A stretch of DNA of 64,000 nt, taken from a bacterium (lineage in GTDB: Bacteria > Patescibacteriota > Patescibacteriia > Patescibacteriales > GWE2-39-37). Below are positions 1-64,000 of the stretch, piece by piece. Location of the stretch: NCBI GenBank assembly GCA_037146995.1, contig JBAWWA010000003.1, positions 24,663 to 88,662 of the forward strand, read 5' to 3'. Position numbers and translations under genes: made by a program. Positions within the stretch are counted from its first letter, which is position 1. Every line of letters begins with the position of its first letter. Under the pieces are notes generated by a model. The model was not told the DNA's origin. It saw only the letters and a list, made by a program, of their open reading frames with translations, and ran no database searches.

Positions 1-630
1 ATCCATCACTAATAACTCAAAGGCGGCAAACATCCGACGAATCTGGCGTTTCTTGCCATAGGTCAATACTATCTCAAAAGTATTAGTTCGTAAATACTTA
101 ATACTTTTGGCCTTGACTACGCCATCCCCCTCACCAATATCAACGCCACTTAAAAAATGTCGCAAAACCGCATCGGTCAATTTGAAAGGCAAGGTGTGTT
201 CTGCCTTAGCATAACCCTGAGCCACTTTGACAATATATTTTTTTTCATGCTCAAAACTAGGGTGGGCCAATTTTTGGGCCAACTCTCCGTCATTAGTCAA
301 AATCATCAACCCGCGACTATCCTTGTCCAAACGCCCAACCACAAAAAGTCGTTCACTAGTTTTGATCAATTCAAAAACCGGTTTCTCGCCTCTTTTGGTC
401 GCGTTAGTCGAAACGTAGCCCACCGGCTTGTTCAATTTCAAATAAACCTTATGCGCCACGGTTTTGATTTTTCGCCCAGACACGACTACTTCATCAGTCA
501 TCTCAACTCTTTGACCAAGTTCTGCCCGCAGGCCGTTAACCTTAACTTGTCCAAGACGAATAAGTTCTTCAGCCTTGCGCCTGGCGCACATGCCAGAATC
601 AGCAATAAATTTTTGTAGTATTATAGACAT
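1..630 (-). CDS. RsuA/RluB-family pseudouridine synthase (first 210 codons; 3' end runs off the window start)
   Basis: Absent from the ORF track because there is no stop in the window. My reverse-complement translation from the ATG at 630-628 gives MSIILQKFIADSGMCARRKAEELIRLGQVKVNG (S4-like), then FVVGRLDKDSRGLMILTNDGELAQKLAHPSFEHEKKY, then YGKKRQIRRMF. GRLDxxSxGL and RQIRRM are RsuA-family hallmarks. Track ORF 157..618(+) is its antisense shadow. Confidence 0.85.
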   Translation of the reverse strand, partial: MSIILQKFIADSGMCARRKAEELIRLGQVKVNGLRAELGQRVEMTDEVVVSGRKIKTVAHKVYLKLNKPVGYVSTNATKRGEKPVFELIKTSERLFVVGRLDKDSRGLMILTNDGELAQKLAHPSFEHEKKYIVKVAQGYAKAEHTLPFKLTDAVLRHFLSGVDIGEGDGVVKAKSIKYLRTNTFEIVLTYGKKRQIRRMFAAFELLVMD

Positions 631-639
631 TAAATCCTT

Positions 640-2061
640 TTATTTCTTGCTCGTTAATAAATCCAATTTAAAAAAACCAACTATACCAATTAAGAGCCAA
701 AAAATAACTGCTAGGTCATTTTTAAAATATGGCACGTCCACTAAACCATGAATGGTCATAGCTACCAATCCACCAATTGTCGCTAGTAAAATTAAACGTC
801 CCGTCTCGGGTGATTTCATACGATAATACATCTTCGTGCTTACGTAAAGGGTCTTGCCTATCAACCAGACAAAAAGTAGCATCCCAAGTAGACCTAGTTC
901 TGACCAAAAGTTTAAGAAAATATTATGCGGATACATATAGATTTCTAATGGCTGCCAAAACTTATTACGATAATTTTGATCAAAAATCACTAGTTTGCGA
1001 TGAAAATCAGCATCTTTATCGCGATTATAGTAAAAACCAGGCACATGATACGGTGCCACGGTTTTTTGAAAACTGGCCAGACCAGCACCAAAAAACCAAC
1101 GATGATCCTTGAGCATATTCACAGTCTCTGACCAACCGATGCGACGAACCTGCCCAGAAAAGTCGTTTAGGGTTAAATATTCAAGTGCCTTGTCACGTTT
1201 AAAACCAAACCCAAATACTATAAGTACCACAATAGAGACCGCTGCCAGCCAGACAAGTCTAGATTTTTTTGAATAGATCAGGGCCATAACCGAAAAACCG
1301 GCCACCAGACCAAGTGCTGCCCCATTTGATCTGGCAAAGGCAATCGCCAGAACTGAAAACATCGCAGACAAAAAGAGTAGGCAATTTTGTAAAGTTACTA
1401 GGGCCTTATCTTTTTTATTAAATTCGGTCCACATGAAACCCACAGACAAAAATATAATAGATTCAACATATAGACCGACTGCATTGGGGTAACCAAAAAC
1501 CGAAACTACGCGCCGCGTCTCTTCGGCCGCCCACAAAGGATTGGCAATAAAGTTTCCGGTTAGCTTTTGATAGGCCGCAATAATTCCCACAGCTAATGCC
1601 GAATACCCCAAGGGGCGAATAATTAAACCCAAGCGCTCCACCAAATCAATTTTCGACTTTCCAAAAACATTATAGAGCAGAATCAAAAAGAGTAACGGTT
1701 CAAAAAAATAGGCCTTCCAAATACCCATGGCTTCATTTGAAAAATGTGCCACCCCGACCGCTAAAAAAGAAATAACGAGGATGGCCATCATCTCGAGAGC
1801 AAAAGGATATTCTATAACGATCAATTTATTATTACCGAATCTGTTTTTAATCCCTGACAACAAACCACGCCACTCCTTGATAAACCAAATGACAAAATTT
1901 AGTAATATCATGACTTCAAGCATTGTCAGAGGTGCCCCAAAATTAAAACGAACAAGGTACGCCGGCAATGAAAAAAGTGTTAGCTGTATTGCTAACACTG
2001 GTCGATACCAAGCCAGGCCAGAAAAAATCAAGATAAAACTGAAAATTAAATAAAACATCAT
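640..2061 (-). CDS. O-antigen ligase/polymerase-like polytopic membrane protein
   Basis: 473-aa ORF, almost entirely hydrophobic helices with one larger loop. The architecture is typical of Wzy_C/O-antigen-ligase-like proteins. It lies 9 nt upstream (same strand) of the pseudouridine synthase gene. Confidence 0.5.
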   Translation of the reverse strand: MMFYLIFSFILIFSGLAWYRPVLAIQLTLFSLPAYLVRFNFGAPLTMLEVMILLNFVIWFIKEWRGLLSGIKNRFGNNKLIVIEYPFALEMMAILVISFLAVGVAHFSNEAMGIWKAYFFEPLLFLILLYNVFGKSKIDLVERLGLIIRPLGYSALAVGIIAAYQKLTGNFIANPLWAAEETRRVVSVFGYPNAVGLYVESIIFLSVGFMWTEFNKKDKALVTLQNCLLFLSAMFSVLAIAFARSNGAALGLVAGFSVMALIYSKKSRLVWLAAVSIVVLIVFGFGFKRDKALEYLTLNDFSGQVRRIGWSETVNMLKDHRWFFGAGLASFQKTVAPYHVPGFYYNRDKDADFHRKLVIFDQNYRNKFWQPLEIYMYPHNIFLNFWSELGLLGMLLFVWLIGKTLYVSTKMYYRMKSPETGRLILLATIGGLVAMTIHGLVDVPYFKNDLAVIFWLLIGIVGFFKLDLLTSKK

Positions 2062-2096
2062 TTGACTACAAAAACAGAAAATTAAAAAACGTCAAC

Positions 2097-3074
2097 TTAA
2101 GAAATTAGAATATACAAACCATAACTCACTAGAGCCACGCCGCCCAGCTTTTGGAGTACTACACCCCTGCCCAACTCCTCGTTATATATTTGCGGCACGA
2201 AACGCGACATCGCCAGTACAATTAAAATCAAAAATAAATATTGAGTGCCCTGCATTACCTGGACCATCGCCACATTACCAAGACTGATTGCCCAATTAAT
2301 CATAATAAACGCCATGGCCGCTAAAAATCTTACGCCGAGGAAAAAAGTTAGGCTCGATTGTTTTTTGACACCGGTCTTTTGATGCTCCATGATAGCCACT
2401 CGCCATGAAGGTATTAGCAACATCGCTAGCACAGCCAAAAAGGTACCTAGCCTTGACCAAACAAATGAACCCATAAATGGCTCATGCATATAAATGTACT
2501 TGATCAAAACATTATAAGCAGCAAAAAACATAGCTGAAATCAAAGAATTAATGAACAAGCGTCTGGTTGGTAAATACTTAGCATGAATTTCGCCCAATAA
2601 TTCCCTGACCCGATTACTAATCTTTTGCCAAAAATAAACTTTAGTTTGTTTAATTGAAATGAGGGTGCCGCCGGCTATCAAAATAACAAAAGCCACTAAG
2701 CTTTTAGGATCCAGGGTTTCACCCAAAAACACCACTGCAAAGATCAAAGTGAAAATCGGCGTCAACGCACCGACGATCGGCACCACTCGCGTCGCCTCAG
2801 ATTGATGTAGTGCCTTGTACCAAAAAACGATCGTCAACAAAAACAAAGCGCCAGCTGATAGATCGATCAATAGCCAAGTCGGACTAGGAACATATGGCGC
2901 AAAAACTAAAAAGACAAAATTAAGCACGCTCCAAATACCAACATAAAAGGCGTAGGCAATCGAGGAATGAAAACGCTTGGACAGCATGAACTTGTCTGCG
3001 ACGTAAACACCAGCGTTTATAAAATAGGCAAAAATTGCAACAAATATCCAATCCATATATTTATATTTTAGCAC
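2097..3074 (-). CDS. EamA/DMT-type transporter-like membrane protein
   Basis: 325 aa with about 10 predicted TM helices arranged as two similar halves, which is the drug/metabolite transporter architecture. Confidence 0.55.
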   Translation of the reverse strand: MLKYKYMDWIFVAIFAYFINAGVYVADKFMLSKRFHSSIAYAFYVGIWSVLNFVFLVFAPYVPSPTWLLIDLSAGALFLLTIVFWYKALHQSEATRVVPIVGALTPIFTLIFAVVFLGETLDPKSLVAFVILIAGGTLISIKQTKVYFWQKISNRVRELLGEIHAKYLPTRRLFINSLISAMFFAAYNVLIKYIYMHEPFMGSFVWSRLGTFLAVLAMLLIPSWRVAIMEHQKTGVKKQSSLTFFLGVRFLAAMAFIMINWAISLGNVAMVQVMQGTQYLFLILIVLAMSRFVPQIYNEELGRGVVLQKLGGVALVSYGLYILIS

Positions 3075-3127
3075 TTGAAGCCGAAATTAAAAAGACTTAT
3101 ATCAACATAAGTCTTAATTTTTTGGTT

Positions 3128-3565
3128 TTAGTAAACCGTCATATTATCATACTTGTCACCGACGGGTGTGTCTGGCACAAAATAACTAAATAAATGCAAT
3201 TCAACATTTTCATTGGAGACGACAAAGAAGTGATTTTTATCTGAAAATACACGAACTGCAAAGTTGCCGTTAGAGACACTTTGTTCAATCGGTGATAATT
3301 TCATGACATAATAATTTGAACAATAACCAAGAAAAAATTTCGCATCCTTGGGACCAGTCACACGCAGAACTGCATAGCGACGACACATAAAATGTTTCAT
3401 TAACCAATTTAAAACACCGCTGTGACTTTTTTTTGTTTCCTTGTAAATAGCCTTCGGATCAGCTTCAACATCAACAAACGGCGACCAATGATCAAAACCA
3501 TTTTCCAGTTTCGTTTGTTTATAAACAATTCTTTGCCAGGGCTTCTTATAAAATACAAATTTCAT
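3128..3565 (-). CDS. hypothetical protein
   Basis: 145-aa ORF with a GGAGG SD 5 nt upstream of the ATG (reverse complement of 3566-3580). No motif recognised. Confidence 0.5.
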   Translation of the reverse strand: MKFVFYKKPWQRIVYKQTKLENGFDHWSPFVDVEADPKAIYKETKKSHSGVLNWLMKHFMCRRYAVLRVTGPKDAKFFLGYCSNYYVMKLSPIEQSVSNGNFAVRVFSDKNHFFVVSNENVELHLFSYFVPDTPVGDKYDNMTVY

Positions 3566-3602
3566 CGAGCACCTCCAACAATATTAAATGAACTAATTAT
3601 GA

Positions 3603-4838
3603 TTATTCTGACCAAAAACCGTTATTTTTGCAAGTCTCGGCGTATATTTTGGCACTCGGCCTAGCAAGTCGCTTGAAAGTCTGCGGCTCAATCGAAAACA
3701 AACCAAATTTCGGTTGGTAACCAGCCGCCCATTCAAAATTGTCCAAAAGCGACCAATGGAAATAGCCACGGACATCAAAGCCGTCATCAATTGCTCGCTT
3801 AACATGAAACAAGTGATCCCTAATAAAGTCGGCGCGATACTGGTCACGGGAATCAGCCAAGCCGTTCTCCATTATATAGAGCGGCTTTTTAAATTTCGAA
3901 AGACTTTTAATAACCTCATATATGCCCTTCGGATAAATTTCCCAGCCCATGTCAGTCACCTTGTTATTTAAATTTTTGCGAAAAGGTGGATACCAAACTA
4001 TCCGATCATGAAAATAATAATCAAAAGCCACATAATCGATAAAGTCCTTGGTTGCCTTTAAAAATGCCACATTCCACCACCAATGATAAGTTTTTGCTAA
4101 AATTAGCTCAATAATATTAAATTTATGCGCCGGCTCAATAAAATTCGCAATCGAGGTAAAACCGACTTGTGCCTGCTTAATGCTGTTATGAATGATCTCG
4201 TATACCTTTTTTTGAGCCAAGATTAAATGTTTTCTCGTTAAAAAAGCTCCAATAATGTCAAATTTCCTGTTTGGCGGAAATTTACCGGTCAAATAACCAT
4301 TACCGATGTGAATCATGGGTTCGTTCAAAACCACCCAAAAATCAACATAATCACCAAATTCATCTACACATAATTGGCTAAATCTAGCAAAAAAATTAAC
4401 AGTTTTATGGTTTGTCCAACCGTCAGCTTCGCTAATCCAGGTTGGGTTTGTCCAATGCCACAAAGTTAAAGCCAGTTTGATATTTCTCTTTTTTAAAGAA
4501 ATAAACATTTTTTTGTAATTTTGGATGACATTTTTATCGAATTTGCCCTCCTCTGGTTCAATTCTGGACCATTCAAGCCCCATCCTATATACATTGCAAT
4601 TCAGCGACTCGATCAAATCAAAATCCTGCTCGAAAAATTGCCAAGAATTACAGGCCTCGCCACTAATAAACTCTTCAAGCTTTTCACCGCGCAAGGCTAA
4701 GTCTTTTTTTCTGCTTGCTGATTTTTCCCAGACAGACCAGTCATTTTTATTACCTCCTTCGATTTGATAAGCACTAGTTGAAACACCCCACAAAAAATTA
4801 TCTGGAAACTTTGCTAAATTTAGATTTTTTTTATTCAT
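3603..4838 (-). CDS. glycoside hydrolase family 1 (beta-glucosidase-like)
   Basis: 411 aa. N-terminal FLWGVSTSAYQIEGG, acid/base motif VLNEPMI (NEP) and nucleophile motif YIMENGLAD (ENG) are the canonical GH1 signatures. Confidence 0.85.
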   Translation of the reverse strand: MNKKNLNLAKFPDNFLWGVSTSAYQIEGGNKNDWSVWEKSASRKKDLALRGEKLEEFISGEACNSWQFFEQDFDLIESLNCNVYRMGLEWSRIEPEEGKFDKNVIQNYKKMFISLKKRNIKLALTLWHWTNPTWISEADGWTNHKTVNFFARFSQLCVDEFGDYVDFWVVLNEPMIHIGNGYLTGKFPPNRKFDIIGAFLTRKHLILAQKKVYEIIHNSIKQAQVGFTSIANFIEPAHKFNIIELILAKTYHWWWNVAFLKATKDFIDYVAFDYYFHDRIVWYPPFRKNLNNKVTDMGWEIYPKGIYEVIKSLSKFKKPLYIMENGLADSRDQYRADFIRDHLFHVKRAIDDGFDVRGYFHWSLLDNFEWAAGYQPKFGLFSIEPQTFKRLARPSAKIYAETCKNNGFWSE

Positions 4839-5017
4839 TTCTTTATTATAACATAGTTATAATTTTTTATCACAAACTTTTTTTAAATTAAATTAAAAAT
4901 TAAATATCTTATAAAATGCCCATTTTTACTGGCTAAAATACGATCACAACACTTCAACCAGATAAAGGTCTGGCTTTTATTTCTAAAATACTTTAATCTG
5001 CTTAGGTCTAGCAAAGC

Positions 5018-5039
5018 ACCTGTGTGAAACCTGTGTAAA
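5018..5039 (+). repeat. tandem 11-nt repeat ACCTGTGTGAA/ACCTGTGTAAA upstream of the rRNA promoter
   Basis: Two adjacent copies (5018-5028 and 5029-5039) differing at one base. They end 17 nt before the -35 hexamer. Confidence 0.6.
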
Positions 5040-5056
5040 ACTAGAGAAAAAAACCC

Positions 5057-5085
5057 TTGACAGCTTAAAAGAAATCGTCTATCAT
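5057..5085 (+). promoter_or_regulatory. sigma70-type promoter for the 16S rRNA transcript
   Basis: TTGACA (5057-5062), 17-nt spacer, TATCAT (5080-5085), preceded by a very AT-rich tract. Confidence 0.55.
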
Positions 5086-5214
5086 ACTATTACGTTTAAT
5101 TTTTCTTTAATCAACGTATCGATCAAGCTAACTTAACACAAGTTAAAAAGTTTGAAAGAATAAACAGCGATGTTAGTCTAATGTCTCTGTTTTTTCTTTC
5201 AAGAATATTGGAAG

Positions 5215-5229
5215 GTACTTTAACAATTG
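5215..5229 (+). promoter_or_regulatory. boxA-like rRNA antitermination element
   Basis: GTACTTTAACAATTG resembles the E. coli rrn boxA TGCTCTTTAACAA. It sits in the 16S leader between the promoter and the processing stem. Confidence 0.45.
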
Positions 5230-5280
5230 AATAGCTTATAATCCTCAATGACAACCGAAGGGTTATAGGCATATTTTGAT

Positions 5281-5296
5281 GCTAACAGGCATCAAT
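5281..5296 (+). other. 5' arm of the 16S precursor processing stem
   Basis: GCTAACAGGCATCAAT is the perfect reverse complement of 7011-7026 (ATTGATGCCTGTTAGC), so the two arms bracket the 16S gene. Confidence 0.7.
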
Positions 5297-5392
5297 CACC
5301 GTCCAAACGTCAAGAATGAATTTATTTTCTTCTATATATTTTGTTGGTTTTTTAAAACTAACATAGCAAAGCCAAGCTATTAAAAAAATTAA

Positions 5393-6888
<1,496 letters not shown>

Positions 6889-7010
6889 AGGGAGTCACGA
6901 TAACTGTTCTTCGGAACTTTTATCTAGGCCGATCTTCACTACCCTCTCGAGAGTAGTGAAGCAACACAAAAAATCTTAGGAGTCGCAAGACACTAAGTCG
7001 TTTGGTAAGT

Positions 7011-7026
7011 ATTGATGCCTGTTAGC
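7011..7026 (+). other. 3' arm of the 16S precursor processing stem
   Basis: Perfect 16-nt complement of 5281-5296. Followed by a perfect 9-bp hairpin AATAACTCC-GAA-GGAGTTATT (7032-7052). Confidence 0.7.
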
Positions 7027-7083
7027 CTCAAAATAACTCCGAAGGAGTTATTCCGCGTAGCCCTTTGTCCCGCGTAGCCTTGT

Positions 7084-7144
7084 GCGAAGTGGGATAGGCG
7101 AAGGGGAATGAGTCAATTGGTTGTGACAAACTGCCCCACTTCGC
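7084..7144 (+). repeat. REP-like GC-rich hairpin built from GCGAAG/CTTCGC units
   Basis: GCGAAGTGGG (7084-7093) pairs with CCCACTTCGC (7135-7144). The flanks carry CCGCGTAGCC x2 (7053-7062, 7070-7079), GCTTCGCGGGGTGC and TGCTTCGCAA. Confidence 0.55.
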
Positions 7145-7313
7145 TATTCAGCTTCGCGGGGTGCTTCGCAAATAGTTTATGGGCATTATTTGAAGAGGTT
7201 TGACATTTTAAGACTGCCCTTATATTATTATATAGTCAGTCTTTTTTTGTTGAAAAAAGAAAAATACGATTAAAGCTTTGTCAGGCATGCCCTGCTAATT
7301 TTTAATGTAGTAC

Positions 7314-7390
7314 GGGCGTGTAGCTCAGTTGGTTAGAGCGCAACACTGATAATGTTGAGGTCCCAGGTTCGAATCCTGGCACGCCCACCA
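7314..7390 (+). tRNA. tRNA-Ile (GAT), CCA encoded
   Basis: Hand-folded cloverleaf: acceptor GGGCGTG/CACGCCC, anticodon stem CAACA/TGTTG, loop CTGATAA, T arm CCAGG-TTCGAAT-CCTGG, then A-CCA. Confidence 0.92.
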
Positions 7391-7510
7391 CTTCGCCAAG
7401 GCTTCGCGGGTGCATGCACCACTTAGGCAAAAGCGTTGATGAAAAAAATAAAAGCCGTTAAATTCCCAGGAGTTTACGGCGCGTAGCTCAGCTTCAGCTG
7501 AGTGAAGTGA

Positions 7511-7583
7511 CGCGGGGTAGAGCAGTTGGCAGCTCGTCGGGCCCATAACCCGAAGGCCGTTGGTTCAAATCCAACCCCCGCAA
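7511..7583 (+). tRNA. initiator tRNA-fMet (CAT)
   Basis: Acceptor CGCGGGG/CCCCGCA gives the C1:A72 mismatch. The anticodon stem TCGGG/CCCGA has three consecutive G:C pairs next to loop CCCATAA. Both are bacterial initiator hallmarks. Confidence 0.88.
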
Positions 7584-7687
7584 CTAGCAAGCAATTAATC
7601 GTTAACTTTTAACAGTTAACCTCTGAAAACGTTTAGATTTTTACAATTCAAAGCTAGGAGTAAAAGTTAACTGTTAATCGTTTCTTA

Positions 7688-7759
7688 GCCGAGGTAGCTC
7701 AGTGGTAGAGCAAAAGACTGAAAATCTTTGTGTCGGGAGTTCAATCCTCCCCCTCGGCA
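7688..7759 (+). tRNA. tRNA-Phe (GAA)
   Basis: Acceptor GCCGAGG/CCTCGGC, anticodon stem AAAGA/TCTTT, loop CTGAAAA, T arm GGGAG-TTCAATC-CTCCC. Confidence 0.9.
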
Positions 7760-7781
7760 CAGGCAAAATATCATTTTTTAA

Positions 7782-8207
7782 ATGTCAAAATTTTTTAATC
7801 TACTTTTCATGGCTTGTTTAGCTGCTGCCCTTTACTGGGGTTATGGCTATTACAATCTCAAAAAAGGTACGAACATCACTTTTGGCGATTATATAAATAA
7901 AAGTTTTGCTGTCGAGAAAGATGCGATTAGTCAAACAGTCTACAAAAAATTTGGCGTAGTTACCGATCTTATCTCAAATGAAGATTTGGTAAAAAAAACG
8001 GCCATTGACGAACTATCTGAGGTTATTGCTATTTATGCCGAGGAAAATGGCAAGTTGCCTACAAAAGCCGAGTTAACAACTATTTACAAGGACAACAAAA
8101 ACCTTTTAACGGATTCAAGCTTTATCTACGCCACCAGCACTGACGGTAAACAGTTTGATGTTTCAATTAAATTGAAAAACGGTACAATTTTCAAAAAAAG
8201 TCTATAA
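7782..8207 (+). CDS. hypothetical membrane-anchored protein
   Basis: 141 aa with a single N-terminal hydrophobic helix (LLFMACLAAALYWGYGYY) and a soluble C-terminal domain. No SD. TATCAT lies 7 nt upstream of the ATG. Confidence 0.55.
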   Translation: MSKFFNLLFMACLAAALYWGYGYYNLKKGTNITFGDYINKSFAVEKDAISQTVYKKFGVVTDLISNEDLVKKTAIDELSEVIAIYAEENGKLPTKAELTTIYKDNKNLLTDSSFIYATSTDGKQFDVSIKLKNGTIFKKSL

Positions 8208-8210
8208 ATA

Positions 8211-8281
8211 CGGGGTGTCGTATACTGGTAGTACGCGTGGTTTGGGACCATGTAGACAGGGTTCGATTCCCTGCACCCCGA
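8211..8281 (+). tRNA. tRNA-Pro (TGG)
   Basis: Acceptor CGGGGTG/CACCCCG, anticodon stem CGTGG/CCATG, loop TTTGGGA, T arm CAGGG-TTCGATT-CCCTG. Confidence 0.88.
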
Positions 8282-8379
8282 CAAAAAGATTTATCGCCTA
8301 AGCGATAGCGTGGCGTTAAATATTTTTTCGTGATGTAGGGCGGCAGAGAACCCTGAGCACGGCGTGGGGCTTTCGCCCC

Positions 8380-8400
8380 TTCGATTCCCTGCACCCCGAC
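8380..8400 (+). repeat. perfect 21-nt direct repeat of the tRNA-Pro 3' end
   Basis: TTCGATTCCCTGCACCCCGAC at 8380-8400 is identical to 8262-8282 (T loop, T stem 3' strand, acceptor 3' strand and two flanking nt). No cloverleaf can be folded around the second copy. Confidence 0.85.
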
Positions 8401-8508
8401 TCTCTTTCGCTCAAGCTTCAGAGAGCAAGCCAAAACTTGCCTCACAGCTCAACGAATTATGTATCGCCAATTTGGCGGGCTTGCCCGCCGAAGCTCGCAA
8501 GAGCGTAG

Positions 8509-8583
8509 GCGGGTATCGTATAATGGCTTTTACGTTAGCCTTCCAAGCTAAACATGGGGGTTCGATTCCCCCTACCCGCTCCA
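8509..8583 (+). tRNA. tRNA-Gly (TCC), CCA encoded
   Basis: Acceptor GCGGGTA/TACCCGC, anticodon stem TTAGC/GCTAA, loop CTTCCAA, T arm GGGGG-TTCGATT-CCCCC, then T-CCA. Confidence 0.9.
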
Positions 8584-8731
8584 TACTAAAAAGCAGCTTC
8601 AAAAGAGCTGTTTTTTTGTATCAAAAACATCGGGTCGTGAGAAAAAAACAACCAAATAGCCTTGACATGTAAACATTTTTATGTCAGAGTGTCGTTACTG
8701 TAGTTCATTTTTAGGCAAAAGGAGAAAAATT

Positions 8732-8887
8732 ATGGCATCTGGTAGCGTACTCACAGGTCATCACGAAACAGCAACCGGCACTAGCAGCACAGGAAAAGTA
8801 GTAAACGGATACGGTTCAAACAGGCAAGAAGCAATTGATAATTGCGTCAAAGCCGGCAGCACGTCAATACCCGTAATCAAGAAATAA
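8732..8887 (+). CDS. small hypothetical protein (51 aa)
   Basis: The ATG at 8732 is preceded by AAAAGGAGAAAAATT (SD). The track ORF (8681) starts upstream without an SD. Product: MASGSVLTGHHETATGTSSTGKVVNGYGSNRQEAIDNCVKAGSTSIPVIKK. An inverted repeat AAAGAGCAAA...TTTGCTCTTT (about 8907-8960) follows. Confidence 0.5.
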   Translation: MASGSVLTGHHETATGTSSTGKVVNGYGSNRQEAIDNCVKAGSTSIPVIKK

Positions 8888-8979
8888 ACGGCCAAATCGA
8901 CCACAAAAGAGCAAAGATTAAGGATATATTTTAAAAAATATCTTTAGTATTTGCTCTTTTTACTTATACGGCAGATATC

Positions 8980-9008
8980 TTGACAAATATCAGCTTTTTA
9001 GCTAAGAT
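8980..9008 (+). promoter_or_regulatory. sigma70-type promoter upstream of rpsP
   Basis: TTGACA (8980-8985), 17-nt spacer, TAAGAT (9003-9008). Confidence 0.5.
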
Positions 9009-9045
9009 AACATCATTAAATAAAAGTAAAGATACTCAAAGTATT

Positions 9046-9333
9046 ATGTTAACTATCAGACTTTCCAGAATCGGAAAAAAGAATTTACCAATGTACCGCT
9101 TGGTTGTTTCCGAAAAAGGCCGTGATTTGTATGGCCGCAGCCTAGAAATCGTAGGCAATTACAATCCACACACCAAAGAATTGGTTGCCAAAGCCGATCG
9201 TATCAAGGAATACATCAGCAAGGGTGCACAAATGTCCAAAACTGTTAACAATCTTTTACTTGAAAAAAAGGTTATTGAAGGTGAAAAAGTAAAAGCCTCA
9301 ACCGCTCAAGCAAAAAAGAAAGAGGCAAAATAA
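9046..9333 (+). CDS. rpsP: 30S ribosomal protein S16
   Basis: From the internal ATG at 9046: MLTIRLSRIGKKNLPMYRLVVSEKGRDLYGRSLEIVGNYNP..., the canonical S16 N-terminus. The track start at 8980 overlaps the promoter. Confidence 0.9.
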   Translation: MLTIRLSRIGKKNLPMYRLVVSEKGRDLYGRSLEIVGNYNPHTKELVAKADRIKEYISKGAQMSKTVNNLLLEKKVIEGEKVKASTAQAKKKEAK

Positions 9334-9374
9334 TTGTCGCAACTTCGCCTGGCCTAGCCCTTGCGAAGCATACT

Positions 9375-9403
9375 TTGACAATCAAGCATTGAAAGGTTAA
9401 AAT
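9375..9403 (+). promoter_or_regulatory. sigma70-type promoter upstream of the KH gene and trmD
   Basis: TTGACA (9375-9380), 17-nt spacer, TAAAAT (9398-9403). Confidence 0.45.
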
Positions 9404-9500
9404 TATTATATTCACTTTATTAATATAAGTGTTTAATTAACTAAGAACTCTTTCAAAGCTGAAATTACATTACAGTTTGAAAGAATATCTAAAAGATACT

Positions 9501-9851
9501 ATGGAGAAAGACCAAGAATTCCTGATCAGCGTTGTAAAAGCAATCGTTGCCAATCCTAATGACGTTGTTGTAGAGAGAACTATTGACGAACGTGGCGTGC
9601 TCTTGACTTTAAAAATCAATCCAGAAGATATGGGTTATATGATTGGTCGTCGTGGACAAACAGCGCAAGCTGTTCGTACATTACTACGCATCGTTGGAGC
9701 TCAAAATAATGCTCGCGTAAACTTAAAGATTTACGAACCAGAGGGTTCACATCGTGCTCCTCGTCCAGAGTCAACACATGAAGCTCGTCCAGAAACAGCC
9801 TCAATGATGGAGGATATCGACACTTCAGCTTTGGATGATTTGAAAATCTAA
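9501..9851 (+). CDS. KH-domain RNA-binding protein (YlqC/UPF0109-like) with a C-terminal extension
   Basis: MEKDQEFLISVVKAIVANPNDVVVERTIDERGVLLTLKINPEDMGYMIGRRGQTAQAVRTLLR. It has the GxxG KH core (IGRRGQ) and the conserved rpsP-KH-trmD gene order. Confidence 0.8.
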   Translation: MEKDQEFLISVVKAIVANPNDVVVERTIDERGVLLTLKINPEDMGYMIGRRGQTAQAVRTLLRIVGAQNNARVNLKIYEPEGSHRAPRPESTHEARPETASMMEDIDTSALDDLKI

Positions 9852-9877
9852 ACCGTCTAGTCTATTTATATAGCATC

Positions 9878-9906
9878 AAAAAATCCGCACTCACGCGGAT
9901 TTTTTG
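9878..9906 (+). terminator. intrinsic terminator after the KH gene
   Basis: AAAAAATCCGC-ACTCAC-GCGGATTTTTTG: ATCCGC/GCGGAT stem extended by A:T pairs, followed by a T-run. Confidence 0.6.
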
Positions 9907-9927
9907 TCCATATGCTATAGTAAAAAT

Positions 9928-10593
9928 ATGAATTTCCATTTACTTACAATTTTCCCGGCCATCCTCGACTCCTATCTTAACGAGAGCATTATTAAGCGTG
10001 CGCAAAAAGAGGAAATCATCAAGATCAATAAAATTAATCTTCGGGACTACGCGACCGACAAACATCAGACTGTTGATGACACGCCTTATGGCGGTGGAGC
10101 TGGCATGGTGATGAAGGTTGACGTTTTGTATGCAGCCATTCAAGGCATCAAAGCCATAACCCCTGATTGCAATATTGTCCTACTCTCCGCCAAAGGCAAA
10201 CGCTGGAATCAAGCTAGAGCTAGAGAATTCAGCCAGCTCGACAATGTCGCCTTTATTTGCGGCCGCTATGAAGGTGTCGATGAAAGAATTACAAAATTCA
10301 TTGATGAAGAAGTGTCAATTGGCGATTTCGTCCTGACAGGTGGCGAACTTGGTGCAGCTGTCATTATCGACTCGGTCACTCGTTTACTACCAGGCGTTCT
10401 TGGCAATGCTGAAAGTACTATCTCTGAATCCCATACCGAAAAAAATCTCCTTGAATATCCTCAATACACTAGACCAGAAATATTTGTCGCAAACCAAAAA
10501 AAATACAAAGTCCCAACCGTACTACTCTCTGGTAACCATGCCGAAATAAACGAATGGCGAAAGAGTAAAATGAAAAAGAAAAGGACCACTTAA
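9928..10593 (+). CDS. trmD: tRNA (guanine37-N1)-methyltransferase
   Basis: MNFHLLTIFPAILDSYLNESIIKRA... DDTPYGGGAGMVM ... GRYEGVDERI ... SIGDFVLTGGELGAAVIIDSVTRLLPGVLGN are classic TrmD motifs. The start was moved to the ATG at 9928. Confidence 0.92.
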   Translation: MNFHLLTIFPAILDSYLNESIIKRAQKEEIIKINKINLRDYATDKHQTVDDTPYGGGAGMVMKVDVLYAAIQGIKAITPDCNIVLLSAKGKRWNQARAREFSQLDNVAFICGRYEGVDERITKFIDEEVSIGDFVLTGGELGAAVIIDSVTRLLPGVLGNAESTISESHTEKNLLEYPQYTRPEIFVANQKKYKVPTVLLSGNHAEINEWRKSKMKKKRTT

Positions 10594-10610
10594 AGTGGTC
10601 CTCTTTTTTA
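10582..10610. terminator. bidirectional hairpin terminator
   Basis: AGGACCACT-TAA-AGTGGTCCT is a perfect 9-bp stem with the trmD stop codon in its loop. A T-run follows and an A-run precedes it. It sits between convergent genes. Confidence 0.65.
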
Positions 10611-11204
10611 TTCCTCCAGGTCGAGCCTGGTCAATACGCCATTTTCAATCAAAAAGTATTCTTTACTCTTTTGAATCGAAAAGGGATTTTCCTCAAATTC
10701 CAATGGGACTAACGTATTAATTTCATTTTGATACTTTAGAGTCGTGTGATTATCCTTAGTAATTCTGGCCAAGCGATTAAAAATTGTCTGATCATACAGG
10801 TCAAGCAATGTCTTCTGATCACTTTCGAGCATGGCTCCGCCAAATTTTTTGTCAAAGAAATCACGCGAGTCCACTGAACAATTATACTTCTCTAGCACCT
10901 CATCCATATTCATGGTTTTATGACAAAATGCACATGGCGCCTCAACCAGAACGTAATTTGTGTAATCGAAAATATTACCTGCAAAAGTAGTGAACAGTTC
11001 CTTGGTAATCAAATCACCATGGAGACATTTACAATCAAAAACTCTTAGCAAGATATAAAAATACTCAGGTGAAACACGATGCTGAATCTTTAGCAGAGCG
11101 TCAATAACCGAAAAATTATTAAGCGCCAGCCTAGCAATTGATTCCTCCAGATTATCACCCCCGATCATACCAGGCAAAATCATGCGACTTTCGTGTACCG
11201 GCAT
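10608..11204 (-). CDS. hypothetical Cys-containing protein
   Basis: Roughly 198-202 aa. The ATG at 11204 is preferred because AAAGGTGG lies 8 nt upstream, whereas the track GTG at 11216 abuts the SD. Contains CKCLHGD and CAFCH. No family recognised. Confidence 0.5.
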   Translation of the reverse strand: MPVHESRMILPGMIGGDNLEESIARLALNNFSVIDALLKIQHRVSPEYFYILLRVFDCKCLHGDLITKELFTTFAGNIFDYTNYVLVEAPCAFCHKTMNMDEVLEKYNCSVDSRDFFDKKFGGAMLESDQKTLLDLYDQTIFNRLARITKDNHTTLKYQNEINTLVPLEFEENPFSIQKSKEYFLIENGVLTRLDLEE

Positions 11205-11285
11205 AACAAACACCACCTTTCACTTAAAATGTGCAAATTTAGACTACATTATCACTATGCCTAGCTTTTGTCCAGTCCCAATTAG

Positions 11286-12272
11286 TTATTTTTTCAACAA
11301 TTGCAAAATCAACTGAATCATGCGATTTTTGTTTTTGGGTTCACTTTCCGCTATAAATAGTGTCAGTGCCGTCAGGGCCGGCGGAGTGATTTTCGCATTA
11401 TCGAGCAAGCCGGCCTTTTTGAGATACCAGACAAAAGCAAAAGCTCCGCTACGCTTGTTGCCATCAATAAAGGGTGTTTTTTTGACCAAATAATAAAATA
11501 AATTAGCCGCCTTTTCTTCAACTGTCGGATAGAGTGACCGGCCGGCAAACGATTGCATGACACTGGCTACAATTTCTGCTACCGCATCACTGTCTTTTTC
11601 AAGTCCAAACTGCTCATCTGCCTCTCCTTGCTTAATCAGCTCCGACCTCAAAACACCTAACGCTTTTTGAAGTTGCATCGTAGTTAGCTCAACTGTTTTC
11701 CTTGTTTCGCCAGCCACTTTCAAACTATCCTTGTCGTAAGCGTCAAGAGATAGCCAAGTGTCAGCAAATGCAGCGAGCAATTCTAGTACGCCGTTCGTAT
11801 CAAGTACCGCATTACTCGGCATCAAGTGCTTGATGTTGTGCACCACCTCCATGAAGTGTTCGTAATTTTTCTCTATCATGACCGGATTAACGGTAAAACC
11901 CTTGGTGATATGCTGTTTCAAAGTCTTGGTAGCCCATTGACGAAAACTAGTCGCCTGCTTTGAATTTACCCGATAGCCAATAGAGATAACCAAGTCTAGA
12001 TTATAATACTCGAGCGTTCTTTTGATACTCCTCTTGCCCTCCAATTGAACTGTTTCCATTTTGGAAACAGTTGCCTTTTCTGATAATTCCCCAGAATCAA
12101 AAATATTTTTGACGTGCTTAGAAATGGCCGCTTTTTGTACATTAAAAATCTCGGCTACTTGTTGCTGGGTCATGAGCAGAGTTTCATGCTCCCCATCAAG
12201 CCGCACCTCAATAGCCCCGCTTTTACCCTGAAATATCGCCACTTGTTTTGTGTTTTTTGCTTGATTTTTCAT
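11286..12272 (-). CDS. RhuM-N-like / Doc(Fic)-like fusion protein with a degenerate Fic motif
   Basis: The N-terminus (QQQVAEIFNVQKAAISKHVKNIF...YYNLDLVISIGYRVNSKQATSFRQWATKTLKQHITKGF) is RhuM-like. The C-terminus (LYPTVEEKAANLFYYLVKKTPFIDGNKRSGAFAF) matches the Doc motif HxFx(D/N)(A/G)NKR, but with Thr in place of the His. Confidence 0.7.
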   Translation of the reverse strand: MKNQAKNTKQVAIFQGKSGAIEVRLDGEHETLLMTQQQVAEIFNVQKAAISKHVKNIFDSGELSEKATVSKMETVQLEGKRSIKRTLEYYNLDLVISIGYRVNSKQATSFRQWATKTLKQHITKGFTVNPVMIEKNYEHFMEVVHNIKHLMPSNAVLDTNGVLELLAAFADTWLSLDAYDKDSLKVAGETRKTVELTTMQLQKALGVLRSELIKQGEADEQFGLEKDSDAVAEIVASVMQSFAGRSLYPTVEEKAANLFYYLVKKTPFIDGNKRSGAFAFVWYLKKAGLLDNAKITPPALTALTLFIAESEPKNKNRMIQLILQLLKK

Positions 12273-12351
12273 GTCTTAAATTATATCATGTTCCAAAAAC
12301 AAAAACAGCGCTACAAGTAACGCTGTTTAAAAAATGAAAATCGATAAATAA

Positions 12352-12735
12352 CTACCCCCCAATACTCTGAATCGTAAATTTGACGAGGGCGTAGGAGGAG
12401 AAGATGATGGCAAGACCGATGGTCGACCATAGCAAGATACTTTTGCCCTTGTCTACGGCTTTGGCATTGCCTGCCGAGGTTAGCCAAAGAAACCCGCCAT
12501 AAACAAACATGAGCAAGGTCAGTGAGCCAACAATTCCCAGTGCACCCTGAATAATGTCACCAATGAGTGCTTGCGGGGTTGAGGCTTTTATGGGGTTTAC
12601 TAGCCTAACAGTACCTATTGGTGCTGACTTGTTGCCTTGACCAACGTCAACTCTAGATGAAGGATCAGCCGCCATAACAATTGCACTGTTTAACAGCTGA
12701 AAAATTAAAAATCCATACAATATAATCCTATTCAT
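12352..12735 (-). CDS. TrbC/VirB2-like 'T4SS pilin' family small membrane protein (paralogue 1)
   Basis: From the ATG at 12735: signal-like MNRIILYGFLIFQLLNSAIVMA, then GSLTLLMFVYGGFLWLTSAGNAKAVDKGKSILLWSTIGLAIIFSSYALVKF, i.e. two TM helices around an AGN-K loop. Shares IFSSYALVKF with 20626..21030. Confidence 0.65.
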   Translation of the reverse strand: MNRIILYGFLIFQLLNSAIVMAADPSSRVDVGQGNKSAPIGTVRLVNPIKASTPQALIGDIIQGALGIVGSLTLLMFVYGGFLWLTSAGNAKAVDKGKSILLWSTIGLAIIFSSYALVKFTIQSIGG

Positions 12736-12794
12736 ATGGTTTATTTTACATCTTTTATAAAAAAATGGGAAGTTATTATACTTCCCATTGGTGA

Positions 12795-13835
12795 TTATTT
12801 TACAACCATTGTTATTCCACAATTTTCCACGCCAATCATTCTGAATTTACTACTCTTGTAATCACTGGCGTTTACCCTGTCAATATCAGATTGAACCCAA
12901 AGTCTTGACTCCGTACCATCATCATATACGACTTTAAATTTTTTATTATCTGCCAAATAACGAACTTCACTTAATTCATTTACTGTTATCCAGTATGGTG
13001 TTTGCTCGCCAGCCTTTACTGATTCTTCATATTCACCTTTAGAAAAACTAACTGTCTCTGGCAAATTATCCTTCATATTAACCCACTCTTGCCCCATCAG
13101 GGCAACGAGGGCCGAACGAATGGCCGAAGTACGTGCCTCTTCACCAGGTTTTTTGGCTAGCTCCTTGCCTATCACTAACAACTCTTGCGCCTTTTTACTG
13201 CGCGTAGTGTCATCGAGATGACGACCAGCCTTGGTCAAGGCACCGACTTGCTGTTCGATCGGTAGGTTTTGATTACTACCTAAGTAGTAATTTGCAATTT
13301 TTGCTGCCATCTTTGGGTGAGCGTCAGCCGCAAAATCAAACCAGTACTCTTCACCGGCCGTGCCGTGCTCTTTGACACCGAGATTATACAAATCATCGGC
13401 CAAAGGCCAGGCGCTTTTGGGAAAAAATTGTTGAAAGTAGGCGAAGTTTTCGCTACGCTCGCGCTTGCCCATTGTGCCGGGATTGCGACTATCGTTCAAT
13501 GTCTTAATCAAGACCTTGCGCGCTAGTGGCTCATACTGAGACAACAACTGAACCACCCTTTTAGGGTCATTGCGTCTCGCCTCACGCATCTGCTCTGTCG
13601 CCCCATTAAAGTTATTGGACTTGAGAAACACCCTCACACAATCAACATAAATTTCGGCCCGACGGGCCAGACTGCTGGTCTGATGCACCGCAAGCTCGTA
13701 ATTGGTAAATGCAGAGCCATAAGTGCCGTTGGCCTCAAACTGCTTGCCAAGCGCATGATAATCCATGCCACCGGCCAAAGCCGAAATAGCAAAAAATACT
13801 ACCAACATCGGGGCCAAAAATAATGCTTTTTTCAT
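12795..13835 (-). CDS. hypothetical secreted protein
   Basis: 346 aa with an N-terminal signal peptide (MKKALFLAPMLVVFFAISALAGG). Visibly higher GC than its neighbours. Lies directly upstream of pilin paralogue 1 on the same strand. Confidence 0.55.
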   Translation of the reverse strand: MKKALFLAPMLVVFFAISALAGGMDYHALGKQFEANGTYGSAFTNYELAVHQTSSLARRAEIYVDCVRVFLKSNNFNGATEQMREARRNDPKRVVQLLSQYEPLARKVLIKTLNDSRNPGTMGKRERSENFAYFQQFFPKSAWPLADDLYNLGVKEHGTAGEEYWFDFAADAHPKMAAKIANYYLGSNQNLPIEQQVGALTKAGRHLDDTTRSKKAQELLVIGKELAKKPGEEARTSAIRSALVALMGQEWVNMKDNLPETVSFSKGEYEESVKAGEQTPYWITVNELSEVRYLADNKKFKVVYDDGTESRLWVQSDIDRVNASDYKSSKFRMIGVENCGITMVVK

Positions 13836-14091
13836 GACAATTCTCCTTTTTAGTCTTTGACTACTGGTTTTGAATTACGCCAAAATGGCCAATCAAGCTT
13901 AAAAACACGTTAACAATAATATTAATATCTTTATGAAAGAGCAAATTTATCTTTTATATAAGCATATAGCGTAATAATTGTCAAGATAACTAAATGATAA
14001 AATAACTAATATTAGCCATAAAATCTGATATCGCAATAACTACTCCTAGTCTAAAATCCAAAAAAACGCTATAATTGCCTCTATACCACCA

Positions 14092-14108
14092 AATAATTGA
14101 CAATTATT
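14092..14108. promoter_or_regulatory. perfect 17-bp palindrome overlapping a TTGACA -35 box
   Basis: AATAATTG-A-CAATTATT (8+1+8) contains TTGACA (14097-14102). The 12-mer TTGACAATTATT recurs inverted at 13973-13984, where it is the -35 of a minus-strand promoter. Confidence 0.4.
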
Positions 14109-14183
14109 AAATAATTTGTTATTTTACTTGATTGTGTTCATTTAAATTACAAAAAAATACACCAAAAAAGGGAGGAATAAAAA

Positions 14184-15308
14184 ATGATCCAGACAACAGA
14201 ATTATTTGTGGACAGAGAAGAAAGGGGTCAACGCTATGCATACATTATTTTAGAATTGTTTGTGCTAGTATTTTGGCCATTACTGGTTTTCACGGCCCTG
14301 CTAAATTTATTTGAGCCATGGCTTTCAATCCCTGTCTCACTCGTAGTGCTCTTTTGGCCAATTATCAAACGGCGCTATGCCGATATTATTGCCAAAGAAA
14401 ATGGAATTAAGGATCCTCGTCATGCCATTCGCTGTTCTAGTTTTTGGTTTGATGGCTTCATGTTTCAGGGCTCACCCGTTTTACGTCAAATCAGACAAAA
14501 TGCGGCATTATCAAAATCACTCGACGTAATTTACAACTACTTTGGACGCTTCAATATTGCGCCGGAAGGCTATTCAGAAAACTGGTGGAATGAAAGCGGA
14601 CCATCGCAATTAGTCAACACACTCATCAAAAAATGGACAGATTTCTGGTGCTGCATGCCAATTGCCCAAGATGTGAGGTCAAGACTCCTACTTGTACAAA
14701 AAGAAATAGAAACCTCTGTGCTAGATATCTACCTTAATACCGGCAAAGAAGAGATTAGTATTGTATTACTCGCTGGTGGCACCAAACAAGATGTTATTAT
14801 GGCCAGTCGGACTTTACTAAATAAAATTCCAAATCTCAAGTTAAAGGTTGTTTGCGTAGAGCCTGATGGTAAGTTTGCCGTCTCACGGTCAAAAAAACTA
14901 GCGCAACTACTCAACCTCGACACATCAATATTCGTCGACATCTTCAAGCAAATCTGCGTTGACGAAGGTAAAGAACAACTACTTTGTGACGTACTGGCTG
15001 AAAAAAAATATGTTTTCTCTGATTTCGATTTAGTGATCTGCATCGGCCTCGGTGATTACATGTTTGGCAATAACCTAAACAAGTTTATGAAAATGATTGA
15101 TAATGGCAAAAAAATCATCACGGCCAATATCAGCGACAATTACGTCGAACGCTTTTTCTTGCACCTACTTATTCATTGGCCAGCTATGCAATACCTAAGC
15201 TTGGCCCAATACAAAGCGGCGCTGTTAAGAAACTATCCGAATCGCACAATTCGTATTACACAAACTCCTCATCGTATTTTTAATGTAGCTGTTATAGAAA
15301 GCAGATGA
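14184..15308 (+). CDS. membrane-anchored protein with a possible class I SAM-methyltransferase-like fold
   Basis: GGGAGG SD. Two N-terminal TM helices. The C-terminal region (ISIVLLAGGTKQDVIM...FDLVICIGLGDYMF...WPAMQYLSLAQYKAALL) loosely resembles Rossmann methyltransferases. This is a weak call. Confidence 0.35.
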   Translation: MIQTTELFVDREERGQRYAYIILELFVLVFWPLLVFTALLNLFEPWLSIPVSLVVLFWPIIKRRYADIIAKENGIKDPRHAIRCSSFWFDGFMFQGSPVLRQIRQNAALSKSLDVIYNYFGRFNIAPEGYSENWWNESGPSQLVNTLIKKWTDFWCCMPIAQDVRSRLLLVQKEIETSVLDIYLNTGKEEISIVLLAGGTKQDVIMASRTLLNKIPNLKLKVVCVEPDGKFAVSRSKKLAQLLNLDTSIFVDIFKQICVDEGKEQLLCDVLAEKKYVFSDFDLVICIGLGDYMFGNNLNKFMKMIDNGKKIITANISDNYVERFFLHLLIHWPAMQYLSLAQYKAALLRNYPNRTIRITQTPHRIFNVAVIESR

Positions 15309-15393
15309 CTCATAGTCTCTGCATCCAAGGGAATCAATTGATTCCCTTTTTTGTTGATCAAAAAAATGTTATACTATATACAATATTAAACTT

Positions 15394-17532
15394 ATGAGCT
15401 TTTTTGTTTTATCACCATTAATCAATACGATCACGAGTGCTTTGTTGATTTTATTATTAATATTCAAAGCTCAAAAGAGTAAAATCATCAGAAGCTTTAT
15501 CTACTTCTGCTTAACCGTTTCGCTTTGGAGCATGAGCTACTTTGTGTGGCAATTAAGTTCTTCAGCCGAGCAGGCTCAGATCTGGATTAAAATACTTATG
15601 GCTTTTGCCATTTTAATACCCGTCTTTTATTTAAAATTCGTCGTTTATTTTCTCGAAGAAACTGGCCACGTCAATGCTCTCTTATACACAAGCTATACAC
15701 TGGCCGCCTTTTTTGAATTAGCTAATTACAAAAATTATTTTTCTACCGGGGTTCAGTCAAAAATGGGTTTTCAATTTTGGCCAGACGCGGGACTATTATT
15801 TGGCCCTTTTCTAATATTTTTTTTCACCCTCGCTTCATTTACCACCTACCTCCTAATCAAGCACTTTGCAGCTGCTTCGCCAGTTAGACGTCAGCAAATA
15901 AAATACATCATTGCTGGTCTCCTAATAGGCTTTGGCGGAGGGGCAACAAATTATTTTCTCTGGTTAGATATACAGGTAAGACCGTATGGCAACATCGGCG
16001 TATCTTTTTTTATACTTCTCGTTACCTACGCCATCATCACTGAACACTTACTGGATGTTAGACTAGTGGCCAGAAAATACTTTGTTTATATTGCTTTCAT
16101 TACCACCATCACGTCCATGTTTGTGAGCGTGCGCTATGCAGTTCATTTTTTCATACCGGTCAAGTATGCTCAAATAACCGACCTTGTACTGCTTATCATT
16201 TCGTTATTACTGGCTAGTCCCCTCAAAAATTATTATTACATGCTAGCCAACAAACACTTGTTTTCTTCGCTTTATGATCCAGAAGACGTAATTGAAGAGA
16301 TAAGCAATCAATTGCATGCCACTATCGATTTGCAAAAAATCTGTGAAGCGATTTATAACACCTTAAAAAATAATTTTCATTTAAAGGCGATGGCCATACT
16401 GCGCCTTGAAGATCGCTCAAGTAATTTTTTACCACTCTTTGTTCACGACCTGATATTTCCTAAAAACTTTTTACCAAACAACAATTTTCTCTATGATCAT
16501 TTTTTAAGTTATAACGAAGCTATTACTACTGCTCAACTCAAAGAGCTCGAAGAGGAAAAACTAACCACCATTATCAAATCGCTTGAAGACTTCAAGATCG
16601 CCGTGCTTGTACCATTGATTATCAAAAATGATGTGATCGGCATCTTGGCCTTGGGCGACAAAGAGTCAAAAGATATTTTTAACGAAGAGGATTTGCGAGT
16701 ACTCAAAATCATTGCGGCTCAAGGTGCAACAGCAATTGAAAATGCTAGGCTTTATACTGAGGTTCAAACTTTTGGCACCACATTGCAAAAGCGCGTCGAC
16801 GAACAGACCAGAGATATTAACGCCAAAGCAGAACATCTAAAAAAATTAATGGAAATGCGTTCAGAGTTTTTGGACATCACTTCGCATCAGCTACGTACGC
16901 CAGTATCAGTCATCAAGGGTGTACTCTCTATGCTCGAAGAAGGCTCTATTCCGAAAGACCGGGAAAAAGATTTTATCAAAGGTGCCATGGAAAAATCCAT
17001 CAAACTAGGCGAAATTATCAATGACATTTTGCGCGCCTCCGAAATGGATTCTGATAAATTTACCATGACGATCCGCGAAGTCGATCTCAATGAAATGCTC
17101 GCCAAAATAAAGGACGACAAGCGTCGTTCGGCCGAAATCAAAAAACTAAAATTCTTCATGGAGGTGCCGGTACTGCCACCAGTCATGACAGACCCCAAAT
17201 ACGTCGAGCATGCTATTGTCAACTTGATCAACAACTCCATTCAATATACAGTCGAGGGCTCAATTACGGTGACTGCCGAGGTGCAACCTGCCTTTGTCGT
17301 GATTCGCGTTTCCGATACTGGTATCGGCATACCGCTCGAGGCACAACATAAATTGTTTACCAAATTTTCACGGGCGGCCAATGCCGTCACCACCTTTACC
17401 GATGGTACTGGTCTAGGTTTATTCATTATCAAGCAAATCGTCGATGCTAACCCTGGCGCCAAGATAGAAATCGAGCGTACCGAGATTAACAAGGGTACCA
17501 CCTTCGCCTACTGGCTACCCAGAGCTAAATAA
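15394..17532 (+). CDS. sensor histidine kinase (polytopic N-terminus, GAF, HisKA, HATPase_c)
   Basis: 712 aa. H-box SEFLDITSHQLRTPVS, N-box LINNSIQYT, G-boxes VSDTGIGIP and GTGLGLFIIKQIV. The GAF-like region ends DKESKDIFNEEDLRVLKIIAAQGATAIENARLY. About 8 N-terminal TM helices. Confidence 0.85.
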   Translation: MSFFVLSPLINTITSALLILLLIFKAQKSKIIRSFIYFCLTVSLWSMSYFVWQLSSSAEQAQIWIKILMAFAILIPVFYLKFVVYFLEETGHVNALLYTSYTLAAFFELANYKNYFSTGVQSKMGFQFWPDAGLLFGPFLIFFFTLASFTTYLLIKHFAAASPVRRQQIKYIIAGLLIGFGGGATNYFLWLDIQVRPYGNIGVSFFILLVTYAIITEHLLDVRLVARKYFVYIAFITTITSMFVSVRYAVHFFIPVKYAQITDLVLLIISLLLASPLKNYYYMLANKHLFSSLYDPEDVIEEISNQLHATIDLQKICEAIYNTLKNNFHLKAMAILRLEDRSSNFLPLFVHDLIFPKNFLPNNNFLYDHFLSYNEAITTAQLKELEEEKLTTIIKSLEDFKIAVLVPLIIKNDVIGILALGDKESKDIFNEEDLRVLKIIAAQGATAIENARLYTEVQTFGTTLQKRVDEQTRDINAKAEHLKKLMEMRSEFLDITSHQLRTPVSVIKGVLSMLEEGSIPKDREKDFIKGAMEKSIKLGEIINDILRASEMDSDKFTMTIREVDLNEMLAKIKDDKRRSAEIKKLKFFMEVPVLPPVMTDPKYVEHAIVNLINNSIQYTVEGSITVTAEVQPAFVVIRVSDTGIGIPLEAQHKLFTKFSRAANAVTTFTDGTGLGLFIIKQIVDANPGAKIEIERTEINKGTTFAYWLPRAK

Positions 17533-17545
17533 AAATTTCAATTTA

Positions 17546-17580
17546 AAAAGCCCATTCACTAGAATGGGCTTTATTTTTTA
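17546..17580. terminator. bidirectional hairpin terminator
   Basis: AAAAAGCCCATTC-ACTA-GAATGGGCTTTATTTTTT, with an 8-bp GC-rich stem between convergent genes. Confidence 0.65.
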
Positions 17581-17585
17581 ACTCT

Positions 17586-18191
17586 TTACTTTTTACTATT
17601 CATCTTATTAAGATAAGCGCTATAGGCAACGTGCCAAGATGAACGAAAAACGGCGAGAAGCGTTTCATCGTGATACTTACCATCGCGAAAAACGTGATCT
17701 TTCAAACAACCCTGCTCTACATAACCGCACTTTTTACTATAAGCCAAACTGCGTTTATTAAAACTGATTACACCTGACATAACTTTGTGTAAATTCAACT
17801 CATCAAACGCATATTTTAATAATGCCATCTTGGCATCAGTTCCATAGCCCTGACCCCAAAAACACTTCTCACCTATAAATGATCCAGTCATCGCATGTCT
17901 GTTCTTCCAATCAATCTTCTCTAGGCCCATAACTCCAATAGGCTGACCTTCATGAGTCTCGATTGTAAAAATTTGTGAATTATTTTGTGTGTTCATTTTG
18001 TCGATCCACTCGCCCTCTGATTGGTGCGAAATTGGCGCAAATCTTTTTAAAAAGCACCAAATGTCCGGATCATTAATCCAACGATAGAATAAATCATGGT
18101 CAAGAACACGATTTGGTGGTCGCAAAATTGTCTTAAATCCCCTCAGAAATACTACTCCGTTCTGATCTGTGGTTACTGAGTTTTTCATCAC
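17586..18191 (-). CDS. GNAT family N-acetyltransferase (RimJ/RimL-like)
   Basis: 201 aa. WGQGYGTDAKMALLKYAFDELNLHKVMSGVISFNKRSLAYSKKCGYVEQG matches the GNAT motif A/B region. Confidence 0.75.
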   Translation of the reverse strand: MMKNSVTTDQNGVVFLRGFKTILRPPNRVLDHDLFYRWINDPDIWCFLKRFAPISHQSEGEWIDKMNTQNNSQIFTIETHEGQPIGVMGLEKIDWKNRHAMTGSFIGEKCFWGQGYGTDAKMALLKYAFDELNLHKVMSGVISFNKRSLAYSKKCGYVEQGCLKDHVFRDGKYHDETLLAVFRSSWHVAYSAYLNKMNSKK

Positions 18192-18359
18192 TTGCCCCCT
18201 TTTTTTAAATTATTTATCTAGACAACCTAGACAAAAGGATTTTTACCTACCATTTTAAATGTGCGACTCAAATTTATATCTAATATTAGGTAAAAACACT
18301 AAAAATATTACATTGCATTACTTTTTTTACTAGGCGAAACCACATTATTCTTCTCACTA

Positions 18360-18388
18360 TTGACTAATTTGGTAAAATATGCTATAGT
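18360..18388 (+). promoter_or_regulatory. sigma70-type promoter of the 18514-21030 gene cluster
   Basis: TTGACT (18360-18365), 17-nt spacer, TATAGT (18383-18388). It predicts a leader of about 120 nt. Confidence 0.5.
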
Positions 18389-18513
18389 GCTATATTAAGA
18401 TTAGTAATTTCATACCCTCCGCGCATTTTAGGCGGTTTTTTATAAACCACCCCGAAACGGCTAATTAGCCCTTTGACAACTCAAAAAACCTACCCTAAAG
18501 GAGGGAATGAACC

Positions 18514-19767
18514 ATGGGAAATCCCAAACAACAGAACCCACAAACACCACCAGTCCCAAGAAGAACACTCCACGTTTTTGCAGGCACACCACACAAAATT
18601 GCGGTCAATCAGTATCGAACACACATCACTGGCAAGGTCTGTTTCGACGGTGTCGATGATAGCACTGCATCAATCTGGGTCAAAGAAAATGGTCTCGATA
18701 TTCACTCGGTCACTGGCAGGCTCAATTACGACTATGTCAAAGACGCGACTGACGTCGAACAAAACATCCAACTCATTATTGAGTCGGGAGTTAACAGCGA
18801 GGCAATTAACGTTGTCATTCCTATAAAAGATGCCACTGCAGTCGCCCCTAGACCCAACGAACCGGAGACACTTTTAATGTCTACGAGCTGCGGCATAGTT
18901 TTTGCTAGCGTCCTAACTCATACGGGCCTGGGACTGCCAAACATTCGCGTGCAGTTCCGGATAAACGGACATGCCGAATACGCCGACACTGACGGTGAAG
19001 GTAATTGCCAACTTGACTGTACAAGGTTTATTATAAACCAGCGAGTCAAAGTTTATGGACGCGTCTCTCAAATCGTTCATGAAGCCTGCGTAACACTTGA
19101 CGCATCGGGCAATGCACCAACCCCGCTAACTGGCAGCTTTTGGGAAAAATTCAAAAATCGAATTCACCCAAGAGCCAACAACTTTCGGGCTAACTGGGGC
19201 ATGTTGGCCACTATCCTTTGGCTATTTGTCTGCTTGTCTGTCGGTTACGGTAAACCAGTAATTCAGGAATACCTACCTACATTTCAGGCAAATGAAGTTG
19301 ACCTCAGTCAAGAAGCTAGAGCTGCTAGAAAAAAAGCAGTCTCACTAGGACTAGAAGCCGAGTCTCAACCCATCAAGTACGAACAGACTGAAAAGTACAA
19401 CCCGGTCGCCGAAAAAATCAGAGGTGGCATGTGGTTACTTCTTGGCCTGATGCTCGCATTTTTCCCTATCTACTGGTTGCTGTCCTGGCGCGAAGAAATC
19501 GCAGAAGTAGGTCGAGAAACGCTACACGCAATGCTCGACAATCATCGCGATCGCGCTGACGATCCGTTTTTTGAAAAGTTCGGCAAATGGTTCGGTTCTG
19601 TCAGTACAGCCAAAAAAACCAGTCATAGTAGCACGTCTAGTTCAGCCACACCTACCACTACCGAGAGCACCCAAGGATCTGCCTTTATGGATTTCCTAAA
19701 AATGGACTTGATAGTAGAGCTGTTAACCTCAATGTTACCAAAGTTATTCAAAAAACTATTCAATTAA
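18514..19767 (+). CDS. hypothetical membrane protein with an N-terminal beta-sandwich-like domain
   Basis: 417 aa with an AAAGGAGGG SD 8 nt upstream. GLGLPNIRVQFRINGHAEYADTDGEGNCQL resembles carboxypeptidase-regulatory-like folds. Two TM helices (MLATILWLFVCLSVGYG, MWLLLGLMLAFFPIYWLL), a Ser/Thr-rich tract and an amphipathic tail. Confidence 0.55.
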   Translation: MGNPKQQNPQTPPVPRRTLHVFAGTPHKIAVNQYRTHITGKVCFDGVDDSTASIWVKENGLDIHSVTGRLNYDYVKDATDVEQNIQLIIESGVNSEAINVVIPIKDATAVAPRPNEPETLLMSTSCGIVFASVLTHTGLGLPNIRVQFRINGHAEYADTDGEGNCQLDCTRFIINQRVKVYGRVSQIVHEACVTLDASGNAPTPLTGSFWEKFKNRIHPRANNFRANWGMLATILWLFVCLSVGYGKPVIQEYLPTFQANEVDLSQEARAARKKAVSLGLEAESQPIKYEQTEKYNPVAEKIRGGMWLLLGLMLAFFPIYWLLSWREEIAEVGRETLHAMLDNHRDRADDPFFEKFGKWFGSVSTAKKTSHSSTSSSATPTTTESTQGSAFMDFLKMDLIVELLTSMLPKLFKKLFN

Positions 19768-19779
19768 AAGGAGCTAGAA

Positions 19780-20547
19780 ATGAAATATTTACCAATAATA
19801 CCAGCTGCATTTATCATTAGCACCCTTTTAACCATTATCGTTAGTAATCCGCTTTGGCAAATGTTCTGGCTATTATTAATAGCTGCGGCACTCATGGTTT
19901 ATGTTAAAACACCGGAGTGGATCAAAGAAAACATCGCAAGGACAATGCTATACGTAACTGTTATTGCAATCACTAATCTTGCTTTTGGTCACATCATCGG
20001 AGGCTGGTTCAAACATAATTTTCCCACCACCTATCAGATGTTGCCATCAGCCAAACAAGGAACTGACTTAAGTATTAGCCGCATAATCAAAAGTCCAAAT
20101 GCGGCCCCAATATCAATCCTTGATTTGCAAAAAATGGACCTGGCCAATGAACTGGCCAAAAAAATCGATGGCAAATCAGTAGCTGAACAAAAAGAATTAG
20201 TAGACAACTACGTCAAAGCTATTGAGGAGCTAGACAGACTAGAGGCTCGACTCGAACAAAAGAAGGCGAAGGTTATTAAATCACCATCCCTGCCCAATTT
20301 CAGAAAAGTGCAGACCACGGCATATTATACCGGCAAGATTAAACTGCCACCCAATGGTGCTAGCCCATGGTACCACTGTGAACTCGGCACTAAAGCTTAT
20401 TGGACGGATGACGGTGATTTTATTGTTCGCTATAAGGACGGCATCGAGACTGCACCAAGCACGATTAGAAACAGCGCATTGCCATTTCAATTCATTAACC
20501 GAGGCGACTCTCCCCTCGAAATAAAAACGAGAGTAGTTTCTATATAA
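19780..20547 (+). CDS. hypothetical membrane protein (3 TM, coiled coil, C-terminal beta-rich domain)
   Basis: 255 aa with an AAAGGAG SD, 12 nt after the upstream stop. No family recognised. Confidence 0.55.
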   Translation: MKYLPIIPAAFIISTLLTIIVSNPLWQMFWLLLIAAALMVYVKTPEWIKENIARTMLYVTVIAITNLAFGHIIGGWFKHNFPTTYQMLPSAKQGTDLSISRIIKSPNAAPISILDLQKMDLANELAKKIDGKSVAEQKELVDNYVKAIEELDRLEARLEQKKAKVIKSPSLPNFRKVQTTAYYTGKIKLPPNGASPWYHCELGTKAYWTDDGDFIVRYKDGIETAPSTIRNSALPFQFINRGDSPLEIKTRVVSI

Positions 20548-20567
20548 AAAAAATTGACCTTTAATAC

Positions 20568-20597
20568 GAGGAAGTCATCAAGACTTCCTCTTTTTTT
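20568..20597 (+). terminator. intrinsic terminator or attenuator
   Basis: GAGGAAGTC-ATCAA-GACTTCCTC is a perfect 9-bp stem followed by T7. Confidence 0.7.
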
Positions 20598-20625
20598 ATT
20601 TTTAAGCTTAGCGTATAATGAAAAT

Positions 20626-21030
20626 ATGAAAAAAATTCTAATTATTTTATTTTTTGCAATCCTAATTATCCAGACCAACAATGTTGCCTTAGCAGGCGAA
20701 GGTGGCGCCAACCCTGGCGGTGGTGTAACCAATAGTAACACCTCTCAAAACGTAAAGAGTAGTTTTTCAGCAAAAGATTTTAACCCACTAAAAACTATTG
20801 ACTCCTTACCTGCCTACGCCAATAAGCTTATAACCTCGCTATTGGGCGTTATCGGTTCTATCGCCTTGATAATGTTCACCTATAGCGGTTTTCGCTGGAT
20901 GACGGCGGCTGGCAACTCCAAGGCGGTCGAAGAAAGTCGCGCTACCATGCTGTGGGCAGCTCTAGGACTAGTCTTGATATTCTCTTCTTACGCCCTGGTA
21001 AAATTTGTTATCGGCGCAGCTGGCGGTTAA
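20626..21030 (+). CDS. TrbC/VirB2-like 'T4SS pilin' family small membrane protein (paralogue 2)
   Basis: From the ATG at 20626: signal MKKILIILFFAILIIQTNNVALA, a Gly-rich spacer, then GSIALIMFTYSGFRWMTAAGNSKAVEESRATMLWAALGLVLIFSSYALVKF. TATAAT (20614-20619) lies 6 nt upstream of the ATG and there is no SD. Confidence 0.65.
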   Translation: MKKILIILFFAILIIQTNNVALAGEGGANPGGGVTNSNTSQNVKSSFSAKDFNPLKTIDSLPAYANKLITSLLGVIGSIALIMFTYSGFRWMTAAGNSKAVEESRATMLWAALGLVLIFSSYALVKFVIGAAGG

Positions 21031-21047
21031 TTTACATTTGTCACTAT

Positions 21048-21075
21048 AAGCCCTACGGAAGTAGGGCTTTTTTAT
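21048..21075 (+). terminator. intrinsic terminator
   Basis: AAGCCCTAC-GGAA-GTAGGGCTT is a 9-bp stem with a GGAA tetraloop and a T-run. Confidence 0.75.
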
Positions 21076-21109
21076 TTAGTTTTATCTATATCAAATATAA
21101 TTGCTTATT

Positions 21110-21138
21110 TTGACAAATTACATTTTTTTACCTAATAT
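21110..21138 (+). promoter_or_regulatory. sigma70-type promoter upstream of lysS
   Basis: TTGACA (21110-21115), 17-nt spacer, TAATAT (21133-21138). Confidence 0.45.
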
Positions 21139-21167
21139 TAAAATATAATTGACATATACAAACATCT

Positions 21168-22658
21168 ATGACCGACCAAAAATCTACAAATGATGAACGA
21201 GCTGACCGTATCAAAAGATTAGACTTAATCAAGGAATACGGGCTCAGACCCTATGCTGATAGGTTTGACAAGCAAAACGATTGTGGCACAATTGCTAATT
21301 TGGAGATGGGCACCAAGGTTAAGTCGGCTGGGCGCGTCCGACTACTGCGAGATATGGGCAAGATTTGTTTTGTACAAATCCAGGATTTTTCTGACAAGGT
21401 GCAAGTGGTTTTTCGCGTCGGTGACATCGATCAAATTCTTTACAAGCAATTCATCAAAATCGTCAATATTGGTGATTTCGTCGGCATCGAGGGCGAAGTC
21501 TTCACCACGCAAAAAGGTGAGATTTCAATCCTCGCTAGTAATTTCACCTTTTTAAGTAAATCACTTCGTCCACTTCCAGAAAAATGGCATGGCCTAAAGG
21601 ATGACGAGCAACGCCATCGCAAGCGCTACCTCGATCTCATCATGAACGAAGAAACTCAGGCCATTTTCAAATTTAAAAGTGCCTTCTTGTGGGAGTTACG
21701 TAATTTTTACCACCAAAATGGCTTCAGTGAAATTGAGACTCCGGTCATTTGCAACAACGCCTCTGGCGCTTTAGCCAAACCCTTCATTACGCATCACAAT
21801 GCCCTCGATATTGACGCCTATTTACGCATTGCCCCGGAAATATTTCTCAAAGAGGCGGTCATTGGTGGCTACGAAAAAGTCTTTGAAATTGCCAGAGTCT
21901 TTCGTAATGAAGGTATCGACCCGAGTCATCTGCAGGACTTCACCATGATTGAACACTATTCAGCTTACTGGGATTTCAATATGAACATGGCCTTTACCGA
22001 GCAGATGCTTACTAGTGCAATTAAAAAACTAAAAGGTACACTAAAATTCAATATCCTGAATCGCAACAACGAAGAAGTGCCAGTTGATTTTTCTGGTCCT
22101 TGGTCAAAAGTTTCGTTTCGCGATTTATTAATCAAGGATTGCGGCATCGATATCGATAAATACCCAACAGTCGAGACTTTACGCAGCGAAATTACCAAGA
22201 ATAATATCGAAATCGATGAAATCGAAAAATTGGGTCGGGGTAATCTGATCGATTCATTATACAAAAAGGTCAGCCGACCGAAATTAATCAACCCGACCTT
22301 TCTGATAAATCACCCAACCGATCTCTCACCCCTCGCCCGCAAAAATGACGACAACCCGATGATTACCGATCGCTTTCAATTGGTTGTTAACAGCTGGGAA
22401 ATCGTCAATGCCTACAGTGAATTAATCGACCCGATCGATCAAGCCGAGCGCTTTGACAAACAAATGACCGCACGAGCCGGTGGCGACGAAGAGGCCATGT
22501 TAAAAGACGATGATTATGTTGAAGCCATGGAATATGGCATGCCACCAATCTCTGGCTGGGGCATGGGCGTCGAGCGCATTGTCGCCCTCCTGACCGGACA
22601 AAACAATCTCAGGGAAGTTGTGATGTTCCCCCTCATGAAACCTGACAACAAAGAATAG
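21168..22658 (+). CDS. lysS: lysine--tRNA ligase (class II)
   Basis: 496 aa with an OB-fold N-terminus, HRKRYLDLIMNEE, motif 2 FEIARVFRNEGID and motif 3 GWGMGVERIVALLTG. Confidence 0.93.
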   Translation: MTDQKSTNDERADRIKRLDLIKEYGLRPYADRFDKQNDCGTIANLEMGTKVKSAGRVRLLRDMGKICFVQIQDFSDKVQVVFRVGDIDQILYKQFIKIVNIGDFVGIEGEVFTTQKGEISILASNFTFLSKSLRPLPEKWHGLKDDEQRHRKRYLDLIMNEETQAIFKFKSAFLWELRNFYHQNGFSEIETPVICNNASGALAKPFITHHNALDIDAYLRIAPEIFLKEAVIGGYEKVFEIARVFRNEGIDPSHLQDFTMIEHYSAYWDFNMNMAFTEQMLTSAIKKLKGTLKFNILNRNNEEVPVDFSGPWSKVSFRDLLIKDCGIDIDKYPTVETLRSEITKNNIEIDEIEKLGRGNLIDSLYKKVSRPKLINPTFLINHPTDLSPLARKNDDNPMITDRFQLVVNSWEIVNAYSELIDPIDQAERFDKQMTARAGGDEEAMLKDDDYVEAMEYGMPPISGWGMGVERIVALLTGQNNLREVVMFPLMKPDNKE

Positions 22659-22669
22659 TTATTCATTAC

Positions 22670-22702
22670 AAAAAGAGACCCGCTTGCACGGGTCTCTTTT
22701 TT
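22670..22702. terminator. bidirectional hairpin terminator between lysS and leuS
   Basis: AAAAAGAGACCCG-CTTGCA-CGGGTCTCTTTTTT: a 9-bp stem flanked by A- and T-runs. Confidence 0.75.
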
Positions 22703-22712
22703 AATTACAGCC

Positions 22713-25136
22713 TTAAACTACGATACTGACCAACTTTTTTTCGACGTACACGATTTTTTTGATAGTCTGGCCAGAAATAAACTTCTGGATCTTCTCACTA
22801 GCAAGCGCTAACCTTTCGATATCTTCTTTCGTTGTACCGGCGGTAATCTCCAATTGGTCGCGCACCTTGCCATTGACTTGCACGACAATCGCAAATAAGT
22901 CATCTTCCTGATTGGCAATTGACTCTGAATATTCAGGCCAGCTGGACTTAAAAATCGACTCCTTATTCCCTAAACGTTCCCAAAGTTCATCTGTAATATG
23001 CGGAGCGAATGGAGCTAATAGCAACAATAAATTTTTATATAGCTCTCGACTGACAGTCGTTTGTCGCTCCAATTCATTCATCAAGATCATCATCGTACTG
23101 ACCGCCGTATTGAATCTGAAATTCTCAATATCACTCGAAACTTTCTTGATTGTCTGATGAGCCAACTTATTTAACTTTATATCCGTCTCAATGTCGGCAA
23201 TTTTGTATTGCAGTCGCCAAACTCGGTCCAAGAAACGACGTACCCCAATCACACCATTCGTGCTCCAGGCGATCGCTTGAGTAAATGGACCCATAAAGGC
23301 TTCATAAGTACGCATCGCATCAGCGCCATAAGCACTAATAACGTCGTCCGGATTAACCACATTATTCCAACGCTTGCTCATTTTTCGACCATCTTCCGCC
23401 ATAATCAAACCGACGTGCATCAGTTTATGAAATGGCTCCTTGGTTGTAACTACACCAATATCAAACAAGAACTTGTGCCAAAAACGAGCATACAACAAAT
23501 GTCTAGTCGCATGCTCTGCTCCGCCTACATACAGATCAACATTCATCCAATCCTTTTCTTTATCCGCATCAATCAAGCTATTTTCATTTTTTGGATCTAT
23601 ATAGCGCAAATAATACCAACATGAACCGCCCCACTGCGGCATGGTATTCGTTTCACGCTTTGCAGGACCACCGCAAGTTGGACAAGTCGTATTCACCCAA
23701 TCAGTAATGGCGGCGAGTGGTGACTCGCCAGTGTCAGTCGGCTCGTAACTTTTTACATTCGGTAAAACTACCGGCAACTGACTCTCAGGAATACCGACAA
23801 TACCGCACTTCTCACAGTGTACCAATGGTATTGGTTCACCCCAATAACGCTGACGTGAAAATACCCAGTCACGCATCTTGTAATTAACTTTGAGGCCACC
23901 CTTGCCATTACGCTCTAGCCAATCAGCCATTCTTTTGCGCGCCTCGCTAGAAGTAAGGCCTGAGTAATCAGCCGAATCTATAACGATTCCGTCTTCAGTA
24001 ATTGCTCCGTCCTCCATATCCCTGCCCCCTACATCAATAGACTTTCTGATTTCCAGGCAATATTTCTTGGCAAATTCGTAGTCACGCTCATCATGAGCTG
24101 GTACTGCCATTACTGCACCAGTACCATAAGAACCTAAAACATAATCCCCTACAAAGACGCGCACCTCCTCGTTATTAAATGGATTAATCGCCTTAATGCC
24201 CTTGAGTTCAACACCGGTCTTTTCTTTCTGAAGTTCAGTCCGTTGCAAAACAGTCTTCTTGTTCGCTAATGCAATATACTCCATGACTTCTGAATAATTC
24301 TCAATTTGTCCTTGCAATTCTTCAATCAGTTTGTGTTCGGGGGCAATCACGCAATATGTGCAGCCGAAAATTGTATCAACGCGTGTCGTATAAACCTTAA
24401 ACAATGAATCTGAATCTTCAATAGCAAAATCTATTTCCACGCCTTCAGAGCGGCCGATCCAGTTACGTTGTTGCTCCACAATCATCTCTTCCCAATCGAT
24501 CTCGTCCGAATCCAAATCATAAAGCAAACGATCTGCATAATCTGTCATTTTCAAAACCCATTGGCGAAGCGGTCGCTGCGTAATTTCAGAACCGCAGCGC
24601 TCACACTTGCCGTCCTCCAAGTCTTCGTTGGCCAAGACTGTCTTGCAAGACGGGCACCAATTTACAGGTTCATTCGACTGAAAAGCAAGACCCTTTTCCC
24701 ACATCTGAAGAAAAATCCATTGAGTCCATTTATAATAATTCGGGTCTGTCGTATCAATCTCCCGATTCCAATCATAAGTAAAACCGAACTTTTCTAATTG
24801 CTGCTTGTAACGAGCAACATTCTTTTCCACGGCCATGCGCGGATGAACCTTGTTCTTGATAGCATAATTTTCGGCTGGCAAACCAAAGGCATCCCAACCC
24901 ATCGGATGCAAAACAGAAAAGCCATTTAACATCTTGAAGCGTGCGACTACGTCAGTTGCAATATAACCCTTCGGGTGGCCAACATGAAGTCCTTCACCAG
25001 ACGGATAAGGAAACATATCAAGGATATAGAATTTTTTACCGTTTGGCTTTTCTGGCACAGTATATAAATTACTGGCATTCCAGTTTTTTTGCCACTTTTT
25101 TTCCACCTCAGCCGGGTTATAATCGTGATTTCGCAT
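22713..25136 (-). CDS. leuS: leucine--tRNA ligase
   Basis: 807 aa. HIGH-type motif PYPSGEGLHVGHPKGY, KMSKS motif GRKMSKRWNNV, and Zn-cluster-like CPSC...CERCG and CPTCGG. Confidence 0.95.
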   Translation of the reverse strand: MRNHDYNPAEVEKKWQKNWNASNLYTVPEKPNGKKFYILDMFPYPSGEGLHVGHPKGYIATDVVARFKMLNGFSVLHPMGWDAFGLPAENYAIKNKVHPRMAVEKNVARYKQQLEKFGFTYDWNREIDTTDPNYYKWTQWIFLQMWEKGLAFQSNEPVNWCPSCKTVLANEDLEDGKCERCGSEITQRPLRQWVLKMTDYADRLLYDLDSDEIDWEEMIVEQQRNWIGRSEGVEIDFAIEDSDSLFKVYTTRVDTIFGCTYCVIAPEHKLIEELQGQIENYSEVMEYIALANKKTVLQRTELQKEKTGVELKGIKAINPFNNEEVRVFVGDYVLGSYGTGAVMAVPAHDERDYEFAKKYCLEIRKSIDVGGRDMEDGAITEDGIVIDSADYSGLTSSEARKRMADWLERNGKGGLKVNYKMRDWVFSRQRYWGEPIPLVHCEKCGIVGIPESQLPVVLPNVKSYEPTDTGESPLAAITDWVNTTCPTCGGPAKRETNTMPQWGGSCWYYLRYIDPKNENSLIDADKEKDWMNVDLYVGGAEHATRHLLYARFWHKFLFDIGVVTTKEPFHKLMHVGLIMAEDGRKMSKRWNNVVNPDDVISAYGADAMRTYEAFMGPFTQAIAWSTNGVIGVRRFLDRVWRLQYKIADIETDIKLNKLAHQTIKKVSSDIENFRFNTAVSTMMILMNELERQTTVSRELYKNLLLLLAPFAPHITDELWERLGNKESIFKSSWPEYSESIANQEDDLFAIVVQVNGKVRDQLEITAGTTKEDIERLALASEKIQKFISGQTIKKIVYVEKKLVSIVV

Positions 25137-25189
25137 ATGAATATTTTATGGTTTAATATTAGGTAAAATCATAGTAAAAGTAAAGAGCA

Positions 25190-25220
25190 AAAAAAAGAGC
25201 CCAGATGGGCTCTTTTTATT
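25190..25220. terminator. hairpin terminator downstream of the ROK kinase gene
   Basis: AAAAAAGAGCCC-AGAT-GGGCTCTTTTTATTTT. Confidence 0.65.
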
Positions 25221-25230
25221 TTATTTTTTC

Positions 25231-26091
25231 TTAAGCGATCAATAGTGCTGCACCAATTGCGCCAGCCAGCTTTCCCAGCTTGGCTTTCACAACCTTTATC
25301 TCCTTGTCTCCCTGATTTTCAACTAACCCTTTGATAGTCTTTTTTATCTCAGACATAAACAACTCGCTAGCATCTGTCGCACCACCGCCAATTACTAATA
25401 CCTCTGGATCAAATAAATTTATAATATTTGCAATACCAACTCCAAGTATGCGACCAAGCTCTTCAAAAACTTCACGGGCTAAAACATCACCCGAATATGC
25501 CTCTTCAGCAAGCAAGGCTGGGTTATTCTGAGTTAATTTGTGGTAAGCACCTTCTAAATTCATGCGACTATTAAAATCAATTATCATTGCCCCCGGTTCA
25601 TTGGCAGCTCCATGACTACCTTGATAAGTCTTGCCATCAACTATCCAGCCACCACCGATGCCCGTACCGATAATCAGGCCGTAAACATTATTAAAATTTT
25701 TACCAGCACCAATGACTGCCTCACCTAAAGCGAAGCAATTTGCATCATTATCGATTTTTATCTCTATTTCGGCACCGATTTTTTCCGCCAACGTGCTAAC
25801 GCTTAGATTTTTTAAAAATGGCAGATTAGGAATATAAACTATCTTACCATCGCTAATTGCTCCAGGCACACCAATTCCTATCCCTTTAATTCGCACTTTA
25901 TCTTTCTGTGCCTGCTCCTTCAAGGGCTCAATCAAGGCATTGAGCATGACCAAAAATTTTTCCAAATCATCCTTGGGTGTCGCTAATTTTGATTCGCCAA
26001 TGACCCGCTCACCATTAAGCAAGACCGCGCCCATCTTGGTTCCGCCAATATCAACACCTATCCTGTACTCTATTTTACTAATTTTTAACAT
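25231..26091 (-). CDS. ROK family sugar kinase (glucokinase-like)
   Basis: 286 aa. GVDIGGTKMGAVLL (phosphate 1), GIGVPGAI, NDANCFALGEA and GLIIGTGIGGG are ROK/ASKHA signatures. Confidence 0.85.
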   Translation of the reverse strand: MLKISKIEYRIGVDIGGTKMGAVLLNGERVIGESKLATPKDDLEKFLVMLNALIEPLKEQAQKDKVRIKGIGIGVPGAISDGKIVYIPNLPFLKNLSVSTLAEKIGAEIEIKIDNDANCFALGEAVIGAGKNFNNVYGLIIGTGIGGGWIVDGKTYQGSHGAANEPGAMIIDFNSRMNLEGAYHKLTQNNPALLAEEAYSGDVLAREVFEELGRILGVGIANIINLFDPEVLVIGGGATDASELFMSEIKKTIKGLVENQGDKEIKVVKAKLGKLAGAIGAALLIA

Positions 26092-27085
26092 ATATTTCTT
26101 TAGCCATCTCCCAAAAAATTGGCCGGTTTTGTTTAGTTTTTTCCCAATACCACCACTCTACCCCCCAAAGATAGAACTCGTCAAATCCTGTCGTCTGAAT
26201 AAAGCTTAACATATTTTTAAATTTTTCCGGACTCATCGATTTATCACGGTCGCTTTGGCCGACCAATTGATAGGAATCTTTGCACCACGGCTCCGCTTGT
26301 AGCTCGATAACAACCCACTTTTTAGGACTGGCAAAAAACTTGGCCAAATTTTTCTTGACCTTAAAAAAAGTTGGTGAAATCGGATAATGAATATACCGAT
26401 TCAAAGCTTGTGAATATGTATCACGGTAAATACTGGTGCCAAAAATATCGGCGCGATTAGCTGCTTTGTACCACAGCGACAATTCCCCAGAATCAGTTAC
26501 GACCACCGGACGTTTATCAATGACGCGAATCAAGCTTATTTCATTATCCAAAAAATCTTGATCAAAAGTTGGACACTCACCGAAATTTGGTAAAAATGGC
26601 TCATTTTCAACTTGCCAGGCGACGATATTTTTTTTGTCTTTATATCTCTCAATAGTGGCTTTGATATAATTCAAGGTCAAATCTTGCCTTTCTTTGGTCG
26701 GTAGTGGCTTGACCCATTCAGGAAAATGACATTCTGGCCAACGAGGCAAACGACCACCGACGGCCATAATAATCCGAGCATCGCGCTTGCCCGCCTCGTC
26801 AACCAACCAATCAATATTAGTCCAATCATATACACCCTCCTCGCCTTCAATCTCGCTCCAATAGGCTGGCAATCTAATATCTCTGACTTTAAGATCGTCA
26901 AGCATGGCTAAATATACTTGTTGCCAGTCCAGTTCTAAGTCTCTTGCCTGCTTGATTGAAAACGTGACACCGTATTTTATCTGATCAGGCCTGGGTGTGA
27001 GCCCAATCGTCAAAGCTACACCCGCAAGCAATAACAAAGAAATGACAAATACCCAATTTCTTATTTTTCTTATTTTGCTTAGCAT
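26078..27085 (-). CDS. membrane-anchored clan GH-A (TIM-barrel) glycoside hydrolase-like protein
   Basis: 335 aa with an N-terminal TM anchor. IVAWQVENEPF (NEP acid/base-type motif) and the WSEIEGEEGVYDW pattern resemble GH5/GH42-type enzymes. The family was not resolved. Confidence 0.5.
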   Translation of the reverse strand: MLSKIRKIRNWVFVISLLLLAGVALTIGLTPRPDQIKYGVTFSIKQARDLELDWQQVYLAMLDDLKVRDIRLPAYWSEIEGEEGVYDWTNIDWLVDEAGKRDARIIMAVGGRLPRWPECHFPEWVKPLPTKERQDLTLNYIKATIERYKDKKNIVAWQVENEPFLPNFGECPTFDQDFLDNEISLIRVIDKRPVVVTDSGELSLWYKAANRADIFGTSIYRDTYSQALNRYIHYPISPTFFKVKKNLAKFFASPKKWVVIELQAEPWCKDSYQLVGQSDRDKSMSPEKFKNMLSFIQTTGFDEFYLWGVEWWYWEKTKQNRPIFWEMAKEIYVKN

Positions 27086-27089
27086 TTAA

Positions 27090-27527
27090 TTAATTACCGC
27101 ACATGCTACCAAAAAACGTACCTCCGGAATTACCAGTAACATTTATAACACAACCCATGACAAAATCAGCCAGCATCATTGCTGACAAGATAATTATCAA
27201 GCCAATAACTCCATTTTGTAAATACGACTTGGCTGTCTCAATTTTTTTACTATCACCACCAACCGTTAGCCACTGAAAACCGGCATACATAATTAGACCA
27301 ACAAAAATAATACCTAAAAAACCAAGCAACCGATTCAAGATCTTGGCCACCGTAACGCGGATGTCAGTCGGTTCTCCAGTCGTGTCAAAGCCATTTTTAC
27401 CAACCTCGCCCAAACCACCCTTCATTACGGTATCTTTTATGCCAGCATTAACAGCATAAAAAACCGAAAAGTTCACTAAAATCAACATGGAAAAAATCGA
27501 CAATTGCTTGGCTAATGTGGTCATCAT
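27090..27527 (-). CDS. TrbC/VirB2-like 'T4SS pilin' family small membrane protein (paralogue 3, divergent)
   Basis: 145 aa. Signal-like N-terminus, then LLGFLGIIFVGLIMYAGFQWLTVGGDSKKIETAKSYLQNGVIGLIIILSAMMLADF. The two-helix architecture matches the other two paralogues. Cys/Gly-rich tail. Confidence 0.55.
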   Translation of the reverse strand: MMTTLAKQLSIFSMLILVNFSVFYAVNAGIKDTVMKGGLGEVGKNGFDTTGEPTDIRVTVAKILNRLLGFLGIIFVGLIMYAGFQWLTVGGDSKKIETAKSYLQNGVIGLIIILSAMMLADFVMGCVINVTGNSGGTFFGSMCGN

Positions 27528-27609
27528 AAATTTCTTAAAAATATTTAAATACTAGTCTTGCTATTATACCAAATATTGTTAAAATGCTACAATATATAAA
27601 ATTTATATT

Positions 27610-29028
27610 ATGAATCTAGCCGGAAAAGTCGCCTGGAATACTATAGTTCAATTTTTAAGCAAAATCATCTCCATCGTCTTGGGTCTTTTTACGATTGGCA
27701 TCATGACGAGATATCTTGGACCTTCAAATTTCGGCGAGTACACAACGATTCTGACTTTTATCTCTTTTTTCGCAGTCGCCGCTGACCTTGGTCTAACCCT
27801 GGTGACCGTACAAATGATTTCTGTGCCGAATGTTGACCAAAACAAGACACTCTCAAATCTTTTTAGTCTCAGGTTAATTAGCGCTCTGGTTATGTTACTC
27901 GCTGCTCCAGTCTTTGTTTGGTTGTTTCCCTACTCGCAAGCCATTAAAATCGGCGTTGCCATTGCTTGGTCATCATATTTCTTTGTCGCCCTGAACCAGA
28001 TATTGATTGGTTTTTTTCAGAAAGAATTAAGGCTCGACAAGGCCTCTATTGCCGAAATCGTTAGTCGGATAGTGTTGTTTATCGGCATCGTACTCACTGT
28101 AAAGTACGACCTTGGTCTTAATGGCATCTTGTGGTTTTCAGTCATCTCAAGCTTCCTAAACTTTGGCTTATTGTTTTATTACTCACGGCCATACGCTAAA
28201 ATTTCCTTGAATTTTAATTGGGAAATTTGGCTTGAAATAACAAAAAAATCATGGCCCATCGGCGTGACAATTTTTTTCAACCTGATTTACCTGCGCACTG
28301 ACATTTTACTACTCTCAATTTTCAAGTCACAAAATGACGTTGGTGTTTATGGCGCCGCTTACAAAGTTATTGATGTTCTCATTACCTTGCCGTTCATTTT
28401 TGCTGGCATCGTGCTACCAATTATGACTAGTTCATGGCTCAACAAAAACCACGAACGTTTTCAAATGGTTGTGCAAAGATCTTTTGACTTAATGTCACTG
28501 CTCGCCATACCTCAATTTTTTGGCGCCTATTTCCTAGCTGGTAGCCTGATGAGCTTAGTCGCCGGCAAGGAGTTTGCTATTTCCGGTCCTATTTTACAAA
28601 TTCTGATGGCTGCCTCTAGTATCGTATTTATCGGCACTGTTTTTTCACATGCTGTCATCGCAGTCAATCGCCAGAAAAATATCATTGGTGCTTATGCTTT
28701 TGTCGCCGCCACCTCGCTGATCGGTTACCTCATTTTTATTCCTAAATTTTCTTATTTCGGCGCTGCTTGGGTCACTATCTACTCCGAACTTGCTATTGCT
28801 CTCGCTTCTTTTTACATAGTTTACAAAGAAAGCGGCTTTGTGCCTCATTTTAAGGTTTTTAATAAAAGCTTATTAGCTTCGATCATCATGTCGCTCGGCA
28901 TTATCGCTCTCAAGCATTTTTCACTGCTTACCAATATCAGTGTTGCCATTTTTAGCTATTTCATTAGTCTATATATGTTAAAAGGCATTACCAAACAAGA
29001 CATACTGGAATTAGTAGCAAAAAGTTAA
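27610..29028 (+). CDS. polysaccharide/oligosaccharide flippase (MOP/Wzx-like)
   Basis: 472 aa with about 14 TM helices. The N-terminus (VAWNTIVQFLSKIISIVLGLFTIGIMTRYLGPSNFGEY) is typical of Wzx-type flippases. Confidence 0.65.
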   Translation: MNLAGKVAWNTIVQFLSKIISIVLGLFTIGIMTRYLGPSNFGEYTTILTFISFFAVAADLGLTLVTVQMISVPNVDQNKTLSNLFSLRLISALVMLLAAPVFVWLFPYSQAIKIGVAIAWSSYFFVALNQILIGFFQKELRLDKASIAEIVSRIVLFIGIVLTVKYDLGLNGILWFSVISSFLNFGLLFYYSRPYAKISLNFNWEIWLEITKKSWPIGVTIFFNLIYLRTDILLLSIFKSQNDVGVYGAAYKVIDVLITLPFIFAGIVLPIMTSSWLNKNHERFQMVVQRSFDLMSLLAIPQFFGAYFLAGSLMSLVAGKEFAISGPILQILMAASSIVFIGTVFSHAVIAVNRQKNIIGAYAFVAATSLIGYLIFIPKFSYFGAAWVTIYSELAIALASFYIVYKESGFVPHFKVFNKSLLASIIMSLGIIALKHFSLLTNISVAIFSYFISLYMLKGITKQDILELVAKS

Positions 29029-29039
29029 CTCAAAACGGA

Positions 29040-30149
29040 ATGAACAACACAAATAAAAAAATCTTAATTATTGGCTCGGTCAATACGGATATTAGTTACC
29101 TAAAAGCCTTTCTATTTGATATCCACAAAAAAGGCATCAGCCTAATCTACTGGGGCGATAATGAGACGCTACTTGAACTCTTCAAAAGTAATAATTGGTC
29201 TTTTGAAAAAATGCATTTTTTTAAAGTAAACAAATTCTTTACTACGACTAAGTGGTTAATGCAACTTTTCTATCTTCTCAAGTTGAACAAAAAATTAAAA
29301 ATAATTATGAGCCTACAAAATATATCGACGCTCATAATTTCCAATAATGCCAAATTATTTATCAGTTCCATGATTATCAAAAGAGGCTTAAAACTTAATT
29401 GGCTAGAGATACCAACCGAAACCGCCACCAGCGTATTGAGTCTTAAAAAAATCTCTAAAAAAGCCAACCTTATCACTTTTAGCAGCATAGATCGCAACAA
29501 CCTTAAAAAGGCCGGTTATGGCGGACATTTCAAAACTATTGAACCTGGCCTTGATTTAAAAAATTTAAAGCGTCAAGATAGCATTTTTCAAGGACTAGCG
29601 CGCCTGGATCATCCAAAAAGAAAATTCTTTACCATTGGAACAATTACCCCGCTAAATAATCATCGACTAGAAATATTATTTAAGGCCATAGCCAGGGCTC
29701 AGGAGGTAATACCGAATATACACCTGGTTATCGTTGGCGGAGGACCAGAAAAGAAAACCTTAATGTGGCTAGCCAAAAGAATGGGTATCGAAAGCTCTGT
29801 CTGGCTAGTTGGTGAACAAGCCAATAAGCGCAAATGGCTAGAAAATCTCGATTTATACCTTTCAATTAACCAAGAAATCACCATAGACGACCTTTTTTTC
29901 ACGCTCGAGGCCATGGCTGCAAAACTGCCAATAATTGCCAATTTCGGCTCAGGGCTTGACGATTTGGTCTTTGAAGGTAAGAATGGTTATCTAACCTGCA
30001 TGAATGACAGCGAGGTTATTGCTCAATATATCATCAATATCGAGCAAGATGCCAAACTCAAAGAAAGATTAGGACAAGCCTCACTCGATCGCGTCACCAA
30101 GCACTTTAATTTAGAACAGATGTCGATTCAATTTGAAAAAATCATATGA
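29040..30149 (+). CDS. glycosyltransferase (GT-B, family 4-like)
   Basis: 369 aa. The C-terminal half (LVIVGGGPEK...LDLYLSINQEITIDDLFFTLEAMAAKLPIIAN) is typical of the GT4 nucleotide-sugar-binding domain. Confidence 0.6.
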   Translation: MNNTNKKILIIGSVNTDISYLKAFLFDIHKKGISLIYWGDNETLLELFKSNNWSFEKMHFFKVNKFFTTTKWLMQLFYLLKLNKKLKIIMSLQNISTLIISNNAKLFISSMIIKRGLKLNWLEIPTETATSVLSLKKISKKANLITFSSIDRNNLKKAGYGGHFKTIEPGLDLKNLKRQDSIFQGLARLDHPKRKFFTIGTITPLNNHRLEILFKAIARAQEVIPNIHLVIVGGGPEKKTLMWLAKRMGIESSVWLVGEQANKRKWLENLDLYLSINQEITIDDLFFTLEAMAAKLPIIANFGSGLDDLVFEGKNGYLTCMNDSEVIAQYIINIEQDAKLKERLGQASLDRVTKHFNLEQMSIQFEKII

Positions 30150-31075
30150 ACTTCACAATCGCCGAAACTGAAAACAATACCCGCCTAGACAAATACCTAG
30201 TTGGTGCTCTGCCAGAATTGAGCCGTAACCAAATTCAAAAATTAATTGAAGAAAATTTGGTCATGGTCAATGAAGTAGGTCAAAAATCTAATTATAGATT
30301 AAAAACGGCTGATATTGTCACTATCGTTAGCACCTCACGAGCAGAAAAAGTGGCCAAAGAATATGATCATTCAATTTTTGAGTTAATTACTATTGTTGCA
30401 GAAACATCTGACTATGTAATTATTAATAAACCGGCCGGACTCATCATTCATGGTTCAGACTTCTTACTTGAGCCCAGCCTAGTCGACTGGCTACTAAAAC
30501 GCTATCCGGAGATTATAAATATTGGTGACGATAAACAACGCCCCGGGATCGTCCATCGCATTGATAAAGACGTCAGTGGCATGGTTGTGATTGCCAAAAC
30601 GCCTGAAGCCTTCAAGCATTTCAAAAAATTATTCGCTTACAGACGAATCAAAAAGATATATACAGCCTTGGTTTTTGATAAGGTGATCAGAGAAAAAGAC
30701 ACCATAGAATTCGTTATCGAGCGCTCAACAAGTGGACACAAAATGGCTGCCCGGCCCGTAAATCAAGAAGGTAAGCCCTCAATCAGCGAATTCGAGATCA
30801 TTACGCGCTACATCAACTACACTTTACTAAAAATCCAGATCAAAACCGGTAGAACACATCAAATCAGGGCTCATTTAGCCGCCTATGGTCACCCGATTGT
30901 TGGCGACAATTTATACGGCACTCATCGCAACAAATTGGCCAATCAAAAACTAAAAACCGACAGAATCTATTTAGTCGCCTCTGAATTAAGCTTTAAGGAT
31001 TTGCAAGGTGAACCACAAAGCTATAAGATAAATTTACCAGAAAAATTTAACGAATTATTAAAAGTTATAAAATAA
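30146..31075 (+). CDS. RluA/RluD-family pseudouridine synthase
   Basis: 309 aa. S4-like N-terminus (RLDKYLV...SRNQIQKLI), catalytic HRIDKDVSGMVVIAKT and GRTHQIRAHL. Its ATGA start overlaps the upstream gene. Confidence 0.88.
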   Translation: MNFTIAETENNTRLDKYLVGALPELSRNQIQKLIEENLVMVNEVGQKSNYRLKTADIVTIVSTSRAEKVAKEYDHSIFELITIVAETSDYVIINKPAGLIIHGSDFLLEPSLVDWLLKRYPEIINIGDDKQRPGIVHRIDKDVSGMVVIAKTPEAFKHFKKLFAYRRIKKIYTALVFDKVIREKDTIEFVIERSTSGHKMAARPVNQEGKPSISEFEIITRYINYTLLKIQIKTGRTHQIRAHLAAYGHPIVGDNLYGTHRNKLANQKLKTDRIYLVASELSFKDLQGEPQSYKINLPEKFNELLKVIK

Positions 31076-31641
31076 TGATTATCTCTTTTTGTGGCAATGC
31101 TGGAGCAGGAAAAACTACGGCAGCTAAACAACTAGCCAAAGATTTAGGTTGGCCACATTACTATATTGGTGGACTCCGCCGACAAAAAGCCAAGGAACGC
31201 GGTCTCACCCTCGAAGAATATAATCAACTTGGTGAAACCGACCCCAAAACTGATCTAGAAGTAGATGAATATCAACGTGAGCTCGCCACCAAGGAGGATA
31301 ATTTCATTATTGAGGGTCGTACCTCCTGGTATTTTATCCCAACTTCTTTCAAAATTTTTATGGACGTTAACGAAGAGATTGGCGCCGAGCGAATTTTAAA
31401 AAACTTGCAAATGCCAAATGACCGCAACGAAACCAATAAAGTGGTCAATCAAATCAAGGAAATGCAAAGCCTTAACCTGGCCAGAAAAACCAGTGACACG
31501 CTTAGATACAAGCAATATTACAACATAGATGTTTATGACAAGTCAAACTTTGACTACGTATTAGATACTAGCGACCTAACCCCAGATCAATCATACGACT
31601 TAATTTGGGAAAAAGTTCAAAAGATATTGACAAAAGCATAA
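31075..31641 (+). CDS. cytidylate-kinase-like P-loop NMP kinase
   Basis: 188 aa. The P-loop (ISFCGNAGAGKTTAAKQLA) and overall size resemble archaeal-type CMP kinase/AAA kinases. Confidence 0.55.
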   Translation: MIISFCGNAGAGKTTAAKQLAKDLGWPHYYIGGLRRQKAKERGLTLEEYNQLGETDPKTDLEVDEYQRELATKEDNFIIEGRTSWYFIPTSFKIFMDVNEEIGAERILKNLQMPNDRNETNKVVNQIKEMQSLNLARKTSDTLRYKQYYNIDVYDKSNFDYVLDTSDLTPDQSYDLIWEKVQKILTKA

Positions 31642-31724
31642 CAATGTTCTAATATTTGTACAGAAATAATAAAGTTTTTATAGGGATAAAATAGAACTAG
31701 AGGTTCTATTTTTAAATTAAATTT

Positions 31725-32120
31725 ATGGCTGCACCGAAAAAAGCACCGAAAAAACCACGTATTGAAAAGGTTATCACTACAGACGTAGAAGCCTTAAAAG
31801 AAGCAGTTGCCAAATTGGCACCTGGCATGACAATCCGTCTTCATCAAAAAATCAAGGAACTTAACACTAAAAACGAGGAAAAAGAACGTTTGCAGTATTT
31901 TGAAGGTATTATTATTGCCTTGAAAAAAAATAAAAGTACTGGCGGAACTATTACTGTTCGCAAAGTGTCAGACGGTGTTGGTGTAGAAAAGATCTACCCT
32001 ATCAATTTACCGACAATCACCAAGATCGAGATCAAAAAGCAGGCCGCAGTCCGTCGCGCCAAGTTGTATTTCTTGAAACGTGATTACAAAAAGAAATTAT
32101 CAGAGAAAAAAATCGCCTAA
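31725..32120 (+). CDS. rplS: 50S ribosomal protein L19
   Basis: 131 aa. ERLQYFEGIIIALKKNKSTGGTITVRKVSDGVGVEKIYPINLPTITKIEI matches the L19 core. Lys-rich N- and C-terminal extensions. Confidence 0.88.
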   Translation: MAAPKKAPKKPRIEKVITTDVEALKEAVAKLAPGMTIRLHQKIKELNTKNEEKERLQYFEGIIIALKKNKSTGGTITVRKVSDGVGVEKIYPINLPTITKIEIKKQAAVRRAKLYFLKRDYKKKLSEKKIA

Positions 32121-32147
32121 TACTATTGGGGCATTTCACCCCTCTAT

Positions 32148-32230
32148 GCCGAGGTGGTGAAACGGTATACACGCAACCTTGAGGTGGTTGTGGGAGCAAT
32201 CCCGTGGAGGTTCAAATCCTCTTCTCGGCA
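32148..32230 (+). tRNA. tRNA-Leu (GAG), long variable arm
   Basis: Acceptor GCCGAGG/TCTCGGC (one G:U), anticodon stem CAACC/GGTTG, loop TTGAGGT, variable arm TGGGAGCAATCCCGT, T arm GGAGG-TTCAAAT-CCTCT. Confidence 0.88.
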
Positions 32231-32321
32231 CACCCGTACAAGATAAAGTTCATAAAACCACACTCAGACAGCAACAGAATTATTGAAAATCTAAACGCTC
32301 TATGATATTATAGAGCTATAA

Positions 32322-32395
32322 GCGTGATTAGCTCAGCTGGTTAGAGCACTTCGTTTACACCGAAGGGGTCGGGGGTTCGAATCCCTCATCACGCA
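32322..32395 (+). tRNA. tRNA-Val (TAC)
   Basis: Acceptor GCGTGAT/ATCACGC, anticodon stem CTTCG/CGAAG, loop TTTACAC, T arm GGGGG-TTCGAAT-CCCTC. Confidence 0.9.
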
Positions 32396-32476
32396 CAAAT
32401 AAATAATCCGGTTCTTGCCGGATTTTTTATTTTTGAATAATTAGAAAGGATTCGAAGTTTATGCTCGGTACGGGTA

Positions 32477-32495
32477 AATCACTCATCACGCACAA
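32477..32495 (+). repeat. degenerate direct repeat of the tRNA-Val 3' end
   Basis: AATCACTCATCACGCACAA (32477-32495) versus AATCCCTCATCACGCACAA (32380-32398) is 18/19 identical. It is preceded by GGATTCGAAG, which resembles the T loop GGTTCGAA. Confidence 0.7.
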
Positions 32496-32559
32496 GAAAT
32501 GACAACCAAAAGGTTGTTTTTTTATTTGCCAAAAACACCATTTAAGCTACAATTATAAG

Positions 32560-32979
32560 ATGCAAATCACAACCCACTCATATGAAGAAACCTTCGCATT
32601 AGCGGAGCAATTCGCCACAAAACTCAAGGGTGGCGAGGTCATTTGCCTAAGTGGCAACCTTGGTGCTGGCAAAACTGCTTTTAGCCAAGGTCTAGCCAAG
32701 GGGCTCGGTATTACAAAGGTCATAAATAGCCCCACATTCGTCATTATGAAACTTTATGACGCAAAACAGCAAACCATAAAGCTCCTCTGCCATATCGACG
32801 CCTACAGACTTAATTCGGCCAAAGACCTTGAAAATATCGGTGCGTTAGACTATCTTTACGCACCTGACTGCGTCACAATCATCGAATGGCCAGAAATAGT
32901 TCAGGATATCCTAACCAAGCCCTATCAAAAAATCTCTATTGCAATTAGCGAGAACACTCGAATAATAAATATAATATAA
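32560..32979 (+). CDS. tsaE: tRNA t6A37 biosynthesis ATPase TsaE
   Basis: 139 aa. GEVICLSGNLGAGKTAFSQGLAKGLGI...INSPTF is the TsaE/YjeE signature. Confidence 0.85.
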   Translation: MQITTHSYEETFALAEQFATKLKGGEVICLSGNLGAGKTAFSQGLAKGLGITKVINSPTFVIMKLYDAKQQTIKLLCHIDAYRLNSAKDLENIGALDYLYAPDCVTIIEWPEIVQDILTKPYQKISIAISENTRIINII

Positions 32980-33809
32980 TGTACAATCCTAATGCTTTTC
33001 CTGCTAGAGAAACAGAAACAATTAACCCAAACAAATTAGCCATTTATAATTGGTTAAAAAAAGACACCGAACAAAGCAACCTAACAGCTTCTCTCGAGGA
33101 GATGGAGGATGCGATCGATCAAGCAGGAACCGAACCGCAATACGCGCAAGAAGTTGTTGAGCGTGATCAACTAAGCACAAAAAAACAATTCGAAGCATTC
33201 AAAAAAAATCCAGATATCAATGGTCCAGTTTTTGAATTTATCTTCGAGAAACTTGGCTCATCAGGCGCTTTTGGTGACAACATTGAAATCATTCGCACCA
33301 ACAACTATGACGACTACAACAACAAGACCGATTTCGTTCTTAAAATCAATGATCAATATATTGCGCTTGACTTAACTGCCGCCGAGCTCTCAAGTAACCG
33401 ATCACCCAAGTACGCCGAGACGATCGACAAATTGAATGAAAAAAAATTCACGAACCTGAAGTATTACATCGATGATTCGCGAGACAAGCCAGGTGCGCTA
33501 AACGATATTCCTAAAGTTATAATCGAAACTAGTCCAAGTTCGCTCGAGGAAATTTGTGACGAAATCGTACGAGCCGGCGGACTCGGAAAAGCAAAAATCA
33601 CCAAAGAAGTAGTCAAAAAATCTCCCCTGGCTAAATTCACGCTCGAACAAACCTTTCAGCAATTACAGTCACAAGCCTTCTTTTTAAATGATAAATTTCT
33701 AGGCTCAAGTCCGACCAATGCCGAAAAATACAAAACCATGCTTGATAAAGTCCTAGAAATTCGTGACACCATTAGTGAGGAAATAAAAAAGTCCCAAACT
33801 ACAAAATAA
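32979..33809 (+). CDS. hypothetical protein
   Basis: 276-aa ORF whose start overlaps the tsaE stop. No motif recognised. Confidence 0.5.
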   Translation: MYNPNAFPARETETINPNKLAIYNWLKKDTEQSNLTASLEEMEDAIDQAGTEPQYAQEVVERDQLSTKKQFEAFKKNPDINGPVFEFIFEKLGSSGAFGDNIEIIRTNNYDDYNNKTDFVLKINDQYIALDLTAAELSSNRSPKYAETIDKLNEKKFTNLKYYIDDSRDKPGALNDIPKVIIETSPSSLEEICDEIVRAGGLGKAKITKEVVKKSPLAKFTLEQTFQQLQSQAFFLNDKFLGSSPTNAEKYKTMLDKVLEIRDTISEEIKKSQTTK

Positions 33810-33824
33810 TTTGGGACAACACTG

Positions 33825-34013
33825 CTACTTAATAACACGTAGCAAGGTATGGTTTTTGGTCCTAACAAACCCTTCTTTGCGCAAAATTTCTTTAGCGCGT
33901 TTGTCGAGTTCAAGATGGCCTTGTGCTAAAGGATTTTTTTTAAAAAACCCTAAAGCAATTTTTGGTAAAACGACATCTGAAACCAGCTTGCGTTTAGTTT
34001 TTTCGCTGCTCAT
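33825..34013 (-). CDS. small hypothetical basic protein
   Basis: 62 aa. AAAGGAG SD 6 nt upstream of the ATG at 34013. Preferred over the overlapping + strand ORF 33811..34032, which has a TTG start and no SD. Confidence 0.4.
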   Translation of the reverse strand: MSSEKTKRKLVSDVVLPKIALGFFKKNPLAQGHLELDKRAKEILRKEGFVRTKNHTLLRVIK

Positions 34014-34104
34014 CACGAGCTCCTTTCTTTAAAGTTCGAACCCCCTAACGAGAAGTTAATTTAGCACATAATTACAATTTTGTCAATAATCAAGCAATCC
34101 AATC

Positions 34105-34133
34105 TTGACAAATAGTAAAAATTATATTAAAGT
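34105..34133 (+). promoter_or_regulatory. sigma70-type promoter
   Basis: TTGACA (34105-34110), 17-nt spacer, TAAAGT (34128-34133). Confidence 0.4.
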
Positions 34134-34150
34134 GTATTACCTCAACCACA

Positions 34151-35107
34151 ATGATTAAAGAGTCAATAAATAATAAATTAGCTATTTTTAGCGAAGAAAA
34201 TGAACTAGAGGTTGAGACTGCCCTTTTACAACTGAGACCGAAATTGAGAGAAGTTTGGCAAAATAAGTACGATCAAGCTCTTGAGGAGGAAAATCAAGCA
34301 AAGTTGCACGCCATTTTGAATGACCTTAAAAGGGTCATCGAATTTCAGCAAGAAGGTTTGCAAGATAAATTAACCGAAGACGACTTTATTGCCACCTTTT
34401 CTGAAACCAAAGAGCTCGATCATGATTTTTTAGTCGACATATTAGCCGATTTAAAAGCGGCATATTTTAATAATGAGCTTACAGAAATTGACAGCGGTAT
34501 GGCTGGCTCAGTTTATTTTAGAAAAGTCCCCAATAAACCGGACTCGCAATACTGCATCAAGATTATCAATAATCCCTCAACTAATGAGAATTATAAAAAA
34601 TATAATTCCATAAAAAAAGAGTTCGAGCTTCAGTCACAGCTAGCCGACATTAATATTGATGGCGTCCGTCTACCGACACCTTACTTGGTAATCGAGAACA
34701 AAAAACTACACCTCATAGTCATGGAAAAATTAGAGGCAGACCCATTATACGTTTTTACGAACGAACAGATGGTCGGCAAGCCGCACATCAAAAAAACTCT
34801 ACCAAAAGATTTTGATGCTGAAACTTTTTTCACCGCCTTGACCGCTTATATGAAGGAATGGCACCGACAAGGCTTTCATCATCGGGATTTTCACCTCGGC
34901 AATATCATGCTGGATCGACAAACCTTAATGCCTTTAGTAATTGACACCGGCCGCACGAAAAAAATTCAACCCAGTGAAGATCCTTATAACGAGACCGTCG
35001 TGAACCAATTCAGTACCACTAAAAATTATTTTCCAAAAGATCTCGAAATGCTTGAAAAAGCCAAACAAACGCTCAAGACAATATCACAATCTAAAAATAA
35101 GGAGTAA
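34151..35107 (+). CDS. protein-kinase-like fold protein (ePK/APH-like)
   Basis: 318 aa. Gly-rich loop DSGMAGSVYF, Lys motif QYCIKII, catalytic loop GFHHRDFHLGNIML (HRDxxxxN) and VIDTGRT (DxG). Confidence 0.65.
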   Translation: MIKESINNKLAIFSEENELEVETALLQLRPKLREVWQNKYDQALEEENQAKLHAILNDLKRVIEFQQEGLQDKLTEDDFIATFSETKELDHDFLVDILADLKAAYFNNELTEIDSGMAGSVYFRKVPNKPDSQYCIKIINNPSTNENYKKYNSIKKEFELQSQLADINIDGVRLPTPYLVIENKKLHLIVMEKLEADPLYVFTNEQMVGKPHIKKTLPKDFDAETFFTALTAYMKEWHRQGFHHRDFHLGNIMLDRQTLMPLVIDTGRTKKIQPSEDPYNETVVNQFSTTKNYFPKDLEMLEKAKQTLKTISQSKNKE

Positions 35108-35110
35108 TTT

Positions 35111-35305
35111 ATGTCAATTCAGATCTCATCACAACTGATTACACTCGCCAACAAGGCCATCGAACAGCTGATCAACAATCAACTCAGCTCAATCATCATT
35201 CCAGGCACAGACTTTTCGGTCTCAACCACTAAGCCTTTAAACAGGCCAGCCAAAGAAATAATTTATCACGATATAGTGTATTTTATCATTTGGCCAGCCG
35301 CTTAA
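35111..35305 (+). CDS. small hypothetical protein
   Basis: 64 aa with an AAGGAG SD. Starts 3 nt after the kinase-like gene. Confidence 0.45.
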   Translation: MSIQISSQLITLANKAIEQLINNQLSSIIIPGTDFSVSTTKPLNRPAKEIIYHDIVYFIIWPAA

Positions 35306-35315
35306 ATGCCATAGA

Positions 35316-35765
35316 TCATCCAATTTGGGTGATCTTTTTTTGTGAAAATAAATAAGTTATTACGCCGACAAAAATCATCGCATCGGCGAGATTAAAAACG
35401 GTAAAATATTTACAATCAAAATAATCAATTACATAGCCGTAAATCAAGCGATCCCAAAAATTACTCACAGCACCAAGGATGATCAAAGAAAAAAATAAGA
35501 CAAAGATCGGCATAAACTTGCTCTGCTCTTTCGCAAGGTAATATATCAAACCGACAATCAAGCTAGCGATTATAAAATTTAAGACCATTCCCTTAATCGG
35601 CAGAGAAAAAGCAATATAGGGATTTGCGGCAAACTTAAAGCTTAAAAAATTTTTTATCAAACTGAATTCATAACCTTTCAAGGCCCAGTCTTTAAAAAAC
35701 CTATCCAGAGCAAATAAAAAAACAGCTATTAACAAATAAGCTGCTTTTTTTATATTCGAGGTCAT
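35316..35765 (-). CDS. lspA: lipoprotein signal peptidase II
   Basis: 149 aa with 4 TM helices. NFWDRLIYGYVIDYFD and FNLADAMIFVG contain the two catalytic Asp regions of LspA. Confidence 0.85.
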   Translation of the reverse strand: MTSNIKKAAYLLIAVFLFALDRFFKDWALKGYEFSLIKNFLSFKFAANPYIAFSLPIKGMVLNFIIASLIVGLIYYLAKEQSKFMPIFVLFFSLIILGAVSNFWDRLIYGYVIDYFDCKYFTVFNLADAMIFVGVITYLFSQKKITQIG

Positions 35766-35770
35766 GAATA

Positions 35771-36151
35771 TTACAATGCTTGAAGTTTGCTTTTACATTC
35801 AACGCAAGCCGAAGCAACAGGCCTAGCCTGTAGACGCTTTTCGGCAATTGGTTGCTTGCAATATTTACAAACTCCGTAGGTGCCATCAGCAATGCGAGCT
35901 AAAGCCGTTTCGATATCACGTAAATTATCGTCTAAAATGCGTTCCGTGGCCAAATTAGTAGTATAGCCCTCAATTTCCTGCGCCTGCTCATCTAATTTTT
36001 CACCAACAACCGGAAACTTGGCATGAATATCCTTGTTAGATTCACCCTCTGAAACTTCACCCAGTTCACGCAATATATCAGCACGATCCTGAATTAATTG
36101 CTCTTTAATCTGCATTAAAACCTCAGGACTAATCATCTTATTTTCACTCAT
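35771..36151 (-). CDS. DksA/TraR-family C4 zinc-finger protein
   Basis: 126 aa. Coiled-coil N-terminus and CKYCKQPIAEKRLQARPVASACVECK (CxxC-x17-CxxC). Confidence 0.8.
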   Translation of the reverse strand: MSENKMISPEVLMQIKEQLIQDRADILRELGEVSEGESNKDIHAKFPVVGEKLDEQAQEIEGYTTNLATERILDDNLRDIETALARIADGTYGVCKYCKQPIAEKRLQARPVASACVECKSKLQAL

Positions 36152-36221
36152 ATTCGTATTTTATACTTATAAGCTAATTATAGCCCTAATAGCCCTAAAA
36201 ATCAAGTATCTGGCCGTATTA

Positions 36222-36250
36222 TTGACTAGTCGCAATTAATTTGATAGCAT
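36222..36250 (+). promoter_or_regulatory. sigma70-type promoter upstream of tRNA-Asp
   Basis: TTGACT (36222-36227), 17-nt spacer, TAGCAT (36245-36250). Confidence 0.45.
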
Positions 36251-36306
36251 ATCAAAAGAGTCTTTGAGTGACCTGTTTTTTGGTTATTTTAAAGCCTGAT
36301 ACCGCT

Positions 36307-36380
36307 GGAGCGGTAGTTCAGTTGGTTAGAATGCTGCCCTGTCACGGCAGAGGTCGCGAGTTCGAGTCTCGTCCGCTCCG
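36307..36380 (+). tRNA. tRNA-Asp (GTC)
   Basis: Acceptor GGAGCGG/CCGCTCC, anticodon stem CTGCC/GGCAG, loop CTGTCAC, T arm GCGAG-TTCGAGT-CTCGT. Confidence 0.92.
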
Positions 36381-38000
36381 CACTAAGCAACAAGAAGGTC
36401 CGAAAGGGTCTTCTTTTTGCGTATGTTGCACTAAATCTTCGGTTCTAGTGGCCACATTTTCACGATTCCAAGAAATTATGAAATTATGTGGCAGAACGGT
36501 TGAATTTGCGAGCGTTTTGTCGGTTAAAATCGGGTTATAGTAAACGAATAAAAAGATCTCACGCTTCTCTTCGGGAGAGGCGTTTTTGAATTTCTCTTTG
36601 AGCCGACAGGTGAAGTTCACATAGTCCACCGCCAGATCAAACCAATTCTGACTCGACTGATCAACATCACCCATCTTCTCTTGGATTTTTTCTTTTTCCA
36701 AAACAATCTCTTTCTTCTGTGCCATAAACTCCTCATCACCCATCAGCGAGCCGTCCGTATTATCAGGCGAGATTTTAAGCCTGACCAGATTATCCATTTT
36801 AGCCTGACACCTGATCAAGGCCGTCTGTTGGCGTTTAAGAATATTATCCCGATTGCCAATCTCTTGCTCATTAGCCTTATTAATTTCCTCCAAGGCCAAT
36901 TTTAAAAAGTCCTCATCAACCGTCATGGAATCAATCGTCTGAGCAATCTGTGATTCCAACTCCAGCTCAGAAATATAATGCAGACCAGTACATTTAATAC
37001 AACGATAATAAATAATACCCTTAGCCACCATACCAGAGATATTGCCTCCGCAAGCTCCGCACTTCATAAAATTCGTATAAGTGTAATATCGCTTTTTGAC
37101 CACAGGGCGAGTCCGTCTATGTAATTCTTCCTGCACTCGGTTATAAAGCTCACGACTAATAATCGGCTCATGCCGACCGTCTGGCAACTCCTCAGGCTCA
37201 ATGACTCTGCCTTTCCACAAAATCGCCCCATAATAAAACGGATTCATCATAATGCGGTAAATCGTTACCATGCTGAGTTTCTTTTTACTTCGCTCTCCCA
37301 ATAATCCCCAACCTGCAGTCATCTCCCGCAAATAGTTTAATGTATATTGACCAGTCGCATAGCACTCAAATAATTCTTTGATCAGTGGAGCCATAATCGG
37401 ATCTTTTTCAATCCGTCTTAATGGTCTGTTTAGTTTGGCCAGTACTTCCTGCTTTTCAAACGTGTACTGCTTACCAGAAATCTTGCCCTCCCGATCCATA
37501 TTTAAATAACCCAAAGCGGCAAAGCCTGGGTACTCGCCCTTAAGAATTTTGGCCTGCAAATCACGCCTCACAAATTCCGAAGTATCATCCGAGCTTTTCT
37601 TGGACATGGCGAACTGCAAAGCCAAAAAGAATTCTTGACCTGAGTTTTTAGAATAACTTTCCGAGGGCGTCCTGACTTCCTGTAATACTCCGTCCTTAAG
37701 CATATCTATAACAATACCGCCATCGGTCATATTACGAGCCAAACGGGAGATGTGATAAACCAATATGCCATCGGCTTTGCCCTCTTCGATTAGACTGATC
37801 ATCTTCTCAAACTGAGCCCGACCTCGTTTATAAGCCGATTGCGACTCCTCAAAATCTCCTACAATTTTTATACCCTCTTTGCGAGCAAACTCGGCCAGCT
37901 CCCGCTTCTGCGAATCCAAACTCAAAATCTGTCGATCCTCGGAGTCGGACGACTTTCGCCTATAACTGAAATATCTAGTTTTTTGATTTGGTTTCTCCAT
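36342..38000 (-). CDS. large serine recombinase (integrase)
   Basis: 552 aa. Resolvase-type N-terminus (RYFSYRRKSSDSEDRQILSLDSQ, catalytic Ser region; LVYHISRLARN), a recombinase domain, a Zn ribbon (CGACGG...YYRCIKC) and a coiled-coil region. The last ~24 codons are antisense to the terminator and the tRNA-Asp 3' end. Confidence 0.85.
   Translation of the reverse strand: MEKPNQKTRYFSYRRKSSDSEDRQILSLDSQKRELAEFARKEGIKIVGDFEESQSAYKRGRAQFEKMISLIEEGKADGILVYHISRLARNMTDGGIVIDMLKDGVLQEVRTPSESYSKNSGQEFFLALQFAMSKKSSDDTSEFVRRDLQAKILKGEYPGFAALGYLNMDREGKISGKQYTFEKQEVLAKLNRPLRRIEKDPIMAPLIKELFECYATGQYTLNYLREMTAGWGLLGERSKKKLSMVTIYRIMMNPFYYGAILWKGRVIEPEELPDGRHEPIISRELYNRVQEELHRRTRPVVKKRYYTYTNFMKCGACGGNISGMVAKGIIYYRCIKCTGLHYISELELESQIAQTIDSMTVDEDFLKLALEEINKANEQEIGNRDNILKRQQTALIRCQAKMDNLVRLKISPDNTDGSLMGDEEFMAQKKEIVLEKEKIQEKMGDVDQSSQNWFDLAVDYVNFTCRLKEKFKNASPEEKREIFLFVYYNPILTDKTLANSTVLPHNFIISWNRENVATRTEDLVQHTQKEDPFGPSCCLVRSGRDSNSRPLP
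36392..36418 (+). terminator. hairpin terminator after tRNA-Asp
   Basis: AAGAAGGTCC-GAAA-GGGTCTTCTT is a 10-bp stem (two G:U pairs) with a GAAA tetraloop, followed by TTT. It lies inside the antisense tail of the recombinase ORF. Confidence 0.6.
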
Positions 38001-38064
38001 TTATTTGACTAACTCTGGCTATAATGGCGGGATGTTAACGTAGTTTTGATTTTGTGGCAAATAA

Positions 38065-38217
38065 TCAAGTTTTCAAGTTTTGTTTAGAATTTAAAGCAAT
38101 CTTAACCGCCCTAACTAACCGAATATACATATTCAAAGCCTCTTGGCGATTAAGCTTAATCCCATATTTTAGCTCATAAAGAGCAATGAACTTGTCCAAT
38201 CCAGCTTCAGTGATCAT
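38065..38217 (-). CDS. possible 50-aa micro-ORF coupled to the upstream HTH gene
   Basis: Below the track size cutoff. My translation is MITEAGLDKFIALYELKYGIKLNRQEALNMYIRLVRAVKIALNSKQNLKT. Its ATG overlaps the stop of 38207..38749 (ATGATCACTGA). Confidence 0.3.
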   Translation of the reverse strand: MITEAGLDKFIALYELKYGIKLNRQEALNMYIRLVRAVKIALNSKQNLKT

Positions 38218-38749
38218 AACCCTCCTGTTCTTCCTTTTTTATAGTGTTACATTTGTTACATTTCTGTTCATCAACTTCCTCTTTTTTAATCTTATTTTTG
38301 CCTAATTTGGCAACATTTTCTCGCATTTCAGCCAGTATACGCCTACGTTTCTCCCAATCTATACCATCGACGAAACCACTTCCTTCTTTGCTTTTAAAAT
38401 TATTTGAAACCGTTTCCTTAAAATTTTCCTTAATAACTTCCTTATGTACGACTGGTTCGGACGGTTGACCCTGCTCAAACAGTACAGTGATTAGTTTCAA
38501 AAAGGACACCTGACCATTAATCTTCTTATCTAAGCGTACGACTAATCCGTACGCTTTTAATCGTTTGATTGATTTAACCACCGTATCTTTATTCAATCCC
38601 ATCTCCTCGGCAATTTTTCGATAGCCAACAAAAGTCTCACCATTTCTATTGGCGTGAGAAGATAAAGCCATAAAGACCGAGTGGTCGCTAGTATTTAAAT
38701 CTCTGGCGAGCTTTCTAACGAAAGCGTCTGGTATCCAAAATCTCTGCAT
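38207..38749 (-). CDS. winged-helix HTH protein (phage/plasmid replication- or regulator-like)
   Basis: 180 aa. SVFMALSSHANRNGETFVGYRKIAEEMGLNKDTVVKSIKRLKAYGLVV is a typical wHTH (HTH_36/DnaD-N-like). Charged C-terminus with CNKCN. Confidence 0.6.
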   Translation of the reverse strand: MQRFWIPDAFVRKLARDLNTSDHSVFMALSSHANRNGETFVGYRKIAEEMGLNKDTVVKSIKRLKAYGLVVRLDKKINGQVSFLKLITVLFEQGQPSEPVVHKEVIKENFKETVSNNFKSKEGSGFVDGIDWEKRRRILAEMRENVAKLGKNKIKKEEVDEQKCNKCNTIKKEEQEGYDH

Positions 38750-38766
38750 ATAATTTCATTATCATA

Positions 38767-39006
38767 TTATTTGGTGTTAAATATCATCGACTTGATTGCC
38801 TTGAAACCATCAAAGATAATTCTCGGATCGGCTTTTAATTCGCCTGAATAGTATTGCCTGATAATTTTCTGACATTGTTCAGCTTCGGAAAAAATAAAAA
38901 AACACTCCCGTCCTCGCCATTCTGACTTGATAACTTTCAAGCCGAGCGCAAAAAGAGTGCTTGCCAAATATTGATCCTTTGTTTCGTAGCTATCTAAATT
39001 TGCCAT
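38767..39006 (-). CDS. DUF5659-like small protein
   Basis: From the ATG at 39006: MANLDSYETKDQYLASTLFALGLKVIKSEWRGRECFFIFSEAEQCQKIIRQYYSGELKADPRIIFDGFKAIKSMI. The pattern matches DUF5659 proteins seen in phages and mobile elements. Confidence 0.5.
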   Translation of the reverse strand: MANLDSYETKDQYLASTLFALGLKVIKSEWRGRECFFIFSEAEQCQKIIRQYYSGELKADPRIIFDGFKAIKSMIFNTK

Positions 39007-39152
39007 ATGAATTGCATATAAATTAATCTTGCCTAAATCATATGGCCGATGGACAACAAAAAATAGGCTGAACAACCGTCCAGCCGACAATAAAACCGCC
39101 TTATTTCAAGCGGTTTAAATCAGTTATTCACATTTCCAGTTTTGTCCAGCGG

Positions 39153-40124
39153 TTAAGCTGATTTTTTCTTTCGCTCATCCACAAATTCCATTGCCACTGC
39201 TGGCATAATATACCCATTAACTTCTTTAAGAATTTTCGTCTTCTGATATCCCGCCTTATAAAAAACATTTTTGCGATTGGAGTTGATATAATCGAAATAG
39301 TTCTTGTGGCTCTTTTTCTCAAGAGGAATATTTTGTGCGGTCTGAGTTAACAACTTAGCATAAGCAGACTTGCTAATTTCCAACGGATTTCGATAATCAC
39401 CATTAATAACGCATTTATAGTCATTTGAAAGTGGCGACTCGGTAATTATAAGACTAGATATTTCTCCCAATACTGGTCTATCTTCATTTTTAGTTGCTTC
39501 ATCAATAACACGAGCGAATTCGACCAATTTTTTTTTAACATAAATCATCAACTCCAAATTTTCTCCCAGCTCCACCTCTTTTCTTTTGAGAAATAAAAAA
39601 TCACCACTAATTTTATCAGCAATCTCAGCCACGGCAATCCTATCCAGCGCCTTAAAATCAGAAAAAGGAATCGACAAAGACAAATTACAAGCACCCTGAC
39701 CCTTGGCGTAGGGCAGATGAAAAATAACAACTCGCAAAAATTGCTTATAGCTAGATAATTGTTCTTTGCTTAATTTTGCCATCTGTTCGTTTTCGTGAAC
39801 AGTTAACTTGCCAAACTGTTCGCTCAATTCATTATATTTATTCTCAAATGCTTCTGCCTTAATCTTTAACACTAACTCATGCGAACCTATAACAACTAGA
39901 TTGTCGCCACTGATATCTCGATCTGAATAGGTTAAAACTCCCATATTCTTCAAATCAATCAAAACTTGCATATAATCATCATAGTCAAGACTGTCGGAAT
40001 TTAGCACTGAAACCGCATGCTCTGTTCTAATCTCACCAACTAAAACTTTTCCATCCAGCTCAGCCTTAATCTCCTCAAGTACTGCAAATATATTTTGAAG
40101 TTTTTTTAACTCCGAATTGTCCAT
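39153..40124 (-). CDS. hypothetical protein (323 aa), island-borne
   Basis: Long AT-rich ORF divergent from the C-protein/R-M cassette. No motif recognised. Confidence 0.5.
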   Translation of the reverse strand: MDNSELKKLQNIFAVLEEIKAELDGKVLVGEIRTEHAVSVLNSDSLDYDDYMQVLIDLKNMGVLTYSDRDISGDNLVVIGSHELVLKIKAEAFENKYNELSEQFGKLTVHENEQMAKLSKEQLSSYKQFLRVVIFHLPYAKGQGACNLSLSIPFSDFKALDRIAVAEIADKISGDFLFLKRKEVELGENLELMIYVKKKLVEFARVIDEATKNEDRPVLGEISSLIITESPLSNDYKCVINGDYRNPLEISKSAYAKLLTQTAQNIPLEKKSHKNYFDYINSNRKNVFYKAGYQKTKILKEVNGYIMPAVAMEFVDERKKKSA

Positions 40125-40149
40125 ATAAATATCATATAAATCAAGCTCT

Positions 40150-40178
40150 TTGATTGTATTATAAATTAGTGATATAAT
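40150..40178 (+). promoter_or_regulatory. sigma70-type promoter of the C-protein/R-M operon
   Basis: TTGATT (40150-40155), 17-nt spacer, consensus TATAAT (40173-40178). TTGATT is mirrored by AATCAA at 40181-40186. Confidence 0.5.
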
Positions 40179-40219
40179 TTAATCAATATATTATAGTAAA
40201 AGAACTTATTTAATACCCT

Positions 40220-40417
40220 ATGTCAACAATTGGAAAAAATCTCAAAAAACTTCGGGAGTTAAAAGGCATATCTCAAGACAGATTATCGAAATTAGCAGAT
40301 ATATCCCTTAACACAATTGCCAAGTTAGAGCTTGGCGAAAATCCCAACCCAACAATTGATACCCTTAATAAAATTTCAAAAGCTCTCGGTGTAAAAGTCG
40401 ATGACTTAATAAAATAA
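40220..40417 (+). CDS. XRE-family HTH protein, likely R-M controller (C) protein
   Basis: 65 aa. IGKNLKKLRELKGISQDRLSKLADISLNTIAKLELGENPNPTIDTLNKISKALGV is an HTH_3 fold. It lies immediately upstream of the endonuclease candidate. Confidence 0.7.
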   Translation: MSTIGKNLKKLRELKGISQDRLSKLADISLNTIAKLELGENPNPTIDTLNKISKALGVKVDDLIK

Positions 40418-40421
40418 TTAT

Positions 40422-41243
40422 ATGAATGACAATAAACTAGACAAAAAAGATGCTATTAAATCTATTGTAAGGGCATCGGTTGAATCTTATGCCACTGGAT
40501 TTCGTGCAAGGCACGAGGGAGAAGTTGAAAATCCTGATGGTGTTATTAATATGAAAATTCATAATGTCTTTATTGCCGCACTTGGCGAGGACATACAATA
40601 TTATTCAGCTTTAGTTCGTTCACTAGACAGCTCACTGGGCAACATGCTAGAGGGAATGGCAATTAACATTGCTAAGTTATTTTACGATGTCAAAAAAAGC
40701 GTTGAAGGTAAATTATATCCCGAACAAACATCCAAAATAGCTGAACTACTTGAAGCATATAAGAATACAAAAAATCCTGTAAAACCAGATCCTTCTCATT
40801 ACGAGGAGATTAGAAAGATAGAACCAAACTCAAACGTCATTACCAAGGTTCATGTAAGTGATTATTATTTAATGGACAAGGAAACAAATACACACCACTT
40901 AATTGAATTAAAAATCGGAGGCGACTTAGATAATAAAAAGGCCAGATCAGAAAAGGAAGCAATTTTTGAGCAATATGCTATTTTATCAAATTCCTTAGAC
41001 AAGGATGCGATAATTAAATGCCATTTTGCAACTGCCTATAACAGGTTTGGTGAAGACAAAGAGTGGCGACAAGGAAGAGTATTACAATTTTTTTCAAAAG
41101 ACGAATTGCTAATTGGTAAAGATTTTTGGAATTTTGTTTGTAAATCACAAGATGGATATGAATTGGTGCTGGATACCTACAAAGAAAATGCATTTCTAAT
41201 AAGGGAAGCGCTAGAGGCTATTAAAAAAACTTACTTAAACTAA
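40422..41243 (+). CDS. type II restriction endonuclease candidate (PD-(D/E)XK)
   Basis: 273 aa. VSDYYLMDKETNTHHLIELKIGGDLDNKK supplies a D...ELK catalytic-type motif. It sits between a C protein and two methyltransferases. It possibly belongs to the TdeIII-like family, but that rests on memory only. Confidence 0.55.
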   Translation: MNDNKLDKKDAIKSIVRASVESYATGFRARHEGEVENPDGVINMKIHNVFIAALGEDIQYYSALVRSLDSSLGNMLEGMAINIAKLFYDVKKSVEGKLYPEQTSKIAELLEAYKNTKNPVKPDPSHYEEIRKIEPNSNVITKVHVSDYYLMDKETNTHHLIELKIGGDLDNKKARSEKEAIFEQYAILSNSLDKDAIIKCHFATAYNRFGEDKEWRQGRVLQFFSKDELLIGKDFWNFVCKSQDGYELVLDTYKENAFLIREALEAIKKTYLN

Positions 41244-41245
41244 CC

Positions 41246-42367
41246 ATGCAAACACTTATAAAATGGCCTGGGGGCAAAACAAAAGAGTTTGAATATATCA
41301 AAGAGATTATTCCTAAATTTGATCGATATGTTGAGCCATTTTTTGGTGGAGGAGCAGTTTTTTTTCAGCTACAACCAAAAAAAGCTATCATCAATGATAT
41401 ATGTGAAGAATTGGTTGATCTCTATAAATTTGTAAAAGGTGAAGAAGATAGAGATTTGTTTAAAAAAGAATTATTAGATTACGTAGATAACTGGGAGAAA
41501 ATTCCAAAATACATAAAAGTCTTTGAAAAAAAATTATTCAACCTATACGCAAAATACCGAAATGACGAAGTAACAATACAAGAACTCCAAAAAACAATAA
41601 ATGACATATTGCGCAAGGAAGAAGATAAATTCAACGGACTATTTCATAAAAGTTTTTGCCTCGATGAACAAAATTTGTTAAAGCAAATTATTGCTAATTT
41701 AATTTCAAAGATTAAAAGAACAAAGGACATTGAGAAACAAAGAGGTGATCTGCCAGAGGGTGATTTAGAAAAAAATATTGAAACAGGATTTAGGAGTGGT
41801 TTTTATATGCACTTCAGGGATGTCATGAATTTTAATGGCACAAAATTTAAAACAACAAAAGCAAAAAAAATTGCTAACTATTATTTTATAAGAGAATTTT
41901 GTTATGCCTCGATGTTTCGATTTAATAGTAGTGGACACTTCAACATTCCCTATGGTGGCATAGGCTATAACAATAAAGATTTTAGAAAAAAGGTTGAGCA
42001 TGTGTTAAATCCAACTATTCAAGAATTGTTTAGAAACACAAAAATTGAAAATAAAGATTTTGAATTGATATTCAAAGAGAACGACCTAACCAAAAAAGAT
42101 TTTATTTTTTTGGATCCTCCGTATGATACTGATTTCAGCGACTACGAAAAGGCATCATTCGACAAAAAAGATCAAGAGAGGCTAGCAAATTGTTTATACA
42201 AAACCAAGGCTAATTTTATTCTTATAATTAAGAAAACTCCTTTCATTTACAATCTTTATAAAAATAAAGACGGAATTAAAATAGATAAGTTTGATAAAAC
42301 ATATCTGTACAATGTTAAGGGCAGAAATGATCGCGATGTTGAACACTTAGTAATTTATAACTTCTAA
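41246..42367 (+). CDS. Dam-like (D12 class, alpha) N6-adenine DNA methyltransferase
   Basis: 373 aa. LIKWPGGKTKE, FxGxG motif PFFGGGAVFF and motif IV FLDPPYDTDF. It carries extra sequence between the motifs compared with E. coli Dam. Confidence 0.8.
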   Translation: MQTLIKWPGGKTKEFEYIKEIIPKFDRYVEPFFGGGAVFFQLQPKKAIINDICEELVDLYKFVKGEEDRDLFKKELLDYVDNWEKIPKYIKVFEKKLFNLYAKYRNDEVTIQELQKTINDILRKEEDKFNGLFHKSFCLDEQNLLKQIIANLISKIKRTKDIEKQRGDLPEGDLEKNIETGFRSGFYMHFRDVMNFNGTKFKTTKAKKIANYYFIREFCYASMFRFNSSGHFNIPYGGIGYNNKDFRKKVEHVLNPTIQELFRNTKIENKDFELIFKENDLTKKDFIFLDPPYDTDFSDYEKASFDKKDQERLANCLYKTKANFILIIKKTPFIYNLYKNKDGIKIDKFDKTYLYNVKGRNDRDVEHLVIYNF

Positions 42368-42368
42368 A

Positions 42369-43151
42369 ATGCAACAATATATTAATAAAATCATTCATGG
42401 CGATTGTATTAATGTGTTAAAAGAATTACCAGACAATTCAATTGATTTAGTATTCGCTGATCCACCATATTTTCTCCAGCTACCGAAGGGTAAGAGATTA
42501 AAAAGAGCGGATGGTTCTGAGGTGATACCAGTCGATGATGAATGGGATAAATTTGAGAGCTATGAAGATTATGATAATTTTACGCATAATTGGATTAAAG
42601 AGTGTCAAAGAGTTTTAAAAACAACAGGCACAATTTGGATAATAGGCATGTATCACAACATCTTTAGAGTTGGAAAAATAATGCAAGATCTTGGGATATG
42701 GTTTTTAAACGATGTAATATGGGTGAAGATTGGAGCATTGCCTAATTTGAGTTGCCGAAGATTGACCAATAATCATGAAACATTGCTCTGGGCAGTAAAA
42801 GATAAAAATTGCAAAAAATATACGTTCAATTATAAACTCCTAAAAGAAATGAATGGCGGGAAGCAAATGAAGGATACTGATTGGAATTTTTCCATTTGCA
42901 GGGGTGGCGAACGTCTTCGAGGTGCTGACGGGATTAAATCACACCCAACTCAAAAGCCATTAAAACTAATCCAACAAGTTATTTTAACAGCATCAAAAAA
43001 AGGTGACTTAATACTCGACCCTTTTATGGGAAGCGGAACTACTGCTGTTGTTGCAAAGGCATTAGATCGCAACTGGATTGGAATTGAGAAAGAAAAAAAG
43101 TATGTTGATCTAGCAACCGAGAGGGTAAATAATTTTAGTCTTTCAAAATAA
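42369..43151 (+). CDS. beta-class N4/N6 DNA methyltransferase
   Basis: 260 aa. Motif IV VFADPPYF near the N-terminus and motif I ILDPFMGSGTTAVVA near the C-terminus give the beta-class order. HPTQKPLKLI is also present. Confidence 0.82.
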   Translation: MQQYINKIIHGDCINVLKELPDNSIDLVFADPPYFLQLPKGKRLKRADGSEVIPVDDEWDKFESYEDYDNFTHNWIKECQRVLKTTGTIWIIGMYHNIFRVGKIMQDLGIWFLNDVIWVKIGALPNLSCRRLTNNHETLLWAVKDKNCKKYTFNYKLLKEMNGGKQMKDTDWNFSICRGGERLRGADGIKSHPTQKPLKLIQQVILTASKKGDLILDPFMGSGTTAVVAKALDRNWIGIEKEKKYVDLATERVNNFSLSK

Positions 43152-43178
43152 AAGCAAATTTAACCTTATTAATTATAG

Positions 43179-44336
43179 ATGAAAATACATTTTGACCAAG
43201 TCCAAGACTTGACTGGTTTTGCCTTGGAGGGTGCTCTTGGTGGCGAAACTGTTAAAATTTTAACTAGATCATTGCTCACCTCGGATGATCCAGAGTTTTA
43301 TTTATACTCAGAAAAGATTTCCAATATATTTTTTAATGGAATTCTTATATCACCCAACATGGTGCATCAGTTTCTGGTGATTATTCATTCTGACCTAAGT
43401 GCAGACTTATATGTAAACGATATAAATATATTGCTGGAAGTAAAGGTTAAGAAGGATATTAAACAAGGAGAAGCTATAATGCAAGACGACATTGCGGATA
43501 TTAGAAAAGTTAAATTTCCAGATATTGAAATTACTGAATCTGATAAAGTAATTTATTGTTTTAAGGTTGGCTGGCGTTTTGGTCTGTTTTTTGATCTCGG
43601 CACTCACGTTCAAACAGTTAACACACCACCAGGCATATTGGTTGAAAAATTAGATTTAGACAAAATGTCTTTATCAATAGGCGATATTTATCGATACCTG
43701 TCATTTTATCATGTTTATAAAACACTCGAAGCCGAATCAAGATTTAAGGAAATTATTAAAGATGGATGGTTTCCATTTATTGAAATTATTGGGTCAGAAT
43801 TCAAATTATTAACGGAGATATATCATGATAAATTTGATTTTCAAAACAGAATAACGCAAATACTTAATAATTTTACAAAAGAACGAATTGATAAAATTTC
43901 CAATAAATGGTGGGGTAACGATATTTTTGCCAACAAAAAAGAACTCATAATGGCTGGCATAAAGGCCTACCTAGACAATGATCAATCAGGATACATTAAT
44001 TGCATTAAAAATCTTTGGTCTGAAACGGAGGGTATTTTACGTGCCATTTATCATATCGATACCGGCAAAGGTAATAACGTTAAAACACCAGACTTAATAT
44101 CCCACATCATAAACAAGGCAAAAAATAAGTCCGGTTCCGATTTCTCACTCTTATTACCTTTATCTTTTCTAGAATACTTAAAAGATGTGGCATTCGCGAG
44201 TTTTAATACAGAAACTGGAGATGTTGAGCTTTCAAGAAATTCTTCTGGCCATGGCGTTGCAGAAGTTAATCAATATACAAAAATAAGAGCACTGCAATTA
44301 ATTTTAATTTTAGACCAAATATACTACTACGGTTAA
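43179..44336 (+). CDS. hypothetical protein with a C-terminal HEPN-like Rx4H motif
   Basis: 385 aa. ELSRNSSGHGVAEVN (R353-N-x3-H358-G, DNA 44235-44255) lies 27 aa (H358) to 32 aa (R353) from the C-terminus in a helix-rich region, as in HEPN RNases. The N-terminal ~200 aa are unrecognised. Confidence 0.45.
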   Translation: MKIHFDQVQDLTGFALEGALGGETVKILTRSLLTSDDPEFYLYSEKISNIFFNGILISPNMVHQFLVIIHSDLSADLYVNDINILLEVKVKKDIKQGEAIMQDDIADIRKVKFPDIEITESDKVIYCFKVGWRFGLFFDLGTHVQTVNTPPGILVEKLDLDKMSLSIGDIYRYLSFYHVYKTLEAESRFKEIIKDGWFPFIEIIGSEFKLLTEIYHDKFDFQNRITQILNNFTKERIDKISNKWWGNDIFANKKELIMAGIKAYLDNDQSGYINCIKNLWSETEGILRAIYHIDTGKGNNVKTPDLISHIINKAKNKSGSDFSLLLPLSFLEYLKDVAFASFNTETGDVELSRNSSGHGVAEVNQYTKIRALQLILILDQIYYYG

Positions 44337-44342
44337 TGCTCA

Positions 44343-44431
44343 AATTCACCCAGTTCTAGTGCCTAACCACCAATTCACCCAATTCCTCCAACTTCACCCC
44401 GTGTAACCCCGTTCTTGCCCGAATTCGCCCA
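44343..44431 (+). repeat. C-rich tract with four short direct repeats (A/C)(A/C)TTC(A/G)CCC(A/C)
   Basis: AATTCACCCA at 44343 and 44372, ACTTCACCCC at 44391 and AATTCGCCCA at 44422. Additional CCC(C) runs fall at roughly 10-11-nt spacing between 44397 and 44430. The + strand is G-poor here. Confidence 0.6.
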
Positions 44432-44565
44432 CTTGGGAGCCAATGATCGAGATCACCACGAAGTACTCAATTACAACGAATGTTGCCCCACTTTTGGCAC
44501 AATGTAATAGCGGTCCAGCTCTTGAAAGTAGGTTATAATCAGTTTCACTACCCCCCGCAATAAAA

Positions 44566-44596
44566 ACACCCACCTTATCAGGTGGGTGTTTTGTTG
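44566..44596 (+). terminator. intrinsic terminator at the probable right end of the island
   Basis: ACACCCACC-TTATCA-GGTGGGTGT is a perfect 9-bp stem followed by TTTTGTTGTT. Confidence 0.7.
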
Positions 44597-44640
44597 TTAC
44601 GACATTTATAAAATTAGCATTTATTTGTTATACTAAAATT

Positions 44641-45522
44641 ATGAATAAAAATATTTTACTTGCCATTTTAATTTTACTAGCAGCTCCAAGTGTCTCGCTG
44701 GCCGCCTCAGCCAAGTTATTACTTTACTCAAATTCTGGCGCCTACTCAATCAACAAGGAATTGCCAATTAAGCTCGTCATGAACAGCGGCGGTGAACCAG
44801 GTATTAATGCCGTGGAAAGCAAAATCTCCTTCAATCCTAAAGAACTCAACATTAAAAGAATAGAGCTCACTAATTCTATTTTTGATTTATGGCCACTCAA
44901 GCCCAAAATTAATAACGCCTCAGGCACACTTTCATTCGCGGGTGGGACAACCAAGCCATACAAAGGACTAGCTGGCACAATTCTGACGATAATTTTTGCA
45001 CCGCAAAAAAATATTACCACCAACATCACCTTAAGCACCAGCACTAGCCAGGCCCTAACAGCTGACAACCTGGCCACCAACATTCTGACTCAAGCAGCAG
45101 GCGGAAGTTACCAAATTGTTAGCAAGCTCAACTACAATAAACTTGAACTTTATCGAAACAAAAGTCTTGGCAAAGTATTGATAAATGATAAACAGAAAAA
45201 TAATCTAAGTTATGTTAATCCCCTTGACAGATTGCGCTATGATTTCGCAACCTCTACTGAGATAGAATATTTATACAAACGCTTCGCACAAAAAAATACC
45301 AGTATTTATATAAAAAAATACGAAAAAAGCAAATTCCCGACCAGTGTTGCTGGCAAATTTCTTAGCTCGCAAACTGGCACTACAACCACCTATTATTACA
45401 TTGGTCCAATTAGTCGCAAATCCTACAAACTAGACTCCGGACAGGCAGCATACAAATTATTTCAAGGCATTGGCGCGCCAACGCCGTGGGCAGAAATCAG
45501 CCGTATACCCAATGGAATCTAA
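44641..45522 (+). CDS. secreted protein with a cohesin-like beta-sandwich domain
   Basis: 293 aa. Signal peptide MNKNILLAILILLAAPSVSLAASA. ELPIKLVMNSGGEPGINAVESKISFNPKELNI...GTLSFAGGT...LAGTILTIIFAPQK resembles cohesin-type domains. TGtTATACT lies 6 nt upstream of the ATG and there is no SD. Confidence 0.45.
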   Translation: MNKNILLAILILLAAPSVSLAASAKLLLYSNSGAYSINKELPIKLVMNSGGEPGINAVESKISFNPKELNIKRIELTNSIFDLWPLKPKINNASGTLSFAGGTTKPYKGLAGTILTIIFAPQKNITTNITLSTSTSQALTADNLATNILTQAAGGSYQIVSKLNYNKLELYRNKSLGKVLINDKQKNNLSYVNPLDRLRYDFATSTEIEYLYKRFAQKNTSIYIKKYEKSKFPTSVAGKFLSSQTGTTTTYYYIGPISRKSYKLDSGQAAYKLFQGIGAPTPWAEISRIPNGI

Positions 45523-45533
45523 AATTTAATTTT

Positions 45534-45569
45534 AAAAAAATAGACCGCCCAACTGGGCGGTCTATTTTT
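45534..45569. terminator. bidirectional hairpin terminator
   Basis: AAAAAAATAGACCGCCC-AACT-GGGCGGTCTATTTTTTT is a perfect 10-bp stem between convergent genes. Confidence 0.75.
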
Positions 45570-46856
45570 TTATTTTACTAAGTTCCAATCCTTTAGCTGC
45601 TTAATGATCTTTTGATTGGTTAAAAAATTGAATAAATAGTTCTTATAACTAATCGTTTTTACACGTTCTAAAACCTCCTTATCGTCCTTGTACTGCTCAA
45701 TGGCTTTGGCCAAATATTCTTCAACCTCATTCGCCTCAACCTTGATACCTTCTTTTATACCTATTTCCCTGATCACCAAAATAGTCTTAACCCGCTTCAC
45801 AGCTTCAGGTAACATGTCGAGCTGAATTTCTTCTTTTGATTTTTTAACATTTTGCAAGTAATCATTAATATTGCCACCCTGATGCTCAATGTTATGTTCT
45901 AATTCGTGAAACATCTGCTCGGCTTCGTTTTTGATTACGACCTCTGGAATATCGCCAAATTTAGTTGTTTCCGATATTTTATTCAAAAGCTCAATTTCAA
46001 TTTTCTGAGCCTCTTTTTCAATCTTCTCATGGCGCAAATTTTCAGAAATATTTTTTTGCAATTCCTCATAATTCTTTAAACCAAAGGTGATAGCAAAAGC
46101 GTCATCTAGCCCTGGCATTTCTCGCTTATAAACCTCAACCAAAGTCACCTTAAAGTCAACCATTTTGCCAGCCAAGTTTTTTTGATGATTGTCCTCTGGG
46201 TAGTGCAAATTAAATTCCCTAACCTCTGCCTTTTTCATACCGACAATTTTTTCATCAAAGCCCGGTATGATATAATTTTTGCCAAGAATTACCGCTACAC
46301 CTTTGCCTTGACCGCCCTCAACTGGAACTTTATCCAAATACATTTGAATATCCAAAATAACTTTGTCAGTTTCAGTTACAACCTCTTCTGATATTTTTTC
46401 AATTGCTCTCATTTCAACCAGCTCGGTCATTACTTTTTGCAATTCCGCCTCTGAAATCTCCACCACTGGTTCCTTTAAGGCAAATTCCTTGTAATTGCCC
46501 AAAGTAACTTCAGGCATGGTAGATATTTCTACTTTGAATTCAACAGGATTACCAGGAACAAGCTTAGTGATACTGATCATAGGCTGACCAACCGCTTGTC
46601 GCTCCAAGTTATCAAGCAAAACTTTATCCAAATGCTTATTCACCGCAAATCGGGTGGCCTCTTCCAAAATAGCCAGTTCGCCAACTTTTTGTTTAACCAT
46701 TTCGTATGGCGCTTTGCCTGGTCTGAACCCCTCAATCTTTAGACTAGCTGAGATGGATTCTGTAGCACGCTCCATGAAGGGCTTAATCTCCTCGACCGTC
46801 AATTCAACTGTTAATTCAAATTGGCTTTTTCCTAAATCTTTTTTTGTTACTTGCAT
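45570..46856 (-). CDS. tig: trigger factor
   Basis: 428 aa. N-terminus MQVTKKDLGKSQFELTVELTVEEI...GFRPGKAPYEMV (ribosome-binding GFRxGxxP) and a central FKBP-like region. Confidence 0.88.
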   Translation of the reverse strand: MQVTKKDLGKSQFELTVELTVEEIKPFMERATESISASLKIEGFRPGKAPYEMVKQKVGELAILEEATRFAVNKHLDKVLLDNLERQAVGQPMISITKLVPGNPVEFKVEISTMPEVTLGNYKEFALKEPVVEISEAELQKVMTELVEMRAIEKISEEVVTETDKVILDIQMYLDKVPVEGGQGKGVAVILGKNYIIPGFDEKIVGMKKAEVREFNLHYPEDNHQKNLAGKMVDFKVTLVEVYKREMPGLDDAFAITFGLKNYEELQKNISENLRHEKIEKEAQKIEIELLNKISETTKFGDIPEVVIKNEAEQMFHELEHNIEHQGGNINDYLQNVKKSKEEIQLDMLPEAVKRVKTILVIREIGIKEGIKVEANEVEEYLAKAIEQYKDDKEVLERVKTISYKNYLFNFLTNQKIIKQLKDWNLVK

Positions 46857-46882
46857 ATTTTAATATGTTTAATAATAAACTA

Positions 46883-46906
46883 AGGGGAGGTTAACATCCC
46901 TCCCCT
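46883..46906 (-). terminator. hairpin terminator after the 111-aa ORF
   Basis: AGGGGAGG/CCTCCCCT is an 8-bp GC stem with an 8-nt loop, followed on the minus strand by TAGTTTATTATT. Confidence 0.55.
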
Positions 46907-46917
46907 GATTTTACTGC

Positions 46918-47253
46918 CTAGGCGTAGGCAGCACAACTTGGATCGTAATACTGAGACCTAACCTGCGTCTCCGGTTGTACTTTGGATAATACAATTTTGA
47001 CACCCACGTCATTTATAATCTTTTCACGCACCACGTGTTTACATGATTCTGCCGTACAAAGACCTTTTGACACACCATAAGGTCGAACCTCAGCCACTGA
47101 ATGAACCATACGACGGCCGCAAACACCCATGCAAGGCACTGGATTTCTTGCAAGCGTCATGACAATATCATGACCATGCGCTGTGCCGATAACCTTGTAG
47201 AGTGCTGCCGGTTTTCGAATTTCAACGTGTCTTCTCCGTTCTTTGTTTGCCAT
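46918..47253 (-). CDS. hypothetical Cys-containing protein (111 aa)
   Basis: A strong GGAGG SD precedes the ATG (reverse complement of 47254-47275). CMGVC...CTAESC gives four spaced Cys residues. GC is visibly above the local average. Confidence 0.55.
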   Translation of the reverse strand: MANKERRRHVEIRKPAALYKVIGTAHGHDIVMTLARNPVPCMGVCGRRMVHSVAEVRPYGVSKGLCTAESCKHVVREKIINDVGVKIVLSKVQPETQVRSQYYDPSCAAYA

Positions 47254-47360
47254 GTTGCACTACCTCCGTTGTGAATTCCGACATGTGTGTCGGTTGAAAT
47301 GAACGTTTGAACTCTCAATTGAGCCTCGTCAAATTATACGAGGCTCTATGAAATCTCAAA

Positions 47361-49373
47361 TTAACGTAATAACAAAGTTAATATCAATAAAGCAACAATA
47401 TTAACCACTTTAATCATCGGATTAATGGCTGGTCCGGCCGTATCCTTGTATGGATCACCAACCGTGTCACCAGTCACAGCTGCCTGATGAGCAAAAGACC
47501 CCTTACCGCCATGATGACCCTCTTCGATATATTTCTTGGCGTTATCCCAAGCACCACCACCAGTCGTCATCGAAATGGCGACAAACAAACCAGTTACGAT
47601 TGTGCCAACCAACATACCACCAAGCGCCTCGATACCCAAAGTAAAGCCCACTAAAATTGGTGCCACTACCGGAATAAGCGCCGGGATAGTCATTTCACTA
47701 ATTGCGGCTTTAGTAACAATGTCCACTGTGCGGCCGTAATCAGGCTTTTCAGTGTTTAGCATAATTCCTGGCTTTTCTTTAAATTGTGCTCTCACATCCT
47801 CAACAACTGCTCCGGCCGTTTTACCCACAGCCTGCATCGACAAGGCTCCAAAAAAATATGGCAATGCACCACCAATGAGAAGGCCTGCCAATACGTAGGG
47901 GTTGTCAATCAAAAATTCAGCCGACCCACCTTTCAAAACAACCGTGTGAGCAAAATCTGCAAACAAAACTAAAGCAGCCAAGGCGGCTGAACCAATCGCA
48001 TAGCCCTTAGTAACTGCCTTCGTGGTATTACCCACTGCATCGAGTGGATCAGTGATATTGCGCACATCCTCACCCATCTCTGCCATCTCAGCGATTCCTC
48101 CAGCATTATCAGTAATAGGACCAAACGAATCAATGGCAACAATAATACCGGCCATAGAAAGCATCGCCATAGCGGCAATGGCTACACCATAGATATCGGC
48201 CAAGGCATAAGAGCCCAAAATTGCGGCAACAATCACGATTACAGGCAAAGCTGTAGATTTCATTGAAACCGCTAAACCTGTAATAATATTCGTGCCATGA
48301 CCAGTCTCTGATGATTTGGCAATATCTTTTACGGGTTGATATTTTGTGGAAGTATAATACTCAGTTATTACCACGATAGCGGCCGTCACGGCTAAACCAA
48401 TCAAGGCTGAAAGATACAAATTCGGCACGCCATACAAACCGTTATCCTTCATGAAATAAACAGTTACAGGATAAAAGGCAGCAGCTGATAACAAGCCAGC
48501 GGCAATCAAGCCTTTGTACAAAGCCATCATAATATTGCCATCCTTACCCAATTTAACAAAAAAAGTACCGGCGATTGAGGCAAAAATTGCTACACCACCC
48601 AGCACCAGTGGGTACAAAATTGCATTTAAATTATAGTCAAACATCAAGGCACCCAAAACCATGGTTGCAATTGAGGTTACGGCATAGGTCTCAAAGAGAT
48701 CTGCCGCCATACCAGCACAATCACCAACGTTATCACCAACATTATCAGCAATAACTGCTGGATTACGTGGATCATCTTCGGGAATACCGGCTTCTACCTT
48801 ACCGACCAGGTCAGCGCCAACATCGGCTGCTTTGGTAAAAATACCGCCCCCAAGTCGAGCAAAAATAGAGATTAAAGAACCGCCAAAAGCTAGACCGATC
48901 AACGACTCAATGGCCTTTTCCGTACCAATAAGCTTTGAAGCACCAAAATAAAAACCTGCAGTGCCAAGTAAAGCCAAACCAACAACTAGCATGCCAGTAA
49001 CAGTACCACCTCTGAAAGCTACATCCAAAGCCTTTTGCATGCCGCCTCTAGCAGCCTCAGCTGTTCGAATATTGGCACGTACTGACACGTACATACCAAT
49101 ATAACCAGTTAAACCAGAAAGTACAGCACCCACTAAAAAGGCGACCGCAGTCGGCCAACCCAACCCAGCACCAATTGCCACAAACAAAACAGCTGCCACC
49201 ATAGCTACTGTTTTATATTGCCTATTCATATAGGCATTAGCACCTTCTTGAATAGCCTTGGCAATGGCTTGCATTTTTTCATTGCCTGTACCGAGCTTCA
49301 ACACAACCTGGATGAGAATCGCACCATAGACAATGGCCGCTACAGCGCTTCCCAACACGAATAATGTAATCAT
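47361..49373 (-). CDS. hppA: membrane-bound H+/Na+-translocating pyrophosphatase
   Basis: 670 aa, polytopic. [50 protein letters not shown] and [18 protein letters not shown] are diagnostic M-PPase motifs. Confidence 0.95.
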
Positions 49374-49398
49374 TGGTTCGTTATTATAAAATTAATTA

Positions 49399-50595
49399 TT
49401 ATTCTGAAACCTCCTCGTTGTCATTATTTTCGTCGTCTACGGCCTCTTTGTCAAGGGCCAATTCCGTTTTTACACCTCTACTTGATATATCAATTTTCCA
49501 ACCAGTCAAACGCGCTGCTAATCTGGCATTTTGACCACCCTTGCCAATCGCAAGTGACAGCTGATCTTCATCAACCCAAACAAGAGCCCTATTCTCTTTT
49601 TCATTTAATTCGACCGCATTAATACGGGCTGGCGCCAAAGCATTAGAAATGAATTTGGCGACATCGTCATCAAAGCTCACTATATCCACCTTCTCACCGC
49701 CCAACTCCTGAATAATGTTTTGAATACGGGCACCACGCTGACCGACACATGAACCGATTGGGTCAACTTTGTCAGACGAGGTGTAGACAGCAACTTTAGC
49801 GCGAGCACCTGCTTCACGTGCCACAGCCTTCAAATCCACCAAGCCATTTGATATCTCCGGTATTTCTAAATAAAATATTTTTCGTAAAATCTCATCAGAA
49901 GTGCGAGACAAAATAATCTCCGGTCCCTTTGGTGACATGCGCACTTCTTTCACATAAACCTTGATGCGATCACCCACATTATAGCGTTCACCCTGAATTT
50001 GTTCATCAGGCAATACAACGCCAGTGGACTTGCCCATATCGACAAAAACCACGCCGCCTTCGCGTCGCTGAATAACACCAGTGACAACCTCATGTTCCTT
50101 GTCTTTGAACTCACTAAAGACCATGTCTCTTTCTGCTTCACGCAAACGTTGAATAATAACCTGCTTGGCAGTCTGTGCTGCCATGCGGCCATATTCTGAT
50201 GGAATTTCTAATTTTGTGCGAACCTCGTCACCCAACTTAACTCCCTTTTTAATCAATCGAGCAATTGAGATCTGCATCTCTGTTTTAGGATTATATCTAT
50301 GAACCTCTTCTTCACCATCCTCCAGACTCACATAAGCATTTAACTCCTCATGAACAATCGGTTCACCATTTTCGTCTAAGTCCTCTTCTGGCACGTCTTC
50401 GACGACAATTTTAACATCATAAACCTTCGACTTGCCAGACTCTGGGTCAAATTCAACTTTAATATTTTGATTTTTTTCACCAAAGTCTTTGCGATAAGCA
50501 GCAGCAAGGGCCGATTCCACGGTTTCTAACACCGCTTCAAACGACAAGCCTTTTTCTTCACAAATCACTTTCATGGCACTTGAAATATCGGACAT
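49399..50595 (-). CDS. nusA: transcription termination/antitermination factor NusA
   Basis: From the ATG at 50595: MSDISSAMKVICEEKGLSFEAVLETVESALAAAYRK, an S1 region (VVTGVIQRREGGVVFVDMG), and two KH regions (VGQRGARIQNI and IGKGGQNARLAARLTGWKIDI). Confidence 0.92.
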   Translation of the reverse strand: MSDISSAMKVICEEKGLSFEAVLETVESALAAAYRKDFGEKNQNIKVEFDPESGKSKVYDVKIVVEDVPEEDLDENGEPIVHEELNAYVSLEDGEEEVHRYNPKTEMQISIARLIKKGVKLGDEVRTKLEIPSEYGRMAAQTAKQVIIQRLREAERDMVFSEFKDKEHEVVTGVIQRREGGVVFVDMGKSTGVVLPDEQIQGERYNVGDRIKVYVKEVRMSPKGPEIILSRTSDEILRKIFYLEIPEISNGLVDLKAVAREAGARAKVAVYTSSDKVDPIGSCVGQRGARIQNIIQELGGEKVDIVSFDDDVAKFISNALAPARINAVELNEKENRALVWVDEDQLSLAIGKGGQNARLAARLTGWKIDISSRGVKTELALDKEAVDDENNDNEEVSE

Positions 50596-50794
50596 GTATT
50601 TTTCTATTGAAATGCTAAATTTTCTAGCAATTTCAGTTAAATTAAGTTTTATAATAAAAAAAGCTAATTGTAAAAACAACTAGCCTTATTTAAAATTTAC
50701 CATAACTTGTTAAAAATGTCAATCCTGCAAATATCAAAGCCCCAGGGTTAAGTGGGGCTATTTCATATTTAATTGTGGTTTCAGCAAAGCTGTT

Positions 50795-51112
50795 TTATTT
50801 ACTCTTGCCACCAAAATAGGTGTCTTTTAGTAAATCAAGGTTAATACACAGCATTGTCGTCTTGATTACCCCAATTGACGGAATTTTTCCACCAAAATCT
50901 TGCTGACTCAATTCTTCCAACGAAATGAGGTGCTCAAGAGGATTGAGCTGGTCATCAATAATTTCTTCAACAGGCACAAAACCATTTAAAGGATCAAAAT
51001 TGCGATTATCACCTGGTGCTAAATCATTTGCAAATTCTGCAAATATCTCATCATTCAATAATTCATTTGCAGCAAGTGATTCTTTCGACATTACCGTAAC
51101 TAAGTCATGCAT
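50795..51112 (-). CDS. hypothetical acidic protein
   Basis: 105-aa ORF between pnp and nusA. No motif recognised. Confidence 0.4.
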   Translation of the reverse strand: MHDLVTVMSKESLAANELLNDEIFAEFANDLAPGDNRNFDPLNGFVPVEEIIDDQLNPLEHLISLEELSQQDFGGKIPSIGVIKTTMLCINLDLLKDTYFGGKSK

Positions 51113-51193
51113 AGTTACCCCCTTGTAGCCAAATATGGCAATTTGGAATTTACTAGTTTAAGCCTAACCCGATTGCATCCGCTCGTCAATAGC

Positions 51194-51220
51194 AAAAAAC
51201 CCGAGCTACATGAGCTCGGG
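51194..51220 (-). terminator. intrinsic terminator downstream of pnp
   Basis: The minus strand reads CCCGAGC-TCATGTA-GCTCGGG followed by TTTTTTG. Confidence 0.7.
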
Positions 51221-51232
51221 TCTTTCTATAAA

Positions 51233-53524
51233 CTATTTTCGATCAAAATTTCTTGGTCTGTCGCCACCGGGCCTAGGTCCTCTGTCACCACCTGGACGTG
51301 GACCACGATCACCACCTCGATTAAAGCCACCACCAGCTTCAGCAGTTTGCTTACCCTTTTCATCTTTCCATAAAGCTTGATTTTCTTCGAGTCCTTTCAT
51401 GGTCAGGTTAACACGACCTTTTTCATCTATCTCCTTAATCTTAACGGTTACCGTGTCGCCCTCATTTACAAAATCTGATGGACGACCGACACGATAAGGT
51501 GCCATTTCCGAAACATGAACCATGCCATCATTGCCTGGTGTCAACTCAACGAAGGCGCCAAAATCAAGCATGCGCACAACCTTGCCCGTAAAGACTTCAC
51601 CCGCAACAAATTCACGAACAATATTCTTAATCCAATCAATCGCCTCTTGAGTCTTACCCGCATCAGTACCACATACCATCACCAAACCGTCATCTTCAAT
51701 ATCAATTGTTACGCCCGTTGCTGCAATAATCTCATTGATCACCTTGCCACCAGTACCGATAACATCACGAATCTTGTCAGGATTAATATGAAATGAGGTA
51801 ATTCGTGGCGCATATTGCGACAATTCTGGTCGAACTGTCGGTATAGCCTGCTGCATAATATCAAGAATCTGCAAACGAGCATTTTTGCCTTGACGTAATG
51901 CCTCAGCAATAATTTCTTTTGTCAGACCAATAGTCTTGGTATCCAATTGAATGGCCGTAATACCAGAGTCATGACCAGCTACCTTGAAATCCATGCCACC
52001 TTTACCATCCTCCAAATCCTGAATATCGGTAATAACCTGCCACTCACTCATGTCTTCATTCGAGGCAATACCGATAGCAATACCCGCTACTGGCTTACGA
52101 ATCGGCACACCAGCATCCATCAGAGCTAAGGTTGAGCCACAAGTTGAAGCCATCGATGACGAACCATTAGAACCCAAAGTCTCAGACACCACACGAATAG
52201 TATATGGAAAATCCTCCTTTGGGGGTAACATGTTAATAAGTGCTTTTTCAGCAAGTGCTCCGTGACCAATATCACGACGACTTGGCACGCCCATGTTTTT
52301 TACCTCACCAACAGAATATGGTGGGAAATTATAGTGATGCATGTAACGTTTTGTGCCAGCACCTTCGATACCTTCAAGACTCTGCTCTAGACCTGCCGAA
52401 CCCAGAGTTACCACCGACATCACCTGAGTCTCGCCACGGCTAAACAAGCCAGATCCATGAGTTCTAGGCAGTAGTGAAACTTCAGAATATAAGGGACGAA
52501 TCTCTTCGATGCCACGACCATCGACACGTTTCTTTTCTTTAAGAATGCCTTCCGTAACCGCCTCTTCAACAATTGGGAAAAGTAATTTGCCAATTGCTTT
52601 TGCACGGTGATCCTTGCTGATGCCGTTTTCAAACAAGTAGGCATCAAGCTGATGCTTTAGTTCTACGACTGCCCCCTTGCGCTCACCCTTAGAGTTTAAC
52701 TCTTTATCAAAAATAATTTGCTTCACATTGGCCTTTAGCCAGGTCGTTGCCATCTCTGATGCTTTTTGCCACGCCTCGTCAACCGCCAAATCATCAACAT
52801 GCACCAACTTTTTATACTCTTTGGCTTTGACCTTTGGAGCTGCAATTTTCAATTTTTCAATAACATCGATGGCACCAGCCATCATCTTTTGTCCTTGATC
52901 AATCGCTTCCAAAGCATCTTCCTCAGTCAACTCAGTTGCCCCTGCCTCAATCATCAAAGTACGCGCACGCGTACCAGCCACAATTATGTCGATATCGCTC
53001 AAAGCACGCTCCGAGTAGGTTGGGTTAAATACCAACTTTCCATCAACGCGTCCAACACGAATACCTGCAATCGGACCATCCCAAGGTAAACCAGAGATTG
53101 ACAATGCAGCCGAAGCGGCAACAAGGGCAACAATATCATGATCGTTTTCTTGATCAGCTGACAATACTGTCAGAACGATCTGTACATCTTTGCGCGAATC
53201 ACCAGAAAATAAAGGACGGATTGAGCGATCGATCATGCGACCAGACAAAACTGCATCCTCAGTTGGACGACCTTCACGCTTCAACCAACGAGAACCCTTA
53301 ATAATACCTGCGGCATACAAGCGCTCTTCTAGCTCAATACTCAAGGGAAAGAAATCGATCCCATTACGCTCTTCTTTGGCCTCAACAACGGTGGCCAAAA
53401 TTACCGTATCAGCATAAGAAACTACAACTGAGGCCGTTGCTTGTTTAGCCAGCTTACCAGTTTTGATAGTCAGAGTGCGGCCAAGCCACTCCCCGCTAAC
53501 CACCGTCTCCTTTTCCTGTGCCAT
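51233..53524 (-). CDS. pnp: polyribonucleotide nucleotidyltransferase (PNPase) with an Arg/Gly/Pro-rich repeat tail
   Basis: From the ATG at 53524 (AAGGTGG SD): two RNase PH domains, KH (IRDVIGTGGKVINEI), S1 (GEVFTGKVVRMLDFGAFVEL) and the tail GGGFNRGGDRGPRPGGDRGPRPGGDRPRNFDRK. Confidence 0.93.
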   Translation of the reverse strand: MAQEKETVVSGEWLGRTLTIKTGKLAKQATASVVVSYADTVILATVVEAKEERNGIDFFPLSIELEERLYAAGIIKGSRWLKREGRPTEDAVLSGRMIDRSIRPLFSGDSRKDVQIVLTVLSADQENDHDIVALVAASAALSISGLPWDGPIAGIRVGRVDGKLVFNPTYSERALSDIDIIVAGTRARTLMIEAGATELTEEDALEAIDQGQKMMAGAIDVIEKLKIAAPKVKAKEYKKLVHVDDLAVDEAWQKASEMATTWLKANVKQIIFDKELNSKGERKGAVVELKHQLDAYLFENGISKDHRAKAIGKLLFPIVEEAVTEGILKEKKRVDGRGIEEIRPLYSEVSLLPRTHGSGLFSRGETQVMSVVTLGSAGLEQSLEGIEGAGTKRYMHHYNFPPYSVGEVKNMGVPSRRDIGHGALAEKALINMLPPKEDFPYTIRVVSETLGSNGSSSMASTCGSTLALMDAGVPIRKPVAGIAIGIASNEDMSEWQVITDIQDLEDGKGGMDFKVAGHDSGITAIQLDTKTIGLTKEIIAEALRQGKNARLQILDIMQQAIPTVRPELSQYAPRITSFHINPDKIRDVIGTGGKVINEIIAATGVTIDIEDDGLVMVCGTDAGKTQEAIDWIKNIVREFVAGEVFTGKVVRMLDFGAFVELTPGNDGMVHVSEMAPYRVGRPSDFVNEGDTVTVKIKEIDEKGRVNLTMKGLEENQALWKDEKGKQTAEAGGGFNRGGDRGPRPGGDRGPRPGGDRPRNFDRK

Positions 53525-53655
53525 TACAGCACCACCTTCTTTTTGGTCTTTTCCAAATAACCACATAAACATTAGAGTCGCGACCCGCGAACTATCAACC
53601 ATGAATCAATTGAATGACTTGAGCTGAATAATTTTCGATGAGCGACTAATTTACC

Positions 53656-53714
53656 TGGTCGACAAACTTTAGGACTATGGTTTTAACCCCACAGCTCTAC
53701 CTGTTTGTCGACCA
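53656..53714 (-). promoter_or_regulatory. long perfect hairpin in the pnp upstream region
   Basis: TGGTCGACAAAC (53656-53667) is the exact reverse complement of GTTTGTCGACCA (53703-53714). The 35-nt loop can form an inner CTGTGG/CCATAG stem. It lies about 130-190 nt upstream of the pnp ATG. Confidence 0.5.
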
Positions 53715-53774
53715 ATTATTTAAATTAACTAACCGCAATTCATGGCGGTCTTTGAGGCCGCCACTTATAAATTG

Positions 53775-54014
53775 TTATGATTTTTTTTCAACGCTGGTAA
53801 TTAAATACGTTTTGAGCGATCGTGTTTCTGGCCTGAAATAAATCAAAATGAATGTTACCAGGCAATAATTTTCCCAATTGGGAAATTTTACCAAACTAGC
53901 TATCAAGCCAAAAACCACAGCCAAACCATTTAATATTACAAGTAGCATTGCCAACCACAAAATCAACATATAGGACAAAATCCGCCCAATCTCTCTTAGC
54001 AGCTGCCAATTCAT
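53775..54014 (-). CDS. small membrane protein
   Basis: 79 aa from the ATG at 54014 (AAAGGAGG SD 5 nt upstream). Two or three hydrophobic helices. Confidence 0.5.
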   Translation of the reverse strand: MNWQLLREIGRILSYMLILWLAMLLVILNGLAVVFGLIASLVKFPNWENYCLVTFILIYFRPETRSLKTYLITSVEKKS

Positions 54015-54130
54015 AACAACCTCCTTTTGCCGCACCAAAGCCTTCGCTTTAGTGGGTTAAATTTAATGTACACTTCTAATGAAGAATGGAGTCCTGATTT
54101 TAAAAAATCAGAACTTTATCTTAACAAGAC

Positions 54131-54628
54131 TTATCTTAACAAATATTTCTTATTCTCCGATAGGTTCAAGAAATCATCAGCCTCTTCAATTAATTTTGAT
54201 GAAGTTGTCTGACGGAATGCTGCCACCTCAACCAAACAACCAAAAGTGTTTTGAATGTAGGTCATCAAGGGAATGTAATCGCCATCACCAGATACCAAAA
54301 TAATAACATCAAGCTTCGGCGCCAACTTAATAGCATCCATGGCAATCCCAACATCCCAATCACCTTTCTTGGCTCCTCCGGCAAAAATTTGTAAATCTTT
54401 AATCTTAACCTCAAAGCCTTGTTGACTTAGGGCTTCAAAAAAATTCGTCCCCTCGTCTGTTTCGGCCTTAACCACATAGGCTGTTGCCCGAATCAGCTTG
54501 CGACCAGCGACTGCATCAGTCAAAACCTGTTTAAAATTAACTCTTTTCTTGTATAGGTTTTTGGCTGAATGATACATATTCGATACATCCACCAATACGC
54601 CTACACGTTGCTCCTTGTGCTTTATCAT
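54131..54628 (-). CDS. NYN-domain (LabA/DUF88-like) protein
   Basis: 165 aa. RVGVLVDVSNMYHSAKNL and DVIILVSGDGDYIPL are the conserved acidic motifs of NYN/LabA nuclease-like domains. Confidence 0.75.
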   Translation of the reverse strand: MIKHKEQRVGVLVDVSNMYHSAKNLYKKRVNFKQVLTDAVAGRKLIRATAYVVKAETDEGTNFFEALSQQGFEVKIKDLQIFAGGAKKGDWDVGIAMDAIKLAPKLDVIILVSGDGDYIPLMTYIQNTFGCLVEVAAFRQTTSSKLIEEADDFLNLSENKKYLLR

Positions 54629-54729
54629 ATTTTTAACTTATACCTCTCAATCAAGAGGTGTGAAATGTCAAAATAACATTTCCTAATATAAAGGTAGGCC
54701 GAACCAATGTCCGGCCTACGCAATAAAAT

Positions 54730-55104
54730 CTATTTAATTTCCGCTACTTCCTCTTCTTCCTCTTCTTTTAGATCTTGCTGAGCAAGCATCATTTCTTCAA
54801 TTCTTTGTCGCTCCTCCTCTTCCTCGATCATTTTTTTAGCAATCTTCAGTTTTAGCTTTTTAGCCAACTCCTGAAAAGCAGCTGCGTCTTCTTTTTGCAA
54901 ATATTTTAGCAACTTACGTCGCTCGTTAACTTTTTTCAAAATACCACGACGTGATGAATGATCTTGCTTATGCTCTTTCAAGTGACCATTCAAGCGATCA
55001 ATTTCCTCGGTCAAGATAGCAATTTGCACTTGAGAAGAACCGGTATCACTGTCGTGAGTACGATATTTCTTAATAATCCGTTGTTTTGACTCTTTGTCTA
55101 ACAT
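54730..55104 (-). CDS. rpsO: 30S ribosomal protein S15 with an acidic C-terminal extension
   Basis: From the ATG at 55104: ...DTGSSQVQIAILTEEIDRLNGHLKEHKQDHSSRRGILKKVNERRKLLKYL is canonical S15. About 36 extra residues rich in Glu follow. Confidence 0.9.
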   Translation of the reverse strand: MLDKESKQRIIKKYRTHDSDTGSSQVQIAILTEEIDRLNGHLKEHKQDHSSRRGILKKVNERRKLLKYLQKEDAAAFQELAKKLKLKIAKKMIEEEEERQRIEEMMLAQQDLKEEEEEEVAEIK

Positions 55105-55391
55105 TTTTTTGTCTCCCAATCCGAGAAATGGCATGCGAAGACGTTACGCGCCTCCATTATCCAAAAACCAAGAATGGGTTATTTACTTATAAATGCTTCC
55201 TGAAAATTTTCATAAAGCATGCTTATATTAACACATTTAATTAAATAAATCAAGTCTTGGGCCAATATTCGCTAAAAACAACTTTAGCATTGACAAAAAC
55301 GCCAATTTATACTAATTTTAACAGTTCAACTGAAAAATACGAGCTTCATTGAACAAGATCTTTACAATTAAAGCATAAGAAAGGAGTAAAA

Positions 55392-56654
55392 ATGTTTGAT
55401 CCATATCAGAATATACAAAAAGTACAACTCGAGAATGGAATTGATTTGTACATTTGCTATTGGCCAGTTAACTTTACGAGAATATTAGCTCAGATACACT
55501 GTGGACACGTCCATAACCCAGAGAATCTCGAAGGGTTGGCACACCTAGCTGAACATGTCGCGGCAAACAGCAGCTATCTAAAAAAGGTCGAAGAAAAAAT
55601 GAGATTGCTTGGAATTTGCTATAGCACTGGATCAACAGACCTATTACACACATGGATAACTGCAAGTATCCCAAACGGCTCACTTAAAAGTAGTCATACT
55701 AATCATTATCTGCGCAAAGCCTTAAATGTGATTGACGATTATTTTTTCAATATTCCAAACTTCCTGATAGAAAAGTGTTTTTTCGCCGAAAAAATAGCAA
55801 TTATAAATGAGTGTTTCGATAGAGATGGAAGCCCAGAATTACTTAAAAAAACTAGAGCTATTTCTAATTTGCCCTGGGGCGAACTATCGCATTTAAGACG
55901 TGAATATCCAAGCACTATAGAAAATATATCAAGCCTTGACGTTGAAACATTTATCAAAAATCAATACACCACAAATAACATGTCGATTTTCATAGTTGGT
56001 GGTCTCAAGCTTGACTCGATCATGAAAAGTATTAATTGTAGTAAACTAACAAGAAGATTAAGTACTGGAGAGAGGCGTACACCGTCACCGACTTCACCGC
56101 TCACTAAGCCAAAAATTAACCACTATGAATTTTATCCAGAGGACTTTGGTCTACCATCAAGAGGTCAAGGATGTGTAGAATTCATATTACTAACAACTGA
56201 ATTCTCTTTTGAGGTTTTGTGTCTAGCTAAACTGATTCTCGACAGGTCACTAACAAGTGAGTTAAGAAAAAAACGAAACCTGTCATATTCAGCAAATCTA
56301 AATACAAAATGGCGACCTGGAAACATACATGAATTTGAGTTGCAAAGCAGAATACCAAAGGACAGTCTAAACGTATGTGAAAAAATCATAGAAGATACTA
56401 TCCTTAAAAGCGCTAAAGATTATGACATGATGTTAAAGGCGAAAAAGACAATTTTGTCGAGCTGGAGAGTGTCATCTCCAGAAATCTTTGACACAACAAT
56501 GGGTTTTGCTTGCGATGTAAGTAAATTTGGCAAAATAATATCCGAGCAGGAAACGAAAAATAAATATAAAGACACTCCACTTGAAGAAGTAGCAAACTTC
56601 CTCAAATACCTCGCCCAAAAGGAAAACCGTTTTACTATAATTTCTTATCCTTAA
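55392..56654 (+). CDS. M16 (pitrilysin/insulinase) family zinc peptidase-like protein
   Basis: 420 aa with an AAAGGAG SD. Inverted zincin motif GLAHLAEHVAAN (HxxEH). Confidence 0.7.
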   Translation: MFDPYQNIQKVQLENGIDLYICYWPVNFTRILAQIHCGHVHNPENLEGLAHLAEHVAANSSYLKKVEEKMRLLGICYSTGSTDLLHTWITASIPNGSLKSSHTNHYLRKALNVIDDYFFNIPNFLIEKCFFAEKIAIINECFDRDGSPELLKKTRAISNLPWGELSHLRREYPSTIENISSLDVETFIKNQYTTNNMSIFIVGGLKLDSIMKSINCSKLTRRLSTGERRTPSPTSPLTKPKINHYEFYPEDFGLPSRGQGCVEFILLTTEFSFEVLCLAKLILDRSLTSELRKKRNLSYSANLNTKWRPGNIHEFELQSRIPKDSLNVCEKIIEDTILKSAKDYDMMLKAKKTILSSWRVSSPEIFDTTMGFACDVSKFGKIISEQETKNKYKDTPLEEVANFLKYLAQKENRFTIISYP

Positions 56655-56787
56655 TTTTACAGCAGAGAGTCAAGACTTTCTGCTTTTTTATCTCTTGATA
56701 AATTTACACATATTCGCTAAAGTATCCACATTGCTTTAAATTAGCAAAATAAGTATAATATCCTTATCCTTTTAACGGATATTTTTA

Positions 56788-56859
56788 GTCCTTGTAGTTT
56801 AATGGATAGAACGGGAGCCTTCTAAGCTCTTAACGTAGGTTCGATTCCTACCAGGGACA
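56788..56859 (+). tRNA. tRNA-Arg (TCT)
   Basis: Acceptor GTCCTTG/CAGGGAC, anticodon stem GGAGC/GCTCT, loop CTTCTAA, T arm GTAGG-TTCGATT-CCTAC. Confidence 0.88.
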
Positions 56860-56937
56860 CAATAAAATACTCTTGAATTTTTCAAGATATTATTTTATTA
56901 TTCATAAGTCCAGCAAAATGGATATCATGGTGGCTAT

Positions 56938-57003
56938 CGTATAGCGGTTATTACATCGGCTTGTGGTGCCGATCATCAGGGTTCGATTCCCTGTAGCCAC
57001 CCC
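56938..57003 (+). tRNA. tRNA-His (GTG) with encoded G-1 and CCA
   Basis: G-1 plus acceptor GTGGCTA/TAGCCAC, discriminator C73 opposite G-1, anticodon stem TCGGC/GCCGA, loop TTGTGGT, T arm CAGGG-TTCGATT-CCCTG. Confidence 0.88.
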
Positions 57004-57095
57004 AAATAGGAACTCAACTAAAACACCTCTAACAAAACACCAATGTTAGAGGTGTTTTAGTTATGCAAAAGTTCAGAAGCCAAACTTCGATACGC

Positions 57096-57124
57096 TTGAC
57101 ATTTTGATAGTTTTTTATTACTAT
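57096..57124 (+). promoter_or_regulatory. sigma70-type promoter
   Basis: TTGACA (57096-57101), 17-nt spacer, TACTAT (57119-57124). Confidence 0.45.
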
Positions 57125-57209
57125 ACAAAATTCTTGTACCTTATATAAATTTGCTTAAGCAATTCAATTACGAATCGACAAAATAGAAACAAGCCAAAGG
57201 AGACTAATT

Positions 57210-57941
57210 ATGTCAACAAAAATCGAGGCTGAAAAAGACTACCTACAAAAGTTAGATGACGACAAAATTCATCTCACAACTCGCCCTTACCTCGATAAGG
57301 TCAATAGCCATATTGAGCCATATGAAGTTGATGTTTTTGGCAAGAGCATTACTGTTCTACCAGGCGTAATGTCTCCTCAATATGATTGGGCTGGACTGTA
57401 TATGATTGACTGCCTGCCTGATGATTTCTATGGACAGAATGTGCTAGAGCTCGGTCCGGGCAGTGGATTGGTTTCAGTCTTTGTTGGTCTGCGAGGTGCA
57501 AAGCTAGTCACCTGCGCAGATGTAAATCCCGTTGCAGTTACAAACACTCGAATAAATTTGGATAAATTCCAAATCAATTCAACCGTGATTTTGTCTGATG
57601 TCTTTTCGTCTGTGCCAAAAATTGCCTACGATTCAATAATCTTCAATTTGCCCTACCACGACAGCATTCCAGCTAATGACCTCGAAAAAGGCGTTATAGA
57701 TGCTGGCTATCAGGCAATGACAAGATTTCTGTCCGAAGCCAAGGGGTATTTAAAAGACGGTGGCAAACTTTATGTTGGCTTTTCTCAATCTGGCAATTTA
57801 CCACTATTTTTAAAGGTAATAGCAGAAAATAACCTGCACATTGATTGGTTTCAAGAAAAGAACACTTACGACAAGGTGTCAAGGTTTACTTGTGAGGACT
57901 TTCATTACAATTGCCAGATTTATCAGTTATCATTTCAGTAA
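57210..57941 (+). CDS. class I SAM-dependent methyltransferase (HemK/PrmC/RsmC-like small-domain type)
   Basis: 243 aa. Motif I VLELGPGSGLVSV and an NPPY-type motif IIFNLPYH. Confidence 0.65.
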   Translation: MSTKIEAEKDYLQKLDDDKIHLTTRPYLDKVNSHIEPYEVDVFGKSITVLPGVMSPQYDWAGLYMIDCLPDDFYGQNVLELGPGSGLVSVFVGLRGAKLVTCADVNPVAVTNTRINLDKFQINSTVILSDVFSSVPKIAYDSIIFNLPYHDSIPANDLEKGVIDAGYQAMTRFLSEAKGYLKDGGKLYVGFSQSGNLPLFLKVIAENNLHIDWFQEKNTYDKVSRFTCEDFHYNCQIYQLSFQ

Positions 57942-58060
57942 ACACTAACTAGCCGTTTCCAAAAAGGAGACTGCAACGACCCGCTATAAGAGGTCGTTTT
58001 TTTGTGGAATAATAAATAATTTGTTGCTATACTTTAGTCATAAAATTATTAAACAAGGCT

Positions 58061-58855
58061 ATGCGCGAACAAATATCATTTGAATCAAAAGAAAAGGAGC
58101 CAAAACACAATATCGTAATTGTTGACTTTTTGAGACACGGTACGACTGAATATCAAGAAAATTTCGCGACACACGAAGAAAAAGCCGCAATGAATGGCAA
58201 TTATCCACGCGATTTGACGCCCAAAGGCGAGCAAGAAGTAAGAGCAACCGTTGAAAAGATAGTTAAAACGATTAACCCTGAAACTGATATAGTGGCACTT
58301 TGGAGTTCTCCAGCTTGGCGTGCACAAGGCTCAGAGGAAATTCTAATAGAACTACTAGAGGAACATAAAATTCCAGTCCATAAAGATTCTTCAATTAGCT
58401 CAATGCGTAATTTTGCACAACACGACAAAGAGTTTATGAATGAACTTTGGACCAAGCTAGCACCAACAGGCAAGTCTGCCGAGCTGATGTATGCTCGTGA
58501 CCCAGAATTTCAAGAAAAAAATGATAAGTTTGAAAGTCAACCCGAAGTTAAAAGACGAGCCGAGCGTGTCTTCCACTATATTCAATCGCTAGCAGAAAAA
58601 GCAGATTTACAAGGCAAAAGATTACGCATTATTGGTGTAAGTCATTTTGAATTCCTAAACCCAATGATTGAGGAAATTTTTGGTGCGAAGGTTGAAAAAG
58701 GTGAAGGAGTAGTTAAGGGAGAGGAAATGTCTGTAACATTTGATTTTGATCCACAATCTAAGGCTATGAAAATATCAGCAGACTTTAGAGGTGAACATAA
58801 AGACAAAATTACCTTTGATAAAAATGAACGTCACTTTGAAGTTAGTGCCAATTAA
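58061..58855 (+). CDS. histidine phosphatase (PGAM-like) family protein
   Basis: 264 aa. IVIVDFLRHGTTEY (RHG catalytic motif) and a later GVSHFEF His. Confidence 0.65.
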   Translation: MREQISFESKEKEPKHNIVIVDFLRHGTTEYQENFATHEEKAAMNGNYPRDLTPKGEQEVRATVEKIVKTINPETDIVALWSSPAWRAQGSEEILIELLEEHKIPVHKDSSISSMRNFAQHDKEFMNELWTKLAPTGKSAELMYARDPEFQEKNDKFESQPEVKRRAERVFHYIQSLAEKADLQGKRLRIIGVSHFEFLNPMIEEIFGAKVEKGEGVVKGEEMSVTFDFDPQSKAMKISADFRGEHKDKITFDKNERHFEVSAN

Positions 58856-58860
58856 ACAAT

Positions 58861-59892
58861 ATGGATAATTATCAAGAAATTATACAAGCTTTTTTATCAG
58901 GTGACATCGACGGTCTCAATGAAAATGACTTGAAGCCTGAGCATATTGAAACGCAAATTTCTAACGTTTTCCTGTTCCCTGATACAGTATATAAAATCTG
59001 CAAGCGTGACAACAAATTTTTTAACGAGCATTTCCGCGATTTAGCTGGACACGAATCTCGCTTTACCTTTTATAAAGCAGATTTTTTTGAAAACAACTAT
59101 TTCAGTCCAGGTATTTACACCGCTTTATTGGGCGTGAACTTAGTTAATGGAAAAGTCGTATTAAGCAGTGATATTGATTGTGCTGAAGATGTGGTAATGA
59201 AAATGCAACGCATTGATTTTAATAATAACCTTAGCGACCTGTTGCATAAAAAAAGTTTAACTGAAAAAGATTTTCGAGGAATGGGCTTTCAACAGACAAA
59301 AGAAGTTGCACTGTATCCACATCAGCCCAAGACAAGTGAGTCGTACTATGCAATATTTAATCGCCGACTGGATGATTTACGTGATTGGATGCATTCAGCC
59401 CCTGGCTACATTCCATCTGAAAAAACAGAGGCTATAATAAAAGTACTAAAAAGCTACGTTGAGCAAAAAAAAGAGTATTTTGATAATTTTGATACAACCC
59501 AATATGTAATTTCACTTGATAATCACTCAGATAATATTTTTTACAAAAATAATAAGGTTTTTTTCTTGGATATTTATCCGCCCAAAGAAGATTGGATGAT
59601 CGTCACACCTTGGACAAATATTTATCGCCCAGCAACTGACATCTTAATTTTAATGGGTGAAAAGTACGCCAAGTCATTTATCGAGGGGTATAAGGATTAC
59701 TATGGTTCAATGGATGAAAGTCACGAATTGTTTTATTTTATTTATAGCGCAGCGATTCAGGCAGTTTCATTGCACAACTTATCCAACAACAACCCAACAA
59801 AAAAACAAGATTCTATCTTGTATAAGGATTTTATTTTAGGCAATATCGAAAAATTACAGGTTAGTAGTGGTAATACCCATACTACCTCCTAA
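58861..59892 (+). CDS. aminoglycoside-phosphotransferase-like/kinase-like protein
   Basis: 343 aa. The N-terminus (EHIETQISNVFLFPDTVYKICKR) resembles the ETHIS-VFL--YKLKK start of APH-like domains. LDNHSDNIFYKNNKVFFLDIYP resembles the Brenner-type catalytic loop plus a DxD/DxY metal site. Confidence 0.45.
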   Translation: MDNYQEIIQAFLSGDIDGLNENDLKPEHIETQISNVFLFPDTVYKICKRDNKFFNEHFRDLAGHESRFTFYKADFFENNYFSPGIYTALLGVNLVNGKVVLSSDIDCAEDVVMKMQRIDFNNNLSDLLHKKSLTEKDFRGMGFQQTKEVALYPHQPKTSESYYAIFNRRLDDLRDWMHSAPGYIPSEKTEAIIKVLKSYVEQKKEYFDNFDTTQYVISLDNHSDNIFYKNNKVFFLDIYPPKEDWMIVTPWTNIYRPATDILILMGEKYAKSFIEGYKDYYGSMDESHELFYFIYSAAIQAVSLHNLSNNNPTKKQDSILYKDFILGNIEKLQVSSGNTHTTS

Positions 59893-60067
59893 CACAGGCT
59901 CTATATTACAAATCGATAACTCTTCTGAAATAAATCAAACTCAAATGCGATTTTATCCCAGTCCAAAGTTCTGAATACCTCACTCAAAGGATCCATAAAA
60001 AAATACTCCTAACTTTAGGAGTATTTTTGTGTTAAAATAAACTCACTCCCAACGACAGGACAACGAT

Positions 60068-60283
60068 ATGCCTACGAAAAAATTCCATACTTTAATTTTT
60101 ATATTTTTTTGCCTATCAATCGGCTGTATTCTAAATTATAGCTTGATCGGTTCTCACGTTGATAAAAACGGGACTTTAGTTGAGCCATTTTTTCTGATTA
60201 CCTTGAGTTGGCTATTCTTTTTTATTGGAATTATTTTAGGAATAGTTTCAATCATTAATCATTGGCTTAAAAAGACTAAATAA
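60068..60283 (+). CDS. small membrane protein
   Basis: 71 aa with two hydrophobic helices. Confidence 0.4.
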   Translation: MPTKKFHTLIFIFFCLSIGCILNYSLIGSHVDKNGTLVEPFFLITLSWLFFFIGIILGIVSIINHWLKKTK

Positions 60284-60415
60284 ATCTCGACTACAGCGAG
60301 CTGATGTAATACTGAAACAAATAAGCTCTCCAAATTCCTAGAGCGATCACTCAGTTTTTACAAGCCAGTTGTAATTTTTTTCCAAAACTTAATAATACCA
60401 ATAAATATTAAATTT

Positions 60416-60913
60416 ATGTCTATTTTTGATTATTCATTTAAAGATACTAGGGGTCAAGAAATTTTCATGTCTCAATACAAGGGCAAGGTGCTGCTAATAG
60501 CCAATACTGCAAGTAAGTGCGGATTTGCGGGTCAATTTGTTGAGCTCGAATCTCTTCACAAAAAATTTGAAGGCCAGGGTCTTGTCGTTATCGGATTTCC
60601 TTGCGATCAATTTCTAGGACAAGAGCCAGAAACAAATGAAACAATCGTAAAAACCTGCTTTCTTAGTTTTGGCGTAACATTTATGTTATCAGAAAAAATT
60701 AACGTAAATGGCAAGAATGCGCACCCACTTTTTACATATCTCAAACACAAGTTACCGGCTGGATTACTTGGCGAGACTGTCAAATGGAACTTCACTAAAT
60801 TCCTAATTGATAAAGATGGGAGTCCATATAAACGTTACGAGCCAACAACCGCCCCACTATCCATGGAGGATGAAATTATTAAATTACTTACAAAAAAATC
60901 TGATAAAGCCTAA
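60416..60913 (+). CDS. glutathione peroxidase-family thiol peroxidase
   Basis: 165 aa. LLIANTASKCGFAGQ (Cys in place of Sec), GFPCDQFLGQEP and VKWNFTKFLIDKDG are the three GPx signature blocks. Confidence 0.88.
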   Translation: MSIFDYSFKDTRGQEIFMSQYKGKVLLIANTASKCGFAGQFVELESLHKKFEGQGLVVIGFPCDQFLGQEPETNETIVKTCFLSFGVTFMLSEKINVNGKNAHPLFTYLKHKLPAGLLGETVKWNFTKFLIDKDGSPYKRYEPTTAPLSMEDEIIKLLTKKSDKA

Positions 60914-61244
60914 ATCATGCATCACAATCTATGTTCAGAATACTACCACTTCCAGATTCTATTAACATCAGCAATTAATTTTAAACATGCCACCTTCCTG
61001 CAATCTAATAGCTAGCAGTATTACAAGATTTATTTACAACCAACCAGTTTATAGCATTGATAATATCACTTCGCTTGGTGTGTGTATTTATAAGGCAGGT
61101 TCCTGCAGAAGTTATGTATAAAATTTTATACAACTTTTTATTAAAATCCAGATCAAGTGACGCTTGCCTGCTATTGACAAAATAGCTGCCATGTGTTAAT
61201 TTTCTAAATTCGCAACCTGTACACCACACCAAAAAGGAGATGTT

Positions 61245-62147
61245 ATGAACCTGATCTTTAAAATTGTAGCCGTACTGCTGGTTGTTATGCTAATTCCGGA
61301 GTCAACGATCGCTTCAATCAAATCATCCGTTAAAAAGAAGGAGGGGCTAATCGAGCAACATTTTAAGGGCAATGGCGTCTGGATTTACAATGAAATAATG
61401 TTAACAGGCAATAATTATGAACCATTTGTTGACATGGCCAAAGACAAGGGCATGAACTATGTCATCATTAAAGCCTATGACGGCGCTGCCTGGGGAACGA
61501 GAAATAAAAATCGTCATTTCACCTCGCAGTTAAATGACTCCATGGCGAAAGCCTTTCATCGCAAAGGCATTAAATGCTACGCCTACGGAACTGCCAACCT
61601 TCGCAAGGATAGCGATATCAAGCAGGCGATTCAACATGCAGTTAATACTCTGCACAAAACAAGCGTTGATGGACTCGTCCTGGATGATGTATTTGCTCGT
61701 GGACAGGAAAAAACAAAAACAGAGCAATTATTCTCTGGGATTCGTGGCCATTTAAGGCATTGCAAGCAGTGCCAAAAAAAGCCATTGGCATTTTCAACGT
61801 TTCCACACGTAGCTAGCCAAGCTTATCCTTGGGGAATACCATTCAAGTATTCAGACTATTATCTCCCACAGCTTTATTGGACGGAATTAAAGCGCACCCC
61901 AACTGGCACAGTAGCCAAGTTTCAATCAGACTGGAGTAATTTTCAAAAGCATAATCCTAAATTAAAGTGTCGCGTCATTCCGGTTGGACAAACCATTGGC
62001 AAGGCAACAGTTACGCCAGAACAAATCAACACTTTTGTTAGGCAGGCTAAGACTTATGGCTACCAGGACTTTGCCTTTTATCGCTGGGATGGAACATCTC
62101 TCGCCGAGTGGCAAACAATTAAAAAGGCTACAAAGAAAAAAACCTAA
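61245..62147 (+). CDS. secreted hypothetical protein, possibly glycoside-hydrolase-like TIM barrel
   Basis: 300 aa with an AAAGGAG SD and a signal peptide. MNYVIIKAYDGAAWG...VDGLVLDDVF is vaguely GH-like. This is a weak call. Confidence 0.35.
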   Translation: MNLIFKIVAVLLVVMLIPESTIASIKSSVKKKEGLIEQHFKGNGVWIYNEIMLTGNNYEPFVDMAKDKGMNYVIIKAYDGAAWGTRNKNRHFTSQLNDSMAKAFHRKGIKCYAYGTANLRKDSDIKQAIQHAVNTLHKTSVDGLVLDDVFARGQEKTKTEQLFSGIRGHLRHCKQCQKKPLAFSTFPHVASQAYPWGIPFKYSDYYLPQLYWTELKRTPTGTVAKFQSDWSNFQKHNPKLKCRVIPVGQTIGKATVTPEQINTFVRQAKTYGYQDFAFYRWDGTSLAEWQTIKKATKKKT

Positions 62148-62321
62148 AAACCATGTATCCGCGTCAGATTATGACGCGGATTTTTATATTTTTAAAACAT
62201 GAATTTTAATTCGCACTGAAATTGGCCTAAGTTAAAAAGCACTAACTAGTTCTGAATTTGTACCTAATTAAAATTCTCGTATTTAAAAAAGAATTTTCAG
62301 TTATACGCTATCTTCAACAAA

Positions 62322-62903
62322 TTACTTAGCGCTGAATGGATTATCGCCATCAAACAAGATAAACTTTGTTTGATTATTAAATACATCATTAGAAATATTA
62401 TATTTTTCTGAATATAAAGCATCGACTGAACAAAATCTGGCTGACTGATAATTAAACCCTAATAGCTCACTCGCATCCTTAACCACGTTTTCCGACCCGC
62501 CTTCTATCTCAACAAACGGTTCAAGCCACGGCCACTCATCTATACAAACATCCACTCCATTTAAATTCCACAATTCTCGCCTGGTTTCTTGGTAGGCCTT
62601 ATTGATGCAGCCAATAGATTCTAGCATTAACACTGCTTGCTCAAAATCATTAACCTTTAGGCAAATTTCTTTTTGATTCTCTATTTTTTTACCATCAACA
62701 ACTTTGAGACTCATTGTTATTTTATCGCCCTCATCTCGCACCCGCAACCAACCACCAACAATCTCATGACCCGTGGGCAAAGAAAAAACGCAGCGTTTTT
62801 GCAAAAACTCTGTCTTAACAATTTTCGCCCCAGCTAACCCTAGCCTTATGCGAATATCTTCTTTTATTATCGGGTAAAAGGTTGCTTCATATTCAATTTG
62901 CAT
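62322..62903 (-). CDS. CYTH-domain (triphosphate tunnel metalloenzyme/CyaB-like) protein
   Basis: 193 aa. N-terminal MQIEYEATF (ExExK-like start) with alternating charged beta strands (LRVRDEGDKITMSLK, VCIDEWPWLEPFVEIEG). Confidence 0.55.
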   Translation of the reverse strand: MQIEYEATFYPIIKEDIRIRLGLAGAKIVKTEFLQKRCVFSLPTGHEIVGGWLRVRDEGDKITMSLKVVDGKKIENQKEICLKVNDFEQAVLMLESIGCINKAYQETRRELWNLNGVDVCIDEWPWLEPFVEIEGGSENVVKDASELLGFNYQSARFCSVDALYSEKYNISNDVFNNQTKFILFDGDNPFSAK

Positions 62904-63042
62904 ATTAGTAAGTTTTAAACAAATTCTATTATTTAATTTTTAATTATAAAACAAATAACCCATCTTAACAACAGAAGCACCAATAAAACCATTAATTATT
63001 ATATATTTTATATTTTGTAAGTTTAAGCTAAAATTCCTATAT

Positions 63043-63270
63043 ATGATCAACATCAAAAAAATATTCTACATTTTACTTGCGTCAATTTTGGGCATGCTAA
63101 TTTATTATGACATCTGGCTTATACTCTCGAACTTACCACCAAAAATTCAACCTCTACTTTTAATCTTTGTGGGTGGTCTTATCGGCATCGACTGGGGTTT
63201 TCGCTGGTGGCGCCTTGTATATACCGAGCACCGAAGGTGGCCAAAATCAAATAAAAAAAATAACGACTAA
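63043..63270 (+). CDS. small membrane protein
   Basis: 75 aa with two hydrophobic helices and a basic tail. Confidence 0.4.
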   Translation: MINIKKIFYILLASILGMLIYYDIWLILSNLPPKIQPLLLIFVGGLIGIDWGFRWWRLVYTEHRRWPKSNKKNND

Positions 63271-63429
63271 TAGTTCCATGCTGACCCACCTACAAGTCAG
63301 CCCCTACCAACTAATGTTTTGAAAGAATGTCACAACCCTCATTCTGGCGATAGTATCAAATACTAATTTTTACCTTACATTTTTGCCTTGTTTAAAGTTC
63401 ACCAATTATAAGTACGTAATCATCCCTAT

Positions 63430-64000
63430 ATGCAATTTGAAGAGAAAAATTTTAACAACATTACCTATCAAAACCAGCAGATCATAGAACACAACCTACA
63501 AGACAAAGAATTTACTGGCTGCACTTTTAAAAAGTGTAATTTTAGCGGCAGTGATTTTTCAGGTAGTTCCTTTATTGATTGCATCATAAACGACTCAAAT
63601 TTATCAAATATAAAAATAGAAAATTGTAATTTTCAGGGAGTTAAATTTATTGGCTGCAAATTAGTCGGGGTCTCATTTTCAGTCATTAAAACCTTTTTAA
63701 TCGATTGGTCATTTCAAAATTGTTTAATTTATCTGTGCGATTTCAACAAGCTGTCACTTCCTAAATCAAAATTTATTGACTGTGAACTTCACGAAAATGA
63801 TTTTATCAATGCAAACTTGTGTGCGGCCGATTTTACTGGATCAGATCTCTGGAATAGCAAATTTTTCGACACCAATTTAGAAAAGGCAGATTTCAGAACA
63901 GCGCGAAATTACTACCTTAATCCAATAAACAATAAACTCACCGGGGCAATGTTTACTACTCCAGAGGTCTTGAACTTACTGCACAGTTTCAATATAAAAA
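63430..64000 (+). CDS. pentapeptide-repeat protein (5' part; runs off the window end)
   Basis: Not in the track because there is no stop in the window. My translation from the ATG at 63430 gives MQFEEKNFNNITYQNQQIIEHNLQDKEFTGCTFKKCNFSGSDFSGSSFIDCIINDSNLSNIKIENCNFQGVKFIGCKLVGVSF...ANLCAADFTGSDLWNSKFFDTNLEKADFRTA, which shows A(D/N)LxX periodicity. Confidence 0.75.
   Translation, partial: MQFEEKNFNNITYQNQQIIEHNLQDKEFTGCTFKKCNFSGSDFSGSSFIDCIINDSNLSNIKIENCNFQGVKFIGCKLVGVSFSVIKTFLIDWSFQNCLIYLCDFNKLSLPKSKFIDCELHENDFINANLCAADFTGSDLWNSKFFDTNLEKADFRTARNYYLNPINNKLTGAMFTTPEVLNLLHSFNIK

What the first reader, a model, noticed from the sequence alone, without database searches (positions are those of the whole stretch)
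18360..21075. Operon of two unknown membrane proteins followed by a VirB2/TrbC-like pilin: a candidate novel surface-appendage module
A good promoter (TTGACT-17-TATAGT) and a leader of about 120 nt precede the first gene.
- 18514..19767 encodes a 417-aa protein with an N-terminal beta-sandwich-like region including a carboxypeptidase-regulatory-like segment. It also has two TM helices, a Ser/Thr-rich tract and an amphipathic C-terminal helix.
- 19780..20547 starts 12 nt later and encodes 255 aa with 3 TM helices, a coiled coil and a beta-rich C-terminal domain.
- After a 9-bp hairpin with T7 (an attenuator?), the pilin-like gene 20626..21030 follows, with its own TATAAT.

No VirB4, VirD4, PilB or secretin-type ATPase or channel gene lies anywhere in the 64 kb. 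How this pilin-like protein is assembled, and what the two partners do, is therefore unexplained. Neither partner matches any family I can name.
Basis: partly seen in the sequence, partly recalled or inferred. Interest (0 to 1): 0.55.

Follow-up and report, generated by a model that had tools for sequence, protein, structure and literature searches.

The report
Pilin gene with two conserved membrane partners
In an ultrasmall (Patescibacteria-type) bacterium, a VirB2-type pilin gene sits beside two undescribed membrane-protein genes, and this trio recurs in relatives, which suggests a lineage-specific pilin helper pair more than a new machine.

Summary
All three ORFs, the promoter, the 12-nt junction, the hairpin with T7 and the TATAAT are at the stated coordinates.

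- **Pilin:** the third gene passes Pfam's threshold for PF18895 (T4SS_pilin).
- **The two partners:** neither matches any Pfam, NCBIfam, PHROG, PADLOC or PDB entry. They are not orphans, though. An exhaustive HMMER search found 63 divergent relatives of gene 1.
- **Synteny:** in 15 of 15 related Patescibacteria loci a gene-2-type gene follows directly. A PF18895 pilin comes next in 13 of 14, although the flanking genes differ.
- **Transcription:** a terminator plus a -10 box separates gene 2 from the pilin in all 13 loci examined. Genes 1-2 therefore look like a two-gene operon, with the pilin as its own unit.
- **Gene 1:** the model shows two Ig-like domains, probably cytoplasmic, then a conserved transmembrane hairpin and a basic amphipathic tail.
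- **Gene 2:** it has three transmembrane helices, a helical stalk and an outward-facing beta domain. That domain recurs in a secreted protein next to a second pilin copy at 12.3-13.8 kb.

The missing ATPase is not a paradox, because patescibacterial pilin genes often lie far from virB4. My best reading is a pilin-dedicated membrane accessory pair that serves a T4SS encoded elsewhere. The mechanism is inferred, not shown.

The parts
18360..18388 (+). Sigma-70-type promoter of the g1-g2 operon (TTGACT-17-TATAGT with a TG extension)
   Evidence: The consensus scan gives 10 of 12 matches. Relatives carry TTGACA-17-TGnTATAAT at the same place.
18395..18513 (+). Leader of about 120 nt. It shares only CCCTTTGACAAC with the conserved leader motif of the relatives. 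AGGAGG lies 8 nt before the ATG.
   Evidence: No Rfam match and no consensus structure.
18514..19767 (+). g1, 417 aa. It has two Ig-like (Big_1-like) beta-sandwich domains at 17-102 and 119-195, then a TM hairpin (about 222-243 and 297-324) with a loop of about 55 aa. After that come conserved juxtamembrane helices, a Ser/Thr tract, and a basic amphipathic C-terminal helix at 397-416.
   Evidence: Family of 63 representatives, alignment A1. AlphaFold pLDDT 78. Foldseek gives only generic Ig-like hits.
19780..20547 (+). g2, 255 aa. It has three TM helices, a helical stalk at 113-163 and a small beta-rich C-terminal domain that probably lies outside the cell.
   Evidence: An HMM built from relatives only ranks it first among 224 window ORFs, E 7.7e-4. 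BLASTP against the L011 homologue gives 1e-6. The structure model is poor, pLDDT 46.
20568..20597 (+). Intrinsic terminator (9-pair stem, 5-nt loop, T7) that ends the g1-g2 operon
   Evidence: A hairpin plus T-run sits at the same place in all 13 loci examined, with different stem sequences.
20614..20619 (+). TATAAT box of the pilin gene. It lies 6 nt before the ATG and there is no Shine-Dalgarno sequence, so the mRNA may be leaderless.
   Evidence: TATAAT-like boxes follow the terminator in the relatives too. Leaderless translation is an inference.
20626..21030 (+). g3, a VirB2-like pilin of 134 aa. It has a Sec signal peptide (MKKILIILFFAILIIQTNNVALA|G), a variable Gly/Asn/Ser-rich N-terminal part, and two hydrophobic helices (68-86 and 111-129) joined by the charged loop RWMTAAGNSKAVEESR.
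   Evidence: PF18895 scores 36.4 bits against a cut-off of 26.6. Hydropathy, alignment A4.
21048..21073 (+). Terminator after the pilin gene
12795..13835 (-). Related partner of a second pilin copy, 346 aa. It has a signal peptide, a helical (TPR-like) middle, and a C-terminal beta domain of the same family as the C-terminal domain of g2 relatives.
   Evidence: A beta-domain HMM built without any window sequence hits its last 85 residues or so at E 6.5e-5. The g2-relatives HMM gives E 1.3e-3. hhalign gives E 0.004.
12759..12789 (-). Terminator hairpin plus T7 between the 346-aa gene and pilin copy 2. The layout matches that between g2 and g3.
12352..12735 (-). Pilin copy 2, 127 aa counted from the ATG at 12735. 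It is 40% identical to g3.
   Evidence: PF18895 scores 34.2 bits. Alignment A4, coordinates.
27090..27527 (-). Pilin copy 3. It lies 4 nt upstream of a membrane-anchored glycoside-hydrolase-like gene (26078..27085) and has no g1/g2-type neighbour.
   Evidence: PF18895 scores 33.9 bits..

Best explanation
The locus is a conserved three-gene pilin module found in one lineage of Patescibacteria, the Falkowbacteria/ABY1-type relatives. It consists of a two-gene operon and a separately transcribed pilin gene.

**The parts**
- **g1** puts two Ig-like domains and a basic amphipathic tail on the cytoplasmic side. Its transmembrane hairpin and juxtamembrane helices are the conserved core.
- **g2** puts a helical stalk and a small beta domain on the outside. 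Together with g1 it would form a cytoplasmic-membrane complex.
- **g3** is a Sec-exported VirB2-like pilin. It has its own promoter and is probably expressed at a higher level.

**Proposed mechanism (inferred)**
- g1-g2 is a pilin-dedicated accessory pair. It would receive, stabilise or position this pilin copy in the membrane and couple it to the patescibacterial T4SS (VirB4, VirB3, VirB6), which is encoded elsewhere in the genome and supplies the energy.
- The outward beta domain of g2 would be the pilin- or pilus-binding part.
- The cytoplasmic Ig-like domains of g1 would be the docking part.

**Shown here:** the gene structures, the pilin family, the existence of both partner families, their conserved linkage, and the conserved terminator.

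**Inferred:** the topology, complex formation, the link to a T4SS and the direction of action.
For: - **Pilin identity:** PF18895 scores above its gathering cut-off.
- **g1 family:** 63 representatives, mostly full length. g2 relatives share architecture and motifs.
- **Linkage:** a g2-type gene follows g1 directly in 15 of 15 loci, and a PF18895 pilin is the next gene in 13 of 14.
- **Flanks differ between loci:**
  - the window has a histidine kinase and GNAT on one side and LysRS on the other;
  - most loci have Fpg, an AI-2E transporter and rubrerythrin;
  - L021 sits next to NusA, the H+-PPase and trigger factor;
  - L012 has a serine recombinase.
- **Relative conservation:** the pilin is the best conserved of the three. 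Within g1, the TM hairpin and juxtamembrane helices are best conserved.
- **Recurring beta domain:** the g2-type beta domain recurs on a secreted helical protein directly upstream of pilin copy 2 in the window. It recurs again after g2 in L011.
- **Not phage or defence:** no g1 relative in viral contigs, and no PADLOC or PHROG hit.
- **Literature:**
  - patescibacterial T4SSs with VirB2-like pilins are widespread;
  - the pilin genes are often not near virB4 (PMC12102498);
  - the T4SS and its pilin array are essential in Southlakia (PMC12857230).
Against: - There is no direct evidence of any interaction between the three proteins.
- A conserved terminator separates g2 from the pilin, so they are not co-transcribed. 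In L020 and L021 the pilin genes are on the opposite strand.
- Only one of the three pilin copies in the window has a g1 neighbour.
- The family is narrow, so shared ancestry inflates the synteny count. The loci fall into roughly ten lineages, not 15 independent ones.
- Whether this genome has a T4SS at all could not be tested.
- Ig-like Big_1-type domains are usually extracellular, which sits uneasily with the cytoplasmic placement inferred for g1.
- The g2 model is too poor to support any fold statement.
Confidence: 0.4

Rival explanations
1. The three proteins form a self-contained envelope complex that has nothing to do with a T4SS pilus. In this reading the PF18895 protein is only a small two-helix membrane subunit. 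The trio would serve some other envelope function, such as host contact, cell-surface anchoring or membrane organisation.
For: - No T4SS gene lies within 64 kb of the window or within 6-8 kb of any related locus.
- The pilin profile finds no solved VirB2 structure by sequence.
- PF04956 (TrbC/VirB2) and the NCBIfam pilin model both score below their cut-offs.
- No patescibacterial VirB2-like protein has yet been shown to form a pilus. The review speaks only of a 'potential to elaborate conjugative pili'.
Against: PF18895 is passed with all the sequence features of VirB2-type pilins: a signal peptide, two hydrophobic helices and a charged loop. In Patescibacteria these genes are statistically associated with virB4.
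Confidence: 0.2
2. The adjacency is inherited gene order without a functional tie. g1-g2 is an unrelated membrane operon that happens to lie upstream of a pilin gene in one clade.
For: - Terminator and promoter signals separate the two transcription units in every locus.
- Many loci share the wider Fpg, AI-2E transporter and rubrerythrin neighbourhood, so they are not independent.
- Pilin genes are frequent in these genomes, with three in this 64 kb.
Against: - The trio stays together where the flanks have changed, as in the window, L012, L015 and L021.
- It has held together over a divergence that leaves g1 and g2 only 21-24% identical.
- The g2-type beta domain is found next to a second, separately located pilin gene.
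Confidence: 0.15
3. g1-g2 is itself a new assembly or anchoring machine for VirB2-like pilins. It would work without a T4SS ATPase, or with a different energy source.
For: - The pair spans from the cytoplasm (g1 domains) to the outside (g2 domain), as assembly platforms do.
- The linkage to the pilin is conserved.
- There is no ATPase nearby in any locus.
Against: - Neither protein has a nucleotide-binding motif of a credible kind. The only Walker-like string in g2 lies in the predicted extracellular helix.
- All known VirB2-type pili need VirB4 (established knowledge).
- VirB4 is present in most patescibacterial genomes. The study found 2,474 virB4 genes in 3,035 genomes.
Confidence: 0.1
4. 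The region is a remnant of a mobile element (an ICE or prophage) that carried a conjugative pilin.
For: g1 has a somewhat higher G+C content (0.46) than the window as a whole (0.39). A serine recombinase lies after the pilin in L012, and another lies 15 kb away in the window.
Against: - The immediate flanks are housekeeping genes in all loci.
- Other genes in the window also reach 0.43-0.44 G+C.
- There are no viral contigs with g1 and no relaxase, integrase or T4SS genes adjacent.
- The module is vertically conserved.
Confidence: 0.05

Closest known systems
VirB2-like pilins of the patescibacterial T4SS (Pfam PF18895; Quinonero-Coronel et al. 2025, PMC12102498; Wang et al. 2023 as cited in PMC12857230)
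   Same: g3 passes the PF18895 threshold. It has a signal peptide, two hydrophobic helices and a charged loop. It occurs as several divergent copies per genome and lies on the chromosome away from any relaxase.
   Different: It is not in a pilin array and not near virB4. It is tied instead to two conserved membrane-protein genes that the sources I read do not mention among T4SS components.
F-plasmid TraQ and TraX, and RP4 TraF (pilin-specific membrane chaperone and maturation factors; established knowledge)
   Same: They are small sets of inner-membrane proteins dedicated to one VirB2-type pilin. They act before the ATPase-driven assembly step and have no ATPase of their own.
   Different: There is no sequence similarity. 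Pfam, which holds these families, gave no hit at E up to 1. The architectures differ, and the resemblance is one of proposed role only.
PilN/PilO and GspL/GspM-type alignment proteins of type IV pili and type II secretion (established knowledge)
   Same: g2 has a membrane anchor, a coiled-coil stalk and a small outward-facing domain. It is encoded next to a partner with a cytoplasmic domain.
   Different: g2 has three TM helices instead of one. There is no profile match, the C-terminal domain appears all-beta, and the system it would serve is T4SS-type rather than T4P-type.
Bacterial Ig-like (Big_1) domains of intimin and invasin, and phage Big-1 proteins
   Same: The two N-terminal domains of g1 have this fold. 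Foldseek gives 6tpl (intimin D0-D1) at E 6e-5 and phage Big-1 proteins at E 4e-7. Several family members give sub-threshold Big_1, MG or CarboxypepD_reg hits.
   Different: The known examples are extracellular. Here the domains precede the first TM helix without a signal peptide and are probably cytoplasmic. The window protein itself has no Pfam hit.
C-terminal amphipathic membrane-targeting helices of MinD and FtsA (established knowledge)
   Same: The g1 family ends in a conserved basic amphipathic helix...DLLSD.LVE..P.(I/L)F(K/R)..F.
   Different: g1 is already membrane-anchored by two TM helices. The resemblance is one of sequence character only and was not tested.

Membership tests
PF18895 T4SS_pilin (VirB2-like pilins) | Score at or above Pfam's gathering cut-off | tested here: met
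   g3 scores 36.4 bits against 26.6. Pilin copies 2 and 3 score 34.2 and 33.9, and the relative in L006 scores 46.3.
PF18895 T4SS_pilin (VirB2-like pilins) | Cleavable N-terminal signal peptide followed by two hydrophobic helices joined by a short charged loop | tested here: met
   MKK, a hydrophobic core and ALA|G. The helices are at 68-86 and 111-129 and the loop is RWMTAAGNSKAVEESR. The cleavage site is read from the sequence, not predicted by a dedicated tool.
PF18895 T4SS_pilin (VirB2-like pilins) | Encoded in a genome with, or next to, a VirB4-type T4SS | tested here: not met
   No VirB4, VirD4 or VirB11 lies in the 64-kb window or within 6-8 kb in the 21 related loci fetched. Genome-wide presence could not be tested. 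The literature says such separation is common.
PF18895 T4SS_pilin (VirB2-like pilins) | Polymerises into an extracellular pilus | not testable with these tools
   This needs microscopy or biochemistry. It has not yet been shown for any patescibacterial VirB2-like protein according to PMC12857230.
PF04956 TrbC/VirB2 pilin | Score at or above Pfam's gathering cut-off | tested here: not met
   22.6 bits against 27.9. A PDB profile search with the pilin alignment found no solved VirB2 or TraA chain.
NCBIfam NF045849 Mbov_0395 pilin-like conjugal transfer protein | Score at or above the curated cut-off | tested here: not met
   37.2 bits against 40.
Big_1 / CarboxypepD_reg-type Ig-like domain (for g1 residues 17-195) | Profile match above threshold | tested here: not met
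   The window protein has no hit at E up to 1. Of 29 family members, 3 give sub-threshold Big_1 hits and 1 gives CarboxypepD_reg.
Big_1 / CarboxypepD_reg-type Ig-like domain (for g1 residues 17-195) | Beta-sandwich fold of that type | tested here: met
   The AlphaFold domains have pLDDT above 90. Foldseek probability is 1.0 against intimin D0-D1 and phage Big-1 proteins, though TM-scores are low because only part of the model aligns.
Known T4SS inner-membrane components (VirB3/PrgI, VirB6/PrgH, VirB8/PrgL, TraQ) | Profile similarity of g1 or g2 to any of these families | tested here: not met
   Pfam and NCBIfam gave no such hit for g1, g2 or their relatives. The CONJScan profiles used in PMC12102498 were not available here.
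New g1 family (proposed here) | Ig-like domains, the NNGR motif before TM1, G-x-G-x-P after it, Y..LS(L/W)REE after TM2, a DP motif, and a basic amphipathic C-terminus | tested here: met
   The window protein keeps N222, N223, R225, G244, G246, Y320, R326, E327, E328, D350, P351 and P409 of alignment A1. The family HMM gives E 3e-102, noting that the window sequence is part of that model. The single-sequence phmmer search links it to relatives at E down to 2e-22.
New g2 family (proposed here) | Three TM helices, the P.T...D motif after TM3, a helical stalk and a C-terminal beta domain, encoded directly after g1 | tested here: met
   Position and architecture are met. Sequence support is weak but present: the HMM built from relatives only gives E 7.7e-4 and the top rank among 224 window ORFs, and BLASTP against L011 gives 1e-6. 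The beta-domain HMM does not detect the window's own C-terminal domain.

The most novel reading that the evidence does not exclude
g1-g2 is a previously unknown kind of membrane platform. It would assemble, anchor or retract VirB2-type pilins in a single-membrane cell independently of the canonical VirB4 machine. The recurring beta domain would be a general pilin-binding module of Patescibacteria.
Probability: 0.12. Interest if true: 0.8.

Novelty: new variant of a known kind. Interest (0 to 1): 0.45.

Why it matters
**Background.** The T4SS and its VirB2-like pilins are essential for the epibiotic life of the one Patescibacterium tested genetically. They are the only case of VirB2-type pilins in single-membrane bacteria (PMC12857230, PMC11665869). 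How such pilins are handled without the outer-membrane core, VirB5 or a recognisable VirB8 is an open question.

**What this adds.**
- Two unannotated membrane-protein families that stay locked to a pilin gene across deep divergence give concrete candidates for the missing pilin-handling parts.
- A small outward-facing beta domain that turns up next to two different pilin copies is a candidate pilin-binding module.

**Limits.** The families are confined to one uncultivated lineage, and the functional link is inferred from gene order alone.

Tried and rejected
**Searches that missed or found nothing**
- Word-index protein searches with g1, g2 and the g1 profile found only the query itself, plus one relative for the profile. 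This wrongly suggested orphans. The exhaustive search corrected it for g1.
- The look-up of encoding contigs had no record for g1.
A 10-sequence alignment worked.
- Pfam, NCBIfam, PHROGs and PADLOC gave nothing for g1 or g2.
- PDB profile searches gave nothing significant for g1, g2 or the pilin.
- Foldseek on the g1 model gave only generic Ig-like matches and said nothing about the membrane part.
- The g2 AlphaFold model was too poor (pLDDT 46) to search with.

**Ideas rejected**
- *Phage origin:* there are no viral contigs with g1.
- *Riboswitch or structured leader upstream of g1:* Rfam gave only noise and RNAalifold found no consensus pairs.
  - The leader motif of the relatives is a sequence motif.
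  - The window shares only CCCTTTGACAAC with it.
- *uORF reading of that motif:* the frame is not kept between loci (by inspection).
- *Sigma-54 promoter reading of TGGCAA...TTG:* the spacing is 2 nt short (by inspection).

**Could not be done**
- Horizontal transfer was not settled from composition. g1 G+C is 0.46 against 0.40-0.44 for neighbouring genes.
- I tried to find the complete Falkowbacteria genome CP066698 in the T4SS paper's tables. The stored table is truncated.


Full report
**1. What is in the sequence**

- The consensus scan finds TTGACT-17-TATAGT at 18360-18388. It matches 10 of 12 positions and has a TG extension.
- It also finds a 9-pair hairpin with T7 at 20568-20597 and a second terminator at 21048-21073.
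- g2 starts 12 nt after the g1 stop, behind AAGGAG. TATAAT lies at 20614-20619, only 6 nt before the pilin ATG.
- The window is chromosomal. It holds a 16S rRNA gene, ten tRNA genes, LysRS, LeuRS, NusA, PNPase and trigger factor.

**2. No secretion ATPase or channel in the window**

- Pfam on almost every ORF of 260 aa or more found housekeeping, sugar-metabolism and regulatory proteins.
- The VirB4- and VirD4-sized ORFs at 47-54 kb are the H+-pyrophosphatase, NusA and PNPase.
- A Walker A scan found one credible P-loop, in a 188-aa kinase-like ORF.

**3. The pilin**

- g3 passes PF18895 (36.4 bits against 26.6). It falls short of PF04956 TrbC/VirB2 (22.6 against 27.9) and of the NCBIfam mycoplasma pilin-like model (37.2 against 40).
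- It has a Sec-type signal peptide, a variable Gly/Asn/Ser-rich N-terminal part, two hydrophobic helices and a charged connecting loop.
- A profile of it and its relatives finds no solved structure by sequence.
- The window holds two more PF18895 genes, at 12352..12735(-) and 27090..27527(-).

**4. The two partners are not orphans**

- Word-index searches returned only the proteins themselves.
- An exhaustive HMMER search of 1.84 billion cluster representatives then found 63 relatives of g1 at E up to 1e-3, and 17 at E up to 1e-10. They are 22-41% identical over the matched stretches, and most are 400-430 aa and aligned end to end.
- The alignment shows a fixed plan:
  - a short Pro/Gln/Asn-rich N-terminus;
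  - two beta domains with TD.NG motifs (four or more in some members);
  - a DPE linker;
  - an NNGR motif just before TM1, and G-x-G-x-P just after it;
  - a loop of about 45-60 residues;
  - TM2 followed by Y..LSLREEIAEG, then a DP..ER motif;
  - a low-complexity tract and a basic amphipathic C-terminal helix.
- No member reaches any Pfam threshold. A few give sub-threshold Big_1, macroglobulin or CarboxypepD_reg hits.

**5. Structure of g1**

- With this alignment AlphaFold gives mean pLDDT 78.
- The model shows two beta-sandwich domains (17-102 and 119-195, pLDDT above 90), two long TM helices, further helices at 326-360, a disordered 370-389 segment and a terminal helix at 397-416.
- Foldseek finds only generic tandem Ig-like domains, namely intimin D0-D1, Fc receptors, FN3 pairs and phage Big-1 proteins.

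**6. Topology of g1 (inferred)**

- No signal peptide precedes the 225-residue N-terminal part, and the start codon is well supported by the family alignment.
- Across 29 members, K+R counts are 2.8 before TM1 against 1.2 after it.
- Two long members carry Cys-rich N-terminal extensions that look like zinc ribbons (by inspection).
- The C-terminus resembles the basic amphipathic membrane-targeting helices of MinD and FtsA (established knowledge).
- I therefore place both ends in the cytoplasm and the loop outside. This is moderately supported, and it is odd for Ig-like domains.

**7. Conserved linkage**

- A scan of one genome per species returned ten loci. All come from Falkowbacteria or unclassified Patescibacteria MAGs. 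Four are titled 'uncultured Gammaproteobacteria', but three of them share the same gene order as the Falkowbacteria loci. The fourth (L005) is cut just after g1.
- A metagenome scan added eleven more loci, three of them duplicates.
- In all 15 distinct loci with DNA after g1, the next gene encodes a 236-291-aa protein with the g2 plan.
- In 13 of the 14 loci that reach a third gene, that gene is a PF18895 pilin.
  - In 11 it is on the same strand.
  - In two it is on the opposite strand, and one of those (L021) is a five-gene pilin array.
  - The exception, L011, has a secreted helical protein that carries a near-identical copy of its own g2 beta domain, and then the contig ends.
- The loci fall into roughly ten lineages, so the count is not 15 independent events.
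- The flanks differ, however:
  - the window has a histidine kinase and GNAT on one side and LysRS on the other;
  - most loci have Fpg, an AI-2E transporter and rubrerythrin;
  - L021 sits next to NusA, the H+-PPase and trigger factor, which in the window lie 25 kb from the module;
  - L012 has a serine recombinase.
- No locus has a T4SS gene within 6-8 kb.
- No viral contig encodes a g1 relative.

**8. g2**

- The window's g2 is only 18-23% identical to the others.
- Even so, an HMM built from relatives alone ranks it first among 224 window ORFs (E 7.7e-4). BLASTP against the L011 protein gives 1e-6.
- Shared features are three TM helices, a P.T...D motif just after TM3, a helical stalk, a Pro-rich linker and a beta-rich C-terminal domain.
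- The charged loop between TM2 and TM3 suggests the C-terminal 180 residues lie outside (inferred).
- The AlphaFold model is poor, with pLDDT 46.

**9. A second pilin-linked gene in the same window**

- The same g2 HMM ranks the 346-aa ORF at 12795..13835(-) second (E 1.3e-3).
- A beta-domain HMM built without any window sequence hits its last 85 residues or so at E 6.5e-5. hhalign aligns the same stretch.
- This protein has a signal peptide and a helical middle.
- It is followed by a hairpin with T7 (12759-12789) and then by pilin copy 2. That layout is the same as for g2, its terminator and g3.
- The beta domain therefore occurs in two architectures, one membrane-anchored and one secreted, each directly upstream of a pilin gene. 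This is the strongest hint that the domain has to do with the pilin.

**10. Transcription units**

- In all 13 loci examined, a G+C-rich hairpin with a T-run follows the g2-type gene. The stems have different sequences, and a TATAAT-like box follows each one.
- I read this as a true terminator. g1-g2 would be a two-gene operon, and the pilin a separate and probably more strongly expressed unit. This is inferred and no transcript data were available.

**11. Conservation pattern**

- Over the same 11 loci, mean pairwise identity is 0.57 for the pilin, 0.46 for g1 and 0.39 for g2.
- Within g1, the TM hairpin and juxtamembrane helices are best conserved (0.54-0.65). The first Ig-like domain and the outside loop are among the least conserved (0.36-0.39), as is the Ser/Thr tract (0.32).
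- The functional core of g1 is thus at the membrane.

**12. Comparison with what is known**

- Patescibacteria carry a chromosomal T4SS related to the conjugation machinery of single-membrane bacteria.
- VirB2-like pilins were found in 1,948 assemblies that also have VirB4, and near virB4 in only 1,135 of them. Arrays of divergent pilins are common (PMC12102498).
- In Southlakia the T4SS and its pilin array are essential (PMC12857230, PMC11665869).
- A pilin gene far from any ATPase is therefore ordinary in this group, and the machine is most likely elsewhere in this genome. I could not test that, because only 64 kb are at hand.
- Falkowbacteria are class ABY1 in that study. The three Falkowbacteria rows visible in the stored part of its Table S1 all read 'VirB4: Yes', but the table is truncated.
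- Neither paper, as far as I read them, mentions proteins like g1 or g2.

**13. Verdict**

- The pilin is a new member of a known family. The two partners are undescribed families confined to one lineage.
- The best-supported reading is a pilin-dedicated membrane accessory pair that serves a T4SS encoded elsewhere (confidence about 0.4).
- The rivals are an unrelated envelope complex, mere inherited gene order, a stand-alone assembly platform and a mobile-element remnant.
- The interest is moderate. It is a concrete and testable lead on how VirB2-type pilins are handled in single-membrane ultrasmall bacteria, but so far it rests on gene order and architecture alone.

Noticed in passing
window 12352..13835 (-): A second pilin-linked pair. 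A 346-aa secreted helical protein carries a C-terminal beta domain of the g2 type. It is followed by a terminator hairpin (12759-12789) and pilin copy 2 (12352..12735). The layout matches g2, its terminator and g3.
   Followed up: partly
window 26078..27527 (-): Pilin copy 3 (27090..27527) lies 4 nt upstream of a membrane-anchored glycoside-hydrolase-like gene with sub-family hits to GH42 and GH10. The latter could be a wall-cutting helper, in the way virB1 accompanies virB2. This is speculation.
   Followed up: no
L006 2967-6861 and L008 2946-6838: A four-gene insert about 0.8 kb upstream of the g1 homologue includes a 439-aa protein with Secretin (PF00263, E 3e-41) and STN domains. A secretin is unexpected in a presumed single-membrane Patescibacterium. 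The insert is absent at the same place in L007, L009 and L010.
   Followed up: partly
L001-L003, L005-L009, L012, L013, L015: the ~110 nt upstream of g1 homologues: Behind a strong TTGACA-17-TGnTATAAT promoter lies a conserved leader sequence motif, AATGAGA..GGCAA..ATTG..C.TTGAMAA..AAAT. nhmmer finds it only there, including in L005, which was not used to build the model. It has no Rfam match and no consensus structure. The window keeps only CCCTTTGACAAC.
   Followed up: partly
L011 1485-3424: The C-terminal beta domain of the g2 homologue and that of the next gene (signal peptide plus TPR-like helices) are nearly identical in sequence. This suggests recent duplication or gene conversion of the domain.
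   Followed up: partly
L021 7838-11154 (-): Five PF18895-like ORFs in a row, 118-295 aa, some with Cys-rich N-terminal extensions. They are convergent with the g1-g2 pair.
   Followed up: no
window 20614-20628: The TATAAT box ends 6 nt before the pilin ATG and there is no Shine-Dalgarno sequence, so the pilin mRNA may be leaderless. The relatives have AT-rich leaders of 25-30 nt instead.
   Followed up: no
window 36307-38000: A large serine recombinase gene (36342..38000, -) overlaps tRNA-Asp (36307..36381, +). A D12 adenine methyltransferase lies at 41246..42367. Together they may mark an integrated element.
   Followed up: no
window 11286-12272 (-): A protein with RhuM and Fic/DOC domains lies directly downstream of pilin copy 2.
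   Followed up: no
window 5389-8583: The 16S rRNA gene is followed by five tRNA genes and no 23S rRNA gene. The rRNA genes are therefore unlinked, as is often reported for ultrasmall bacteria.
   Followed up: no
L001, L002, L003, L005: The record titles call these MAGs 'uncultured Gammaproteobacteria'. L001-L003 share gene content and order (g1, g2, pilin, then Fpg, and in L001 and L002 also the AI-2E transporter and rubrerythrin) with the Falkowbacteria loci. L005 holds only a g1 homologue. The taxonomic labels are probably wrong.
   Followed up: no

What the first reader, a model, noticed from the sequence alone, without database searches (positions are those of the whole stretch)
36307..44597. 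Integrated island of about 8.2 kb at tRNA-Asp, carried by a large serine recombinase whose ORF runs antisense into the tRNA
**Seen in the sequence**
- Core genes (lspA, a dksA-like gene, tRNA-Asp and its GAAA-tetraloop terminator) are followed directly by a 552-aa large serine recombinase gene on the opposite strand.
- The last ~24 codons of that gene (…KEDPFGPSCCLVRSGRDSNSRPLP) are the antisense of the terminator and of the tRNA-Asp T arm and acceptor.
- The next ~8 kb holds typical mobile and defence cargo, then a strong terminator (44566-44596), then core genes (tig, hppA, nusA, pnp).
- The cargo is much more AT-rich than the core: 16/60 G+C in line 41281-41340, against 28/60 in lines 10141-10200 and 48001-48060.

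**Why it is unusual**
tRNA 3' ends are the classic targets of tyrosine integrases, not of serine recombinases. An integrase ORF that extends across the junction implies that integration rewrites its C-terminus. No long direct repeat of the tRNA end is present at the right side, which fits serine-recombinase chemistry with its 2-bp crossover.
Basis: partly seen in the sequence, partly recalled or inferred. Interest (0 to 1): 0.65.

Follow-up and report, generated by a model that had tools for sequence, protein, structure and literature searches.

The report
Serine-integrase island inserted at tRNA-Asp
An 8.2-kb mobile island carrying a restriction-modification system sits at the very end of a tRNA-Asp gene; it was put there by a serine integrase whose own gene contains the attachment site, so integration swaps the enzyme's tail, a design shared by a large, apparently undescribed integrase family in Patescibacteria (CPR bacteria).

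Summary
A 552-aa large serine recombinase (LSR) gene (36342-38000, minus) reads antisense into tRNA-Asp (36307-36381). An AT-rich block follows, carrying a type II restriction-modification system.

The junctions can be placed within 5 bp. attL and attR share only CCGCA (36378-36382 and 44555-44559), so the element is 8177 bp.

The right end, read on the LSR strand, encodes in frame a 27-aa alternative tail (GVVKLIITYFQELDRYYIVPKVGQHSL*). This tail is homologous to the C-termini of non-integrated relatives, so attP lies inside the LSR gene. Integration replaces 27 native residues with 11 residues encoded by tRNA antisense. The detached tail is under purifying selection (dN 0.03, dS 0.75).

A congeneric genome has the empty site: dksA, tRNA-Asp, terminator, cohesin-like gene, tig.

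The pattern holds across the family. In 53 of 80 related loci the ORF runs into a tRNA (Asp, Asn, Ser, Gln, Trp or His). Seven other islands have the same in-frame tail at attR.

The attP arm carries a T-loop-like motif 5 bp further out than the real T-loop in attB. This is the offset known for LSR zinc-ribbon sites.

I rate this a new variant of a known kind.

The parts
36307..36381 (+). Host tRNA-Asp(GTC). It is the target of integration. Its T arm and 3' acceptor strand form the B' half of attB.
   Evidence: ARAGORN. An identical 75-nt tRNA sits at the empty site of L097.
36378..36382 (.). attL core CCGCA: the last two acceptor-stem bases, the discriminator G and two trailer bases. The crossover dinucleotide lies within these 5 bp.
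   Evidence: This is the only block identical with attR. The equivalent blocks in seven other islands are 5-13 bp, and all include the same offsets.
36392..36415 (+). Element-borne hairpin AAGAAGGTCC-GAAA-GGGTCTTCTT followed by a T-run. It acts as a replacement terminator for tRNA-Asp. It lies in the P arm of attP and is encoded antisense to LSR codons KEDPFGPSCC.
   Evidence: Sequence; MFE -16 kcal/mol. Hairpins sit at the same place in most family members, including attP-type copies. The empty site in L097 has a different terminator.
36561..36583 (+). Second terminator-like hairpin plus T-run on the tRNA-sense strand, inside the LSR ORF.
   Evidence: Terminator scan.
36342..38000 (-). Large serine recombinase as encoded in the integrated state (552 aa). 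Residues 1-541 (36378-38000) are element-encoded. The last 11 residues, SGRDSNSRPLP (36345-36377), are encoded by tRNA antisense.
   Evidence: Pfam. 673 homologues, with S17 invariant. An AF2 model of homologue P0018 gives full-length Foldseek hits to SPbeta, phiC31 and Bxb1 integrases.
38065..38217 (-). 50-aa protein immediately upstream of the LSR. It is a conserved partner gene and a candidate directionality factor or regulator.
   Evidence: A profile search found homologues in the same position in 29 of 84 family loci. No Pfam or PADLOC hit.
38207..38749 (-). HTH_36 / DnaD_N-like DNA-binding protein. Backbone gene; possibly a replication or regulatory protein.
   Evidence: Pfam HTH_36 8e-11. 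Shared with island L015.
38767..39090 (-). DUF5659 protein, a backbone gene.
   Evidence: Pfam 5.4e-5, just under the cut-off. Homologues in 4 of 8 delimited islands.
39153..40124 (-). 323-aa protein of unknown function.
   Evidence: ORF only; no family hit.
40220..40417 (+). HTH_3 controller (C) protein of the restriction-modification unit.
   Evidence: Pfam HTH_3 3e-15. PADLOC Control_protein 5e-11.
40422..41243 (+). Type II restriction endonuclease of the TdeIII/HinfI family.
   Evidence: Pfam PF09520 4e-38.
41246..42367 (+). D12-class N6-adenine DNA methyltransferase.
   Evidence: Pfam PF02086 2e-37. PADLOC MTase_II 7e-56.
42369..43151 (+). N6_N4 DNA methyltransferase.
   Evidence: Pfam PF01555 2e-67. 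PADLOC MTase_II 9e-119.
43179..44336 (+). 385-aa cargo protein of unknown function.
   Evidence: No family hit. A 78%-identical homologue occurs in the related element L091.
44337..44470 (.). Conserved non-coding stretch with four GGGYGAAKT repeats (LSR-sense strand). Candidate accessory-protein sites next to attP.
44471..44554 (-). P' arm of attP. It holds 27 codons plus a stop for the native LSR tail GVVKLIITYFQELDRYYIVPKVGQHSL*, separated from the gene by integration. It contains the T-loop-like ATTATAAC at offset 21-28.
   Evidence: Translation. Homology to tails of P0015, P0018 and P0019 and to attR of seven islands. dN 0.033 and dS 0.749 against L015.
44555..44559 (.). attR core CCGCA.
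44566..44598 (+). Host DNA: the native terminator of tRNA-Asp (ACACCCACC-TTATCA-GGTGGGTGT plus T-run), displaced 8.2 kb from its tRNA.
   Evidence: Terminator scan. L097 has the same arrangement at the empty site: terminator, promoter-like TTGTTATAAT, then the cohesin-like gene.

Best explanation
**What it is.** This is an 8177-bp integrative element without phage or conjugation genes. It carries a type II restriction-modification system as cargo. A large serine recombinase (LSR) inserted it at the extreme 3' end of the host tRNA-Asp gene.

**Where the sites are.**
- The element's attP lies inside the 3' end of the LSR gene itself.
- On the LSR strand attP reads ...CTTGTTGCTTAGTGCGG|GGGGTAGTGAAACTGATTATAACC...
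- attB is the tRNA's T arm and acceptor end plus its trailer.
- Strand exchange occurs within TGCGG, which covers the discriminator and the last acceptor bases.

**Consequences of integration.**
1. The tRNA stays intact.
2. The tRNA's native terminator is pushed 8.2 kb away. A hairpin that the element encodes antisense to LSR codons replaces it.
3. The LSR loses its native 27-residue tail and gains 11 residues encoded by tRNA antisense. The excised form is 568 aa and the integrated form 552 aa.

**How the site is recognised (inferred).** The zinc-ribbon domain reads the T-loop sequence in attB, and reads a T-loop mimic placed 5 bp further from the crossover in attP. This is the standard LSR logic for telling attP from attB.

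**Shown versus inferred.**
- Shown: the anatomy, the junctions, the tail swap and the empty site.
- Inferred: the full-length form made from the circular element is the integration-competent enzyme, and the tail swap modulates activity, stability or directionality of the prophage-state enzyme, as in Mx8 IntP/IntX.
- Inferred: excision, if it still occurs, would probably need a partner such as the conserved 50-aa protein upstream.
For: **Enzyme**
- The domains and family match an LSR.
- An AF2 model of the attP-type homologue P0018 shows the LSR architecture. Foldseek gives full-length hits to SPbeta, phiC31 and Bxb1 integrases, with E-values from 1e-19 to 1e-14.

**Junctions in the window**
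- attL and attR share only CCGCA.
- The recombined ORF is in frame (GTG CGG|GGG GTA). It encodes a tail homologous to those of P0015, P0018 and P0019.
- P0012 (tRNA tail) and P0018 (attP tail) are 81% identical over 547 residues. They diverge exactly at the crossover codon.

**Family**
- In 53 of 80 genome loci a tRNA on the opposite strand has its 3' end inside the LSR ORF: Asp 23, Asn 14, Ser 7, Gln 4, Trp 3, His 2.
- Among the 120 closest cluster representatives, 63 have tRNA-antisense tails and 23 have clear attP-type tails.
- A strict attR search, with about 0.01 false hits expected per locus, found one site in the window and one in each of seven other loci. These islands are 8.2-11.2 kb, and each has an in-frame attP-type tail.

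**Selection on the tail**
- The detached tail gives dN 0.033 and dS 0.749 against L015: 9 synonymous and 1 non-synonymous codon differences.

**The 5-bp offset**
- The T-loop antisense sits at offset 16-23 in attB.
- NNN[CA][GT]AAC sits at offset 21-28 in 8 of 8 independently anchored attP-type genes.
- The third base of the R/I codon is A in 16 of 16 sequences.
- This matches the LI integrase model (PMC3783163).

**Empty site and cargo**
- The congener L097 has the empty site.
- The cargo varies while the backbone is shared. L015 carries HNH, DpnI, Mrr and Fic; L060 carries a type III restriction-modification system.
- The closest relative (88% identical) is found in the attP configuration.
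Against: - No excised circle and no same-species empty site was found. Both assemblies that hold this species carry the island, and the metagenome and viral scans gave no attP junction for it.
- Activity of this particular copy is therefore unproven.
- attP shows no detectable dyad symmetry, and the P and B arms share no clear motif. The 5-bp offset is seen on one half-site only.
- Conservation of the I-R-T residues could be partly protein-level rather than DNA-level.
- Any functional effect of the tail swap is inference. Some integrated relatives stop 1-3 codons after the crossover, so a specific integrated tail is not needed.
- The contigs with attP-type genes are not demonstrably circular.
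Confidence: 0.85

Rival explanations
1. Chance read-through. attP lies downstream of the true functional end of the LSR. The ORF runs into the tRNA only because the antisense of a tRNA T arm happens to lack stop codons. Under this view the overlap means nothing and no tail is swapped.
For: The integrated tail is arbitrary. The stop falls 12-150 nt into the tRNA depending on which tRNA it is. Several relatives stop 1-3 codons after the crossover.
Against: - The right end encodes an in-frame 27-aa continuation homologous to the tails of attP-type relatives, in 8 of 8 delimited islands.
- That continuation is under purifying selection, with dN/dS about 0.04.
- Close homologues diverge exactly at the crossover codon.
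- The AF2 model puts the crossover in the middle of a predicted helix, residues 530-554, pLDDT 71-88.
Confidence: 0.08
2. Fixed relic. The island was integrated by the LSR in the past but is no longer mobile in this lineage. It now serves only as a resident restriction-modification locus.
For: - Every contig of this species that could be found carries the island.
- No circle junction was found.
- Decayed LSR-less derivatives exist at the same site in relatives (L091).
Against: - The LSR ORF, the P' tail ORF, both att junctions and the 50-aa partner gene are all intact.
- The tail shows purifying selection.
- A congener lacks the island.
- Cargo differs between close relatives of the element.
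- Only two or three assemblies of this species exist, so absence of polymorphism is weak evidence.
Confidence: 0.25
3. Prophage or phage satellite. The element is a defective or miniature temperate phage, or a phage-inducible island, rather than a plain integrative element.
For: - LSRs are typical phage integrases.
- The HTH_36/DnaD_N-like protein and small HTH proteins resemble phage or satellite replication-regulation modules.
Against: - No capsid, terminase, portal, tail or lysis genes appear in this or the sister islands.
- The family is essentially absent from 2.9 million IMG/VR contigs. The best match is 23-26% identical.
- The size range of 8-11 kb is far below that of tailed phages.
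Confidence: 0.1

Closest known systems
Canonical large serine integrases (phiC31, Bxb1, Listeria A118/LI, SPbeta SprA, TP901-1)
   Same: - The domain order is the same: catalytic domain, recombinase domain, then a zinc ribbon with an embedded coiled coil.
- The att sites are short and share only a few bases of identity.
- A recognition motif sits 5 bp further out in attP than in attB (PMC3783163).
- Full-length structural matches have E-values from 1e-19 to 1e-14.
   Different: - Sequence identity is only 13-18%. By sequence alone only the catalytic domain matches PDB entries.
- Known members have attP in intergenic DNA next to int, and they target protein-coding genes or intergenic sites.
- Here attP is inside the int ORF and the target is the 3' end of a tRNA gene.
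Myxococcus phage Mx8 IntP/IntX
   Same: attP lies within the int coding sequence, so integration creates a recombinant int gene with a new 3' end and an altered C-terminus (PMC6070905; Tojo 1996 and Magrini 1999 as cited there). From my own memory, not checked here, the Mx8 attB also overlaps a tRNA-Asp gene.
   Different: Mx8 Int is a tyrosine recombinase with a long identity core and arm-type sites. It belongs to a 49-kb tailed phage of a proteobacterium. Here the enzyme is a serine recombinase with a 5-bp core, on an 8-kb non-phage element in Patescibacteria.
SSV-type (Fuselloviridae) integrases
   Same: The integrase ORF extends across attP and is partitioned on integration into a tRNA gene. 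PMC4383910 notes this for Mx8 and SSV.
   Different: These are archaeal tyrosine recombinases, and the gene is split into two substantial parts. Here only the last 27 codons are detached.
Integration-dependent immunity of mycobacteriophages (BPs, Brujita; Broussard et al. 2013, from memory, not checked here)
   Same: attP lies inside a coding gene, so integration changes a protein's C-terminus and thereby its stability or activity.
   Different: There the gene is the repressor and the integrase is a tyrosine recombinase.
The 14 serine-integrase islands at t(m)RNA genes listed by Mageeney et al. 2020 (PMC7192596)
   Same: These were computational calls of serine integrases using tRNA genes. The authors flagged them as previously unreported and in need of proof.
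   Different: That paper gives no anatomy for them: no attP-in-ORF, no tail swap, no motif offset. Its genome set was complete genomes, not CPR MAGs. I could not check whether any belongs to this family.

Membership tests
Large serine recombinase (serine integrase) | N-terminal resolvase-type catalytic domain with the nucleophilic serine | tested here: met
   PF00239 E 2.7e-19, residues 12-156. Y13, R15 and S17 are invariant in 35 and in 31 aligned homologues.
Large serine recombinase (serine integrase) | Recombinase domain (RD) following the catalytic domain | tested here: met
   PF07508 E 7.1e-12, residues 203-296.
Large serine recombinase (serine integrase) | Zinc-ribbon domain with an embedded coiled coil | tested here: met
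   - The Pfam Zn_ribbon_recom hit is below the cut-off: 18.6 bits against 25.3.
- C314, C317 and C334 are invariant.
- The AF2 model of homologue P0018 shows beta-hairpins at 321-335 and 492-499 flanking long paired helices 364-411 and 423-465.
- Full-length Foldseek hits to SPbeta, phiC31 and Bxb1 integrases.
- The structure is that of a 56%-identical homologue, not of the window protein itself.
Large serine recombinase (serine integrase) | Short att sites with minimal attP/attB identity around a central dinucleotide, and no long direct repeats flanking the element | tested here: met
   Identity is 5 bp in the window and 5-13 bp in seven other islands.
Large serine recombinase (serine integrase) | Distal (ZD) recognition motif 5 bp further from the centre in attP than in attB | tested here: met
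   The T-loop antisense sits at offset 16-23 in attB. The T-loop-like motif sits at offset 21-28 in 8 of 8 independently anchored attP copies, matching the model in PMC3783163. This is seen on the P'/B' half only. The other half is inconclusive.
Large serine recombinase (serine integrase) | Catalysis of attP x attB recombination, with excision dependent on a directionality factor | not testable with these tools
   Needs biochemistry or genetics. The conserved 50-aa upstream gene is only a candidate.
Integrative genetic element (genomic island) | Presence/absence polymorphism with a precise empty site | tested here: met
   L097 (tig 77% identical) has dksA, an identical tRNA-Asp, a terminator, the cohesin-like gene and tig, without the island. 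No same-species empty site was found.
Integrative genetic element (genomic island) | Excised circular form (attP junction) detectable | tested here: inconclusive
   Exact-match scans for the P' arm in JGI metagenomes and IMG/VR found only integrated or decayed copies. Raw reads could not be searched. Related LSR genes do occur in the attP configuration (L098, L102).
Int-embedded attP with C-terminal swap (Mx8 IntP/IntX type) | attP inside the int ORF, so that integration changes the 3' end of int | tested here: met
Int-embedded attP with C-terminal swap (Mx8 IntP/IntX type) | Tyrosine recombinase chemistry | tested here: not met
   The island has no Phage_integrase domain, and the enzyme is a serine recombinase. 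It works like Mx8 in this one respect but is not a member.
Prophage | Virion structural and packaging genes | tested here: not met
   None among the 10 island ORFs by Pfam or PADLOC, and none in the sister islands sampled. The family is absent from IMG/VR.
Type II restriction-modification system (cargo) | Endonuclease plus cognate methyltransferase(s), with an optional controller protein | tested here: met
   PF09520, PF02086, PF01555 and HTH_3/Control_protein lie in one co-directional block. Target sequence and activity were not tested.

The most novel reading that the evidence does not exclude
A phylum-wide family of serine integrases in Patescibacteria uses tRNA 3' ends as attB. It does so by carrying, inside its own coding sequence, a T-loop mimic offset by 5 bp.

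The resulting exchange of the enzyme's C-terminal helix at each integration or excision would be a built-in covalent switch. It would set the enzyme's directionality, stability or activity according to whether the element is free or integrated, without a separate regulator.

The same stretch of DNA would then do three jobs at once: it encodes protein, it forms attP, and on the other strand it is a replacement terminator for the tRNA.
Probability: 0.35. Interest if true: 0.8.

Novelty: new variant of a known kind. Interest (0 to 1): 0.66.

Why it matters
[quoted passage not shown] In 2020 their use of a t(m)RNA gene was still called unreported (PMC7192596). This window belongs to a family of hundreds of such enzymes. 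Their attB sites can be predicted from tRNA genes alone, and their attP sites can be read from the integrase gene itself.
- The family provides a natural series of attP/attB pairs, for Asp, Asn, Ser, Gln, Trp and His. These pairs show the 5-bp zinc-ribbon offset model in sequence, which is useful for understanding and re-targeting serine integrases.
- It identifies a mobile vehicle for defence genes (restriction-modification systems, DpnI/Mrr, Fic) in CPR bacteria, whose mobile elements are poorly known and for which genetic tools are scarce.
- The tail swap offers a testable hypothesis about directionality control.

Tried and rejected
- **Direct repeats of the tRNA end at the right side.** None longer than 5 bp.
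- **Exact-protein look-ups of dksA, the cohesin-like protein, tig and the LSR, seeking a same-species empty site.** Only island-bearing contigs came back. A Logan contig breaks inside the tRNA, which is uninformative.
- **IMG/VR scan with the LSR alignment.** Only 4 distant hits. The prophage reading was rejected.
- **Exact scan for the P' arm in JGI metagenomes and IMG/VR, seeking a circle junction.** It returned the L015 attR again and an LSR-less derivative, but no circle.
- **Terminal overlaps of whole contigs carrying attP-type genes.** None, so circularity is not shown.
- **Comparison of L098 (attP-type) with L100 (integrated, LSR 81% identical), seeking a circular permutation of one element.** Only the LSR and the small upstream gene are shared.
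- **Dyad symmetry of attP and attB.** Not above shuffled expectation, so the central dinucleotide could not be fixed more closely than TGCGG.
- **The simple terminator scan.** It did not list the 36392-36415 hairpin, so I rely on folding. My automatic T-run count is unreliable, because the T-tracts pair with upstream A-tracts in the MFE structures.
- **Relative L094/L096 (tig 63% identical).** tig is followed by tRNA-Asp with no island, but the other flank differs. It is a weaker empty-site witness than L097.

Full report
**1. The observation**

ARAGORN finds tRNA-Asp(GTC) at 36307-36381 on the plus strand. The longest ORF nearby is 36342-38000 on the minus strand, 552 aa.
- It has Resolvase (E 2.7e-19) and Recombinase (7.1e-12) domains and a sub-threshold Zn_ribbon_recom hit.
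- Its last 13 codons and stop are antisense to the tRNA.
- The codons just before (KEDPFGPSCC) are antisense to a GAAA-tetraloop hairpin at 36392-36415.

The flanking genes are as described.
- To the left are a kinase-like gene, lspA and a dksA-type zinc-finger gene.
- To the right are a cohesin-like gene, tig, hppA, nusA and pnp.

The interior holds these genes:
- a 50-aa ORF
- an HTH_36 protein
- a DUF5659 protein
- a 323-aa unknown
- an HTH_3 controller
- a TdeIII/HinfI-family endonuclease
- a D12 methylase
- an N6_N4 methylase
- a 385-aa unknown

G+C is 0.31-0.33 across 40-44 kb, against about 0.40 for the window. So the description is correct.

**2. Where the junctions are**

The two ends share only CCGCA, at 36378-36382 and 44555-44559.

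Read on the LSR strand, attL is ...TGC TTA GTG CGG AGC GGA CGA GAC TCG AAC... This encodes C L V R S G R D S N.

On the same strand, attR is ...TTT TTA TTG CGG GGG GTA GTG AAA CTG ATT ATA ACC TAC TTT... Joining them at CGG gives an open frame...CCLVR-GVVKLIITYFQELDRYYIVPKVGQHSL*.

This 27-residue continuation is homologous to the C-termini of LSR homologues that do not end in a tRNA-like tail. Examples are P0019 (RRGVVDKIITFFKQNPAFYICKFN), P0018 (RNAVDGIITFFKEELKGYYVIPTL) and P0015 (REKVDEVITFFKEYKGYYYIPKLPN).

From this I conclude four things.
- attP lies inside the LSR gene.
- The element is 8177 bp.
- The excised form encodes a 568-aa enzyme and the integrated form a 552-aa one.
- The hairpin at 36392-36415 is element DNA, whereas the hairpin plus T-run at 44566-44598 is the tRNA's own terminator, displaced by the insertion.

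**3. Empty site**

Exact-protein look-ups for this species returned only island-bearing contigs.

A congener does have the empty site. L097 (Logan SRR29063589) has a tig protein 77% identical to the window's. Its gene order is tig, a 294-aa cohesin-like gene, tRNA-Asp, dksA, lspA, with 438 nt between the two protein genes. That gap holds a tRNA-Asp identical over 75 nt. It is followed directly by about 70 nt containing a hairpin, a run of eight T's and a promoter-like TTGTTATAAT, then the cohesin-like start codon. The window shows the same architecture to the right of 44559.

A more distant relative (tig 63% identical) also has tig followed by tRNA-Asp without an island.

**4. The family**

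The LSR has 673 homologues at E <= 1e-3, mostly from Patescibacteria and Peregrinibacteria. Among the 120 closest cluster representatives:
- 63 end in tails such as GRDSNPRPLP, RPDSNRRPIA or LDSNQRPPR. These are translations of the antisense T arm (GAT TCG AAC encodes D S N).
- 23 have clear attP-type tails of the form x-D-x-I-R-T-F/Y.
- Many of the rest stop 1-3 codons after the shared W/V-R/L position.

I scanned one genome per species with an alignment of 35 members.
- 53 of 80 loci have a tRNA on the opposite strand whose 3' end lies inside the ORF: Asp 23, Asn 14, Ser 7, Gln 4, Trp 3, His 2.
- Two more loci have tRNA-like tails that ARAGORN missed.

P0012 (tRNA tail) and P0018 (attP tail) are 81% identical over 547 residues. 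Their alignment ends at the crossover codon.

I then searched the 10-kb flanks for attR. The criteria were at least 5 of 6 matches to the locus's own core, plus N-T-N-[CA]-[GT]-A-A-C at offset 21-28. I estimate about 0.01 false hits per locus.
- The search gave exactly one hit in the window and one in each of seven other loci.
- These define islands of 8.2-11.2 kb.
- Each encodes an in-frame attP-type tail, for example WRRVVDEIITFWQTDSERFFIPGLSLETVELV*.
- attL/attR identity blocks are 5-13 bp, and all include the discriminator region.

**5. Is the detached tail a real coding sequence?**

Between the window and L015 (LSR 76% identical) the 27 codons differ at 9 synonymous positions and 1 non-synonymous position. 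That gives dN 0.033 and dS 0.749. The comparison with L091 is similar.

A DNA-binding constraint could explain conservation of the first eight or so codons, but not of the whole tail. So the tail is translated somewhere, and the only frame that provides a start is the reconstituted gene.

An AF2 model of P0018 (mean pLDDT 82) places the crossover codon in the middle of a predicted C-terminal helix, residues 530-554, pLDDT 71-88. The tRNA-encoded replacement is proline-rich.

**6. Recognition logic**

Offsets are counted from the T of TGG, the antisense of CCA (GTG in the window).
- The T-loop antisense A-Y-T-C-G-A-A-C occupies offsets 16-23 in every attL. tRNA geometry fixes this position.
- In eight attP-type genes anchored independently by protein alignment, the related motif occupies offsets 21-28. 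The eight motifs are TTTAGAAC, GTGCGAAC, ATCCGAAC (twice), GTTCGAAC, ATTCGAAC, GTTAGAAC and ATTATAAC.
- The codon for the R/I residue is CGA, AGA or ATA in 16 of 16 sequences and never another synonym. This points to a DNA-level constraint.
- A 5-bp outward shift of the zinc-ribbon motif in attP relative to attB is exactly what Rutherford et al. described for the Listeria integrase, at bp 16-24 versus 11-19 (PMC3783163).
- I could not detect dyad symmetry or a matching motif on the other arm.

**7. The hairpin**

On the tRNA strand the P arm folds into a hairpin, and in many members a T-run follows it. In the window the MFE is -16 kcal/mol. The window's clade gives -12 to -24 kcal/mol. attP-type copies have the hairpin too.

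The element therefore brings a replacement terminator for the tRNA, written antisense to conserved LSR codons (KKDAFAS and similar). A second terminator-like hairpin lies at 36561-36583.

**8. What kind of element**

There are no virion, packaging, lysis or conjugation genes here or in the sampled sister islands. IMG/VR has no close relative of the LSR.

Sister islands share a small backbone:
- the LSR
- a 50-aa gene directly upstream, found in 29 of 84 loci
- DUF5659
- sometimes HTH_36

Their cargo differs, and all of it is defence-type.
- L015 carries HNH, DpnI, Mrr and Fic.
- L060 and L100 carry type III restriction-modification systems.

A 134-nt non-coding stretch with GGGYGAAKT repeats next to the P' arm is conserved among the window, L015 and L091.

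**9. Comparison with what is known**

The enzyme is a large serine recombinase by all testable criteria. Foldseek gives full-length hits to SPbeta, phiC31 and Bxb1 integrases. Identity to them is only 13-18%.

What differs from characterised members is the target, the extreme 3' end of tRNA genes, and the position of attP inside the integrase ORF.

On the target, the literature is explicit.
- Mageeney et al. found 14 of 297 S-Int islands at t(m)RNA genes. [quoted passage not shown]
- The large LSR survey of Durrant et al. does not contain the word tRNA.
- Further full-text searches found no description of this family.

An integrase ORF that extends across attP, with a C-terminal change on integration, is known for the tyrosine integrases of Mx8 and SSV. 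This element works like them in that respect but is not a member.

**10. Verdict**

The anatomy is well supported: junctions, tail swap, empty site and family-wide pattern. Two things remain inference: that this copy is still mobile, and that the tail swap has a regulatory role.

I rate it a new variant of a known kind and of moderately high interest.

Noticed in passing
window 44337-44470: A non-coding 134-nt stretch just inside the island's right end carries four direct copies of GGGYGAAKT on the LSR strand. On the plus strand this is AAYTCRCCC, at 44343, 44372, about 44390 and 44422. The same repeats sit at the same distance from the P' arm in L015 and L091, although their cargo differs. 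They may be binding sites for an accessory protein, or iterons.
   Followed up: partly
window 38065-38217 (-): A 50-aa ORF directly upstream of the LSR has homologues in the same position in 29 of 84 family loci, both integrated and attP-type. It has no family annotation. It is a candidate recombination directionality factor or regulator.
   Followed up: partly
window 36561-36583 (+): A second terminator-like hairpin with a T-run lies on the tRNA-sense strand inside the LSR coding region, 180 nt downstream of the tRNA. It may protect the integrase gene from antisense read-through.
   Followed up: no
L091 1160-5570 (JGI Ga0208492_1001913): A 4.3-kb LSR-less derivative sits at tRNA-Asp, flanked by 55-bp direct repeats (core plus hairpin). 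It keeps about 110 nt of the LSR 3' end and an intact P' tail. It carries a 78%-identical homologue of the window's 385-aa protein and a DpnI like that of L015. Its origin (tandem insertion followed by deletion?) is unresolved.
   Followed up: partly
L097 3110-3260: Immediately upstream of the genuine tRNA-Asp in the empty-site relative is a tRNA-Asp-like sequence. Three short G+C-rich hairpins interrupt it, and ARAGORN does not call it a tRNA.
   Followed up: no
L102 1700-1800 (Logan SRR22388173): The closest LSR relative (88% identical) is in the attP configuration, with GCTCGAAC at offset 21-28. A 1-nt insertion before the core frameshifts the tail, so the protein ends LTSAVYS*.
   Followed up: partly
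L030, L034, L082 (contigs of 72-695 kb): Some LSR genes with attP-type tails lie inside large chromosomal contigs rather than on small contigs. How an intact attP comes to sit in a chromosome was not examined. They may lie inside larger elements or be inactive copies.
   Followed up: no
L001 and L005 (Logan SRR7053542): In this sample the assembly breaks inside tRNA-Asp, with a 30-nt overlap between the host contig and the LSR contig. This implies a graph branch at the tRNA, which could reflect other tRNA-Asp contexts in the community.
   Followed up: no
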